This document shows, in pieces, positions 1-64,000 of a stretch of 64,000 nucleotides of DNA; position 1 is the stretch's first letter; each line of letters opens with the position of its first letter. The position numbers and the translations under genes are program-made. The stretch is taken from contig ML996694.1 of the NCBI GenBank assembly GCA_010356995.1, positions 495,224-559,223 on the forward strand. Reading direction: 5' to 3'. The DNA is from Trichodelitschia bisporula. Its lineage: Eukaryota. The notes beneath the pieces are model-generated. The model was not told the origin of the DNA. It did no database searches and saw only the letters and a list, made by a program, of their open reading frames with translations.

Positions 1-48
1 ACCGAGCACCTGCCCAATGCATCCAATATCCATACCCACAACCCCAGC

Positions 49-1345
49 TCAAGCAAGCCTAACGTATGCTGATGGAGCGTGTTAGTGTCCCAACATCGGC
101 GGACCAAGCGAGCACCTACTAGCATCGATCTGCTGCACCTGCGGCAGCGCCAGCCGGACCTTATTCCGATACAAAGCCGGCTGGCGTTTCTGCAGCGGAT
201 TCCCCTCCAGGTACACGGTCTGCAGCTCAGCCTTGTCGCGCAGCTGTTGCTCTACCTCCTCGAAGCTATCAAGTTTGCACGAGCTCGCCCACAGCTCTTC
301 CAGCTGGGACTGGGCTTCCAGGCCCGTGAGGTGCTCGAGGGGGTTCGCGGATATGTCCAACACGCGCAGGTTGGTGTTGCCTGACAGACCGGAGATCTCA
401 GTGAGTGCATTGTGCGAGACGTAGAGTTCTTCAAGTTGGGGGAGGGATTCGAGACCGGAAAGCTCGTGCAGCCGGTTGGATTGGATGGACAGGATTTTGA
501 GGTTGCTGAGTGTGTCCAGGCCGCTCAGGGATGTAAGCTTGTTCTTGCCCAACCACAACTTCTCAAGTGCCGTCAAAGTCTCCAGGTTTTGGATTGTGCG
601 GATGCGGTTTCCACCCAGCTCAAGGTTGGTGAGGTTGGTTAGGCCCTCAAGGTTCTCGATCACGGAAATTTTGTTTTGCACGAAATACAGGTCTGTCAGC
701 TTCTGTAGGTGATTGACCCGGCGGATGTGTTTGATCTTGTTGAAACTGAAATCCAGACTCGTCAACTCAGAGAAATCTTCCAAGCCCTTGATGGAGGAGA
801 TCAAGTTGTCGTATAAGTCAAGATCCTTCAGTGTACTCGCGAGGCTGGGTGGAAATTCAACCGCAGTGATCTGGTTCTGTCGAAGGCAAAGCCGCTGAAT
901 TGTTAGACAGGTTTACGAACGACGTAAGGAGCTAACCTCGACATGCTGAAATCGCTCCAAGCGGAGCGCGGGTATGGACTGGATCCGGCAGTGGACGAGA
1001 TCGATCTCCTGAGGCTCGCATTAGCCGATGTCATCGACTGGAGTTAAAGAGAAGCTACAGTAGTATCGTCCTCCAAATCCGCGCACAAATCTACGATCAC
1101 ATCAGCCATCCGTTGCCGTAACCACGCTCTGAGGGAAGCGCACCCTCATCTGCCTCGATCTGCTGGAGCGGCGGCGCATCGTCATCTTCGCTCTCTGGCT
1201 CACTCTCGTTCACAACCGCTCTCCGCTCAATGCGAAGCTTGCCATCCCAGCCCCGAGAATTGCGTGGTGAATGAGCGACAGTCGCCTCTGTGCCATCGGT
1301 GGTGGCGGGGAGCTGGATGTGGGGTTCGTCCGTCGGGGAAGCCAT
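49..1345 (-). CDS. SDS22: Protein phosphatase 1 regulatory subunit Sds22 (leucine-rich repeat)
   Basis: Tandem SDS22-type LRRs (LTSLDFSFNKIKHI, LELGGNRIRTIQNL, LWLGKNKL) plus LRR cap (YRNKVRLALPQVQQIDA). Exons 1345-1144, 1090-1059, 1008-937, 894-120, 68-49, ending TYVRLA*. Confidence 0.93.
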
Positions 1346-2117
1346 CGGATCGGGTGTGGTGGGGTTGTGAGCGGATGGTTGTTAAGTTAAACTCAAGAGC
1401 AAGAGGAGGCGGAGGCGAAAAGCAAGACTTGTATAGGAAAGTAAGGCAGAATTCGCTTGCTGAACACAGGAAACAGGCGCAGTGTCTGCCTTCTGTAGAG
1501 CAGGGTTGACGGTGTTGGGCATTTGTGGCTGTGGAACCTCCTCAAGCTGGGGAGGGGACGACGTGGGGTGGTGGGGTCATGAACCTTGGCAGCTTGTGCC
1601 TTGCATCACAGCTGCCAATAATACCTTGTGACGCGGATGGGATGTACCAGAGTGCTATGCGTGCTACATCGGAACAGGTTTTGATCTTACGGAACATTCT
1701 TCCACAACATACTCCGCAGGCACAGCATCATGGTGGCGAACTGATATCTCGGGGTGCAGTAGAGCAGCGATGGGTAGCATTTCAACCATATTTTTGCCCG
1801 AGGGCCAGTCATCAGGCCATGAGGCGCTCAGCCTGATATCGCTTCTCGTTGCAAGTCGTTGCCACCCACCAAATACCGGACACGTCACAGTTTCCTTTGA
1901 GCTATGGAACACGTTACAGTATACGAGCTTCAGTCAATGATTGTGTCAGTTAGGAGGCATTTTCAAGCTAGAGGGGCGGATCCGAAGCATGTTGTAGGTA
2001 TCGCAAGACAAAATGCCGCTGATATGGCCAGTCATATTGCGGTACTTTATCTGTCCTCCTGTCGCCATAAATCATAGTCCAGCAATAAGCCAAGGACTTC
2101 ACCGTGGCGATGTCAGT

Positions 2118-3680
2118 CTAGGCGCGGCTCAAGTTCTCGCCCTCCTCGACTTTCTGCAATCCGTACTTCTTAAGACTGTATGGAAAGTTAACATTGTCCT
2201 TCAATGAATGGAAAAAGGAGAAGCATACCGAATGGACTGGATCCCAATGAACCCAGTGGTGTCCTCAGGGCTGAAGTTATCCAGAGAATCCATCGATGCT
2301 TCCTCCGCAGAGTACAGCTTCTCAGTGGCACTGGAGCGGCCCAAGACGTACGCAGCACCCTTGTAGCAGCGTAGGCGAACTTCACCATTGACCCGACGCT
2401 GGCTGAAAAGCAGAGCGTTCTCAACGAACTCGCGCTCCGGCGAGAAGTACATGCCATTATACAGGTAGATGGACCAGTTGTGGGTGACGAATTGATCGCG
2501 GAGGCTGCGGACCTGCGTATCAAGAACGAGACCTGAGCGCATAAGCGTGAGCTTATGTGGAGGAACTCATAACATACCTTCGAGGTCAAGATGCGCGAGG
2601 CGAAGGATAGTCATAGCAGGCGCTATAATTTGTGAGCAAAGACCATAGCAACGTCACGAATACTCACAGTCGTAGCATCCACGGCTCTTGAGGCCGATGA
2701 ACCGGTTCTCCACGATATCGACCCGGCCAATGCCATGGACGTATCCAATCTTGTTGAGTTCCTTGAACAGGGCCACGGAATCTGTCAGTTTGCCCTCAGG
2801 CGTCACAAGTTTGACGGGAAGACCCTTCTCAAAATGGATTGTGACATCAACCGGCTTGTCCGGGGCACTGAGCGGATCTTGTGTCATGGTCCACATGTCG
2901 TCGGGGGGAGTCTGATCCGGGTTCTCTAGAATTCCGGCCTCATAACTGCAGTGCGCCAGGTTGGCATCCATGGACCACGGCTTAGCCTTCGTGGACGTGA
3001 CGGGAATGTTGGCGTGCGCGGCATAGTCCAGCAGATCATTGCGGCCAGCAAAACGCTGGAAGAACTTGGGGTCGCGCCAGGGAGCGATGATCTTGATGGA
3101 GGGTTGGATGGTGTAGAAGGCAAGCTCGAAGCGAACCTGATCGTTGCCTTTGCCGGTGCAACCGTGAGAGACGAAGTCGCATCCCTCACGCTGGGCAACA
3201 CGCATCTGAGCACGGGCAATAACGGGACGCGCAAGGCTGGTACCTTCGGTGACTCATAAGTGTGTGAACCCACTTGAAATGAGTGAGTAACGTACCGAGA
3301 AGGTAACGGCCTTCGTAGATGGCATTGCACTGAATGGCAGGGAAGCAGAGCTCCTCGACAAACTCGCGCTGGAGGTCCTCAATGATCATCTTCTTCGCGC
3401 CGATCGAGAGAGCCTTCTTCTCAACGGCGGCCCAATCCTCCTCCTGGCCGACGTCGGCGAGGAAGCAGACGACCTCATATCCCTCCTCTTTGTGAGATTA
3501 ATATGGCACTTCACAGGACGAAATGAACATCACCTACCCAGAAGCCAGCGCAGAATGCAGCTGGTATCAAGACCACCTGTTGAGGGTAAACCACAGGCGT
3601 TAGTGGCCGTCTCAAAACCATGACGTGGGATTGGAAGAGTGTTTACCAGAGTAGGCGAGACAGACACGTCCCTTGGACAT
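2118..3680 (-). CDS. ARG1: Argininosuccinate synthase
   Basis: [32 protein letters not shown] and [13 protein letters not shown] motifs; 6 introns; ends [17 protein letters not shown]. Confidence 0.97.
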
Positions 3681-4205
3681 GATGGAGAGTGGGATTGAGG
3701 AAATTGGAGTGTCTGTTATGGAATAAAAGCGTCAAGCTATGAGAGACTGGAGGGGATGCGGGGAAATTGGTGGGGTCTCAACTCTTAAGTGCAAAAAAAG
3801 TTGTTGCGGAGCCGCGTCACAGACCAAAAAAAATACCTTATCGATAAGACCAATACCCCTGGACCTCCGTCCTGCAGTAACGTAGGGAAGCCGCGAAGAG
3901 CCTTCCCTGCCGTGCATATTTCTCACGCGACTCGCAGAGGATTACATAGGTGGCAGGGAAATTCTCGAAATGTCCTGTGAACTGGAAGGGCGAGCATTCC
4001 CGACAATCATGCTTTGATACTGTGTAAGCGTTGAAAGACCCATGGGACAGCTCTTAAGTCGCTGATGTGGCATATATGAAAATGGTTGTAGATCCATTCT
4101 GATATGGTACAGTACTGCGACCCACATACGATGTTTTGCTGCCCGAAACAAATTCAACTCTCGTCTTCAGTACCTCCTTACAGTCCAGGTTCACGCATTG
4201 GACAA

Positions 4206-6104
4206 TTACAACCCGGAATCCGTCTTCAGATAAGCTGGGTTCCCGCTGTAGTATGCATTCCAGTTGGCGCATGTCTTCTGCCACGTCGCGTCGGGAAGCT
4301 TGATGGTGCTTTTGCTTTCCAAAAACTGGACCCCGAGGCCTTCGCTGATGTGCCATGCAATATGGCAGTGCATTAACCTGAAAGGCCCGTTAGCAAAGAG
4401 ATCATCAGCATGGAGATATGAAACAGCTCACCATGCGCCTGGGTTGTCTGTTGGGAATGCGATCACAACCCAACCGCCAGCTGGCAAAAATGTCACATCC
4501 CGTCTTGGTGGGTTTGCGAAGTTCAGGCTGGCAGCGTCGGTGTCTTTATTGAATATCGCCCCGGATTTCGCCCCCAGAATGAAGAAGTCGTGCCCGTGAA
4601 GGTGGATGGGATGAGGAATTGGGACTGGCGTCCCCGAAGTCTCCTGGATAACCCAGTAGGTCCAGATACCTTCCGTTGGCAGTTCCACGAGGTTGTAAAC
4701 GTGAGGGTAGCTCGAGTTCCCCTGCACCACATACTGAAGGGTCGGGTCCCTCCAGTCCACATCAATGGCGGTCAAGTTCACCGCCCAAACAACAATGTTT
4801 TGCCCGTTTGTTGTGAGCTGCTCGACGTTGATGTCAACTTCTAGGTCACGGACCTGGGAGTTGAAGGCATCGCTGGGTACGTTCGTCGGCCACCATGGAA
4901 CGAGCGGGCCCTCATCCTGGCACACGGCCGGTTGCGCCGCAGCATTCGTGTTCGGAGTCGCAACCGCAGAACCAGCATACGTAAAGATGCTTCGGCCAAC
5001 GCCATTGTTTGCACTGAAGCAATCGCCGGCAACCTCAGCCCGAAACCAGAAGTTTCCGCCTGTTTGATTGGCAGTGATTATGACGTCGTAGCGCTGCCCA
5101 ACACCTAGGAGTAACCAGTTGGCGGTGAACGAATGGATCGGAACAAGGTCGGATGAGATGACGGTGAAAGGATGGCCGTCCAATGAAACACGGATTTGAT
5201 TGTCAACTGAAGTGTTGATGAGCCGGAGACGGTGCTTTTTGCCCTTGGTGAGCTGGACTGTGTTGTATTGGCCGGTGGAGCCATCGGCATTCTTGTTGGT
5301 TCCGTTGATGAGAATGTTGTCACCGGGAGGAGGAGGGCTCGCGGATTGAAGATTGGTGTTCACGATTTCTTCAAGGCGGAAAACGGGCTGATAGTACCAA
5401 TCGGAAATGACGTAAGGCCCCATGTCGATGTCATAGTTAGCCACAGCTGGACCGTTGATGACAATAGCGCCGACCAGACCGTCACCATACTGCGACGAGT
5501 AGTGCGAATGATACCAAGTAGTCCCATACTGAGTCGCTTGGAAAAGATACTGTTTTGTGTCTCCGGGAGCAAGAGGACATTCGGTGATGCCATTTACACC
5601 GTCCTGAGGGTTCGAGTTCAGTTGTCGAATTCCGTGCCAGTGGATGGAGGTGCCGTTGTCATGAAGGGAATTTTTGACCGTCACGGAGATCATGTCACCC
5701 CAGTTGGCGTATATTGTGGGGCCGGGATATTGCCCATTGACAAGCATGCATATCTTCGCTCCGCTTCCATCCGGACTGCAGGTGGTGTTGGTGATTTCAA
5801 AGTTGTATGAAACTGTTCGCCCTGTGGTCGGCCATTTGGTATCGAAATCAGTCGAAATGCTGAATCCGTTTCCCCAGCAGCCCCGAGTGAGGGGTCCATT
5901 CGCGCAGTTCGAGTCGGTTTTTGGGGTTGCCGTCGCCGATGTCGAGCTGGTAGGAGTTTGCCTTCGAACAAGTGGTGCCAGCGTGGTGGGTCTGCCACCT
6001 GCTCCCCAAAGCTTGTGATTCTCCGGGATGTGGTACAGCTCGGAACATAACGCACTGTTGACCAAGGTCAGCAGCCCGGCCACTGCCAGACCTGAGAGAT
6101 GCAT
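4206..6104 (-). CDS. Secreted laccase / multicopper oxidase (AA1, asco-laccase)
   Basis: Signal peptide and Cu motifs HWHG, WYHSH, HPIHLHGH, plus HCHIAWHISEGL after one intron (~4378-4432); C-terminal DSGL*. Confidence 0.95.
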
Positions 6105-9100
6105 GGTCGCTGGCGGAAAGAAAACGAGGTGAGCGACAGTGGGAAGATAATGGAAAACAGAGAAAACGAAGACCGAGTACGTGCTGCTGCACAGAAAACT
6201 GAAAACAGCAATAAAAAGGGTTATCCTCTTTTAATGAAGGAGGAGGACGGTGGGGAGAATTGTCAACATACTGGATAGGGGGCCAGCATAGATATACCAA
6301 CCACTGCTGTCATGATTGCACCCTTTTAGGCAGAGGGCGTCAATATCGACGGCCAACAAGCGAACGGCGACGGTAGCCCTCGGACGCTGAAGGCTAATGC
6401 AAGAGACAGGAGGTGCGAAGTCTGGTGGCACTGCTTAGGATGCAGTGCTTCCAATTGCTGAATTCGGGCACTCGAGCGGTCCGGCCATATGCAATCACCG
6501 AAATAGTAGCATCCAAGGATATCTCGCGAGGCGTTCAAGAATCGGGGGGATGGGAATCGAGGCGATTCAGGTGAGCAATGAATAGCTTCCGATTTGATAA
6601 CGTAAGGGGAATCTCTGCAGCCATCAAGTGAGGAAAGAGAACCATCGGAATATCGCATCATCATCAGAATATAGGATGATAACAGCATTCAGTATCCATC
6701 TAGACAAAAAGAATTGAGGGTGGAAGGTACTTTGGAAGGCTTAACTGAGATTAAGACAAGGCTGAAAGCCTCGCGCAACATCCAATTTCTTCAGGAATGC
6801 CGCGCCGAGAGTCCGCAGACGTCCTAGAACTAGAGCTGGCGCTGTTGCCGAGTTGCGCTTACTTCGTACAAATCAGAAATGTGGCCCGGGATGCCAGAAT
6901 ACCGCACGACAACCCGGGAATTGATGGCTCCTTCTACAGGATAGAGGATCCGGAAAGTGTTCGGCGGTCCCAAAGGCGCCACTGACTACTGCGTCGCACA
7001 GCTGGGGGTAAGTCGCCCGGCTTCTCGCTACCGCAAAAAGGTCAGCGGTCGTACCGCTTCAGCGATGGGTCGGACATGGCTAGGCGAACATCCTCTTGAC
7101 AGCGATTATCGCATCGTACGGATGCGGAGCGGCAGTGGCTGAGTACCGTAAGGTAGTGGGTTAGCAATTGGAATAGAATCTACCAGCTCATGCATCCCCT
7201 GCATCGATGCTGAGAGGGTACCTCGGCGCCACTGCTGCTGTACTAGGGTTTGGTTCTCCACCGTACTATCACAGCTTGTGGAGAGCGTCAGCAAGCACAG
7301 CAGCGTTCCGAAGCGCATCCATGGGTCCCAAATGCCATTCGTTGCACTGACTCGGTCCACATCTAGACTGGTCTAGGATGCCGCTGAGGCTGATGAGATG
7401 CTAGAGGCTTCGGTTCCGATATCCACGGTCCATTGCTGCCGTGCGACGATCAGGAATCCAAAACCCGCTACGTGGGAAGGCGAGCAGCTGTCAAGTCTCC
7501 GAAAGTACGTGATTGTGGGGGTACGAAACTGCACATTAGAGAAGCATCAAGCCGTGTCATATGCGAAACGAAAATATTTTGCTCCTCGCTTACCGCTCCC
7601 CGGATGCTGTAAGAGGGTGAGGCTCACGATCTCTCTCGCACAACGGCATGCGAGAGGCGTTTGCAGCTGTTGTAAGGTTACGGGTAACGCTCTGGGTCAA
7701 AATCACTACAGATGTGTAATTGAAGTCGGGGGATATGAGGAAGTGAGATGGGATAAGGGTTTTCGGTGGAGATGGCTGTGAGAGGCATCAGCAACAGCAC
7801 GAAGATGAAACGAGAGGCGCGTCGTTGGAAGGCGAGCAATCGTGGCTGGTAGACGATTAAGCGCCACCCGAAAATGTTTGTGGCCGCTACCGTCCGCAAC
7901 AAAACTCGTATAAGGCGACCACGATTTCTCCGGTGGGGCCTCTCGAGCGTTGGTAGCGGGTGATGCCCCCCGATGGGACGGCGATGGGGTTTGTGGTGAG
8001 AGTACCACAAGTGCAGTGTATACTCCGTACCATAGCATGGAGATGCCTGGTAAGTGCGGAGACCCGAGCTGAGGTCTGTGTGTTGAGGCTTGAGCTGAGC
8101 CTCAAAGAGCTTCGAGGGGAAGAGGTCAAAGCTTAGCATGAGACATCTACGACATCACATTTCTTTGCGCTCACTGATTCACTCGGCTTACCGTACATCA
8201 CCAACCCCATCTTGCTGATCCGGACGACTCCGTGCCCCTCCCTTCTGTACGCTCGTCAGAAAACGCCTCTCAATCTTTGATGCAGAGTTGCTCGGTCTCC
8301 TTCCCATCTACGGATGTACGGATACAACAATGTAACCACGGTACGGAGTCGGCCCGTCGGAGAAGCGAAGATCACGCTTCGGCAACTGCGCTTCGTTTGG
8401 AAGACGATGCCGCAAACAGCGGAATCTTGATTGAGGTTTTGCAGCTGCTTGTACCGTTCGTCTCCCCCGCCCGGCCGCTAATGTTTTGCTTTTGCCGCCT
8501 TGCAAGCCATCTTCATCCACTCTGTCCGCCCCTCCCGAGTTGTGGCTTCCTCCAACCAATAGCCTCTCCTTCGGTGACTTTCTTCGGGACGGGAACGATC
8601 GCCACCATCTCGCCGTGAGCAACCTGGGATATTTCCCCGAGATTTCTCGACTTCGTTCGGATGACAACGCTTGTTTATCCCTATGAAGGGAACGTATTCC
8701 ATAATTGCCGGAAAAATTGGCGGTCCTCGGGCAGCTCAGGACAGTAACACTGTTTATCGACGGATTCTTCCATTAAAGGATTCTGTTTTCAGTGTTGCAG
8801 TCTCATGTTGCGCTCTGACGCGACCTCCGTACGGAGACCATACCTTGTGGGCATTCAGCACCGACGCTGGACACAGTACCACGACGGCGTGGCTTGAGAA
8901 TCCCACCCGGCCTGGTACGCCGCTTACCATCCCTGCAGCCCCGCAACTGCAAGTGAGCAGCCCCGGGGTTCGGAGCGCTGCGCGTTGCTGTTCACCAGAG
9001 GAGTGCATCGAATGAGCACCCCAACTGCTATGTCCTCGCCGGAACACCTTCTCTCCCAAATTAGCAGGACTATGACTGATTTGATTGCCCACACGAGGCA

Positions 9101-9846
9101 AGTCGGGCATGGTGGCGTCTGCAATCCTCGAGGAAGCTTCTAGGCTGAACCTCCAAGCGATCCATCTCATGGTTGCAACAAGCGGAGGTATGTCCCCTCA
9201 TCATACCAAACCTCCTCAATTTCGAAAGCCGTCCGATATCATTGGTACATTGAGGCATCTGCCCTCCATGCTAAACTGGCTTTTGACATCGACAAACATT
9301 GGCTGCGTTTCGTCCCCTCTCCACTCCCTACCCGCCTGGACATGGAGGCGTTTCCCTTCCTGTTGGTCAGTGTTGCCCGATCTCCCTAAATCTTGCTGGT
9401 TGCTTCGAATGATATGCATCAAGACTGCAGCACCTGCGCAGGGCCATTCGCTCTGCAGTGCCTGCAGTGGCAAGTTCTATTCTCGTCTCCAGTCGGGCAG
9501 GCTGAGGGGTGCTGGCCATGTTCATACAGACTTCGCGCATGGCGGTCTGAGCTTCCTGCTTCCAAACGTTTCCGTATGCCGGATACCGGAATCTGCGGTG
9601 CACATGGACGCCATCCGGCATGGAGTCTGGCTACCGTCGAGGCTTTGCCGCGTATCAGCAGCTGCGGGGGTTGGCTTACCATGTACATGGTTGGTTAGCT
9701 CAGGTACTCCCGCTGGCTTACCATTTCTCATATATGCCTCTTTGAATCCCTCCCTTCTGTTCTCCATATCTCCCATAGTCCTTCGTTGACCTTCCATTCA
9801 CGCCAATACATACAATCCTTCGTTTTACGTCCAACACTTCGCGGTC

Positions 9847-11273
9847 ATGCAACCCGTCCATTCACTGGCGAATAAGCTCGCCCTTTTCGGGCTGCTCGGG
9901 TTGTTCGCTACCAACACTCTCGCTCAGGACAACCCTTGCAAATCTTTTGGCGTTGACTTTCAAGATGGTGGATCCTATTTCCAGAACCAGCTATCCAGTG
10001 ATCCTTTCACATTCGTTCAACAATTCCAAGGTATACTCACGCCACATCTACTGGATCATCTTTAACATTACTGGCATAGGCTGTGCGGCGGACAACTCAC
10101 AAAACATCCTCGTCGACCCTCAGGGAGATCAGGTCCAATGCTCGGATACCCCGTTACTTCCTGACAATACACCGGAGATGTCAACTTGGTGTGTGGAATC
10201 AGCTCTTACACGTCACCTTCGTTAATACATACCAGCCCTTTAACCAAGAGTCAGATGATTTCTGGGCCCTGGTCCGTTGTAATCTTGAGCAACAATGGCA
10301 ATGCTGCCCCCATCGCATACCAGAGGGACTTCGTTCTCAGCGTTGCCCCTCAGAACACCACGACGTTCACACCCACTGCGACCATGTCAACCACAACTAC
10401 TCCGATGGTAAACTCAACAGGTAAGCTTTGACGTGAAACGTGATTAGCTCCGCTGAACTTGAATAGTTATCACAACAGATGTTTCCTCGACCACTCTCCC
10501 AGCAGCGACTACCACTGTTCCCTCCACAGTAAGCTAATTTCTTCCACCGCCGGGCGGCTTGCTAATCCAAATAGACCATATACCCTACCAAGACGATGAC
10601 ACCTGCTCGCGTTACCGTCTACACCACCAAAACGATCAACACCATCACTCGCATAAAACCCACGCTCACAGTTATCAAGACCACCAAAGTCGTCACCGCG
10701 ACGTGCACTGTCCCACCGCGTCAACCGACCAACGACAGGAAAGCCAGGATTATCCCCACCATCCGTGGCGTCACTGCCGCAGCCCTCAGTGCTTCTTCTG
10801 CCACTGCCTCCGCTGCACCATCCCCCAACCCTGCTCGCAACCGCAGAGGGCGCGGCTTCATCCAGAATCGCGCGAGGTTCCTGAAGGAGCGCTCAGAGAG
10901 ACTGGCTGTCATGCACGCCGGTGCCATCGTCAAGCGCGCTCCCGACCAACCTGTCATGACGATTACGGATACCAATACTGCAGATTACCCTACCATTACC
11001 CAGACCATCACGGCTCCAGAACTCATCAATACCATCATCAACACTGTCCAGACTACGACGACAATCACCCCGCCTGTCGTCACTGTTATGTCGGGTCAGG
11101 TCATCCAAGTCACTACAGTGACGGCCCCGACGCCTACGCGTGTCATCACGAAACAAGTCCTTGCGACTGTGTTGGTCACCAAGACCTACGCATTCACCGT
11201 CACTATCACCTCAACAATGACGCCGACTGCAAGCGTGACTGCTTGCCGCAACAGAGGTGGGAAATTTTTCTGA
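9847..11273 (+). CDS. Secreted Cys/Thr-rich protein of unknown function
   Basis: Signal peptide (MQPV...TLA|QDNPC). Five exons join in frame via canonical introns (10031-10079, ~10189-10236, ~10401-10465, ~10529-10574). Cys-containing N-domain followed by Thr/Val-rich region with dibasic sites. Confidence 0.8.
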
Positions 11274-12144
11274 TCTCCGAAGGTCAGGCGCCTTTAATCT
11301 TTGGCATTTTTTGGTGCGGCGTTCTTGACTTCCGGCGTGAAGATTACGTCGTTAGAATGTCGTTTGTTTTTTTAACATCATTGGACTTAATATTTCCATG
11401 CTTGGATGCTTCTGAATCCGGGATCGGTGCATGATGTGTACGTGTAGATTATGCTATGCATCTCCTGAACGGAGCTTCTTAGTCTTGATTCATCTTGTCC
11501 GGCATGCGGTGCGAAGGAATTCCCACGCGTGTCAACTCGGTTTCGTTCGTCAAGCCTTACTGTTAGGAGTGTCCTTGCAGAAGCCGCTGCGGCGTTAGGC
11601 ACAGAAACTAATTCTCAGCCGGAGGTACAGACGCACACATTCATCACCTTTCTCGCAACGTGCAAAGCTGGGGAGTCTCGAACTTCCTGCTTCAACCCCA
11701 CCATGCCTTACCAGACCTTGGCTAGCTCTACTATTGATGGACATGTCGAGTTTTAGGTCTTGGTTGTTCTTATCGCTGCTTACACTCACAGTATGACAAA
11801 GTGCGACAGTATCGGGGTGGAGTGAGGAAGGTAGGGTTTCAGCCTTACGCGTCTGGTCTTGGGCTTGGCTGTAGAAGCGGATTGGCCAGCGACTGTTTCT
11901 CTCCACCATTGCCAGAACTAGTTCTAGCTCCTAGAAGATGGGAGAGACATTAGAGTAACGACGGGCGGAAATGTTGAAGCCAATCTACCAGATTTAGAGA
12001 ACGCTCTAAGACCGGAGCTACCTGTATATCGTGGACCACATAACTACCCGTAGAATACAAGCACTCCGAGGCCAAATTCACCCATTGCCCGCAGGCATAC
12101 CGGCCTCATATTCCACCCATAATCCTCATAAGTATCCCACAACC

Positions 12145-15100
12145 CTATCCCGAACTCCCAGCCGATCCCCCGCTTTTAACTTTCTTCATAACGAGGCCAA
12201 CATCTGCATCGTCACCGTCAAAGCTTTCGTCACTGCTCAGCCCATCTGGCTCCCCTTCATAATCGCCAACACCCATTCCGCGTAGACTCTCATCCACATC
12301 TTGAATGTCTACCTCGCTCATAACCGCTGAAATCGCGCCACCTGTCTCTCCTCCTTTCGTTTCGGCTACTCTCTCTTGGGCTGCTGCTTCGGCAGCTGCA
12401 GCTGCAGCCTGGCGCTGCGCGAGTCGGGCTGCGAACTGACGGCGTGCGCGCGTGGGGACTTGCAATGGAAGTGGTTTGGAGAGGGTGTCAATTGAAGACT
12501 TAGTAGCCGACTATTTAGGACGAAAATCATGTCAGCCAATATACCTGAAGGGTGTGCGGAGGTGGTAGGGGGGTCAAGCACCGAGAGAAATATGGCACAC
12601 AACCGGGAGACGAAGAGTGCAGCGATAGAGCGAGAACAATGGGGCCTCCGTTCCCAATCTTTCTATATGTGGCATGAATGGGTTGCTTTCGCTCTACGAA
12701 ATGTAGTTTCGCGCATGGGTATGCTGCTATAGCTGGACATGTAGAGAACTGAAAGACATGAGGAGGAGACCCTTGAGGTCTCGAAGAAAAATGAGGAGGT
12801 ACCATGCCACATTTACAATCCCCATATTCCTCCCCTTTACAACAGATGACATGAAAAGGAGTGGGACATAGGGTAGACAAATAAGCAGTGGACATAAGTG
12901 GAGGGGAATCAGAGGCACTCATTGACATCGTCTCCCGGCAGGGAAAAAGCATGAACACAGACTCTCGTGTTGACTGTGTGAGTAAGCGAAGGAGGTGATT
13001 ATGGATATCCCATATCAATATCTTCAAAGGAAAGTTCACCCACTTGTTCCGAGTCATCGACGGGCAAAGTCTGCCGTGGCAATTCGCCATCGTCCATCTC
13101 CTCATCCTCCTCGTCACTTGAACCTTGGCTGAATCCGCTCAAAAGGCTATTTCCGCTAAACGGATAGTTGCCGGGTGTTGATCCTCCCGTGTTCGCCAGA
13201 TCAGCACTGTCCAGGCCTAGTGATACAGTGCTCGTAAGGTTTACGAGTGGGGACGCGCCGCCAAAGCTGTGAGCTGCGTTCACTGCGTTCAATACGGCCG
13301 CGCGAGTACCGCCGTTCACATCTGGCCGTACACCGCCAAGAATTGCGTTGTCACGCTCACGCGTTTCAGCGAGTGTGTGCTCGACATAGTGAACCCAAGT
13401 CGGGCTCACTACTTTGTCGACCACAGCTTGCGATAACTGCTCGGGTGCATGCCTCTCGGTGAACTTGACGACCTCCTCGGCGATGAGCGTGATATGCCCC
13501 ATGTATCCCAGCCGCATGTTTGACTCCGCCTGTGCCTTGTCGCTAGCTTCTTGGCCCTCGACAATCCGTTCTGTGATGCGTCCAGTTTGAAAAAGATCAA
13601 TGGCCAGGGAGCGATTAAAGCCTCGGGAAAGCGCAGCGTTGAACACTTGCTGAACTACATCGTACACAACGTTATGCAGGAAGTTGTTCCAAGGGAAACG
13701 GAAGAAAAAGTCCTAGATCACTGTAAGATAGGAGTGATTGGATCAGCTCAACAACTCACCAGAATGGTTGGAACGACCCGATGTTTGACGAACATCATTT
13801 TTAGCAAATCCCCAACGACCGGCCGACCATCGATATCAATCTCGTACGGAGTGGTGACCTCCTCGACAGGCGCCTTTCCGTCATCGACATCAGATGTGGG
13901 CAATGCGGAAGAGGGTTTCTCTGGCGACAGTGAGCGTTTTCCGGCAAACAGAGGAGCCGGTCTATCGTCGGCCCGAGGAGAAAGATCGCCACTATTAGAT
14001 GGGGGAGATGTCTCTGAAGAAGAGGTATTAGGAATGGTGCTCTGAGTGAGAGCGTGTAAACTGACCAATGTCTCCAACGACCGCTGAACTTGTCTCACTC
14101 TCCGACTCCTGCATGATTGTGTCGGTATCCAGATCTACCGAACCAAGTCTTGCGGTAAGACCCGTGGACGTCGGGGAGTTGGCATTCGTGGCCAAGTCAC
14201 CTTCTAACTTTGACGAACTGACTTCATCGGGCGCCTGTGGGGCGGTACGCTTTCGCGGAGAAAGCGGAGGCTCGATAAGATCATCATCGGATTTCTCCAG
14301 TTCCCTAGGCTTGACCTTGGGAGATCTTTCCAGAGGTACCCCGACAATAGCATCCGGTTCATCGAGGTCATCTTTGATATCGTCACCAAGGACTTCAGAC
14401 GCTGTAACGTTTTCGAACTCTTCTTCGCTATTGGTTGGGAGGTCCTGGCGTTTGATTTCTTCTGGAGAATCGGCTGAAATTGACGGAGCTGATGCAAAAT
14501 GGAACCCCGAGCTGTCCACACTTGTTCCGAATTCATTGACGGGATTTTCCCTTGAAGGTCCTAGCTTTCCCTCAGCCTTTAACCGGGATCGTTCAACATC
14601 CCGTCTCTTGACTTCGTTCTCGCTGCCTCTCTCGTTAAGCAGCTGCATATTACTACAATGGAGAAGCTCGGCCATAAGTTCGCAGGTCTTGAAGCGATCG
14701 AAACCCAAAGGCTCGATCTTAGAGCCAAAGGCCACGCTAAGCTCCTTCTTTCGACTTGTCAACATGAGATGCATGAAATCCGGTACATGGTTCGCAAATT
14801 GGCGGAGCAATGTGCCAAGATATATAGGATCTGTCGACTTCGGAGTGGGACCGGTTTGGTTCTCGATGTCGTAATCGGAGTTGTTCTTGCGAATCACCTC
14901 GATTATGATACCAACACCAACCGTGAGTGGGTTCCCTCCTTGCAGCATGTCGGAGATGAGCTGCTTGACGCATTCCTCAGACACAAGTTCTCGTGTGAGT
15001 TCGTTCGGGCCGATGACGTTCGTATCGGGGGCGGTGGCGTTTGCGGAGATGGTTATGATGGCTTTGAGGAAATCTCCGGCAGATGTCTGCGTAGCGGCAC

Positions 15101-15905
15101 AACGATCGGGTGCGAGTAGAGAAAGTAAGAGAGGGATCAGCCCTTGCGATTGCAACCACTGATAAGAATTAGCGTTATGTCCTCGTAAGTATGAGCATTC
15201 TTAACTCACATCTACAATCCCCTGGCCACCCTCATTGCGCTCCAGGCTAATGATTTTGAGTAGTAAGTCCATTATGACCGGGCAGTCGACGTGTTTGAGC
15301 ATATCTTCCACCACATTGTCTATTGACTTAAAAATATCCAACATCTCTTCCGTCTTCTTGTCCAGAAGTGACTCGTTGACCTTGGTGAAGTACCCAGCCT
15401 GGAGTGGGTCCAGCGGCGGCTCTTGCTTCAAATATTCCCAGAACTTGCGCAAAGTTTCACGATTCTCGAGCAGGGCGTCGGCGATGGACCAGACCTCCGA
15501 TGAAAGTACCTCACAGGCAACAAACGCGTACTTCAGGCGCTGCTTCTCTTCTTTGCTTTCGTCTTCGCCGGGATCAGATTTCGTCAAGGACTTGGACCGT
15601 GACCGACGTCGCCTACTAAAGAAGCTGTTCAGTGGGCCGCCGCCGCTTGTGTCCTCATCTTCTGGCTCCGGACTGGGTTGCAGTTGCTGTTGGTCATCCT
15701 CGGAGTTCTTTGGAGCGATCACGTATTGAAGCAAACGCTCCAGCACGTATTCCTCCCGGAGAATTTCCAGTAACTTGGCGTTCTGCTGCTTCAACTCCTG
15801 TATGAGATCTGCATCATCGAGAAGCTCCTCAACAGTAACATTGGGCTTTTCGAGAAGCGTGTGTAGCGAGGAAATACTTGTGTATCCCCCAAACCGCCAG
15901 AACAT
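12145..15905 (-). CDS. SAP190: SIT4 phosphatase-associated protein (SAP155/185/190, PPP6R family)
   Basis: MFWRFGG start, PLGFDRFKTCELMAELLHCSNM, FFRFPWNNFLHNVVYD, RLGYMGHITLIAEEVVKF. Exons 15905-15210, 15158-14066, 14013-13760, 13712-13044, 12510-12145. The retained-intron form stops at 12999. Confidence 0.92.
12511..13043 (-). other. 533-nt structured, probably alternatively processed terminal intron of the SAP190-like gene
   Basis: Donor GTGGGT at 13043, branch GCTGAC at 12536-12531, acceptor TAG at 12511, phase-0 join SEQ|SATKSS. Inverted repeats at 12603-12613/12928-12938, 12615-12620/12915-12920, 12667-12676/12803-12812 and 12626-12639/12683-12696. Confidence 0.7.
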
Positions 15906-16602
15906 GGTGAAGAGATTAGGTGATATCCAGGCTAGAAACGCCGCAGTTAGGCGCTGGAGGGAAGGAGTGTGGACGAAGAAGTGGTGAACGTTGAAGTCCG
16001 ATAGGTATCATGCGAGCTGGATATGCCGAAGAGGAGGAGATGGTAAAAGAGGGGTCACAGCAAGTGTTGCGGGTGACGATCGTGGGGGTGGGTCGGCCTC
16101 GAAGGCTTGGAGGACACGCGGGGCTGCCGGTCGCTGGATCTCGGACACGTCGCGATAGAGCTTCCTGAGGGGAAGGAGGCGGTTGGAGATTGGAGAAATG
16201 GAGATGAACAGACGTGTGTATCCTGTGACTGACAGAAAGAAAATTAATTGGGAGGAAGTGGAGCAGCTTGAATGCTAAACATATGGCGGGGTCGACGGAG
16301 CCGTCAATGCTTTGCTTTTCGGTTGCCTCTTGGTGGATCGAAAGCGATGAATGACTAGGCGCTGGGCAGATGGCGGCACTGGGCACTTAGTCGCTGGTGC
16401 GCCTGCTGTTCGGCCGTTCAACGGTCATTGATAATCACGTGACTCGGGCTTGGTCGTGGGGTGACGGAAACCAGGCAGCGTCATTCCCCGTGAAAGGAGG
16501 AAGCAACCATTCTGCAAATCCTGTGCGCAAATTCAACCCAATACTCCGAACGGAAAACTCGGAAAGACATTCGACAGGTAGCATTTGATTGTCCTCCTCA
16601 CG

Positions 16603-17299
16603 ATGAACCGCCTCTTCGGCGCGAAAAGCAACGCACCAAAGCCGAGTCTGAACAGCGCCATATCCAATGTAAAACGACCTGTCCACCTGGCAACTTATGG
16701 AGCTAGCTAACCGCTGTTGGTAGGTCGATACCCGGATAGAAAGCATAGACGTCAAGCTCGCAAAGCTGAATGGCGAACTCACGGTCTACCAGCAGCGCCT
16801 GGCGAAGATGCGGGACGGTCCGGGCAAGACGGCCATCAAGCAAAAGGCCCTCAAGGTCCTGCAGCAGCGCAAAATGTACGAGTCACAACGCGATCAGCTG
16901 CAGCAACAGTCATGGAATATGGAGCAGGCGGGCATGATGCAAGATAATCTCAAGAACACAATGGTGACGGTTGATGCCATGAAGTCCACGACAAAGGAGC
17001 TGCGGAAACAGTATGGCAAAGTCAACATTGATCAGATCGAGCGGCTCCAGGACGAAATGGCAGACCTCATGGACATGGGAAACGACATTCAGGAGAGCAT
17101 CAGCAGGAGTTACGATGTGCCGGAGGACGTGGACGAAGCAGAGCTGGATGCCGAGTTGGAAGCGCTGGGTGAAGAGGTTGCCCTGGAGGGAATTGGGGAG
17201 AGCGAGTCGATGCCGGGTTTCCTTATGGATGAGACAGCGCCCCCACAGTTTATCGACGAGCCTCCAGAACCAGCAAAGGTCAAGGAAGCTGCTGGCTGA
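16603..17299 (+). CDS. VPS60: ESCRT-III associated Vps60 / CHMP5 (Snf7 family)
   Basis: MNRLFGAK start, KQKALKVLQQRKMYE, SRSYDVPEDVDEAELDAELEALG; one intron (~16669-16723). Confidence 0.95.
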
Positions 17300-18608
17300 A
17301 CATGACCTCACTCAGCGACTCAAGCCACTTCCCGCTGCGAATATCTAGGAGCTAGCCAGGCGCCTGCTGCCCACTATCACACTTCTACGATATAACTCAA
17401 TACCCCCTGTCCAGACCTTGCTCTGTCCTGCGTCTTATCGGCACCTTATTCGCTGGTCGAATATACCAAGATACCCGCAATCCTTAATCATGCATTCTTG
17501 GAAGTGGGATTTGGGCTTTGTGCACGATGGTACCATGTAGTTTATCCGGCCCCTGTCCACATTCGGTCTGTGAATACACTTCCGGGATAATGGTCAAGTT
17601 CCTGGAACAGCAGATCTGCTTGGAATCTTTGTCTGGACATATTATTTCACCTGTGCCTGAATTCCCTCTTGCCGTCAACCACATTATGTCACAAGGACAT
17701 ACGATCAACTGTAACGGATATGTAACTGATGCTCTGAATCATTGCCTCCCACCGCCAAGTGTCGCCAAACGGACGTAAGCACGAGGCAATAACATGTGCG
17801 AAATCCGGGAAAGTTATAAGCCAAGCAACTCCACCGGCGAACGGTAGACGGCAGAAGCTCTAAATCGTGGTGGAACTTGGTGAGGTTCATATAAAAAGAC
17901 TCCGTGCGCCAGGCCATGGTTGTTGCTTTTTTGGCGGGGAAGATAGCCAAGTACAGTACCGTACCCCTCATCGGATTGCCCAGTATCAAGTACATGTGTG
18001 GCGGAAAAGGTGCGGCAACGCGCGCAACCTCTGAAGCAGGCAAATTTGGGCAGGTCATGGGGTAAGAAGTCGAGACCGTGATTAGAACTTCAGCCGGCTC
18101 AAATGTGATCAGCTGCCGACGCCCACTCCTACCCCAAAGCTGGCTTCGGCTTCCGAAGCTCGGTGTAGGCAGAAATGGACCAAGGGCCAGAAAGCGCCCT
18201 TCCCCAGAGCCGAGGAGCCCGCGTCGGAGTCGGATGGAGTTCATGACACCGGTTGCCGCATATTTTTTTCCCCGGTTGCCCCTTCGAACTCTAGTCAAAG
18301 CATCTGTTTAACTTCCAACGAGCGTTTTACCGATCCGGCCTTTCTTGTTCTTCTGGAAGGAACATGAGCTTGCATTTATCCAGCGCCTCCTTCCACCTTA
18401 CACTTCAATTACCAATTTCCGCTTTCTGCTTATAAACTCGGATCGAGAAGACAACCGACCGTCATCCGAACCCCGAGACTCGACATATTTAAAGCATACT
18501 ACTACTTTGTAAGCGCGTACCATTATCGGCTCATATATCCGCTTTCGACACTCGTCTTCCAACCACTTCCTCCGAGAAACTAGACTGAAGACTCTCCACA
18601 TCCAAGAC

Positions 18609-19378
18609 ATGCCTCACATCAACCCCGCCCCCACCAATGGCGTCAACGGCTCTGCCAAAGTCGCACAATTTGACACAATAGAAGATACAATAGAAGCATT
18701 CGGTACCTAGCCACACCTTACGCCCCAGTCACAAGAGCTAACCCGCCAGCCCGTGGCGAATTCGTCGTAGTTTTAGACAGCACCTCACGCGAGAACGAGG
18801 GCGACCTCATAATTGCCGCCGAAGATGCCACGCCCGAGAAGCTCTCTTTCATGATCCGCTATACATCCGGCTACATTTGCGCTCCGATACCGGAGTCGCG
18901 CGCCATCGAGCTCGAGCTCCCGCAGATGGTCACCACAAACCGCGACCCGCTGCTCACTGCCTACTGCATCACCGTCGACGCCATCGGCCCAAACCTCACA
19001 ACAGGCATTTCGGCATACGACCGCGCATACACGGCCCGCATGCTCGCAGATCCCACCATCCGTCCTATTGACTTCCGCCGTCCCGGCCATGTTCTGCCGC
19101 TGCAGGCTCGTGAGGGAGGTGTTCGTGTGCGCCAGGGACATACTGAGGCGGGTATCGAGCTGTGTCGCTTGGCTGGGAAGCGGCCTGCAGCGTTGCTGTG
19201 CGAGATGGTTCTAGATGGACAGGCGGTTCCGGGACGCGCGGAGATGGTGGGTGGTGGGATGATGCGGAGGGACGATTGCCTGGCGTTTGGGAAGCAGTTC
19301 GGATTACGGGTCTGTACGATTGAGGATATGGTGGAGTATGTGGAGCGGACGGAGGGCAAATTGGGGTCGTCAAGTTAG
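18609..19378 (+). CDS. RIB3: 3,4-dihydroxy-2-butanone 4-phosphate synthase
   Basis: FDTIEDTIEAF, RENEGDLI, YTSGYICAP, TTGISAYDR, FRRPGHVLPL, RQGHTEA; one intron (~18703-18749). Confidence 0.96.
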
Positions 19379-20249
19379 AAGGCAAATATTCGGTTGGGAA
19401 TGGGGAACGGGTCTCTGGATTGGCGTACGTGAGGCATTGTCAGTACGAATGAATTGCTTGCTACTTGACCATTTTGCTCTTTTCGGGACATATCATTTTG
19501 CTTGCAGTATTGCAGGTAAGAGCGTTCAGACGGTAGTGAACTTGAACGGGGCTGAAAGCGTCCTGTGCCGTCACGAGATGGCTGACTGACTTGGGAGTCT
19601 ACTACATGAAGGGGTATTATCATTCATTGAACAACGGTGTCATTCTGTCTGTCTCAAGGCACAGAAATGGAATTTAGAATGGCCAAAAATACAAGCGACA
19701 ACCACCAACACTGCAAATCATCCTAGTCTGATTGTATAAACCACCACTGTTCCCTCAAATGTGGGCCATGTAGGCGGAATTGATGGTAGAGCGTCCGGCC
19801 TCTCGCCATTGTAATAGGGCACGATTAGAGGAAAGACATGTAACAAGGCGAGCACATGGGAAGAAAAGGCCACGGCGTGTACTTGCTATAGCTGTGAGGT
19901 TGGCTCCGTGACGCGGAAGACGGCTTCGGCTGCAGAGTCAGGCATCCCATTGTCCGATATTGCCATACCCAGCAAGCAGGCACCAAGGCCGAAATGTTGC
20001 CGCCTGAATGGAGTACGTCAGACCTCCGCCTCTCAACTCTACGTTCGGGCTGTGTTGCCGCTTGTGAACCGGACCGCAAATGGCCAGCCTATCTCTTGAA
20101 TTCGTTGCATAGATAGCTGCAAAGACTGATCAACTCCACGTTCATTTTGCATCCATCTCCCCGTCCCCTCGATCAAGCTTCTGGCCGTCATCCGAACGCA
20201 ACCTCCACCTATACTACCCTAGACACGGCCTGGTGCTTAAGATTCCACG

Positions 20250-22415
20250 ATGTGGGAGGGCGATGAAGATAACAACCCGTATGGGAGCTTCGACCGTGAT
20301 ACTTCATCAGCCTATGATCCCAACCTAGCTTCTCCTGATGCCGGTATGGTATTCCCTTCGCATGCGCGTGGTCAGCTACTCACATTGCAAGCAACATATC
20401 ACCCCCATAGCCCCTCGTCCGACATATCCTCCCCCCGGAACGAGTCTCCAGAACTGGTCGCACACCCCCAAGATCTGAGCGATGTTGAATACGATGAGGA
20501 GCAAGCACGACAGGGCCAGAGAGAACCCCGAAAGGGCGCGTACAACAGCCGCATTGAGCAGATTCTTTACGAGAATCCCGACCTCCCCATACTCATCACC
20601 TATGCCGGGAAGAATCCGGAAAGTGGAGGAAGCTTTATCACCTACACTGTCAAAACTGGGGTTCGTCAGGCGTCCATGTCTAGCTTCTATTGAGTTGACC
20701 GCTTGTAGGACTTGGAAGTGCGTCGGCGGTATTCGGAGTTTGCGTCTTTGCGCCAGACTTTAGTCAACTTGCACCCCACACTCATTATTCCTCCCATCCC
20801 TGAAAAGCATACTATGGCAGACTATGCCGCAAAGCCAACCAAGGCCAAGGAAGACGCAGGCATTATCGAATTGCGAAAACGGATGCTGGCGGTTTTCTTA
20901 AACCGCTGCAGACGCATGAATCAGGTGAGAGAGGATGACGTGTGGTGGAGATTTCTGGATCCGAATGTCAGCTGGGTAAGGCGATGCGATCCTCTTGTTA
21001 AGCTGGTATGAGATTCTAACTGTGCATCTATCGCAAGAACGAGGTTCTCCACACGCCGCCCGCTTCGTTGATCCCCAAGCAGATTCTGAAGGCCCCACCT
21101 CTCAACCCGGCCAACCCAAAGCCTGGTCATGCTTTTCTTCCGATACCATCAGCATCTGCCAAGCTGAAGGCATCCGGCAGCACTACATCGACAGGAATGC
21201 CTACATCCCCGCCTGCCCATGCCGCCATGCCTTCTGCTGCCGCGCATACTACACCTGGACCACAATTCCTCCGGTTCCCACCAACTTCACAGAACTTGTC
21301 GGAAGAAGACCTGGATCCTTACTTCGTGAATTTCGAGTCTTCGTCGAAAGAACTGGAGAATCTTCTGCAAGGAAGCATGGAAAGGTTGAACCGAAGGTTT
21401 CTGAGTCACTATGCCCAAATTGCGGATGATATGTCCGACCTGGGAGCACGGTACAATGGGTTCTCTTTATCGGAGCAAGCTCCAAGCCTAGCTGCTGCAA
21501 TCGAAAAGACTGGCCAGGCTGTCGACAGCACGTACATTGCTACAGGGGAACTCTCATCCCAACTCAGCGCCAATTTTGCGGAACCTATGCGAGAGAATGC
21601 GCAGTTCGCTGGCGTCGTTCGCAGCGTTTTGCGCTACCGCGTCCTAAAGCGCGTTCAGGAAGAAATGACAGCGGACGAGCTGAACAGGAAGCGAGCCCAG
21701 CTCGCACAACTCCGCGAACAGGAGGAGCAATCCCAACGCATGAGCTCGACTTTGAGCCATTATTCAGCTCCACCGCCCAAAACACCTCGCCGCTCCTTAT
21801 CTTCGGCCTCACGGACAAGCACAGAGCGCTCCCGAGCTGAAGACGACGTTGAATCCGTTGACTCTGACTTTCCTCCGACCCATGGAGATCTCACGCCGCC
21901 CTCGGCTAGTCAAGGCACGTCGGAGGCAGCTACTCCCGGCACTAATCATAAAAAGAGCTCGAGCGGGAACTTCATCTCGAATAAGATATTCGGCCGCCTC
22001 AATCATGCTTTTCAAGGGATCGTTGACTCTGATCCTGTTAAAAGCAGGCAGGACCTGATCGGTAAAACGAGCGAGCAGGTCAAGCAGGTCAGCTTGGCAT
22101 ACTAGATCCTTTCGATCGTTGCTAACGTGCGCTGCAGCTTGAGCAAGCCCTTGTGGTTTCACATGTTGATGTCAAGGAAGCCAGCGCAGACGTTCTTAAG
22201 GACTTGAAGAGATTCCAAGTTGAGAAGGAAGAGGATCTGAAACGGTACATGGTGAGGGACTCTTCTTATACGCATTTGCTTTGCTGGACTGACCTAATAT
22301 GGTGCAGATTGCATTTGCCAAATGTCACATCGACTGGGCAAGACGGAATCAAGCGGCCTGGGAAGAGGCGAAGGCTGAAGTGGGGAACATTGAACCGAGT
22401 CACTCAAGAGAGTAA
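20250..22415 (+). CDS. SNX41: PX-BAR sorting nexin 41 (Snx41/Atg20 family)
   Basis: PX domain (VRRRYSEFASLRQTL..HPTLIIPPIPEKH) and a BAR-like helical region; 5 introns; ends WEEAKAEVGNIEPSHSRE*. Confidence 0.88.
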
Positions 22416-22853
22416 ACTCCCGTTTCCCCCACCTGGAGACCACCATCGACGAGCTTGCTCCCATCAGCTAAAGTTCCGGGACCCCAATGATATGGTGTTA
22501 TCGATCTATTCATCGTGCCCATTTTCCACTTTATACCCCCAATGTACGTTTTGTTTCCCCTGATGGTCCCACACGAGCGATGGGCTGTGACACAATGCCG
22601 GATATTTAGAAGCTTCTGAGGTAAACATTATCAATCTTCATGATCCGCATGACCCAACCATCTAGTCCTTAGTCTTCCGACGTACTTACACTGGGAAACT
22701 ATCATTACACTGCTTCCTGTTCTATGCGTAGCAAAGGGCTAGACGCAAACTTCCATATCGTGAAACCCCAGCTGAATACGCCATTGAACCGAGTATCAAA
22801 GACGCCAATACCAATGTTAAACGGTAGATGCCGTCATTTTGAGCTCTCTTAGA

Positions 22854-23999
22854 TCAGTGGCCACCCGTGGTCGGAAGCTTCCGGAGTTAGTCAGATCAAA
22901 GTCTCATATGGGAAGTACCACTTACCCCAAGGTATACTTTGAATGTGTCATAAATAAGCCACTGAAGCCCTGTAAGTGTACCAATCATCACAATTCTGAC
23001 CGGAAGTCCGTTCCAGAGACCCTTGAACCCGATGTTGCCATAGAGCCTCGAAACCGCGGACAAAGCTCCCTCGCCAGCTAAAACGCGTCAGTTCTCATCG
23101 CAGTTATACCACTCGACTACTCACGCTTCCGATGGCTGTTCAGCTCCGACACCATGACATCAGCCGGGTGCGACACCACCGCCGCACCGATACCCGCAAT
23201 ATAGCCCCCGAGGAACGACACGCCCGTCTGCTGAATCGATGTATATGAGTCCTTGGGCTTGCCCATGAACTTGTAGATCTGCTCGACCGCCTTCTCAAAC
23301 GTCGCAAACTTGACCATGGTGTAGGGAATCTGCCTTCCCCACAGCGGGTAAATCCCTTTATACAACCCGCGCACGCCCTCTTCGCGAAACGCCCGTCTCA
23401 AGCCCTCGCGCAGCGTGTGTGCATAGGGCGGGACGGTGGTCTGCATGCGCACCTTGAGCGCCTCCCAGGGGCACAGCGCGATGTCGGCGAAGAATTCGGC
23501 ACTGGCGCTTGCGGCGAGGTACACGAGGGTTTTGTTGGTGTTGGGAAAGAGGCGCTCGCCATACGTGTATTTGAAGATCTCGTAGAAGCCGTATTTCCCT
23601 GCGCCTTGGAGGGAGTATCCAACCAGTGTTGGCGACCATCCCAGGAAGATGCCGCGTACACCCGAGGATTTCATGATGGCTCGGAAGCCGGCCATGTTGG
23701 AGGAGTACAGCTTGGGATCGACCTGACGCCGGGTTTTGACCTGTAGGTGTGAGTGAAGCTGGTTATGGGGTTCCTTTGCGTACTAAGCGGTACGTACGAG
23801 GTCCAGCGGCGTGATTGCTGTGTGCGTGGGGCCGCATGCTAGAGCCAGTTAGCATTCTGGTATGGGATATCCGGCCTTGTCATAGCAGCGTACCAATTAC
23901 TCCGCCGAGGGTGCATGCTGCAAAGTATGTGGGCGAGAAGGGCTCAATTCTGCCCTTACTAGGGTGTGGCATGCTCGGAATTTTAGATCGATCCATCAT
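22854..23999 (-). CDS. PIC2: Mitochondrial phosphate carrier (Pic2/Mir1 family, SLC25A3)
   Basis: [51 protein letters not shown]-terminal LPTTGGH*; 4 introns. Pic2 versus Mir1 assignment is tentative. Confidence 0.9.
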
Positions 24000-24859
24000 T
24001 GACTTGATTGAGAGAATGTAGGCTTCGGGTAAGGAGGAGGAGCAAGTCGTGTACTGTAGATGTTGACAAAGACAATCGGGGCACTCGAAACTTCCTACAA
24101 TAACAATGGCGCACGAAGAAAGAGAAGGAGATAAAGAGAAGGAAGCGTTATCTGTGATAACCAGAAAGAAGGATATGCAAGATGCTTTCAAGTGCTTATT
24201 AAGTGCGCCAATTGATATGCTGGGTGAAATGTCTCAAGCTTGCTCCATAGCCCGCCAAGTCGCGCAAGCCAGTGACGTAATGAAGGGTTCCGCATCCCCC
24301 TCCCACATGTCACTCCCCCGCTCATGCCGTCCCACGCAATCCCAAAGATCTCCTTTGATCAGCAGAGCGGAACCAGTTCCGGGTCTGGTTCAAAGCTTCA
24401 CCCAAAGATAACGTTACGGGATCCTCCTCAATGGCGTCAGGAAAAGTGTTACAAAACTGTATGTATTTGTATATAAATGTACCAAAGTGTGTCAACCCAT
24501 CTATAGACTCTCAGGATATTATCCCCCCCAGCTCCCAAAAAAGTCAAGCGAGACACCAGTTCCCTGCGTACGATGAGACAACACAGATCCAACCAGATAC
24601 CTTTCCTCCCACAACCTGCGAATGCTTCCGCCCAAGACCCCGAAACCGACGAATGCTCCTCATGTATATGCTTGAACAGACCTTAACCTCACCAGCTACC
24701 ATGCCATCTGTTTAGGCCAGCACCTGAGCAAAGATAAAGGAGTGGGGAAACGACACGCTAGAAAAAGGCCACCTATGCTCAACATTTGTCGACAGGCAAC
24801 ATAACACCGCCAAAATGCCATATCAACAACCACATCTAACCCATACCAGGACAAGTGGC

Positions 24860-27064
24860 CTAGGTCCTTTCACCTCCCGGCAAGACATCCTCCATCTTAA
24901 CGTCCGTATCTTCACCAGCAGCATTTACAGCGGATGCCTCACCCGGATTCTCATACTCAATCATCTGCTGGTCAGGCATGCTGACCGGACTGCCTGAGCG
25001 GAGCTCGTCGGCGTACTCTTCTTCAGGCGGCGAGAAGGACCAGACCTTGGAGAATTAGCTCAGGACTAACATCAACAAAGCCACTACTCACCTCCATGAC
25101 AGTTCGCTGGTTCCGGCTGGCCATTATCACCGCCTTCTCTTCCTCAAACACCACTCTCCACACCTGATCGGCAGGTTGGCTCAGTTCGCGGACTAGGTTG
25201 CCCTTCTTTAAATCCCACACCTTCACACGACCGTCGCTGCCGCCACTAACGATGCGAGTGTCGTCAAATTGCAGGCTAGTCACGCTGTTGTCGTGAGCCG
25301 CAAGGCGATGAATGGCTTGGTAGTCGGTCAAAGACCAAACGCGGACCGATCCGTCTGAGCCGCCGGTTACAAGGATATCGCCGCGCATCTGAAGTTGTCC
25401 CACCAGCGATGTGTGGCCCTGGAGCACGGCCAGGCAACGACTTCTCTGTTTAGTAACGCACTCAAGAAAGTCGGCGGCAATCACTCACCCATCTGTAGGA
25501 TCCCACACCCTCACACTGGTGTCCAAGCTCCCAGTGGCGATCTTCTTGCCATCGAAAGCCACTGCGTAAATCTGGCTGAAGTGGCCGCTGAGCGTCCGCA
25601 GGCATCTCCCCTCGGATATGCTCCAGATGCGAGCGAAAGTGTCGTAGCTGCCGGAGACGATAAGATCTCCGTGGATCTCCAGACAGCGTACGCTAGCAAT
25701 GTGCCCGACTAGGACATGTTTGCAGATACCCTTTTGTATATCCCAAATCCGAAGTGTGGTATCGCGCGAACCAGAAACTGCCGTCGTCGCATCCGCCATT
25801 TTCAGGCACCGCACCGTTGACGTGTGTCCGCGCAGATTATGGACGCTCCTCCTGCGAAGGCGTCAATACGAGCACATCTGGCAATCAAATCTCTTACCCA
25901 GTTGCCATATTCCATACTCTGACATCTCTATCACAACCCCCGCTAACCAAGATGTCGTCCCACGGAACCATGGCCCAAACCCCCATGGCATGGCCCTGAA
26001 GTGTCTTTTGGTGGCTTCCTTCCGTATCGAATACGTGGATTTTAGCGTTGTCAAGCGCGACCACAATGTACTTGTCGGTAAGATGAAGGCTGGTGACCAC
26101 GCCCTGATCTGGTGTGATCTGCCGCTGGTCCATTTTGCCGCCAATGCGCCAGGCCGTCTCAACCATGTACCGCTGCTTGAAGTGCGACCGATACGACATG
26201 GCGGGTGGTCGTCTGCGTCCTTGCCGGGCGTTTCTACCACGATCCAAGCTCTGCGTCCGCAAATCTGAAGCGCCGCCCACACCTGGCATCGAGGTATGGC
26301 GGAAGGTGAAGCTGGAAGAGAATATGGGGTTTGGGTGGGGTGATGAGCTGGGCGTCTGCACAGCCCCAGACGAATGGGGCGGAGTGCGTTGCTCGACAGG
26401 CAGTCTGCGATATGAGTGCTTTTCGCAAAGCGCTTTCCACGCCATGTCGTCACTAACAAGCTCGCGCCATCTTCTAGACACTTGGGACGAACGCGCGAGG
26501 GTTTGGGGATCGTCAATGAATGTGAGGACCTGGCAAGCATGTTAGCTAGCGTCAAGTTTATAAGCATGGCGTACTCACTCGAAGACACAGCTCATCCGGA
26601 AGAGACATAAACGGGTCCTTCTTCAGTCGCGGGCTCACAAAGTCCTGTACGAAAGCCAGTTGTTGGCTGGTACACATATTGAGCAGCTCTGCAAGACACC
26701 GCTGTTTCTCTGCATCGTTCATCACAGCGAAGCGCGCCCTCATATCGCGCGCATTGTCGTCCTCATGTTCGGCAGCGGTGCTCCAGTCCGGCACGCGCTG
26801 CATCGGTGTAGGACTCGGGGCTGGAGTGGGTGGTGATGCAGGAGCCGAAGGGAGGGTATTGTGGGGGATTGTTGGAGACATTGGGCTACGCGGAGTATGG
26901 ATTGGGCGAGCTTGTGGCCGTATCAGTGGCGCTTTTCGCTTGGGCAGCGACGAGGAGGACGCGAAGATGGATGCGGGAGGAGGCAGTTGTTCAAAGTCGT
27001 CGGCTAGATCCACAGATGTGCCTACTCTTCCTTCCTCAATATTGTCGAACATGCCGTCATCCAT
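24860..27064 (-). CDS. F-box/WD40 SCF substrate receptor (Fbw7/Cdc4-like)
   Basis: F-box (KDPFMSLPDELCLR...VSRRWRELVSDD) and WD40 repeats (LVSGGCDRDVRVW, LRGHTSTVRCL, VSGSRDTTLRIWD, LQGHTSLVGQLQ); 4 introns. Start at 27064 is inferred. Confidence 0.9.
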
Positions 27065-28488
27065 GATAGGGCCGGTTTTGGGGGATCGCAGATGGAATCG
27101 CAGGCCCAGGTTGAAGGAGCAGTACGGCTGGCCGGCGGGTCGGACGATGGGTCGGACGTGTCCACGTTTAACACAACGACGAGAACGGGCAGAACAGCCA
27201 GTAAGAGGCGGACGGCGCTGCTGCTGGACAATGCAGATTTAGCAGGTGTGTGCAAAGGCGATGCGAATAGCGGCGACGAGAGGAGACGATGGGGATGTGG
27301 AGCGCAAGTGTTTCAGGATGCTTGGTGCCAGCGGGTAGGGGAATGAGCCGCAAAGCAAGACAAGCTTGCCGGTCGTGACGAGGATGTCGTCCTTCTTCAC
27401 TCGACCAAAGACATCCGGAGTGAGCGAAGTAGATGGTGTGTGTGGTTCCTGGGGGGGAGTCTGTCACTGAAGGAATCGAGGAGGCTGGCTGGCGCTTGAA
27501 GCGTCGTTCGGTTGATGATGATTTTGCCGGGGAGTCGGGGAGAGACTGGGGGTAGGGGGGGTTGGCGTGCGATGTGGGAGGAGATGGTGGTAGGTAGGAA
27601 AGGTGGGTGTGCGAGAAGAGGGAGGCAAAGGGGAGACCTCTTCGGCCTCAGGCTTTAGGAGGGTGGGGAATGAATGAGAGAGGATGAGAGTTTGGGAGGG
27701 GGTGGGGTGTGTGGTTTACGTGGGTGGATCAGTGGGATGCTGTCAGATAGTACGTATTGAACGGTATGGGAGGAAGGTTTGGCTGGTCTGGCGGTTGCAC
27801 TGCTGGGGAGGCGGGAGGTTCCAGCGTCGCGAGCGTTGCGAGTAGTGTGCACGCAGCAGACGCAGCAGTCAACGTGTAGAGTGGCCACCAGTAGTGGGGG
27901 GGGGGGGTGGGTGGATATGGTGGGCATAAGGTGGGTCATTTTCTCGGTGGGGAAGAGAGAGTGAGCCTTGAAGGGCGGAAGTGCGCGCTGTTACAGTACT
28001 TTACTTTGGAGCGAGAGTGGAGATACCGAAGACCCAGGCCCTGCAAAGCAAAACGCAAACTTCAACAAGACCTGCCACTGTTTAACCACTACACTATGAA
28101 GAGCGCGCATCCTTTGACCTAAAATCTCCTTGTCTTTATCCTTCTCTCACCTTACTGCGGATGTACGTACGGTATACCTGGGCTTGCCCCTCTGGCTCTC
28201 TCTTATGCTTCAACTTGAGTGTATACGGATGTAGATGCAGCAAACAACCCCAACTGGACGACCGCCTTCATCCGCCACCCTTACTCGTACTGTTGCTCAA
28301 ATTCGTAGCATCGACGTCCTTCCCTCCCTCACCTCTTACTATAGTAGGGTCGGGGCCCCTTGAACCGAATCAAAAATGACATCGTTCGCAACCACCCACC
28401 TTATGTACCCCAACTGAAATTGGACCTCGAGAATGCTGTGGCTGCTGCCAGAAGCGTACAGAGATATGATGCGTACGAGCAATAACAT

Positions 28489-28519
28489 CCTCCTCCTCCT
28501 CCTCCTCCTCCTCCTCCTC
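28489..28519 (+). repeat. (CCT)n microsatellite
   Basis: About 10 tandem CCT units in intergenic DNA. Confidence 0.9.
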
Positions 28520-28721
28520 TACCGACCACAACCTACCACCACCTCCCACCGCCTACCACTACCGCCGTGCCCTTCTTTGGAATGTCGTGGCGTATGTTCA
28601 CCATACTTTCACTACGTCACCGGATAGCAATTCGCACACGTTCTTTTTCACGGTCACAGCATTCTTGACTTTCTCTCCCGCTTTCAATTTCCACTACCCG
28701 CTCCGCTTATCCGCCTCGTCC

Positions 28722-29593
28722 CTAACAAGTCCAAACCGGTGGCCCTGGAATCGAATAGTTCTTGAAATTGTTGTAAATGTTGGCCGTATACCCAGGGTCC
28801 GTCTTCTTAAACGCTCCCGGGATACTGACAAGAGGGCTAGGATTTCCGTTTCCACCTCCAGTCACCTTCACTTGAGCGCAGTTGACGTAAAACTGCGGTG
28901 CACCCCCGGGATTGTGGATGCCAAGTTGTTGAATCCGCAGGAGATAGTCGCCGGATGGCAAGCACTTCGGAATCTGGACCACAAAGCTTTCTACGCCGCG
29001 TCAGTCCTGTGTTGAGCAACATGGACAAGTCACCTACTCTGCGTACACTTCTCCCAGCTGCCGCCGGGAAACGTTGGTCCGATGTCCTGTTGCCAGTCAG
29101 TACCTCTCAGCCCGCCTCAGTATCCAGTGCCCACTTTGATCTTGAACCATGGTGTGCTTCCGTCGGCCTCAGCTGCATTTGCCACCTTTGTCATGTAAAA
29201 TGACACCGGTCCTTGGTGATACACTGCCGTGTCGGCCGTCCATGTCACACTGGAGCCAGCAGCAACCGGAAGTGTCTCTGTTGAGGCGCCGCTGCTTCCA
29301 CCCACATTGCAGCGTAGGTCCAGTGATGCAAGATCTGTACGGCATTACTTCGAGATGTCTTACCCGCTGATTGTTTTGATATTACTCACCAACGACCGGC
29401 GAGTTGCGGTTCGTGTTATGTCGAACGTATTGGTACTCGGCCCCTTTGGCACCACTGGTACTTACAGCCTGGAATATGTCTGCCACCATAGGTCAATGCA
29501 GGCTTCTGGATTGGCCTCATTGCACTTACAGTGAGCCTCCGCCGCATAACTTAGCAGCACAGCTCCGAGGGAGAGGATATGAGCAGTCTTCAT
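28722..29593 (-). CDS. AA9 lytic polysaccharide monooxygenase (no CBM)
   Basis: Signal peptide ending AEA|HY (N-terminal His of the His brace), [50 protein letters not shown]; 4 introns. Confidence 0.95.
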
Positions 29594-30303
29594 GCTGAGC
29601 CAAGAGGAACGGCAAGATCGATTCTGATATTGAAGCTTGAGGGAGATCTGCCCTGGTCCGAAATCAAAGATTTCTATTCTCCAGATGATTGCAACTTTCA
29701 CTCAGCTACCCAGCTACAGTAATATACCACCAGACACCAGATCCTTCTCTCGTTGCGACAACCCATCCGCCCAATCGTAATCTAATCCTCTCGGAGCTCC
29801 AACTCTCATATTAATTGGATTCTGGGCGGAGTACTACTGCTCCGCAATGCCGCAAGCATATAGAGGCCAATGCTATGTGCATCTGACACCCGTTCCCCTA
29901 GTTGCTTAATGGTCGCTTCGGGCGGCTTTTCGATGACCGAACTTCCGACGGAGAGGCCAGAATGCTCGCTCTCCGTCATTGTGTAGTTTCTCGGATGCTC
30001 CGAGTTTGTCGGTATTGGCGGAAAATCGCCCATAATTTGCCGAGGTCTTGGATATAGTGACAGGCGTGACACACCTCCCACCATGTGGTGCTAGACGCCA
30101 GAGGCTCAGCCACTTCTCAAATTCTGAGACGAGCTTCCGAATTTGACTAGGCCGCCGGCTCCCTCGTCCCGATCCAGGAAACATCTGTTTATATTTGCCT
30201 TTGAAATCCCAACTCCGGCTGCGAAAGCTATCAAGAAGGCCGAAAGGCCCTTGGCCGGAAGCAAGGAAAAATCCTGAAAAAAATATGTACACGTGACCGA
30301 AAT

Positions 30304-31615
30304 TCATTCAACTCCGGTAATGATCCCACCCGGTCCACCCGTCCAGGAGGCCATATCCAGTCCGTCATCGAAATGAGCGGCCAAATGCTCCATTCGATTA
30401 GACCAGGACGTCAGGAGATCATGACAAAACCCACAGCGGAAGAGCAGGTTTCGGTTGACCGGCTTCCCCCAAGACGCAACCATCAACGGCGTTACGCGAG
30501 GCTGCCTGTGGACCTGTGCGAGATGTTGTTGCAGCTTGTCTTTCCTATTGAAGGTTCTCTCGCTCACTGGCCGGTTATAACACGTCTGGTACCCATGTGC
30601 AGCCTCAAGATGTTCCTCTGACAGAGGTGCTTCCTCGCAGAAGGCACAGACATACTCCCCGGACTCTGACAGAAACGCTGGGAACTCCGGCATGCAGGTC
30701 CATTCTTCTTGAGGGAGATGCACAGTTTGTTCATGACGCTTCCAAGCGGATTTCTTTTCATAGGCCTGATTGCAGAATGTACATTGATACATCTTGCTTG
30801 GGTCTTTGGCACGGGAATCCAGAGAGTCGCTCGACGAGAAAAGGCGATTTGAATGCAACCTCCTTCCCCTTCTGGGACCAAGTGAGGATGAAGAGCCAAA
30901 ACTGGGATTCGACGATAGTGTGGATCCATCGCCGGACAATGAACCCTCGTCTGGAGGATTGGTCAATGGCGCAATGGAAGCACAACGTGCCGTTCAGCAT
31001 TACTCACATTGGCTCAACCCTCGAGCACGAGCATTGGCAACGAAGGTCCTTACTTGCTGTGTGGTCAGGCCAGTGAGGTGGGCCAAGGCATCCGCATCCT
31101 CTGCCTTGAGGTATGGGTTGTCAGAATTCATGTCCAACCAGCAATTAAGCATCGACTTGGGACCCGCTGGGATTCGGAAGTTTTTGGAAGCTGTGCGGGA
31201 GTCCGTTGTAGAGTAGTCAGGCGGTAGCGTTGGCGTGGTAATTCCTGGGGGGAAATCACAGAAGCCATTTGGTGCTTCAGAGTCCAAATTCATGGGAAGT
31301 GTCAGGGCCTCTAACGCTTCAAATTCCGAATCCATGGGAACTGTCGGGGCTGTAGGCGTTGCATCCTGGAGTTCTTCATCTTCGCCGTACAGATCGAACA
31401 TCAGTTTCGGCGAATGCTGGTTACCGGACCGTTCGTTGATGGTCGGGCCTGATATCGTGGAAGATCCCCTGTCGGTCAGTTTTCTCAACATTGGCTAACG
31501 TACTACATACCTACCAGTCGTAATCGAAGGATGACAGCTGAGGGAAGTCCATCCCCTCAATCATGAAATCTTTCCCTTCCGGGCCAATGAGCCAAGTAGG
31601 TAGAGTGTCCCCCAT
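30304..31615 (-). CDS. Homeobox (TALE/KN-like) + C2H2 zinc-finger transcription factor
   Basis: WLDMNSDNPYL...LAHLTGLTTQQVRTFVANARAR homeodomain; YQCTFC..WKRHEQTVH, FNRKDKLQQHLAQVH, CGFC..RMEHLAAHF. Introns ~31514-31469 and ~31007-30951. Start uncertain (31615, 31564 or 31552). Confidence 0.85.
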
Positions 31616-32052
31616 GGTTCCACACTGTGTGAGTTTGAAGCAGGGAAGAATCAGTGTCCCATTCTTTTAAGGGTGTGATGAGATCCCTCTGACGATTAGG
31701 GTTGGGTCGGAAATCAGGCTGCCTTCGAGGCCAGAGTGTGGCGCAGCCCGCTCGGCAGGTCCAGCCACACACTTGCCTTCCCCATCGGCTATCCCCATGT
31801 GTCTGCCGCATGTTGGTGGATGTCTGCGGGAGGCGAGCTAAAGCGCATTATCAATTGATCCTTCATCTTCATGACAGGGTTTTTGCGCAACTAGCCGTAG
31901 TTCCAGCGGCGCGGGACGATCCGAAGGGCACGCTGTTCGGAGGAAAATACCGTAGTATTGGCCTTTGCCCGGGCCTGTGCTTGGGTTTGTACGTGTGGGG
32001 AAGTTCCCCACCAGGGGTCCCCCTTACGGCACGTACGGTACGTACCGTAGTA

Positions 32053-32103
32053 GGCCTCCACTTAGGCCTGCCATGGCCTTCACTTAGGCCTGCCCTAAGG
32101 CCT
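32053..32103. repeat. 20-bp direct repeat / phased GGCCT array in divergent promoter
   Basis: GGCCTCCACTTAGGCCTGCC (32053-32072) and GGCCTTCACTTAGGCCTGCC (32075-32094). Confidence 0.75.
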
Positions 32104-32173
32104 CCCCTGAATATCAACAAAAACCATTTGCGAGTTCACGCCAAAGTTTTTTGCGCACAACACCTTCGCCATC

Positions 32174-33036
32174 ATGTCAGAATCCAAGGGCCTCGTCATT
32201 GATGAAGTGACGGTTCTCTCCCTTCTGGCAACCGTTGTGCTCCTCATTGTCGCATATGTTGCCTCGCTTCGGCTCCTTCCCGCATCTGCATCAACCCGTT
32301 CACGCGTTCTTTTCGTCTGGCACAGCTTCGATGCACTTATTCACTTCTTTTTCGAGGGATCCTTCCTGTACAATTGTTTCTTCACGTTCATCAATGCAGA
32401 CAGTGTACGGACTTTTACCGCTAGCACTGGACGTCAATCCGTAGCTGTCACGGCATCGGATGTGCATTTCCTAGGCCGCGCGGATAAAATTTACGGCGCC
32501 AACTACGGCACAGGACCGACCTCTAAGCTGTGGCAAGAGTATGCAAAGGCGGATCGACGGTGGGGTGAGGCCGATTTGGGAGTCATTAGTCTGGAGCTGT
32601 TGACTGTGCTCATTGGCGGCCCGCTGGCGGTATGGATTTGTGTGCTGCTGAGCCGAGGACATGGTGATATCCGGGGAATGATTGGAGGTAAATTGGCTTT
32701 CTGGATGATCGTACTGGCGACTGGAGAACTCTATGGAGGTAAGTGGGGCACGGTTGATGACTGCAGAAGATGGTACTCATTCAGTTGCAGGCTTCATGAC
32801 GTTTGCGCCTGAATGGTTGACCGGATCGCCGAATCTTGATACGTCAAACTTCATGTACCTGTAAGTGTCACCTATCTGTACACGACAATGCACCTAACAT
32901 GACCAGCTGGGTGTATCTGTTCTTCTTCAACACTCTTTGGGTCTGGATTCCATTGTGGATTCTTGTTCAGAGCTACTTCTCCATTGCCAGTTCTATGCCT
33001 GTAGGAACGGTACAGGAAGGGAAGAAGAAGGCTTGA
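32174..33036 (+). CDS. Emopamil-binding protein (EBP/EXPERA)-like ER membrane protein
   Basis: WHSFDALIHFFFEGSF, LWQEYAKADRRW, ELYGGFMTF, WVYLFFFNTLWVWIP; C-terminal dilysine GKKKA*; 2 introns. Confidence 0.9.
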
Positions 33037-33519
33037 AGATCTGGGACTCTTTCGGTTTCCAGGTACAACCGATCTAGTGATAGTTACTAAGTATGTACAG
33101 CGGACAGTGTAGGGAATCGCTTTGATGTACGGTATATCGCCTAAATTGAATACTATCCTTCGTCGATGTCTAGGCTGCTTGAAATGCCAAAGACTGAAGT
33201 TGTGAAAGGAATGTGCACGAGAGATACTTAGAAAAGAAGCTCATTTGCAGCTTGAAATCTGTCAGCTAAGCGAGTAAGGATCGTGAGAGACTCGGCCTAC
33301 TCGAGCTTGTTCACTTCTCCAAGCCGCAAGTAACGTCGGTAGGGCTGAAGTTGGCGACGGACTTTGTGGTGGTGAGCCGATGCTTGGCGACATGGCTCGA
33401 GCTTCCCGGACAACCCTCAACTGAGCTCCCAACAATCAGCATTGTACAAACTTTTGTCTCCCCCCTTCACCCTTCATCAACCCTTTAATTCTTTTCTTCC
33501 GTATCCACGCCGACTAATA

Positions 33520-35004
33520 ATGTTGTTTGCAGCTGCACGAAGGGGTGTGTCTCCTTGTTTGCGGCGCAATGCCTTCGCTACCCCGATCGTAACCGCTCGT
33601 CGCGCTGTGACTACCGATGCAGCATCTTCACATGCGGATAGGGATAGCGTGCCTGCGGTAGGCTCCTATTTTCAGACGTCAATATAGTACTGACTTCTCC
33701 GACAGGAAGATGACAAGCCCTTTGAGGTTCGCCTCTCCGATGAGAGCTTCGAGACCTATGAGCTCGATCCCCCTTCATACTCTCTGCACACGACGAAGAA
33801 GGAACTGAAGCAGATGTATTATGACATGGTAGCCATCAGGTACGTCAATGGGCTCAATTGGGCGAGCGCCACGTAATATGAACTTTGCTAACCTTACAGG
33901 CGCATGGAAATGGCCGCCGACCGCCTCTACAAGGAGAAGAAGATCCGTGGCTTCTGCCATCTGTCCACCGGTCAAGAAGCTGTTGCCGTTGGGATTGAGC
34001 ATGCAATTACTAAGCAAGACCACCTCATCACCGCATATCGCTGTCACGGTTTTGCGTTCATGCGCGGCGGAACGGTCAAGTCGATCATTGGGGAACTTCT
34101 TGGCCGGCGTGAAGGTATTGCCTACGGCAAAGGTGGTAGCATGCATATGTTCACCACTGGCTTCTACGGCGGCAACGGCATTGTCGGTGCTCAGGTGCCC
34201 GTCGGTGCTGGTATTGCGTTCGCCAACCAGTACGAGGACAAGCCTAACGTCACTCTGGCGCTTTACGGCGATGGCGCCTCCAACCAGGGCCAGGTGTTCG
34301 AGGCGTTCAACATGGCCAAGCTGTGGAAGCTGCCCATCATCTTCGGTTGCGAGAGTACGTCTCATCATTCGTTCTCTGATGGAATGCTAATTGCCCTCAG
34401 ACAACAAGTACGGCATGGGTACTTCTGCGGCTCGCTCCTCGGCTTTGACCGAATACTACAAGCGTGGCCAATACATCCCGGGTCTGAAGATCAACGGCAT
34501 GGATACTCTCGCCGTGAAGGCTGCTGTCGAGTACGGCAAGGAATGGACCACTTCTGGTAAGGGGCCGCTCGTCTACGAGTTTGTCACTTACCGGTATGGT
34601 GGTCACTCTATGTCCGATCCCGGCACCACCTACCGGGTAAGTCCACCTGCTTCGAACCTTAACGTGCTTTTGCTGACCCGGATTAGACTCGCGAAGAAAT
34701 CCAGCGCATGCGTTCCACCAACGACCCCATTGCCGGGCTGAAGCAGAAGCTGCTCGATTGGGGTGTCACTTCTGAGGAGGAGCTGAAGGCTATCGACAAG
34801 GACGCGCGCTCGCTCGTCGATGCCGAGGTCGCCGAGGCAGAGCAGATGCCGCCGCCGGAGCCTACACCCCAGGTGCTGTTCGAGGACGTGTACGTCCGCG
34901 GCAGCGAGCCGCCGTTCCTGCGGGGCCGCGTGCCGGAGGAGAACTTCTACTACGCCGAGGCCAACATCCCGGAGCAGAAGGAGCCCGTGCGGACGCGGAC
35001 CTAG
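33520..35004 (+). CDS. PDA1: Pyruvate dehydrogenase E1 alpha subunit, mitochondrial
   Basis: Presequence; [47 protein letters not shown]; 4 introns. Confidence 0.97.
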
Positions 35005-35390
35005 GCTGGCAGAACAGGCGTACGGAGTGTCGGACTGCGCGAGTGCGAGTAGGTGGCGATGGATGATGCGCGGAATGATATCCCTACATAATCCTGTACC
35101 ATGAGCGATAGAGTCTTGATTTTGCTTTCATCTTCGTCGGCATCGAGTGGGCTCAAAACGGGGGGTTGGATCATAGGAGCATGTCTGATTGAAATTACCC
35201 CTATATTCATGCGCTTGATGATAGTCCGTGATAACGCGCCCTTGACCAATGTGGTCGTCCGCCCATGTCCCTTCCTGCACGCCACCGGAACCACAAATAC
35301 CGAACCATTGCGCCAGAAACCCAAAATCAGAGGACGCTGCAGCGCAGTGTGGGCACTCGCAACAAGAGTCTCGGGAAAGTCTGGTGTCCA

Positions 35391-37158
35391 TTAAGCCACA
35401 CGTGTCCGCTTGCTGCTGCCGCGAGCCTTGGGGTCCGAACCGCTATCATCTTCATCTTCTGAATCGTCAATGCGACGGCGCACTTTCAAGCGACGAGAGG
35501 ATGGGGCGGTTTCGCTCTCTCCGAAGGGTCCGATATCCGGTTTTAGAAGCTCGCCGAGGTAAGGCATGACCTTGAGCTCGAACGTCTCGAGGAGCGACTT
35601 GTAATGCTCGTGGCTGGAATCGGCTGTTTGTTCCAACTTCGGAATACGCTCTTCCGGCTCGATTGCCTGCAGTGAATCGGAATTAAATATCAGCAGGCGC
35701 GTCTTGAGCAGCAGGCGCCAGTAGTAGAAGTGCCGGTCGTGTACGTTGGCGGACATGTGTTTGCGCGTGAGCCGATTCACGTCCTGGTGGTGGGCCGGGA
35801 TGGTGGACAGGAGTTGCATCTCGACCAGACGGTTAAACTGGCGGGGCTGTAACTTTGCCTTTTTCCGAAGAGCCTCGAGATCATCAATTGGCGTCAATTC
35901 CTTGACTGGCACTTTTGCTCTACCCTTGAACGCAGAATCCGGAAGAGAATCCGGGAGCTTGAGGTCCCGGAAAAGGGTGAAGTTCTTCCGCAGGTAGGCA
36001 ATATCGCACATGTCACGCAGGTTGTCGAAATCGATGTTGGGAAGCTCAATGGTTATTTCGTGTGTGTTCACATCCGAGCGGAGCTTAGACATGACGACGT
36101 TGTAAAGGTACTTTCCGTGGGACTTGTGCTGGTACGGGGGCAGAATGATGAACTGGGAGATGCGCTCACGGGACGGCATGTCAAGACCCTTGATGGGAGT
36201 CATGATTTCGCGTTCGACTTCCTCAGTAGTGTTCTTCTTGCCTTCAACGTAAGCAATGGAGGCCGACGGGTTATCGGCACGAAGCTGCTGGAGGATCGCT
36301 GATGTCGGGAAGGACCAAAGCCGATAGGTGGTCGCGAATCCAACCATAGTCCAATCACACTTCGCATTCTCGCTCGTACGGTTGACGTTGTATCTTGATA
36401 GTAAGCATATGTAATGACGGCGAATACCAACTCACAGGAAGAAGACCTTCCATCGCTCAAGACCAGCAGCGTCTTCATCAACAAGTCCAGCAGAGCCACC
36501 CTCAATGTAGAAGGGAATGAGTATACGCATGTTGCGCATAATCTCGTTCGCGTGCGGATCGGACAAAGAGGCACACCAGACCTCGTACGTCTCAGAATCA
36601 GAACGGTAGGTATGAAGACGAACGCCCGGAGGGCGCCAATCCATATTCATCTTCGGGTCGTCCTGCGGAGGTTCCATGGCGTCTAACAACACTTAGCGCT
36701 GCTCCCCGCAATGTGAATGAACAAGAAACATACATTCTGGGAGGTATTCTAGGAGCCTGTCGTCAATGTTCATCATGTTCCGAATCTCCTCGCTGCCCAT
36801 GTCGTCTTTCTCGTCATATGAAACGGAAACGTTGGGGTGCATATCGTGAGCACGGAAGTTGATTGCGATCTTCAGGCCCTTGTAGCCGGGGATTCTCTCC
36901 TCTTCGAAGAGAGCATACGTGAAAGCGGGGTGAAAAGGCCGTTCGTGTACGAATTCCTCGACATTGCGCCGCTGGTTGATGAAGGTTACATCGTTGGCAG
37001 AATGGACCCCTAGATGAACCGAAAGTGTAAGTACGATGCAGTTATCATGATGCAAAGTGAGGCTTAGTGGTGCGCAACGCAAACCTACACTCGTTGGCCT
37101 CGGGGAGCTCGTTGAAGCCCTCGCCATCCTCAGAGTCCGACATATCGTGGTCGCTCAT
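35391..37158 (-). CDS. HAT1: Histone acetyltransferase type B catalytic subunit
   Basis: FHPAFTYALFEEERIPGYKGLKI, ILIPFYIEGG, RISQFIILPPYQHKSHG, FDNLRDMCD; 3 introns. Confidence 0.9.
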
Positions 37159-37641
37159 GGTTTGCGACCTACAGATCACCAGTCAAGGTGCCAATGCTCC
37201 AAGACGCAGAGGGATTTCCGTCCGCGATGGAATGGTAATACTGGGGTAGGAAGAAGGCGGTTGAGGCGGTTGAGAGAGCGTGTGTGTGCGCTTGAGAGCG
37301 GAGGGGCGTGAGGTGGAGAGTGTGAAGCCGCGAGTCGCGACGCGGGGAGCTAGTCGACGCGACGCAGCTTGCCGGCACGTGCAAACGAGACCCCATTTGG
37401 CGGCCTTTTCTTCTCCTAAAGGCGCGCCTCCCTGGCGCGCAACCCATGTCTCAGCCCTATCAGCATTGGACTGCTGCATCTATTCAACACCAACTAAATC
37501 CCTTTCAGCATACGGATGTACTATCACCACTTATCTTTCACTCCCTAAAGGCAATGGACATAATACAACGCCTTTCTTTCCATTCCACCTAGAACGCCCC
37601 ACCCGCCAATTGTGCCCCTCCCAAACTCTTCTCCTGTCGCC

Positions 37642-38816
37642 ATGTCAGACGGCCTCCTGACGCTGCTCTTGTTGAGTGGCATCATGGCCGCAGCGTAACC
37701 TGTCCGGCCCGCCTATCACCACTCCCTCTAACCTCCTGCAGGTCATTCCTCGCCGGCTCCCTGCCCTTAACCTTCTCCCTCTCCCCCCGCAAACTCCGGC
37801 GCATCTCTGCCATCGGCGCCGGGCTCCTAATCGGCACCGCGCTCATTGTCATCATCCCTGAGGGTATCGACGCAATGTACACCACCACTCCCTCGGTACA
37901 CAACACAAACATCGAGGTCCCCGTCCGCGGCGCCGCAGGCGCAATATCCCTCCACCAACTCCCGCAAGAGGGCTACAGGGAGGAACTCAAAGAGCTAGTC
38001 CAGGGCGTCGCACCCCCGGAGCCGCACGCGCACTCGCGCCGCGCGACGCACGTCGAACCCCAGACCTCCCACGCATGGATCGGAGCCGCCCTCATCGCCG
38101 GCTTCGCTCTCATGTACCTAATCGAAGCCGTCCCCGCCCTGCGTGCCCCGCCCCATACACACGCCGTGCCCTTGTCAAACCTCCCCACCGACGCCGACAC
38201 CGAGTCTCCCTCGCCCATGGACGCACCGAGGTCATCCCGGGCAACCACACTAGGCCTTGTAATCCATGCGTTCGCCGATGGCATCGCGCTTGGCGCCGCG
38301 TCGGCGGGTTCTGGGAGTGGAGAGACGGGGTCGGCGCTTGGCCTTGTCGTCTTCGGCGCGATACTGGTGCACAAGGCGCCGGCGGCGTTTGGGCTTACAT
38401 CGCTGCTTCTGCGGGAGGGACTCGGTAAGCGTACCGCGCGGGCGCACCTTGTGGCATTTAGTCTTGCGGCCCCGCTGGGGGCAATTGTGACGTGGATACT
38501 CGTTGGGTTGGTTGCGGCGGGAAAGGTGGGCACGTGGTGGACGGGAGTTGTGCTAGTGTTCTCCGGAGGGACGTTCTTGTAAGTCTGGGTGAGTGAGAGA
38601 GAGATAATGTTGTGCTGACTGTTTAGATATGTCGCAATGCATGCGATGCAGACTGTGTCGCCTGTGAACCATGCCCACGCGGATGGCTTTGCCGAGCCGC
38701 TTTCTCTGGCCCAGCCCCCACCGAAAAGTAGTCGGGCGGAAGTTGCGCTCGTGGTGTTGGGGATGCTGCTCCCTATGCTGACGCAGGTGGGACATGCCCA
38801 CAGCCATGGAAGCTGA
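37642..38816 (+). CDS. ATX2: ZIP family Zn/Mn transporter (Atx2/ZIP9-like)
   Basis: GAGLLIGTALIVIIPEG, TTLGLVIHAFADGIALGA, HKAPAAFGL, FSGGTFLYVAMH; 2 introns; ends HAHSHGS*. Confidence 0.88.
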
Positions 38817-39008
38817 TGCGGGTTGCTTGTTTGAATTTATAATCTAGACGGTCATCTTTGCACGAGATAGCGTGGGAATAGGTTGGCGCAGGTGTCATGT
38901 ATGAGTATATGTGGATGGATGCGCGACTGCAGTACTGTTTACTACTCAACCGACTTTCAGGCCTACAGGTCCATACACGAAGCCTGACTTCAACATGAAG
39001 CTATAGAT

Positions 39009-41118
39009 CTACCTCTTCCCCTTCTTTTTCTTCTTTGCACCCGCTCCACTGCCCGGTCCGACAACTCCCGCCTTTTCAACAACCGGCTTATCCTCCGCCA
39101 CAGGCCCTCCCTGCGTCAACCCAGCCGCACGCGCCTTGCCCTTCCTCCCCTTCGGCTTCCAGTAACTCCGCTCCCGAAGCGGCAACCACCGCTCGGGATC
39201 CATCTTCTTCCCCTCCACAAACTCCTTCGGCATCCTGCTGGCTCGAATCCGCTTCTTGACTGTCTTGTCCTTCCCCTCCGCGGGCCGCTTCTTCACAGCC
39301 GTCTCCACCGAGCTTGTCGGCGCTGTTCGCGCCACACCCGCGCTCTCCAGCGCTGCGGCGTCGAGGTCGGCGACTAGACGTGCTGCTGGTGTGAGCGCTG
39401 CAAGCAGGTCTAGGGTAACTGCTGTCGGGTTGGTAGTGGCAAGCGAGGCGACGAGACCAGCGGTGTTAGCGCGGTCAGAGGAGATTTGTTCATGCAGGCT
39501 AGTGAAGATAGCGAGGGCGGTCTCAGCGTCTTCAGGGACGTCGGATTCTAGCAGGGCAGCGCCGGCGGCTTTGAATAGGTTCGGGTGCAGGAGGGGATCG
39601 GAAGGTGAACCTTGCTGCGAGCGCCAGTAGGCGGCGGCTTTGGCGAGTTCTCTTCGGATGTGCGTCTTGCGGCCTTGTAAGGAGTAAAGGGATATCAAAG
39701 TTGCAACCAGGCCAGGGGCATAGCGTACATCCAAGGACTGGGAAGTATCTGACTCCTCCAGACGCGTTAGGAACTTTTCCAGGAGATTGATGGCCGAGGA
39801 ATGGTTGTTAGTAAGGAGGTAGAGCTGCAAGATGGTGAGGAGCAGTCCCACGTCGTTCGGCCGCTGCTCCAGAAGGGGTAGTATGAATTTGAGTGCGCTT
39901 TTACCGGTTTCACCCTGGGCACAAGCCGCCGTGTTGAGGGTAGAAACCGAGTTCACCACCGCTGAGGTTGTAGGAGACGGATGTGACGAAAGATAACGCG
40001 ATGTAGAGCTTGCCACTCCTTTGTACTTGAGAGAACGCAAATCCAAGGTGTACTGATCTTGACGGACGAGAGAAGACTGGTACTCAAAGAGCAAGTCATT
40101 CTTCGGGAGCGGTTCAGAATGTTCGAACAGCCTCTGAACCATGAAAGGGTTATCTGTGCCAGGGGAAACGACCAATCCGTTGATGCGAGCTATCTGCCGC
40201 GTAGAGAGGTCGGGAATTCTATTCAAATCAGTTGGTCCTGGCACAGTGCCATGGAAGACATACCCTGACAGCTCAATGGTTTCGAAAAGCCTGGCCGCCT
40301 GCTCATTACGCCCTTGCTGGATCAGCACGTAGAGCTGTTGAGTGAGGATAGGGAGCAGCTCGGCCCTCTTTTCGTCCTCGGGGAGATCTTCAGAGGCAGT
40401 GCAGAGATCTGGAGGCATCAGCATCATCCAGCAAGCCTTTGGGCTTCCTACCTTTGGCACGCTGCAGAAGTACTTGGCCCTCTAGCAAAGAACCCCGGCT
40501 TATACTCGCACAAGCAGCATTATAGGCACTCTCAAAGGCCTCTAAATCCTCTTTCTGTGGCTTCTTCCTCTTGACCAGATGCCCATTGCCCTGCCACTCC
40601 AGCTGAGCATCAACGGCCACGCTGTTGATCCGCAGGTCGTTCTCCTCGCCCATGGCGCGCGCCGACGGCCCCTCAAGCTGGCTATAAACGCTAGCTGCTC
40701 GGTCAAATTTCTCGAGTCGGTAGGACTGTATCGGGTGTAAGCTCAAGCGCGCCTGTGTGTGACGACAGATTTATACCGTTTGTGCGAGGACGTGTTTGGC
40801 GCCTCTGTCGCCTTCTCCTGTAGCGGCAGCTTGCCCCGCCACATCCAACGCCTTCTCCAGATCTCCCGCTTTGTACAGCGCATAAGAATATTCCAGCTGA
40901 GCATGCTGCTTAAGCGCATCGCCGGCTTCGTCGAAGGCACGCAAGGCGTCGGCAAAGCGGTCCAGCTTCAGCAGTGCCACAACACGGGCCTGCTGGGCCA
41001 CAACATCGGTCTTTGCCTTCTTCAACGCAGCGTTAGCGGCCTTGAGGATGTCTTCGTTGTTCGAGTGGAGGTGGGTTTGGCGGAAGAGCGCAGAGAGCTC
41101 GGGTACCGTGGTCGCCAT
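39009..41118 (-). CDS. SRP72: Signal recognition particle subunit SRP72
   Basis: N-terminal TPR region (VVALLKLDRF, YALYKAG, YRLEKF) and RNA-binding motif DPERWLPLRERSYW; 3 introns. Confidence 0.93.
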
Positions 41119-41685
41119 GGCGGGATTGTCTGGAGCTGCACTTAGGGGTCGATTGAGGAAAGCTCTAAAATATTATGCAATTCTCATGGCAGGATGTCCA
41201 TGGGATTCGTGCTTGGGGGGTAGGGTAAGTTGTGGACTCGCCGGATCGTGGAACATATCGTTTTCTGGTGGGGATGGCGTGGGGTTGTGGATGGCAGCCA
41301 AGATTCGCGACCGGGGTTGGTGCAGCTTATCCTATTACGGTAACTACTTTGAACGTCACCTCACGAACCCCACTTTGACGTCGACGAGCCTATGCGAGTA
41401 TCCAGACCGCGTGACAAGGATAAAGGCCTAAGCTGGGTACATCTACATGGTGATTGTAGTATCCAAGTCGAATGTATGTATTCAAGTCGGACGAATATAT
41501 CCAAGCCGGACGTCTAGGTCCCAGCCGCTGACACACCACTGGTTCAATCTGCTGCCAATCGCAGTCTCAGCAAGAATGGACCGGAGCACCACAGCAAAAG
41601 ATGCAAGACAGAAAGAGATACATCACTCTGGATGAACCAATGCATTGTTACCGTGCCCGTACCCAGTCTAGAAGTTCTGCCATCC

Positions 41686-43530
41686 CTAATCCTCGAAGAA
41701 CACAACCAAAAGCCCGATCCAACTCCCCACCACCCCAAGCGCCGAATACGCACTAGTGAACATGAGTGGCAAAAACTCAAGCCTCTCCCGAAACACCAAG
41801 CCGTGCACAAGAGAGCAATAAAGAACTAGGGGCCCTGCAACTGCCGTATACATCACCGTGAACCGGTCAAACAGGTGTCGGCGCTGATGTGTGCTGGGCG
41901 GCGCTACAGCGTCAAACGCGGCGCCAAAAACTAGCAGCCATAGCAGTGTATAAGCCACTTTGCCAAACCATTCTTGTGCTGTGAAGAGCAGCGGGAAAAG
42001 GCTGACGTGCCCGGCAACGGCGACCGGCTCGAATGCGGCAAGGTGGCGTCGGTCACGGAGCGCGATGAGTGTGAAGGGGAGAATGATGAGGAGAATGGCT
42101 TTCTCGTGCACGTGCCAACCGAAAAGGAAGGAGGAATACGCGGTCAGGGTGAGGGTTGAGATGAAGGTTGAGGGGCTGGGGTGGACAAAGAGCTTGATGA
42201 GGGCGGGCTAGTTTGGAGTTAGAAAGTAACCGACGGATTATGGGGACGTACGAGTTGGGTGAGGATGGTGAGGACGAAGGTGAGCCGTGGGGAGATCTCG
42301 GGGAGCACGGCAAAGGAAGTGTCGCCGACCAAACCACGTGTAACGCTGTTAAGAGCGGCTTGATTAACCGGCAGTTTTAGGTAGGGCGCAACTAGGTTGT
42401 GAGCAGGGCACCCGATGAAGCAGACAGCCACACGTACGGTAGATCAAAATGCGATCGGCAAAGGAATATATCGCCCAGACATTGGGCGCCCAGTACGCAT
42501 GACATAGGCCGCGCGAGAAGGGAAACAGTCTGCTCAGTAGCTGCGGCATCTGGCCCCATGCCACGAACGGCCCAAAGGCGGCCCCAAAGATGACGGCCAA
42601 GCCGAAGCCCAGCTTCACGCAGTTAGCGAAGCGGATACTGAACATAGAGCGGAGGCAGTAGGCGCGTAGGAGGTAGACGAAGTAGGCCGGAGCGAGGTAG
42701 AGGTAAATGTGTTTAAAACACAGCAGTACGGCGAAGAGAAGACCACTCAAGAGTAGTGTTGATTGCTTCTGCGAGTAGACCAGCGACAGAATGAGGAGGC
42801 CGTACATGGCACCATTGTATTGGAAGTGGATATGATCGATGATGAGCAGACCCGGGGAGAGAAAGACGGCTATGGCCGCCACTTGCGCTGTGTGTTTTTG
42901 GGACGAATTTTGAACATATCTGAAGGTTAGATGGCAAGGCGAACCGGGCATGGACATACTTGTGCAGAGAATAGAACAGCACGACCTCGCTCAAGATGAC
43001 AGTTAAGCGCTGAAAATAGACTGTTTGCCAGCTGTCATAGCCCAGATTCTGAATCTGAAGCATAAGAGGGTCGGCATGTCGTGCTAGTTGCGATAAAGCC
43101 CATTCGAAGTAGGCGAAGAAGGGCGGGTAGTCGAGAGTCCATTCCGATGTTTTCTAACGCTTGACATTAGCGACTGGTGTTGCGGATAGTTCCTGATTTG
43201 AAGATCATGTGATATTGCCCAATATGGCTTTCTAACAAGGCCAGCATGGGAGAGGCTGGAGGGGCGGGGATGAAAAATGTAACAAGAGTATGTAAGTGGG
43301 ACAACAATGGCTACCAACCTCGAAGTACCACTCTCTGACGGGCAGCGAATGGGTGAGGGCTAGCCAGTTCCGATGCACCTCGAAGTCGGTGGATTTACTA
43401 TATTTAGTCAGTATCACATACTCAGAGTATGGCTGGGCGGCAGCGAGACGGACTATGCAGGAAACAGGAGCAGTTTGAAGGCCGTTGCGACGACGGCGCA
43501 CTGGGCAAGGGAGGGGTGGACGTCGGACAT
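41686..43530 (-). CDS. ALG8: Dolichyl-P-Glc alpha-1,3-glucosyltransferase Alg8
   Basis: [69 protein letters not shown]; 5 introns. Confidence 0.94.
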
Positions 43531-46212
43531 GGTAGCGCTATGGGTACGGCAGCATGGTGTGTGTGGGGGAAAGAGAAGAAGAGTGAGATGTTTAGATTTT
43601 CTCTACTTCTGCGAGTGTAGGAAGTTCGTGATGCTGATCGGGTGCGGGGGAGGTTGAGAAGATGTTTTGCTTCGCTTTGCTTCGCTTTGCTCACCCATGG
43701 AACCCGACAACTGTTCAATTGGCAGAGAAAGATGTGTGGCTGGTGGCTAGTTGAACTTGTGGCACAGCAATAATGCATTGCTTGCATCCCAAGAGAGCTT
43801 AGCTCAAAGAAGGTTCAGCCGTGCAGAAGAAGCCGGGGAGTTTAGCGGGGGGGTGGCGGGCGGCAGCTTCCCGAAGCAGAATCCCTGACCCCCTCTTTTC
43901 TTTCGGCAACCCTGCATCTCGTCCCCATTCCGGGAAGTTGGTGGAACGAAAGACTGAGAGAGAGAGAGAGGCACGATGACCTCGGGTTCAAGTGTACATA
44001 CGTACAGTACCCTCAGCTGCAAAGTCTCAGAGAATAATGAATCGGGTTTGACGTAAGCTAAGCGAACGTTGGGACGGATTGAATCCACTCTATCCCTTCG
44101 GAAGTATCCAGATTAATTGCGCAAGACCATCTATTATTCCCTTCTAACTGACAACTTTTCTCTAACTGAAGACGTTATCCGTATCGCCGGGATCAGTGCA
44201 ACGGGTCCGCACGCGAGAGAAATGAGGAGTTCGGACGGGGAAAGGAGTCTAGTCAGGAACAGCTCAGGAACAGCTTGGTGGTGCAGCTGGGGACCAGGGT
44301 TGGGGGGGGGGGGCAGGCAAGGTGCTGCTGCACTACTGCAAGACTGCAGCAGATGTGCGTATATTCAGGGACACACAGCACCCTTCCTACTGAATATTTA
44401 GTGACTCGAGTCACTATTTCACAGTGGGTACCCCCTCTGAGATCCCCTAAATGGGCGAGTTTGTAGAGCATCCCCAGGGCGATTCTCCGTTGTTTCAGTG
44501 CAATTGCCCTGCCTCGCATCCCGCTTCCACTGCCAGTCAGTTCTCCCACGCCCCCCCTTCACACTTTCACTCCCTTCCCTCGCCAAGTCTAGCCCCACAA
44601 CCCGTCAACCTGGTGCGCCATTGGATGGGTGGGACTCTGCCAAGAAGGGAGCTGCAATTTCAATGCCAGGGGAAGGGAGGGGTTAGAGGAGAGGGGAGAA
44701 GGAGAAGGAGAGTGAATGAGGCCATATGGCAACGAGAAGGAGGTGAACTGGGAGATATGCCAGTAGTAAATGATGCTGGAAGCCGTTGAATATGCAGCAA
44801 GATGCACGACATCTTTTGAGCAGAGATTGTACTCCGCAGTATTGCCCGTATTCAAGAAACCGATAATAGAAACATTTGGTGTGCATGCACGCCAAATCTG
44901 GCCCTCCCTCTTTCTCCACATCACCCCTACTTTGCCAGGCACACTACACAGAACCCTAGTGAAAGGGTCCACACCCGTGAGAGTGCGAGGGAGGAAAGAG
45001 CAGTCTTGCCCCGATCTAATCTCTCGTGCCTGGTCCCTTCCCGCTACCCGCTCGCCTCCCCCGTCCTTCTCTTCCGTCCCTTCAACCTCCAAACATCACC
45101 ATCTCCAACTCCAAAACCTCTTCTTCCTCTCTCATTCCGTCTTTTGTTCTCCTCACCCAATTCCTTCACTTTTTGCTCAACCTTCGCTTCTTATTCACCT
45201 TCACATTCGTTCCATTCCTCACTTCTTTGGCCCTTCTCTTAACCCTATTACTTCACCGCTTCTCTCAACACTCCGGACCTCGTCTCCGCATTGTCATAAC
45301 TTCTATCTCCAAGTGTATCGCGAACCACTTGTTCCCCCTTCTTCTCCACTCTATACCGCCGTACAAGCTCCCAGAAGCTCACTCCCTCCCCCTTCTTGGC
45401 CAAAGCATCTGTTTCGCGACATCGTCTTCCTAAACAGTGGCCATTCCCGACTATTGCTCACCCCACACACACACCCCCCCCCCCCCCCCGGCCATCAAGC
45501 ATCTCGCTCCATCCCCACTTGCGGCGTAAACAGACAGCCAAGGCCGTGCACCGTCGCTAGGCCGGTGAATAATTGCTTCTGCTGCGCGGTCCATCTGTCG
45601 TCGCCTGAGCAAAAGGTCACTCACATAGGAGCTCCTCCGCCTTTTCCTCCTCAACCTTCTTGGACAACCCCTTCGTCCCACCTCTTAACATTTGTTCGAC
45701 TACTTCCGCTTGTTCTTCAATCTATGTCACTTTAATCTCGCGCCTTTCAGTTACCATTAAAAACCTAGGGTATTCGAAAGAAAGAGTGTCGCTTCACTCC
45801 CCCTTGCAAAGCTCATTGTAACGGATACTCACAATTCGCCTGGCCCTTTCTCCCGTAAGCTCCCCTCTCCATCAGCCCTCCCTCTCTTCACGCTCCACCA
45901 TTCCTCTCGCGAAAGACCCGCTTGCATGCATTCTTCCCCCCTCCGCTCCTCTGGGTTCAAAATTCCTGACAATCTCTGTCTAGGCTTGTGGCGCTGAAAT
46001 TGCCATTCTTGAAAGCGAAGGGATCTTTGTTTTTCGGTCGCCTTGTGGTCGTTGCGTTCGTGTGTCAATTGTAATATACCCCGTTTGCGCCATTCAACCT
46101 CTCTCATCCCTCTCTCAGCGCCTTTGTCCGGTCAACCTACCGGGCAACCCATAATCTTTCCACCACGGCTGTCCTCGCACAAAGTCCGCGGGAATTCCCT
46201 CTCCCGCCGCAC

Positions 46213-48696
46213 ATGCTTACTATGCAGCATCAAGAGGTCCCCAACGGCCACCACCACTCTGCTCGCCTCCCGTCTTTTTCCAAGCCAGTAATGAACGGTG
46301 AACACGGCGGCTTCCCTCAGGGAGCTTTCCATTCGAGCCAGGCTTCGCTTGGTGGCTATTCCGATGGTCGGCCCCAGCGCTCAAACATCCCCAACATCAA
46401 CACGGCGCGCCTCGCTCAGGCCCAGCAGCAGCAGAACGAAATGCAAACTCCTGGTACTGCCTTTGACATGAACTTCACGCCGCTCCTGCCGTCGCAGCTG
46501 CTTCTGGGGAGCCCGTTTCAGCCCGGTTCGCCCAATGCTTTCACCTCGCCGCAATTCCAGAGCTTCGGCTTCGGCAACGGACACGCGCAGCAGAATCAGC
46601 AAAATCACATGAGTCCCGTAGGCGGACAGGGGCCCGGAATGAACCACAGCATCTATCAGAACATCCTCTCACCGGCTGGTGTCGGGCCTGGCTCATACTT
46701 GGGCCCACAGTCTCCGACGGGCCATTTCGGTCACTTCGGCGGCCAAGCAATGGGCTTGGGTGGTCCTATGGGCATTTCGCCAAATATGATTTCTGGCACG
46801 AGCCGTACGGTGTATCTCGGCAACATCCCGCCGGAGACGTCAGCGGAAGAAATTCTGGGTCACGTCCGCAGCGGTCAGATTGAGTCCGTGCGCCTTCTGC
46901 CCGACAAGAACTGCGCCTTTATCTCCTTCCTGGACAGCAGCTCGGCAACGCACTTCCATTCGGATGCCATTCTCAAGAAGCTCTCCATCAAGGGCCAGGA
47001 CATCAAGGTTGGCTGGGGCAAGCCGTCGCAAGTGCCGACGTCTGTTGCTCTGGCTGTGCAGCAGTCGGGCGCGTCGCGCAACGTGTATCTCGGCAACCTG
47101 CTGGAAGACATTACCGAGGACGAGTTGCGCGAGGATCTAGGCAAGTTTGGAGCTATTGACACTGTCAAGATTGTGCGTGAGAAACATATTGGTTTCGTCC
47201 ACTTCTTGTCCATCGGCAACGCCATCAAGGCCGTCTCGCAGCTTCCGCAGGAGGCAAAGTGGCAGCCTCCCCGTCGTGTATACTACGGCAAGGACCGCTG
47301 TGCTTACGTCTCCAAGACGCAGCAGCAAAATGCGGCTCAGTACTTGGGCATCGCTCCTGGATTTGCCCATGTACTCAACGGTGCAGACCGGGATCTAATT
47401 TCCAATGCGCTGGCCCAGCAGTCGGTGGCTGCTGCGGCGGTGGCAACCTCGGCTGGTGGTGTGAATAATCTGGGAAACCGGACGGTGTATCTCGGAAACA
47501 TCCACCCAGAGACGACGATCGAGGAAATTTGCAATGTTGTGCGGGGAGGCCTGTTGCACCATATTCGTTACATCCCGGATAAGCATATTTGCTTCGTCAC
47601 CTTCATCGACCCCACGTCGGCCGCGTCGTTCTACGCTCTGAGCAATCTTCAGGGATTGATGATCCACAACCGCCGCCTTAAGATTGGCTGGGGTAAGCAT
47701 TCGGGAGCGCTCCCACCTGCCATTGCCCTAGCCGTTAGCGGTGGCGCGTCGCGTAATGTATACATTGGCAACCTGGATGAATCTTGGACGGAGGAGCGTC
47801 TCCGCCAGGACTTTTCCGAGTACGGCGAGATCGAGTTGGTCAACACGCTGCGTGAGAAGAGCTGCGCCTTTGTCAACTTCACAAACATTGCCAATGCCAT
47901 CAAGGCTATCGAGGCAGTGCGTGGTAAGGAGGAGTACAAGCGGTTCAAGGTCAACTTTGGCAAAGACCGTTGTGGCAACCCTCCGCGCCAGCTCAACCAT
48001 AACCATAATCACCAGAACGGCGACAACCTCTCCTCGCCCTCTCCCGTTAACGGTCGTCAGGCGAGCCCGTCCAACGGTGTTCCCGCCCCGACCGGTATCC
48101 TCAACACCGGCCCCACAAACCCCTTGATGCTCTACCTGCAGCAAACACAGCAAAACCAAGTCCATGCTGCCGCGCAACAGGCCCAGGCCCAGCACCAAGT
48201 CCACCAACAGCAGTACCAGCACCACACCGAGATGAACCCGCATGCCACGCAGGCCTTCACCTCCGCCCAGGCCCAGGCCGCCTTTTACTCCGCTGATCAC
48301 TCCCCGCATATGACGCCCGCGCCGCAGCAGCCGATGCACCACACGCCGTCGCACCCGACCGGTCCCTCGCACGGCGCATCCGCGTCGTTCAGCCTTGCTA
48401 ACGGCTCGTCTGGCCCGCAAGCGAACGGCATGAATGGCGCGCCCACAATCGGCGGTCTGCTCGCCCCGTCGAACATGCCCGGTGCGCGGAATGGGCTGAA
48501 CGGTGCCCAGCATGCGCGTGCTGTCAGCTTGCCAGTTTTCACACAGGCTCAGGGACCAGGGCTGCCCGCCGTGCAGCAGGGAAATGGATACGGGTACGCG
48601 GTGGGGCCGGGTTACGGTCTCGCGATTGAGAGTGCGGGAGTGAATGGACACGGGGGCCTTCAGGGATGGGCGGAGGAGGAGATGGGGGCTCAGTGA
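46213..48696 (+). CDS. MRN1: Four-RRM RNA-binding protein (S. cerevisiae Mrn1 / S. pombe Nrd1 family)
   Basis: Intronless 827-aa ORF with four RRMs ([36 protein letters not shown]) and two GKDRC motifs; low-complexity Q/N/H/G termini. Confidence 0.9.
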
Positions 48697-49835
48697 GTTG
48701 ACGGAGGAGTCATCCAGTGGGTTTGGGTTTCTGGCCGTCTTGTTCTCTGCATGCTTCTGCTTCCTCCTGCCCTATCCCCACGGAATCCACTAATTCTACC
48801 CTTTTCATCTCTGTTTCCTTTTGTGCGTGGGGCTGGTTTGGGCGACTGCGTTGACTATCCTTAATATCTCCTTTTCGAGCTGTGTTTTTTGCGAGGTTGT
48901 TGTTTACGTGTTTGTGGCTTGCTGTTTGAGAAAGGATATCAAAGTTGGAAAACGGATTCAGTGGTGGACTGGCTGACTCCACTGACCCATCCATTCGCGA
49001 AAGTACTGTATTGTAACTCCCCCATACCCCCGTTGCGCGTTTTTCTTTTGCGTCTGCTGCTGAGCATAGGGATACACGGAGTAAGCGAGAGGGCACTGGT
49101 TGGATCTTTAGGATTGGGCCTGGTAGGCGGTGCGGAGCGGCACTGCACAAAATCATTGGGATCTGTTTGTGATGGTGATGGTGGCGTGGCAGAGGAGGAT
49201 AATACGCGCTGGGATATAGGCGTTGAGATAGAGGCCCCTGTTAACTAGGAGACGTGGGAGATGCGAGAATGCGGCAACGTGTGGCTGTTATGTTGAACTG
49301 CACTATTTTGCGCGGTGACGATGTGCATGGTGATGCTGTTTGGGGATGTGCTTAGATGGGAAGCTTGATACTGCTTTGGGCAATACGTGCCAAGACTACC
49401 CCGCATGTTCCAATTCGTGGGGTCTGGTTAACCAGAGTAGGACGTCGTGGAGGGGAAGTGGGGCATGGAGAGTCGTCTAGTATGCACAGGGATATGTGTG
49501 CGGGCAGTGTGGTCGTTAAGGATCCTGGGACCTTAATTGCAAACTGTGTTGCAATTGAGTCACTACGAGGCAATGCAGCAAAATTTCACGAACACAAACA
49601 GCTGAGATGATTTAGCACGAAAAAGGTCCAACATGTTCATTGCTCATCCACCCACCAGAAGACTGCTAATGTTGCTTTACCGAATCTCACGTTTGCTTCA
49701 TGGCCCGCACATATCAGCCGAAACTTCCCAAGCTCCATCCATCCAGGACTCTCAACCCAACAAGCAACATGCGGCAGTCCACACTCCCCACTCCCCGACT
49801 CCGGTATAATACAACCGCTTCCCCCTTCGAGAACA

Positions 49836-51377
49836 TCACCACTCCCCCCACCCATCATCCTTCTCCTTCTCCTTCTCTTCCTTTGCCCCACCTCCAGGGA
49901 CTGCAGGCTTCCTTACGGCCATAGTCCCAATACTCCCCTTCGTCTTCCCTCCCGCCGCACCCGTCATCCCGCTCACCGCAGAACCAAGCCCACTCACTGC
50001 ACCCCCGATGGCCCCAAAGAGGGCCGCTCCAGGCGGCGGTCGATCCCCAGCAATCGCGCCAAACTCATCCCAGAAGTCCTTGCGCTCGGGCTCGGGCTTC
50101 TTACGTGCCCCGGGCCCGCCGGAAAGCGGTACGGTGCTCGACTGGCCAGCCGCAGACGCGAAGTCGTCCCAAAATGCGCGCTTGTCTGGGTCCGGGCCGG
50201 TGGCACCGCTGCGGGCTTGTTGTCCGTGGGCATTTTCGCCTTCGACGAAGCGTGTGAGGGTTTCGGTTGCGGTGCGTGTGCCTGTCTGCAGAGTTGTGGT
50301 GACGGTGCTGCCGACTGTGAGGGCTGTGGCGCGGGCCTGGGCGGCGAGATCGGCTTCAGTGAGCTGTCATATGTTAGCCGCGAAGCCCTCTCATACAGAG
50401 TAGGAAGCGTAGACAAGGCAGAGAGAACTTACTTTCCGCACGCCTTCACTCGCTCCCTTCGCCACTGTCATGCCCAACCAGCCAAACCCCTTGGTCAAGG
50501 CACCAACAGGATCCTTCGTAAAATCGTCTACTCCCGGAATCCCGAGTCCGAGATCATTCTGTGCCGGCTCCGGACCCGGATCAGACCCGAACCCAGTGTA
50601 CTTTCCTCCCTGACTCGGCGGCAGATGCTCTGGCCTCGCCGCATTCTCAGCCCCGACCCGTGCAAGGAAGGCCTCCGTCTGCGCCTTGCGCGCCGCATTA
50701 GTCGCCGCTGATGACGAAAGTGACGATGTCCCAAGCGCGGGTGACGCGGAGCGCGACCCGAGCGCTGAGCCCGAGCTCCCACTGGCAGCAACCCGCTGCG
50801 CTGGTGTACCCGCGCGACTACCGCCCAGACTCGGCGCCTTCCGCGCGGGAGCTGGCTTCTTCTCGGAGGGCACGTACTCGCGGCCTTCTATCTTTGCCGT
50901 CAGGCGCTCCTTCCATTCTTCGGCCGCGTCGCAGTCGTAGCGCTCGGCGATGGTGCAGTCGTCGAAGGTGCGGGCCTCGAGCTTGTTGCTAGAGTGTGTG
51001 TTGAAGAAGGCTTTCCACGGCCCGTTGCCCCCCGCTGCCATACGTGCCAGCTCGGCCGGCTTAAACCCGTCCATACTGATGCTGCGCACGAAGGAGATGT
51101 GGACGCCCAGCCCCCGGTGAACGCCGGAGCAGGTCAGGCACATGAAGATGCCGAGCTTGGGGGAAGCCTGCCGGGCGGTTGAGCTGGAGATGCGGGGTAG
51201 ATGGCGAGAGCACATACCCATTGCGGGCTCGGGGCGCCGCAGTCCACGCACGCGTTGTTCCCATTCTCCTTTTGTATGGCGAGGAGCTGGTGAGGGAGTC
51301 AGTATGGGCTTCCAGTTGCAAAGTAGCGTCAATGACAAACTTACTTTGTTTCTCGTCTCGGGATCGACCTCCCACAT
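49836..51377 (-). CDS. GCS1: ADP-ribosylation factor GTPase-activating protein (Gcs1/ArfGAP1)
   Basis: MWEVDPETR, CVDCGAPSPQWAS..GIFMCLTCSGVHRGLGVHISFVRSI zinc finger, LPPSQGGKYTGFG, FWDDF motifs; 3 introns; ends DDGWGEW*. Confidence 0.92.
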
Positions 51378-52207
51378 GGCTGCGAATTGAGGTGCCGTTG
51401 ATACTCAGTCCGTCGTTGCTCCGTCGACTCGTATGCCGGGCTGATGTTCAACCGCCGCCCGTGAGAGTCGACGTTGCTCGGCCATTACGCCAAGCCACTC
51501 ATGGCCCTGGTGTGTTCCCCTTTGTGGCGTCTGAGGTGGCGCTGAACCATAGGCCGTAACGGCGCCACAGATACCTAACCGAACCAACTGCCAGCGATTT
51601 AGAGACAAAAGCGCGCCATTGTCCAATCATCCGCCAGCCTTTTCAACCTCGCTGACGAAAAACGAACAGAAGGCGCATGGCATCGTAGAATCGATGGAAC
51701 GTGCCGTAATTGCGGTCACTTTTGTGATGCGGGCGCACGGGGTTGTGGAATGCATATTGGAGGGTCCTGGGAATGCAGCTTCACTACGGAGCATCCCGAC
51801 AACGAAGAGAAGCGTCATGGCAACAGAAAAAAGGACGCAGCCAACAATGCATATGCCGGCCTCTATCCACTACCCGCAGCCAGTCTATCGGCTTGCCGTC
51901 AAGGCCCGTCTCTCGCTCAACGGCCAAAGAGCCACCGAGAGCATGAATGCTTAACCATGCCAAAAAAAAAACACCCACCACATTGTACCCGCTCCGGTCC
52001 CTTATATATGTAACCTCCCGGACCATGTTCCCGAATGCATCAAAGCCGTCCATATCGCGTCGCAAATGTAACAGATGAACAGCGCCGCTGCCGAGTGCAC
52101 TGTACCCGTTCCGTCTTCCCCAATCCAGTAACGCCCGCCATGCCTTTAAAAAGTATTGTCATCAAAGACCCATGAAAACCGAGAATGTGTACACGAAGCA
52201 GACACGG

Positions 52208-53689
52208 TCAATCGTGATCTAGATCAGGATTTGTAACCTAATTGCCGTTAGAGAATACAGTAGACGGAATTGGCATGCGTACTTTGAGCGGTCGTGTGTA
52301 GTCCCGACTGTCTTCAATCGTTCGAACACTTGTCCTGCTACCGTTGTCATGGGCGAGCAGTGCATTCGGGTCAAGCCGAGAGTCGAAGAACATAGGACGG
52401 CTGTGCCTCCGCTCGGCCATCGGGTCGACCGGGCTGCCGCTGCTTGGAGACGAATCGACACCGCGCACAGTCAACCGAGGGACGCTCGATGCAGATGCCA
52501 AAAGGCCGGACTTCGAATGGACGCTCGTGTTCCGGTTCATAAGACCACCACTACTGGACTCGTATCCTCCTCCGGTTTGTTGTGCGCGTTTGCGCATCCG
52601 GCGGAGGAAGAAAACAAGCACGGCAAGCGCCAACAGGCCGAGAATGCTCCCAATAGTGGCGGCAACAATGATTCCAGTTGCCGGCTTGGATGAATGCGTC
52701 TTCTGGAGAGCCTGGCCGCTCGAGGGCGTGCTAGTAACCGTCTGGGTGACGGCCGAGCCGCTGACCGTAATCACCTGGACACTGACGACAGGAGTCGTAC
52801 CCGAAGGGGCTTTGGGGGCCTGAGAGCTGCTAGGAGCTTGAGTCGCCTGTTGATAATCAGCTTGCGTTCGCAGAAAGTTGGGATAAGAAGTGAAGGCTAA
52901 TGAAGGGTCAAGCTCATACAGCGTCATCTGAAGTGATTGTCTGATCGACCTCCACCGCATCAATGACCGTCTGCGTACGGACTCCTGAAAACCCATAGGC
53001 AACTTTCTGCTAAGCAGATGGGTTAAAATGCTATCCTGAAAAGGGGAAGAAGAGGAACTCCTGACTCCAATCGACGCCCACAATAAGGAGTTGACGTCAA
53101 CAAAATTGAGACTGACCGTAGTCGAAGCGAAGCTTAAGGTGGGGCTAGGAACTGATATAGACGCACTAGGCGACGTTTGTAAAGGAATAATAACGGAAGT
53201 AGAAGATGAAGAAAGACTCTGCGAACTACTCCCCGGGTGTGTGGTACTGACCGTTGAACCTGCGACACCGCGCGTGCCCGAAGGGCTCTTTGAAAGCGCG
53301 ATGTACCCAAACAACCCGTTGTCCACGCTGCCACAGTTCTCGGCAGGAAAGCCGGGACAGCTGAGGTCACAACTGGTTATCGGGTGTTGGTCCGCGGGGA
53401 TGTAGTTGGAGCACCAGCACGACTTGTCCTGGACGACGGCTAGGGCCCAGCCGTCATTCTGGCACTTGTCATGGCAGAGACCATTTGACTGGAAGGTGCT
53501 GAGGACTGCGACGGAGCCAAGTCAGGATAACGGAAAGATTGTATCGAGCGACCACCACGTACCTGCGGATCCACTTGCTGTGTTTTGTGACGAGCAGTAG
53601 GCTTGTGTCAAGGCGAGCGCGAAGGATGGGAGGGAAAAGATGACGAAGAGCAGCGCAGCAAGCATCGTCGGAGGGTGTCGGGAAGGCAT
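52208..53689 (-). CDS. WSC1: WSC-domain cell-wall integrity sensor (Wsc1/Slg1-like)
   Basis: Signal peptide, Cys-rich WSC domain (FQSNGLCHDKC...CWCSN...CPGFPAENCG), Ser/Thr stalk, one TM helix, cytoplasmic tail ending LKVTNPDLDHD*. Confidence 0.88.
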
Positions 53690-54155
53690 CCTGAGCGCGT
53701 AGTTTCAGCAAGAGAGTTCCCAAAGAGAGAGAATGATTGCGTAGGGATAGATAGAGAATTCGGGGTAGTGAGAGAACAATCGGGGTTTGCTGACCCTGTG
53801 GCACGAAGGCCGCGTTGTCAAAACGCAGACCGATGCGTGGTGAGTGAAGTTTGAGTGAAGCAAAAGTGATAAGGGAAGCCAAAGGGCAAAGGAAGCGTTT
53901 GAAGGGGAGTGGAGACTACTCGATAGGCCAAGGGCTTGCGCAATAATGGCAACTAAGACGGTAGGTAGGGGGGGGTTAAGGCAGGGCGGGGGGAGGCGGG
54001 AAGTAGAGTGACAGTGGTGGCACTGGCACTCGGCACGTCGTGACGCCGCACGGTGCAATGGGGCCGCTAAATAGCGGCAGGGTAGGGTGTGGGCTGGCGC
54101 CAGCAGGCGGGGGAGGGGAGATGGGGTGCGGAGAGTGGTAAAAGCACGGCGGAGA

Positions 54156-54190
<35 letters not shown>

Positions 54191-54347
54191 TACGGATGTA
54201 GAGATTGAATGAGGGAGAGAGGAGTGCTGAAATGAGGAAACGGACCTTGTATATGAGACACTGACACAACGCACGCCGAGCCCAAACGAATCCGCAGGAA
54301 AAACACAAGCAAAAGTGCAGGTGGTGGTGGTGGTGGTGGTGGTGGTG
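54156..54347 (+). repeat. (GA)n and (GGT)n microsatellites upstream of the WSC gene
   Basis: GA run ~54156-54180; GGT x ~9 at 54320-54347. Confidence 0.85.
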
Positions 54348-57300
54348 GATAGCGTTAACTGAGATGAATGGATATACGGCGTTCGACGATGCGGAAGAGC
54401 GAAAAAAAAAGGTCAAGTTAGAGTGCGCTGTTCCTGCGCGCAGCCCACCAATTGCCAATAGTCGATAGCCACCGATCGATCAAAGAATGATGGTCTGGAG
54501 ATGGTGGTTCAGATTTGCATACGCCGACCCTTTCCGTTCAACACGTCGCCGTCGTCGTCGTCAACAACATAAGCAAAGCGGTAAAGAACGAGAAGACATT
54601 GTTTGAGGTGTTTGCCGGTGGGGGAGAAACACCACGGGCTGCCGATGATGATTGTAGATGGACGGGGTTTCCGGAGCGCGGAAGAGGGAAATGATGATGG
54701 GAGATGGTGGGAATTTGTAAGGCGGAGATGGGTCTTGCTGATCTTCATACTACGTCTTTTCCCCTCTCTTTCTACTCTCCCCATCCATCCGGTCACCTTT
54801 CTACGTATATCTCCGTCTCGACGTGCAAGGGGATCTTCAGCACCAACAGTATCCTGCAGCTCTTGTCTGCAAGCTGCCTGCAAGAAGCCTGCAACCTTTT
54901 ACCAGGATGCCACTGTTGGAAAAAGGATTCACGATAAAAGTCAGTTTTTTTGCTGCCAGAGCTTATCCTATCAACCTGCCTTCCTCTACTGTAGTATTGC
55001 TTGGTACTTGCTGGCAGTACAGTAATGAGAGAGAGCGAGAGAGAAAGACAATGTTATCTCGACTTCCGCCCCCCCACGGCAGGCCGAACAGCCTTGATCC
55101 TTCCTATCTCAACTTTAGCATTATTCTCTTCCTTAGCCAGGAACTGCCCGCACTCCGAGAGGGATATCCCACACACTTTCTTATGTATCAACCTTGATCC
55201 TTAACAACGACCTAGCCCGTTCTCACCCTCCCTCCTCCCTCTCTGACTCTGCTTTGAATAGTTTAATTTACGATCCTACCACTGCTCCTACTCTACACCA
55301 CTCCTCCCACTTTACGAGAAACGTCCCGATCCCTTCCGCCAGCTCGCCGTTCATTATGGCCACAAAATGTTTCCACACGGGAATGTCTTCCCTTCAGTGC
55401 CTTCACTGTCCCCCTGACGTCCGAAGCCACATCTTGGATAATAAGCTTTGGGGTTGCCGGTATGCTAGAAAACCCACCGCACCGCATCCACCACACCCAC
55501 CTACCAACCCCAGCCAGTGGTCAGCCTGTGGAGTCGTGGTTGCTGGGAACGACCCCACCCTGGCCAGGCTGGCCTGCTGTACGCGGTTAAAACACTTCGC
55601 TGTGTCCTCCGCTGAGAGCTCGTCCAGTGGATCGTGCATGATATCGATGCCCGATTTGGTCTCTCACGCTCTTCCACTCGCCATTACCAACTGCAGTCTC
55701 GCCTTCTTACCTTACCCCGCACGTGGCTGGTCTGTGGTTCCGCGGTGAGACTTGCTGGGTGCTTCCCCACTCTGCACTTGGCGAGAAGCGATTGGAATCT
55801 CGGGACGGCAAAGGTTGCGTGTACACTTCGTGTTGCGTCGGCCTACTCTGCCCGTTTGTATCACGCCTCCCCCACGCATCTCCGGGAAGTCTGGTCAGTC
55901 CAACGCTGTCTGCATCACAATACGGGAGCTCTCGCGATAAGATGCTGGGGTTCGCTGCTGTCCAAGGCTGCAGTTCGCAGGCGAAACACCACCTTGGCGT
56001 GCTCACATCCACCCCATCCTCGCCACCTCTTACCCCGCTGTTCCGGCCATTTCAATATTGCACGCATATCGTAGTGCGTGTGGGGAAACGGCGCGGCTGC
56101 ACTGCGCCTCACGCGCAGAATAATGGCGCATATAGTGAAGGTTGAATTGATGGATCGAGTAAGTGCATTCATCGGCCTACGGGTATGTGCAATCGATGTT
56201 TATCATTCGATTCACCAAACCCCGTGACGGTAGCTAGCACAAACTAGCAGGCCAGCACCCTCGAGATAGCAACCCGATAAGCGGGCTTATCGTTTTCTCA
56301 ACCTTCACGATCGCCTTATGGTGGTGGGCAGCAATGTTCTCCGAGAGGTTGTAACGAATGTTCAGTCGCCAGTGAGGGGCCCCTTGGGCAATATTGCACA
56401 GTGCTAAGCCGCGGCTCTACTCCTTACATACAGCAACTGTTGATGGGACACTCTCCAGTTTGCGTGCATCCCTGAGGTCAGATCAATAATGACGGAAAGG
56501 GACAGTTCGCCACTCAATTGACAGCTGTGGGCGGGGCGGTGCACACGTCAAGGTCAGTGGCTATCACAGGTACCGGGCACCACCTTAGCCCGGGACCCTC
56601 TGTCCCTTGCAATTCAAAAGATAGTGAGGAACCGGCACGGAGTCGCTGAGCCGGCCCCCGGAAGATCGCGTTGCATTGGTGTGTCTTTACTAAAGTACGA
56701 TCCCTAGGACCGAAAGCGGGTAGGGTTGTACGTCATTGAGTAAGGCGGAAAGCTTGGCGCACCGCCAGAGCACGGCCACGACGGCGTCCAGCCACCCGTG
56801 AATTTCGTTTCGCCCGAACCACGAATGGAAGCGCGCGCTCCGGCAAGCCGCCGGCCGGGCGTCGGTCGGCCGCAATTACGCCCCAACGGTCGGCAAAGTG
56901 TCATGCCGAAACCACCTGATGGACTCGTCGAGCCGCCCCAATTTATCGATCGACCTTCCGCGCGCTTGCTGCACAGCTCTCAGCCATTCGGCTTCCATTT
57001 CCATTCGGTGCTTCCCCATGCCGGCCTTGATCGGGCTGAACCGGCGGCATCAACCACGTGGCCCTCGGGGCTGCCGCCCTGATACATACCGACGACTCAT
57101 ACTTCATCTCCCTTTTCGAGGGTCTTCTTGTTGGCCAAGTAAACGCATCTCTACGTAGTATGTACCCATGCCCATTGTGCGCTACCATGGCACTCACATT
57201 TCAGCAGGACAACAACAAAGGGACGCAGGGCCACTCCGACCAGGAAACGTGGCCGAGCTGGGAAGTTGACGAGCGCACGAAGATCGTACGCAGGGAAGGC

Positions 57301-58249
57301 TGAAACGGAGGAATTTTCCGCTCAGCCCTTGGCCCCTTGTTTAACGGGGATGGGAAATTGGAAACAACGGCCTTGAAACTTTCCTTGCAAATCGTCATTC
57401 CCGGGGACAGGCTCCATGAGTTCATCACCTGAAGTTGCTGCTTTCGTGCACAGCGAAAGTGTCACGGAAGGTGGCGTTCTAGCGGCTCCACCGTTTCTGC
57501 CACAAGTGCATCAGTCCCCGGATGGCAATGTTTGAACCTGATCGACAACCTCATTTTGACCTGGTTTGCCATTTCCACCAATGCTCTAATCTAGCATCTG
57601 CGCTGCCTCTAAAATGTGAGGCCCCGTGGATGAAATTCCCATAGTGACCACCTCGTCCCGGCCTTGTGATTGGTTTGTTCTCGCTGCCTAGACCTCGGCG
57701 CCTGGACTCTCAGAGTATTCTCACGGAAATACATCCGTAGTAAGAGATGGCATCCGCTACCACAACTAACGTCTAGAACAAGGCATCCAAATTCTATGAC
57801 GCAATGCCATCTCGCGGTGGTTTTTCCTAGTATTTCAGATGAGAGGCGGTGGAGCTAGATGAGCAGAGGTGATAAGGCAGGATGCAAGCAAAAGGGTCTT
57901 TGCAGATCATCGTTTTTAAAAAAAAGTGCCGAAAGACGAGTGATTGGTCCTCACGCATGACAGTCTCCCATATCTTCTCTTTCATATGATTGAAGTTTAG
58001 TGCAGTGTTCTCTACGGTAGTTCATCGTTCGGCTGATCCCGATGTTTTACGCGGAGCATGTTGATGCCATGATGCCTTATGTGTTGGTGCCTGACCGCCA
58101 AGTCTCCCGATACCGTCATCGCCAATCATGTAGGTTGGATTGGCGCGGCAATCTTGACGTCCTCGAGAAGCTGTCCAGCGCACTCTAAGCATCAACCTCC
58201 ACTACCACAAACAGTGCGGGAACTTGACCGCCGCTTTCTGGCCGTCATA

Positions 58250-58917
58250 ATGAGGCTCCCTCTCATCTTCATCTCCAAGTTCGTTGGAACCGTCTCGCTC
58301 GGCCTGCTCACGGTATATCACCCCGCAATCTCCTTACCCCCCTGACTCTTACCAAACAGTCCCACTACATCCTACCCCGCTGTGCATCGCAAGACTGACA
58401 TCCCCAGGGCGTGTCCTACACTCTTTCTACCATCGCCCTTCCCTCTCTCCTGCACCTGTCCACCGCTCCTACCGCCGCTCAGACTCATGCCTTCCTCGCC
58501 GCCCACTCCCGTGGCGCGCAAAAGCTCCTGTCGGGAATCTCTGTGGGAGCTTTGACCTTTGCCTTCCTCTTCTCACCCCGTCGTGCTCGCCATCCGTACC
58601 TCATCTGGACTGCTCTTGTTGCGGGCGCTGCTTGGGCACCCGGCCTGGAGCGGCTTACAGCACACTACTTCATTGGACCCGAAGTTCAGGGTCCAGGCCC
58701 TGTTAAGCTGGCCCCTGGGATCGAGGAGAGCGGGGTGTTCGTTGGCTCTGGTAGCAGGAGTGCTAGCGAGGCAGAGATTGATGTTGATGCGGGTGTGAAT
58801 GGAGAGGTTGTCAGGCGGGGAGTGGAGCAGGATCGCGCTGTTGAAGGAGTCCGTGCGGGGATCTGGGGGCTAGCATTTGCAATGGGGCTGATCGGCATCT
58901 GGGGAGACGGCGCGTAG
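58250..58917 (+). CDS. ATG33: Autophagy-related protein 33 (Atg33/Scm4-like mitochondrial membrane protein)
   Basis: SKFVGTVSLGLLT|GVSY, SPRRARHPYLIWT, VNGEVVR, C-terminal GIWGDGA*; intron 58313-58407. Confidence 0.8.
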
Positions 58918-59724
58918 AAAAGACGTGCATATGGGGGGGATGGGGGCGTCAAATGTGGGTTCATGAGGCGGCTAGACTTCACGATGGTTCGGTGGCGATG
59001 AGGTGTTGGGACGTCCTTCGGTGATTACAGATTGTATGAATCCACTCCTGTCCTTTGGAATACGGCTAAATCTCCCTTCATGGCCGTGAGGCTGGCATGC
59101 ACTATTCTCATAAGACTTTGCTGTCTCTGGATTAAGTATAAATGGCCCCCGTCCCTTGAGCGATGACACGTGCTCCTGATTTTCAATATGCCCTTTATCG
59201 TCGTTTCCTTGCTGCTCCACCAGATGGACGAGCTTGAATTTGGTCACATAACTGAGCAAGCAGGCGCTAAATATTCAGGTCAAGAAGGAATCGTTCCGCT
59301 TCGACATCGTACCCCCTGGTCATGGCCTCTTTCGATGCACAGCTTCCCGTTATTTGTAGTCCTGGCCAGCAGCCAAGTGGTCTTGCGTTGGGACTTTCCA
59401 CTACTGAAGGGGGCAAGTTCCATTCTAGTTCTGCTCACGACGTGGATCGTCTCTGACCCTGCCACAATATTTGTGCTTAGTCCCTCCGTTACGGAAGTGA
59501 GGAGGAGTAGCTGCTGCTTCTCATCCGGTAACGAGCCCTCGTGTTTACACTCCGGAGTGGCTTCCCTCAGGGTGTGGAATTGACTGGGAACTGAGTATTT
59601 AACGCCGCGAATCCTCCATCCCGTCATCTCCTCAGCTGCAGTCTTACTCCCACTATATCATATCTCCCCTTTCGACTTGGTTGTCGAGGATATCTCGACA
59701 GCCTTCTTGGACCTTTTCGCCGGC

Positions 59725-61760
59725 ATGGTCCCCAATGTGGTGGTGAGTTTTCCGTTTCTGTCCATTGGATTGTTGCCTCTCCGTGGTTGGGCCTTGGTTC
59801 TTTATGGTTTCCGCATGTTCTTCCTCTGTATCAGCAGCAGATGCTCAATTCGTGGCCTCATCGCCTTCCCATTTGTGCCGTTTCCTTGCCATCCGCTAAT
59901 CAGGTATCTTAGGTTCCAGGCCTCCTGGCACTGGCGGCACTCTTTCCTCTGGCAAGCGCCCGCCATGCTGAAGGCACTGTCACCTGGTATGATCACGACA
60001 ACTGCCGCGGGCAAGGCGTCCACCCCTCGGTCAAAGTCCACGAAAACGAGTGCCACACCATCCCCCACGAAGCCTCCCCCATGTCCTTCCGATTATATAA
60101 GATGAAGCACTGGCCCAGCCCGAAGGAGAATGCAGAATGCTATCTACACGTATTCCCCGACGCTCCGTGTGCGGACACTGAGCACTCCTATATCGGGAGG
60201 GTCGGCGATATCAAGTTCAACTGCATCAACCCCTGGGTGAACATTTCGACGGGCTATAAAGGCTTCCGCTCCGTGAAGCTTCTCTGCGATCGACCAGGCG
60301 GTAAGAAGCGTCCTTCGGGGGGGAGGCCGCGCTTAGGGCCGGTTGGTGACGATGAGGTCGTCAAGAACCCGTCCGATTACCATCATCCTAAACCGGTTGC
60401 TCATGATCCGAACCTCAATGATACTGATGGGCATGGTACAGATGGCCACGACACAGATCACGGCAAGAAGACGGACTCGGACTCGGATTCAGACTCGGAT
60501 GGTGACAGTCACAAGCCAAAGACTGAGCCCACAAAAGGCGTGGCTGGCGGCAACGCGGACCCCCATGACACGGATCACCACGATACGGACACAGATGACG
60601 ACAAGCCCAAGGCCAAGGACACGAAGGGTGCATCCACCGTAACCTCAGTCATCGTCACCTCAGAGACCGTCCTCGCACCCGCCGTCACCTCAGTCATCGT
60701 CACCTCAGAGACCATCCTCGCACCCGCCGTCACCTCAGTCATCGTCACACCAGTTGTAGTCGTCCCAACTACCATCATCGAACCCTCCGTCACCTCAACC
60801 ACTGTTACCTCAGTAACCTCAACTACCGTCACCTCAGCCGTCCCTACCTCAGTCACCGTCACCTCTGTCACCGTCAGCACCGTGATCCGCGCCCCACCGA
60901 CTTCACGCAGCACACGTACCCGCACAACTAGCATCTGGTACACGTGGACCGAGACACATCTCAGCGAGCAAAGCGGTGTCACGACGGCCCGAGTCGTCGA
61001 GACCCTGACGGTCACTCCCAAGACCAAGCATAACCGCGCCCCGATGGCAACGTCTGGGCCCGTGGCTCTGCTTCCTCGCGCTGCGAACGTTGCTTTTGCG
61101 GTCCCCACCTCGGCATCGCTGGTGCGCTTTGACGGCGGCAAGGACGGCGGCGTGCTGACCTTCGACGGGCCGGCACCGGTCGCCTACCCGCTCTCCCGTG
61201 ACGATGACACGGAATACTCGGGGTCGTTTCTGGGGTCGTTGGATGCGGAGACGCTGGGTCGGGTGAAGGATATGACACTTGTGGGGACGCTGCGCGTGAC
61301 GGACGTGTCGTATGACTTTGTGGCTTTCCTCGTGCCGATGGCGAATAACCAGACAGCCATTGTGTACTTGTTCGAAGAGTGGAAGCCTATGGATTCGGAT
61401 TCTGGGTCGGATGATGAAGTGGATGTGGGCCACGGGAACTGGACGACGACTGCGGCTACGACCTCGATTGTCAAAGTTACGGGATCTTCCACTTCCACAT
61501 CGACGAACACTACGGTGCTGCTGCCTACTTCTCTGAAGTTGCCTCGCGATGTCCATGCGTCGGCTGCGCCTATGGGCGTCGGCATCGCTGTGGATGTCCG
61601 TCCGGGTTTCAATGCTGTGCAGAAGGCATCTGTACTCCGGGATCTGGACGAGGCGCTGCAGTTCAAGAAGAAGCAGGTTCAGACGGGACGGGTCAATGGT
61701 GGGAAGGCCCGGTCGGCGTGGAACTTAGGGCCGTCTTCCTTCCGCACGGTGATCCAGTAG
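59725..61760 (+). CDS. Secreted mosaic protein: Cys domain, His/Asp-rich linker, Thr/Val repeats, C-terminal domain
   Basis: Exon 59725-59742 (MVPNVV) spliced across 59743-59912 gives a signal peptide (VPGLLALAALFPLASA) in frame with the 559-aa ORF. Confidence 0.75.
60639..60748 (+). repeat. 45-bp coding tandem repeat (~2.4 copies)
   Basis: GT(A/C)ACCTCAGTCATCGTCACCTCAGAGACC(G/A)TCCTCGCACCCGCC encoding VTSVIVTSET(V/I)LAPA. Confidence 0.9.
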
Positions 61761-62190
61761 AGTGCCATGCAGGGCAGAGAAAGGTCCATCGAAAGGGTTA
61801 TTCTTTGCGTTTTGGTGTTTGAGGCGCTTGAGCAATGGTGTTAAGGTGGTATTTGCAGCGCTGGAGTCGGCTGTTTTCTGTTTTGGGGTTGAGGTGCTTT
61901 TTGGTGCAGCTTTTTCCTTTGCTCTTGTGCGTTTCTTTAGTCCGTTTTTGGAAGCATCCCTGAATCATTCTTCTTAAATTTGTGCAAATTCTGTGACCGT
62001 GAAGGATCAAAATTTTGACGCATCTGCAACTGGGTAAAGAGGCTCTAGGGTCACTTCATCGGGACCGGTTCTCGAGACGTTTATCATATGGCTAACCCAA
62101 ATTGATACTACGGTACATGAGGCAGGCTAGCTAACCTTCGAACCAAAGAAAGTGGATATCATATGTACATCACGCCACTGTCACATTCAC

Positions 62191-63395
62191 CTAGAAGATG
62201 GCAAGAGCATTAGGCGGCGATCCAACAGCGCCAGGAACGTTCAACGGTACAGACGTTAGCAGGAAAGTGTACCGCTTGACCTTGTTAGCGTATTCCGAGA
62301 GCGCCTTCAAGTCCCACAGCTCGCCGATAGGTAAGCCGAACAAGCTCAAGAAGTACTGGTGGAGCACTGATCTTGTTAGCAAAGCCACCATCCTCACACC
62401 GACCCACCTACCTAGCGAAGCGATTCCCTTCTCCTCGCCATTCACAACCGGTGGCAGCGCCTCAAACGCAATCGCATCGCCTGCGACAGCCGCGAAGTGC
62501 TTATTCCAAAACCAGCGCGCCGACTCCTCCGTACCATCCACGCCGACCGTGCGGTGCGTGCCCAGCGCCTTCTCCTGCTCTTCCGCGTTCATGGCGCCCA
62601 GTGCTTCGGTGAAGCCCGTCCGGATGATAATGATGTCGCCAGTCTTGAACGCGGTGCCCTGTGCTGCAGCCACGGCCTCGAGTTCCTTGACGGTGACCCG
62701 GTGCGACTCGAACGGCGAGTACTTGATCCCCTGCGCATCGGCCCAGGCCTTGTAGTCGATGAAGACGCCACGGCCGACGAGCCCACCACGGGCGTGCCAG
62801 TCTGGGGAGTGGTTAGAAGGGGAAATGCAGAAAGTGAAAAGGGATGGTACGGTTCAGAGTAGGTATCAGCTGATCCCGATCGGTTTCGCCGAAGTTTTGC
62901 ACCAGCGCGCTGACGTCTGTCTCCACGCCGTTGTAGGCTTTACCCGTGGGCTGGTGGTGAAAGTGAACTAAGGGGTAAGCAGCTACCATGGATGCTTTGC
63001 GAGCGTCGTACCGAGACTGTCCCACTGGCTGCTGCACTGCGTGTTGAACGACACCTCATCGTCAAAGCCATGAATGGGCAGCGGTGTGTCCATAAAGTTT
63101 ATGACCTTGTGGTCGAGGCCCTTGCGTAGGAAACCCGGCTTCTCGATTGCGCCGATCGGCCAGCTGGGACGTGGTTAGGAGCGCAGTGTCCGCGCGGGGC
63201 CGAGGGTACGCACTTCAAGGACACGGAAACACCGTCCTTGACCTCCTTGACGGCTTCCTTAACCACATCCGTGGTCAGCAGGTTGACCGTCCCAAACACG
63301 TCCTTCTTGCCATCCTTGTCAAAGAGGCCCCAGGCGCAGCCCTGCGGCATGCCCTCCACCTTGGGCAGGCTATCGAAGTCGGGGAGTCCAGCCAT
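62191..63395 (-). CDS. Putative cyclase-family metallohydrolase (kynurenine formamidase-like fold)
   Basis: PQGCAWGLF..D..GTVNLLT, FNTQCSSQWDSLVH, RGGLVGRGVFIDY, GDIIIIRTG, AVAGDAIAFE, PIGELWDL, GAVGSPPNALAIF*; 4 introns. Confidence 0.88.
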
Positions 63396-64000
63396 AGTTA
63401 AAGCGCAAAGCGGAGAGTGATATTCAGATAGACTATATAGACAGAGAAAACAGCAGAAAGCACACAGGAACAGGACGAAATTGTACGGGGAGGGGAAACT
63501 TCAGTTATATCATAGCCTCGTCCCCACACCTACTCCTCCCGCCCGAAGTTATGACGGTGAGTAGCGCGACCCCACTTGGTGAGCATCGTGGCGTAGCCCC
63601 GGAATTAGTTGTCCTGGAGTGGAGCTCGATGAGTGTACGGCAATGTGATATCGACCCCCGCAGCGGGCCTTACCCCGCGCAAGGCGGAGGTGCTAAACAT
63701 TTTCCAGAAGCACACGCTCATGTGCCGATTATCGTTGCTCTTCTCTTGCTTGCTTCTCACCACGGTGAATTGTAAGTACTTACTGCAAAGCTTTGCGAAT
63801 TCGTCCGTGTATGACGTCCTGCGGGATTCATCGCTTGATGACTTCATCCCACAGTATGTTCTACTAACCTTAGCCCTACCCCGCATTCTCGCGATCTTGA
63901 CGCAACCTTCGCTTGGCACGGGATCCAGCGATCCCGCGCATGATAAACGCGCTGTGCCCAACCACTTGAGCGTCTGCCGTATCACTATCACATACACCCG

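Follow-up and report, generated by a model that had tools for sequence, protein, structure and literature searches.

An optional 533-nt terminal intron separates two conserved protein tails of a SAPS-domain gene in Trichodelitschia bisporula and is likely to contain RNA structure

Near the end of a minus-strand gene in a 64-kb stretch of Trichodelitschia bisporula DNA (hereafter the window), a 533-nt intron contains several long complementary segments. What does such an intron do, and does its RNA fold in a way that matters for splicing? An initial annotation, made from the sequence alone, regarded the segments as a structured element with a long-range stem and a pseudoknot or conformational switch, which would control splicing versus retention or 3'-end choice and might be sensitive to a ligand, a protein, or temperature. 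Our analysis partly supports this interpretation. The main biology, which the annotation overlooked, is that the first 45 nt of the intron encode a widely conserved alternative C terminus.

Results

The terminal intron is optional and switches the protein tail

Three exon ORFs of the gene matched PF04499 (SAPS) with E values of 3e-53, 1e-73, and 6e-16; all three exceeded the curated Pfam cut-off of 25.6 bits, and together they covered profile positions 1 to 451. Judged by these profile matches, the host gene is a SAPS-domain gene for a Sit4/PP6 regulatory subunit, in agreement with the initial assignment. The T. bisporula database model of the gene (P0001) has 918 amino acids, and its end is identical to ORF 12999..13712.

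The RNA evidence consisted of assembled contigs from two runs (X1 and X2) of one sample, which record the presence of splice forms and not their ratios. Both runs were treated as cDNA-derived because their contigs skip introns. Contigs from X1 and X2 contained the joint 12510/13044, at which 533 nt are skipped, and the CT..AC boundaries on the plus strand correspond to GT..AG on the minus strand. The five small introns covered by the same contigs were 46 to 55 nt each, so the terminal intron is indeed about 10 times the typical length. Record 3 of X1 ran unbroken over 12481–13073 and thus kept the intron whole. A third form was found in X2 only, in which the joint 12510/12582 skips 71 nt, again with GT..AG on the minus strand; record 2 of X1 spans 11978–12510, with the contig end near 11978. 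Depth over the three small introns of the gene equaled exon depth multiplied by the exonic fraction (arithmetic on depth bins), which leaves no retained copy of them, and retention is therefore specific to the terminal intron. On the 3' side of 13044, depth fell 4- to 5-fold, as would be expected if some transcripts ended within the intron. Segment 12511–13043 is a genuine, optional spliceosomal terminal intron with its donor, CAA|GTGGGT, at the isoform switch point. It is alternatively processed, since the contigs include the spliced form, the fully retained form, and the internal-donor form, and the proposed choice between splicing and retention was borne out in this respect.

The fate of the GTGGGT donor determines the end of the protein (Table 1). 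When the donor is unused, through either retention or 71-nt splicing, the protein ends in the short tail ...Q-VGELSFEDIDMGYP, and the 71-nt internal intron falls in the 3'UTR of this short-form mRNA. Full splicing of 533 nt gives the long form, with a 121-aa tail containing RARRQFAARLAQRQ and PLQVPTRARRQFAARLAQRQ.

Table 1. Positions of the terminal intron, the two coding ends, and the complementary segments in the window
Feature	Position	Strand	Description
Full terminal intron, 533 nt	12511..13043	-	Donor GTGGGT 13043-13038; acceptor AATAG ending at 12511; RNA contigs
Internal 71-nt intron	12511..12581	-	Donor GTGCTT 12581-12576; acceptor as for the 533-nt form; joint in X2
Alternative coding end in intron	12999..13043	-	14 codons, VGELSFEDIDMGYP, and TAA stop at 12999-13001; ORF 12999..13712
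Last exon, coding part	12145..12510	-	121-aa tail SATKSS...PLQVPTRARRQFAARLAQRQ...GSSG; stop at 12145-12147
Candidate branch site CUGAC	12531..12535	-	CTRAY match, ~21-25 nt upstream of the acceptor
P1a, 5' RNA arm	12928..12938	-	CCGGGAGACGA; intron 106-116; 11/11 complementary
P1a, 3' RNA arm	12603..12613	-	UCGUCUCCCGG; intron 431-441; ends 22 nt upstream of the internal donor
P1b	12615..12620 / 12915..12920	-	GAGTGC / GCACTC; in the sequence; ensemble p ~0
P2, 5' RNA arm	12802..12812	-	AUGUGGCAUGG; intron 232-242; 10/10 perfect plus one G-U (11th pair, sense RNA)
P2, 3' RNA arm	12667..12677	-	UCAUGCCACAU; intron 367-377; perfect core 12667-12676 / 12803-12812
GAGACC/GGUCUC hairpin	12766..12782	-	In the P2 domain; pair probabilities 0.99-1.0
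P3	12626..12639 / 12683..12696	-	14 nt, 86% complementary; predicted not to form

Both tails and the long intron recur in orthologues

Most database models show one form only: among the best 120 homologues, 83 ended in the short tail and 32 carried the long-form motif RARRQ[FL], none had both, and 5 ended otherwise. Residues 10 to 44 of the last exon aligned with the tails of long-form homologues (P0113, E 3e-11; P0040, E 1e-6). With the last exon alone as the query, 0 of 1610 candidates among longer proteins were matched, a result attributed to the limits of a word-based index, given that the motif is detected by pairwise alignment.

The orthologue set comprised 80 metagenome loci, the nearest of which had at most 70% protein identity. 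Both coding ends were present in 37 of the 80, and the donor, together with the preceding CAA, was identical in all 37. The two ends lay 402 to 620 nt apart in 34 of these loci, and the intron at the orthologous site measured 353 to 553 nt. The remaining three (L013, L031, and L032) were cDNA-like contigs in which internal donors had been joined to the same acceptor through GT..AG splicing. Going by the genomic loci, long introns at the switch site are the rule among orthologues. The recurrence of both tails, an invariant donor, and a 353- to 553-nt intron indicates that the switch is old and that the length of the intron is conserved; because many ascomycete lineages have it, the unusual length is an inherited feature of the site and is not peculiar to T. 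bisporula.

P1a and P2 dominate the predicted fold of the sense RNA

All complementary segments reported by the initial annotation are present: 11 of 11 positions are complementary in P1a, 10 of 10 in P2, and 86% in P3, and P1b and the GAGACC/GGTCTC hairpin were read directly. Their predicted behavior differed. P1a, P2, and the hairpin dominated the predicted ensemble on the sense RNA (p ~1), whereas P1b and P3 were absent from it (p ~0). For P1a, the pair probabilities were 0.91 to 1.0 and the duplex energy was −21.6 kcal/mol, and blocking an arm cost 18.2 kcal/mol; the corresponding values for P2 were 0.85 to 1.0, −16.4 kcal/mol, and 12.9 kcal/mol, and blocking both stems cost 31 kcal/mol. 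The GAGACC hairpin is flanked by a direct repeat, CCUCCUCAU (plus-strand ATGAGGAGG at 12758–12766 and 12791–12799). In a folding model that cannot score pseudoknots, P3 had a pair probability of 0.0 at 14 of 14 positions and its forced formation cost +8.0 kcal/mol, which speaks against the suggested P2/P3 pseudoknot or conformational switch.

The repeats had been judged improbable by chance. Dinucleotide shuffling of the 533 nt (2000 shuffles) produced a perfect inverted repeat of at least 11 nt in 2.8% of cases and an 11-mer with a second repeat of at least 10 nt in 0.15%, values near the original estimate. On the other hand, when the window was divided into 478 overlapping 533-nt tiles, 4 of them, the intron tile included, contained both the 11-mer and the 10-mer. 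The folding energy showed excess stability: the transcribed (minus) strand had a z score of −3.42, with 0 of 100 shuffles as stable, compared with −0.40 for the plus strand (32 of 100). Forty control tiles from the window (alternating strands, 25 shuffles each) gave a mean z of −0.01 with an sd of 1.27 and a minimum of −2.94; none reached −3.42, and 4 of the 40 had z ≤ −2.5. These results make it likely that there is RNA structure in the intron, close to a real isoform switch.

In silico, the splice signals themselves did not respond to the long stems. Blocking P1a or P2 left the predicted accessibility of both donors and of the branch site unchanged, and masking of splice sites by P1a or P2 was rejected on this ground. 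The stems, if active, would accordingly work by looping out the intron or as a protein platform. The distance from donor to branch site in the graph of the minimum free energy (MFE) fold was 29, compared with 24.4 ± 13.2 in 60 shuffles, 73% of which were as short, and across 22 orthologues this distance showed no trend and was no shorter than in shuffles. For the candidate branch site CUGAC, the model predicts pairing to the 3' splice site and the start of the exon (12504–12511; intron 507–513/533–539, p ~0.77). The unpaired probability of the site was 0.08 against a shuffle mean of 0.12, and this occlusion is uninformative on the long stems because the shuffles left the local hairpin with the acceptor unchanged.

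Different stems occur in the orthologous intron of other lineages

Conservation of P1–P3 in relatives was not found: blastn detected no counterpart of them in the 80 orthologous loci, where only the first ~45 coding nt of the intron matched. The Rfam 15 covariance models gave no match at E up to 10 to 12511–13043, so that a ligand-sensing element is not supported, and none to the introns of seven orthologous loci. The sole Rfam match in 11500–14000 was SrbA at 13676–13704 (E 2.6), judged to be due to chance.

Lineages other than T. bisporula have long stems of their own in the orthologous intron. The z scores of 22 orthologous introns differed in distribution from those of the 40 control tiles (p = 0.019, one-sided Mann-Whitney), and z ≤ −2 was found in 6 of the 22 compared with 4 of the 40 (Fisher p 0.08). 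The other 16 were no more stable than chance, so a strong structure is not required for the isoform switch. The excess stability was sense-specific in L029, L015, and L028, and the internal donor that is used in L031 and L032 lies, in L028, within the central stem, on its 3' arm. An alignment of eight sequences from one other lineage, which we infer to be Pleosporales, showed a conserved central domain of four helices with 87% of positions paired and eight pairs changed on both sides. The covariation score was 0.263, compared with 0.195 in shuffled alignments (1 of 500 as high) and 0.05 to 0.08 in slid ones, in a test inflated by helices that were derived from the same eight sequences. A MAFFT sub-alignment misaligned the stem arms. 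Homology of the T. bisporula intron to this domain was rejected, as an nhmmer profile gave only E 5.1 on the wrong strand.

In L009 and L010, a 17-bp helix covers the short-tail codons. A general pairing of these codons with the distal intron was considered and rejected, since it was significant only in these two loci (z −3.0 and −2.6); the z score was −1.68 in the window and averaged −0.26 over 23 introns.

Discussion

Our preferred reading, held tentatively and derived from folding models, is that a stable domain built on P1a and P2 may set the ratio of long to short isoform at the optional terminal intron. The intron RNA would fold autonomously, with P1a closing a 314-nt loop and P2, inside that loop, closing a 124-nt subdomain with two hairpins. 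Such compaction would alter the geometry of the competition among a weak donor 533 nt from the acceptor, an internal donor only 71 nt away (a normal intron size here), and retention, and the altered competition would set the isoform ratio. The model makes no use of P3 or P1b and involves neither a pseudoknot nor ligand sensing. Its extension across Pezizomycotina is rather unlikely: RNA structure in the intron would gate the choice between the C termini of the PP6/Sit4 regulator, with lineage-specific but functionally equivalent helices (P1a/P2, the domain of the inferred Pleosporales, and the L009/L010 helix) biasing the use of GTGGGT versus internal donors, and temperature, helicase activity, or TOR-linked signals could then shift the isoform ratio.

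It is possible, if somewhat doubtful, that the alternative splicing is real and the stems are fortuitous or neutral, perhaps as inverted repeats left by an event such as template switching in an intron that is long and weakly constrained. The lack of P1–P3 conservation, the three other window tiles with the same pair of repeats, the four control tiles at z ≤ −2.5, the 16 orthologous introns of ordinary stability, splice-signal accessibilities independent of the stems, and the negative distance test are all consistent with such an origin. DNA-level palindromes, however, would not be expected to give the strand difference seen here, which took the sense strand below every control tile, and long stems specific to the sense strand have arisen independently in this intron in unrelated lineages, of which one group also shows compensatory changes. 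SnoRNAs are often encoded within long fungal introns, and perfect 11-nt terminal arms around 314 nt could also mark an embedded element, either a precursor of a snoRNA or small RNA or a decayed inverted-repeat transposon. We consider this highly improbable given the strand-specific stability, the absence of Rfam matches in the intron and in seven orthologous loci, the absence of a second copy in the 64-kb window, and the lack of an evident target-site duplication beside the P1a arms.

The structure might instead act in the mature short-form mRNA, in whose 3'UTR of ~1 kb it could affect stability, NMD sensitivity, localization, or translation. Both the retained and the 71-nt-spliced forms have the complete P1/P2 domain after the stop at 12999, and this autonomous domain makes no contact with the splice signals; still, this role appears improbable and would not be general, as the short form of the inferred Pleosporales can lose most of the intron (L013, donor at about position 103). 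Very little probability attaches to a sensing switch in which P2 and P3 are mutually exclusive or pseudoknotted, with a ligand, a protein, or temperature as the trigger. It would account for one P2 arm lying within the P3 loop, and in fungi the choice of alternative 5' splice sites can be governed by TPP riboswitches (PMC3597705), but it conflicts with the predicted absence and energetic cost of P3, and the intron has neither an Rfam match nor a conserved unpaired core nor sequence conservation.

In fungi, few alternative-splicing events are known that are conserved and give rise to two functional proteins. The PP6/Sit4 regulator has kept both of its tails across distant ascomycete lineages, along with the long intron and the donor that divides the tails, and the two C-terminal tails deserve attention in PP6 signaling. 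Filamentous fungi normally splice introns of 50 nt, and a 350- to 550-nt intron with competing donors offers a defined case in which it is testable whether RNA structure sets the splicing outcome. A search of the literature on SAPS or Sit4-associated proteins and alternative splicing found no paper linking them, and the main text of PMC5640933, which describes 15 fungal RNA motifs with the full member lists in its supplements, does not mention SIT4, SAPS, or phosphatase.

The closest structural parallel is the zipper stem of long Saccharomyces cerevisiae introns (RPS17B type), as defined in PMC12350175 (see also PMC2536676). In both cases, the central part of an exceptionally long intron is looped out by long-range helices, which are stable in prediction and poorly conserved in sequence between species. 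P1a agrees with one element of that definition, with 11 bp placed 105 nt from the donor and ~70 nt from CUGAC. Its linkers, however, add up to ~175 nt, compared with 42 to 85 nt in the definition as published, and the folded donor-to-branch distance was not below that of shuffles; assignment to the yeast type was rejected for these two reasons. Yeast zipper stems are also a constitutive splicing aid, whereas the intron here is alternative and switches the protein tail. According to PMC12350175, structure is enriched around cryptic splice sites, for which the L028-type orthologue is a match.

In the fungal TPP riboswitch, long-distance pairing controls alternative 5' splice sites (PMC3597705), and the present intron resembles it in having competing 5' splice sites, one acceptor, and intronic pairing between them. 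It differs in lacking an aptamer, an Rfam match, or a conserved ligand-binding core, and in belonging to a gene without a metabolite link. At the level of the proteins, SKI7/HBS1 (PMC3597508) and PTC7 (cited in PMC6506691) are ancient fungal cases in which one gene gives two proteins through alternative splicing. The SAPS gene is distinct from them as a PP6 regulator in which the choice concerns the extreme C terminus and is made by competing donors or retention in a 350- to 550-nt intron. It shares with them a splicing choice that is conserved across distant ascomycetes and leads to two protein forms, with both coding versions under selection.

Gene structure and two protein tails

The gene encoding the SAPS-domain protein, a Sit4/PP6 regulator, lies on the minus strand, and a Pfam profile search matched PF04499 (SAPS) in three exon ORFs, covering the full profile. 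Its last intron has a phase-0 donor, CAA|GTGGGT, directly after a Gln codon. When the intron is left in, or is spliced from an internal donor, translation runs through 14 extra codons (VGELSFEDIDMGYP) to a stop at 12999–13001; when it is removed in full, the reading frame passes into the last exon (12510–12145) and gains 121 amino acids that include PLQVPTRARRQFAARLAQRQ. The ORF ending at 12999 was 100% identical to the end of P0001, a 918-amino-acid database protein source-named Trichodelitschia bisporula; this model of the gene represents the short isoform only.

Among the 120 best homologues, 83 ended in the short-tail motif, 32 had RARRQ[FL], none had both, and five had another ending. Both forms are annotated in some species, for example, in models with "variant" in their names, and pairwise alignment of the last exon with long-form tails gave E values of 3e-11 (P0113) and 1e-6 (P0040). 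Both isoforms are already present in sequence databases, without comment, and a literature search turned up no paper on alternative splicing of fungal SAPS genes. The SAPS protein P0003 carries the source name "NADPH-dependent diflavin oxidoreductase 1", and the end of P0106 (1264 amino acids) is unrelated sequence, apparently from a gene model that runs on into a neighboring gene.

Splicing forms in RNA

Two runs from one sample (X1 and X2) yielded assembled contigs in which the small introns of the SAPS gene and its neighbors are absent; the contigs are therefore RNA-derived. In both sets, 12510 was joined to 13044, removing a 533-nt GT..AG intron on the minus strand, which is exactly the intron proposed in the initial annotation (12511–13043). 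An unbroken X1 contig over 12481–13073 retained the intron, and X2 contained a 12510/12582 joint, corresponding to a 71-nt intron with the internal donor GTGCTT and the same acceptor as the 533-nt intron. No contig retained any of the gene's three small introns; retention is therefore specific to the long intron. Arithmetic on the depth table showed that depth bins over these small introns equaled the exon depth multiplied by the exonic fraction. The contigs reveal which forms exist; neither ratios nor RNA ends are readable from them. Within 11978–13073, k-mer depth was 4–5 times lower 3′ of 13044 (spliced joint, retained intron, and last exon) than in the upstream exons in both sets, which might reflect transcripts ending inside the intron or coverage bias.

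Predicted structure of the intron

All the complementary segments described in the initial annotation were located (see the table).

Complementary segments in the last intron of the SAPS gene
Segment	Window position	Strand	Complementarity
P1a	12603–12613 / 12928–12938	-	11/11
P1b	12615–12620 / 12915–12920	-	6/6
P2	12667–12676 / 12803–12812	-	10/10
P3	12626–12639 / 12683–12696	-	14 nt, 86%
GAGACC/GGTCTC hairpin	12766–12782	-	

A perfect inverted repeat of at least 11 nt occurred in 2.8% of 2000 dinucleotide shuffles of the intron interval, and an 11-mer together with a second repeat of at least 10 nt in 0.15%. When the window was divided into 478 overlapping 533-nt tiles, four, including the intron itself, showed the same co-occurrence, the other three starting at 25936, 37773, and 60250; it is rare, not unique, in real sequence. 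Copies of a direct repeat, ATGAGGAGG (CCUCCUCAU in the RNA), lie on both sides of the GAGACC hairpin, at 12758–12766 and 12791–12799, and the intron contains CAUGUC three times (repeat families D1, D2, and D5).

The sense (minus) strand of the intron folded at −153.6 kcal/mol (z = −3.42), more stably than all 100 shuffles; for the plus strand, z was −0.40 and 32 of 100 shuffles were as stable. Forty control tiles across the window had a mean z of −0.01 (SD 1.27, minimum −2.94), placing the intron approximately 2.7 background SD out and below every tile. The prediction is thus of an unusually structured intron RNA on the transcribed strand, and the difference between the strands favors a property of the RNA over a palindrome in the DNA. 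Control tiles 27501 (−), 59501 (−), 13101 (+), and 45101 (+) had z values of −2.5 to −2.9.

In an ensemble computed on the intron with 60 nt on either side, pair probabilities were 0.85 to 1.0 for P1a, P2, and the small hairpin and 0.0 for P1b and P3. Forcing P3 or P1b cost +8.0 or +4.6 kcal/mol, respectively, and blocking P1a, P2, or both cost 18.2, 12.9, or 31.1 kcal/mol. The predicted fold is a rod of P1a and further pairs (intron positions 106–140 with 389–441) around a P2-closed domain that contains two hairpins. Pseudoknots are not scorable in the folding model used, so a P2–P3 knot lies outside it; no support for one was found.

Orthologous introns

Eighty orthologous loci were found by scanning metagenome contigs; both coding ends were present in 37 of them, all with the CAA|GTGGGT donor. 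These ends were 402 to 620 nt apart in 34 loci, and the 22 delimited, nonredundant introns were 353 to 553 nt long with a CTRAY branch site 15 to 30 nt from the acceptor. The remaining three loci were cDNA-like: L031 and L032 are identical to L028 except that intron positions 330–485, with GT..AG bounds, are missing, and in L013 a conserved block, ...CGCGCTTG|GTGCGT (around position 103), is joined to the normal acceptor. Internal-donor splicing in these three loci means that competing donors onto one acceptor recur in this intron. Sequence comparison thus indicates that the long intron is ancestral and its competing internal donors recurrent.

Conservation of P1–P3 was sought in the 80 loci, and beyond the first ~45 coding nt the window intron matched none of them. 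Long perfect stems occur in other lineages (15 bp in L026, 14 in L015, 12 in L028, and 11 in L029). The mean sense z of the 22 introns was −0.88, with values of −2 or lower in 6 of 22 versus 4 of 40 control tiles (one-sided Mann–Whitney p 0.019; Fisher p 0.08; the sequences are nonindependent and from different genomes). Excess stability was sense-specific in L029 (−3.68 versus −0.38 antisense), L015 (−2.83 versus −0.86), and L028 (−2.17 versus −0.68) and not in L026 (−5.38 versus −5.98), whose 15-bp perfect central stem (L026:4901–5051) has microsatellite-like arms, CACCCATCATCATCA and TGATGATGATGGGTG.

Loci with the tail QVGE[IV]SFDDADMDYR are called Pleosporales-type because named Pleosporales proteins share that ending; the label is inferred and does not classify the contigs taxonomically. 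An alignment of eight such introns gave four helices with 87.1% of cells paired and eight pairs in which both partners changed, including five in the central stem. Covariation scored 0.263 versus 0.195 for shuffled alignments (1 of 500 as high) and 0.05 to 0.08 for slid helices, the helices being derived from the same eight sequences. The 3′ arm of the L028 central stem includes the GTATGC donor used in L031/L032, and the stem persists in L015 and L018, which have no GT at that position; the stem is therefore more than a mask for that donor. Related introns thus appear, from their alignment, to carry covarying structure adjoining competing donors. A profile of the central domain matched further loci (L003, L004, L006, and L014) and did not match the window intron.

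Conserved blocks are common to introns of this inferred lineage (L015:4682–5108, L018:4688–5155, L028:4691–5175, L029:4691–5155, L016:4685–5216, L026:4697–5189, L006:3689–4054, and L014:757–1123). They include an invariant TTGGTGCGTTT, the internal donor used in L013, and a central domain, CATACA...GGTGTATGATACATGTAGTAATACGCATCG, whose closing stem shows compensatory changes; this domain matched no Rfam family and does not appear in the main text of PMC5640933.

Possible roles of the structure

The isoform switch at this intron is real and ancient. We tentatively favor, at somewhat less than an even chance, that the stems tune donor competition: looping out 336 of the 533 nt would alter competition between the far and near donors, or the P1/P2 domain may bind a factor. 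The folded donor-to-branch distance was 29, versus 24.4 ± 13.2 in 60 shuffles, and showed no trend across the 22 orthologous introns; a simple role in bringing the ends together is therefore not demonstrated. When P1a or P2 was blocked in silico, predicted accessibility did not change at either donor, at the branch site, or at the acceptor, suggesting that these stems do not mask splice signals. Predicted pairing joins the candidate branch site CUGAC (12531–12535) to the acceptor G and first exon bases (12504–12511; p ~0.77) in a local hairpin (12504–12538) that is independent of P1 and P2 and could lower acceptor use by either donor.

Fortuitous stems are a real, if lesser, possibility. A 3′UTR role of the structure is unlikely. 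The initial annotation also envisaged a pseudoknot or ligand-responsive switch; its interpretation is partly supported, in that the intron is alternatively processed and its RNA predicted to be structured, and the knot, switch, and ligand are unsupported, given the P3 values and the lack of an Rfam match in the window intron or in seven orthologous loci. A sensing switch is accordingly very improbable. The intron has no copy elsewhere in the 64-kb window, and an embedded element seems just as remote.

Among known systems, the yeast zipper stem is defined in PMC12350175 by linkers totaling 42 to 85 nt; P1a, whose linkers sum to ~175 nt, is not a zipper stem by that definition. L010 (3098–3572) and L009 contain a 17-bp helix (intron positions 19–35 with 363–379 in L010) that pairs short-tail codons (E-D-V-E-M-D) with a distal segment ~76 nt upstream of the branch site and is stronger than at least 99% of 200 shuffles (z −2.6 and −3.0). 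The geometry of this helix is close to that of the yeast zipper stem.
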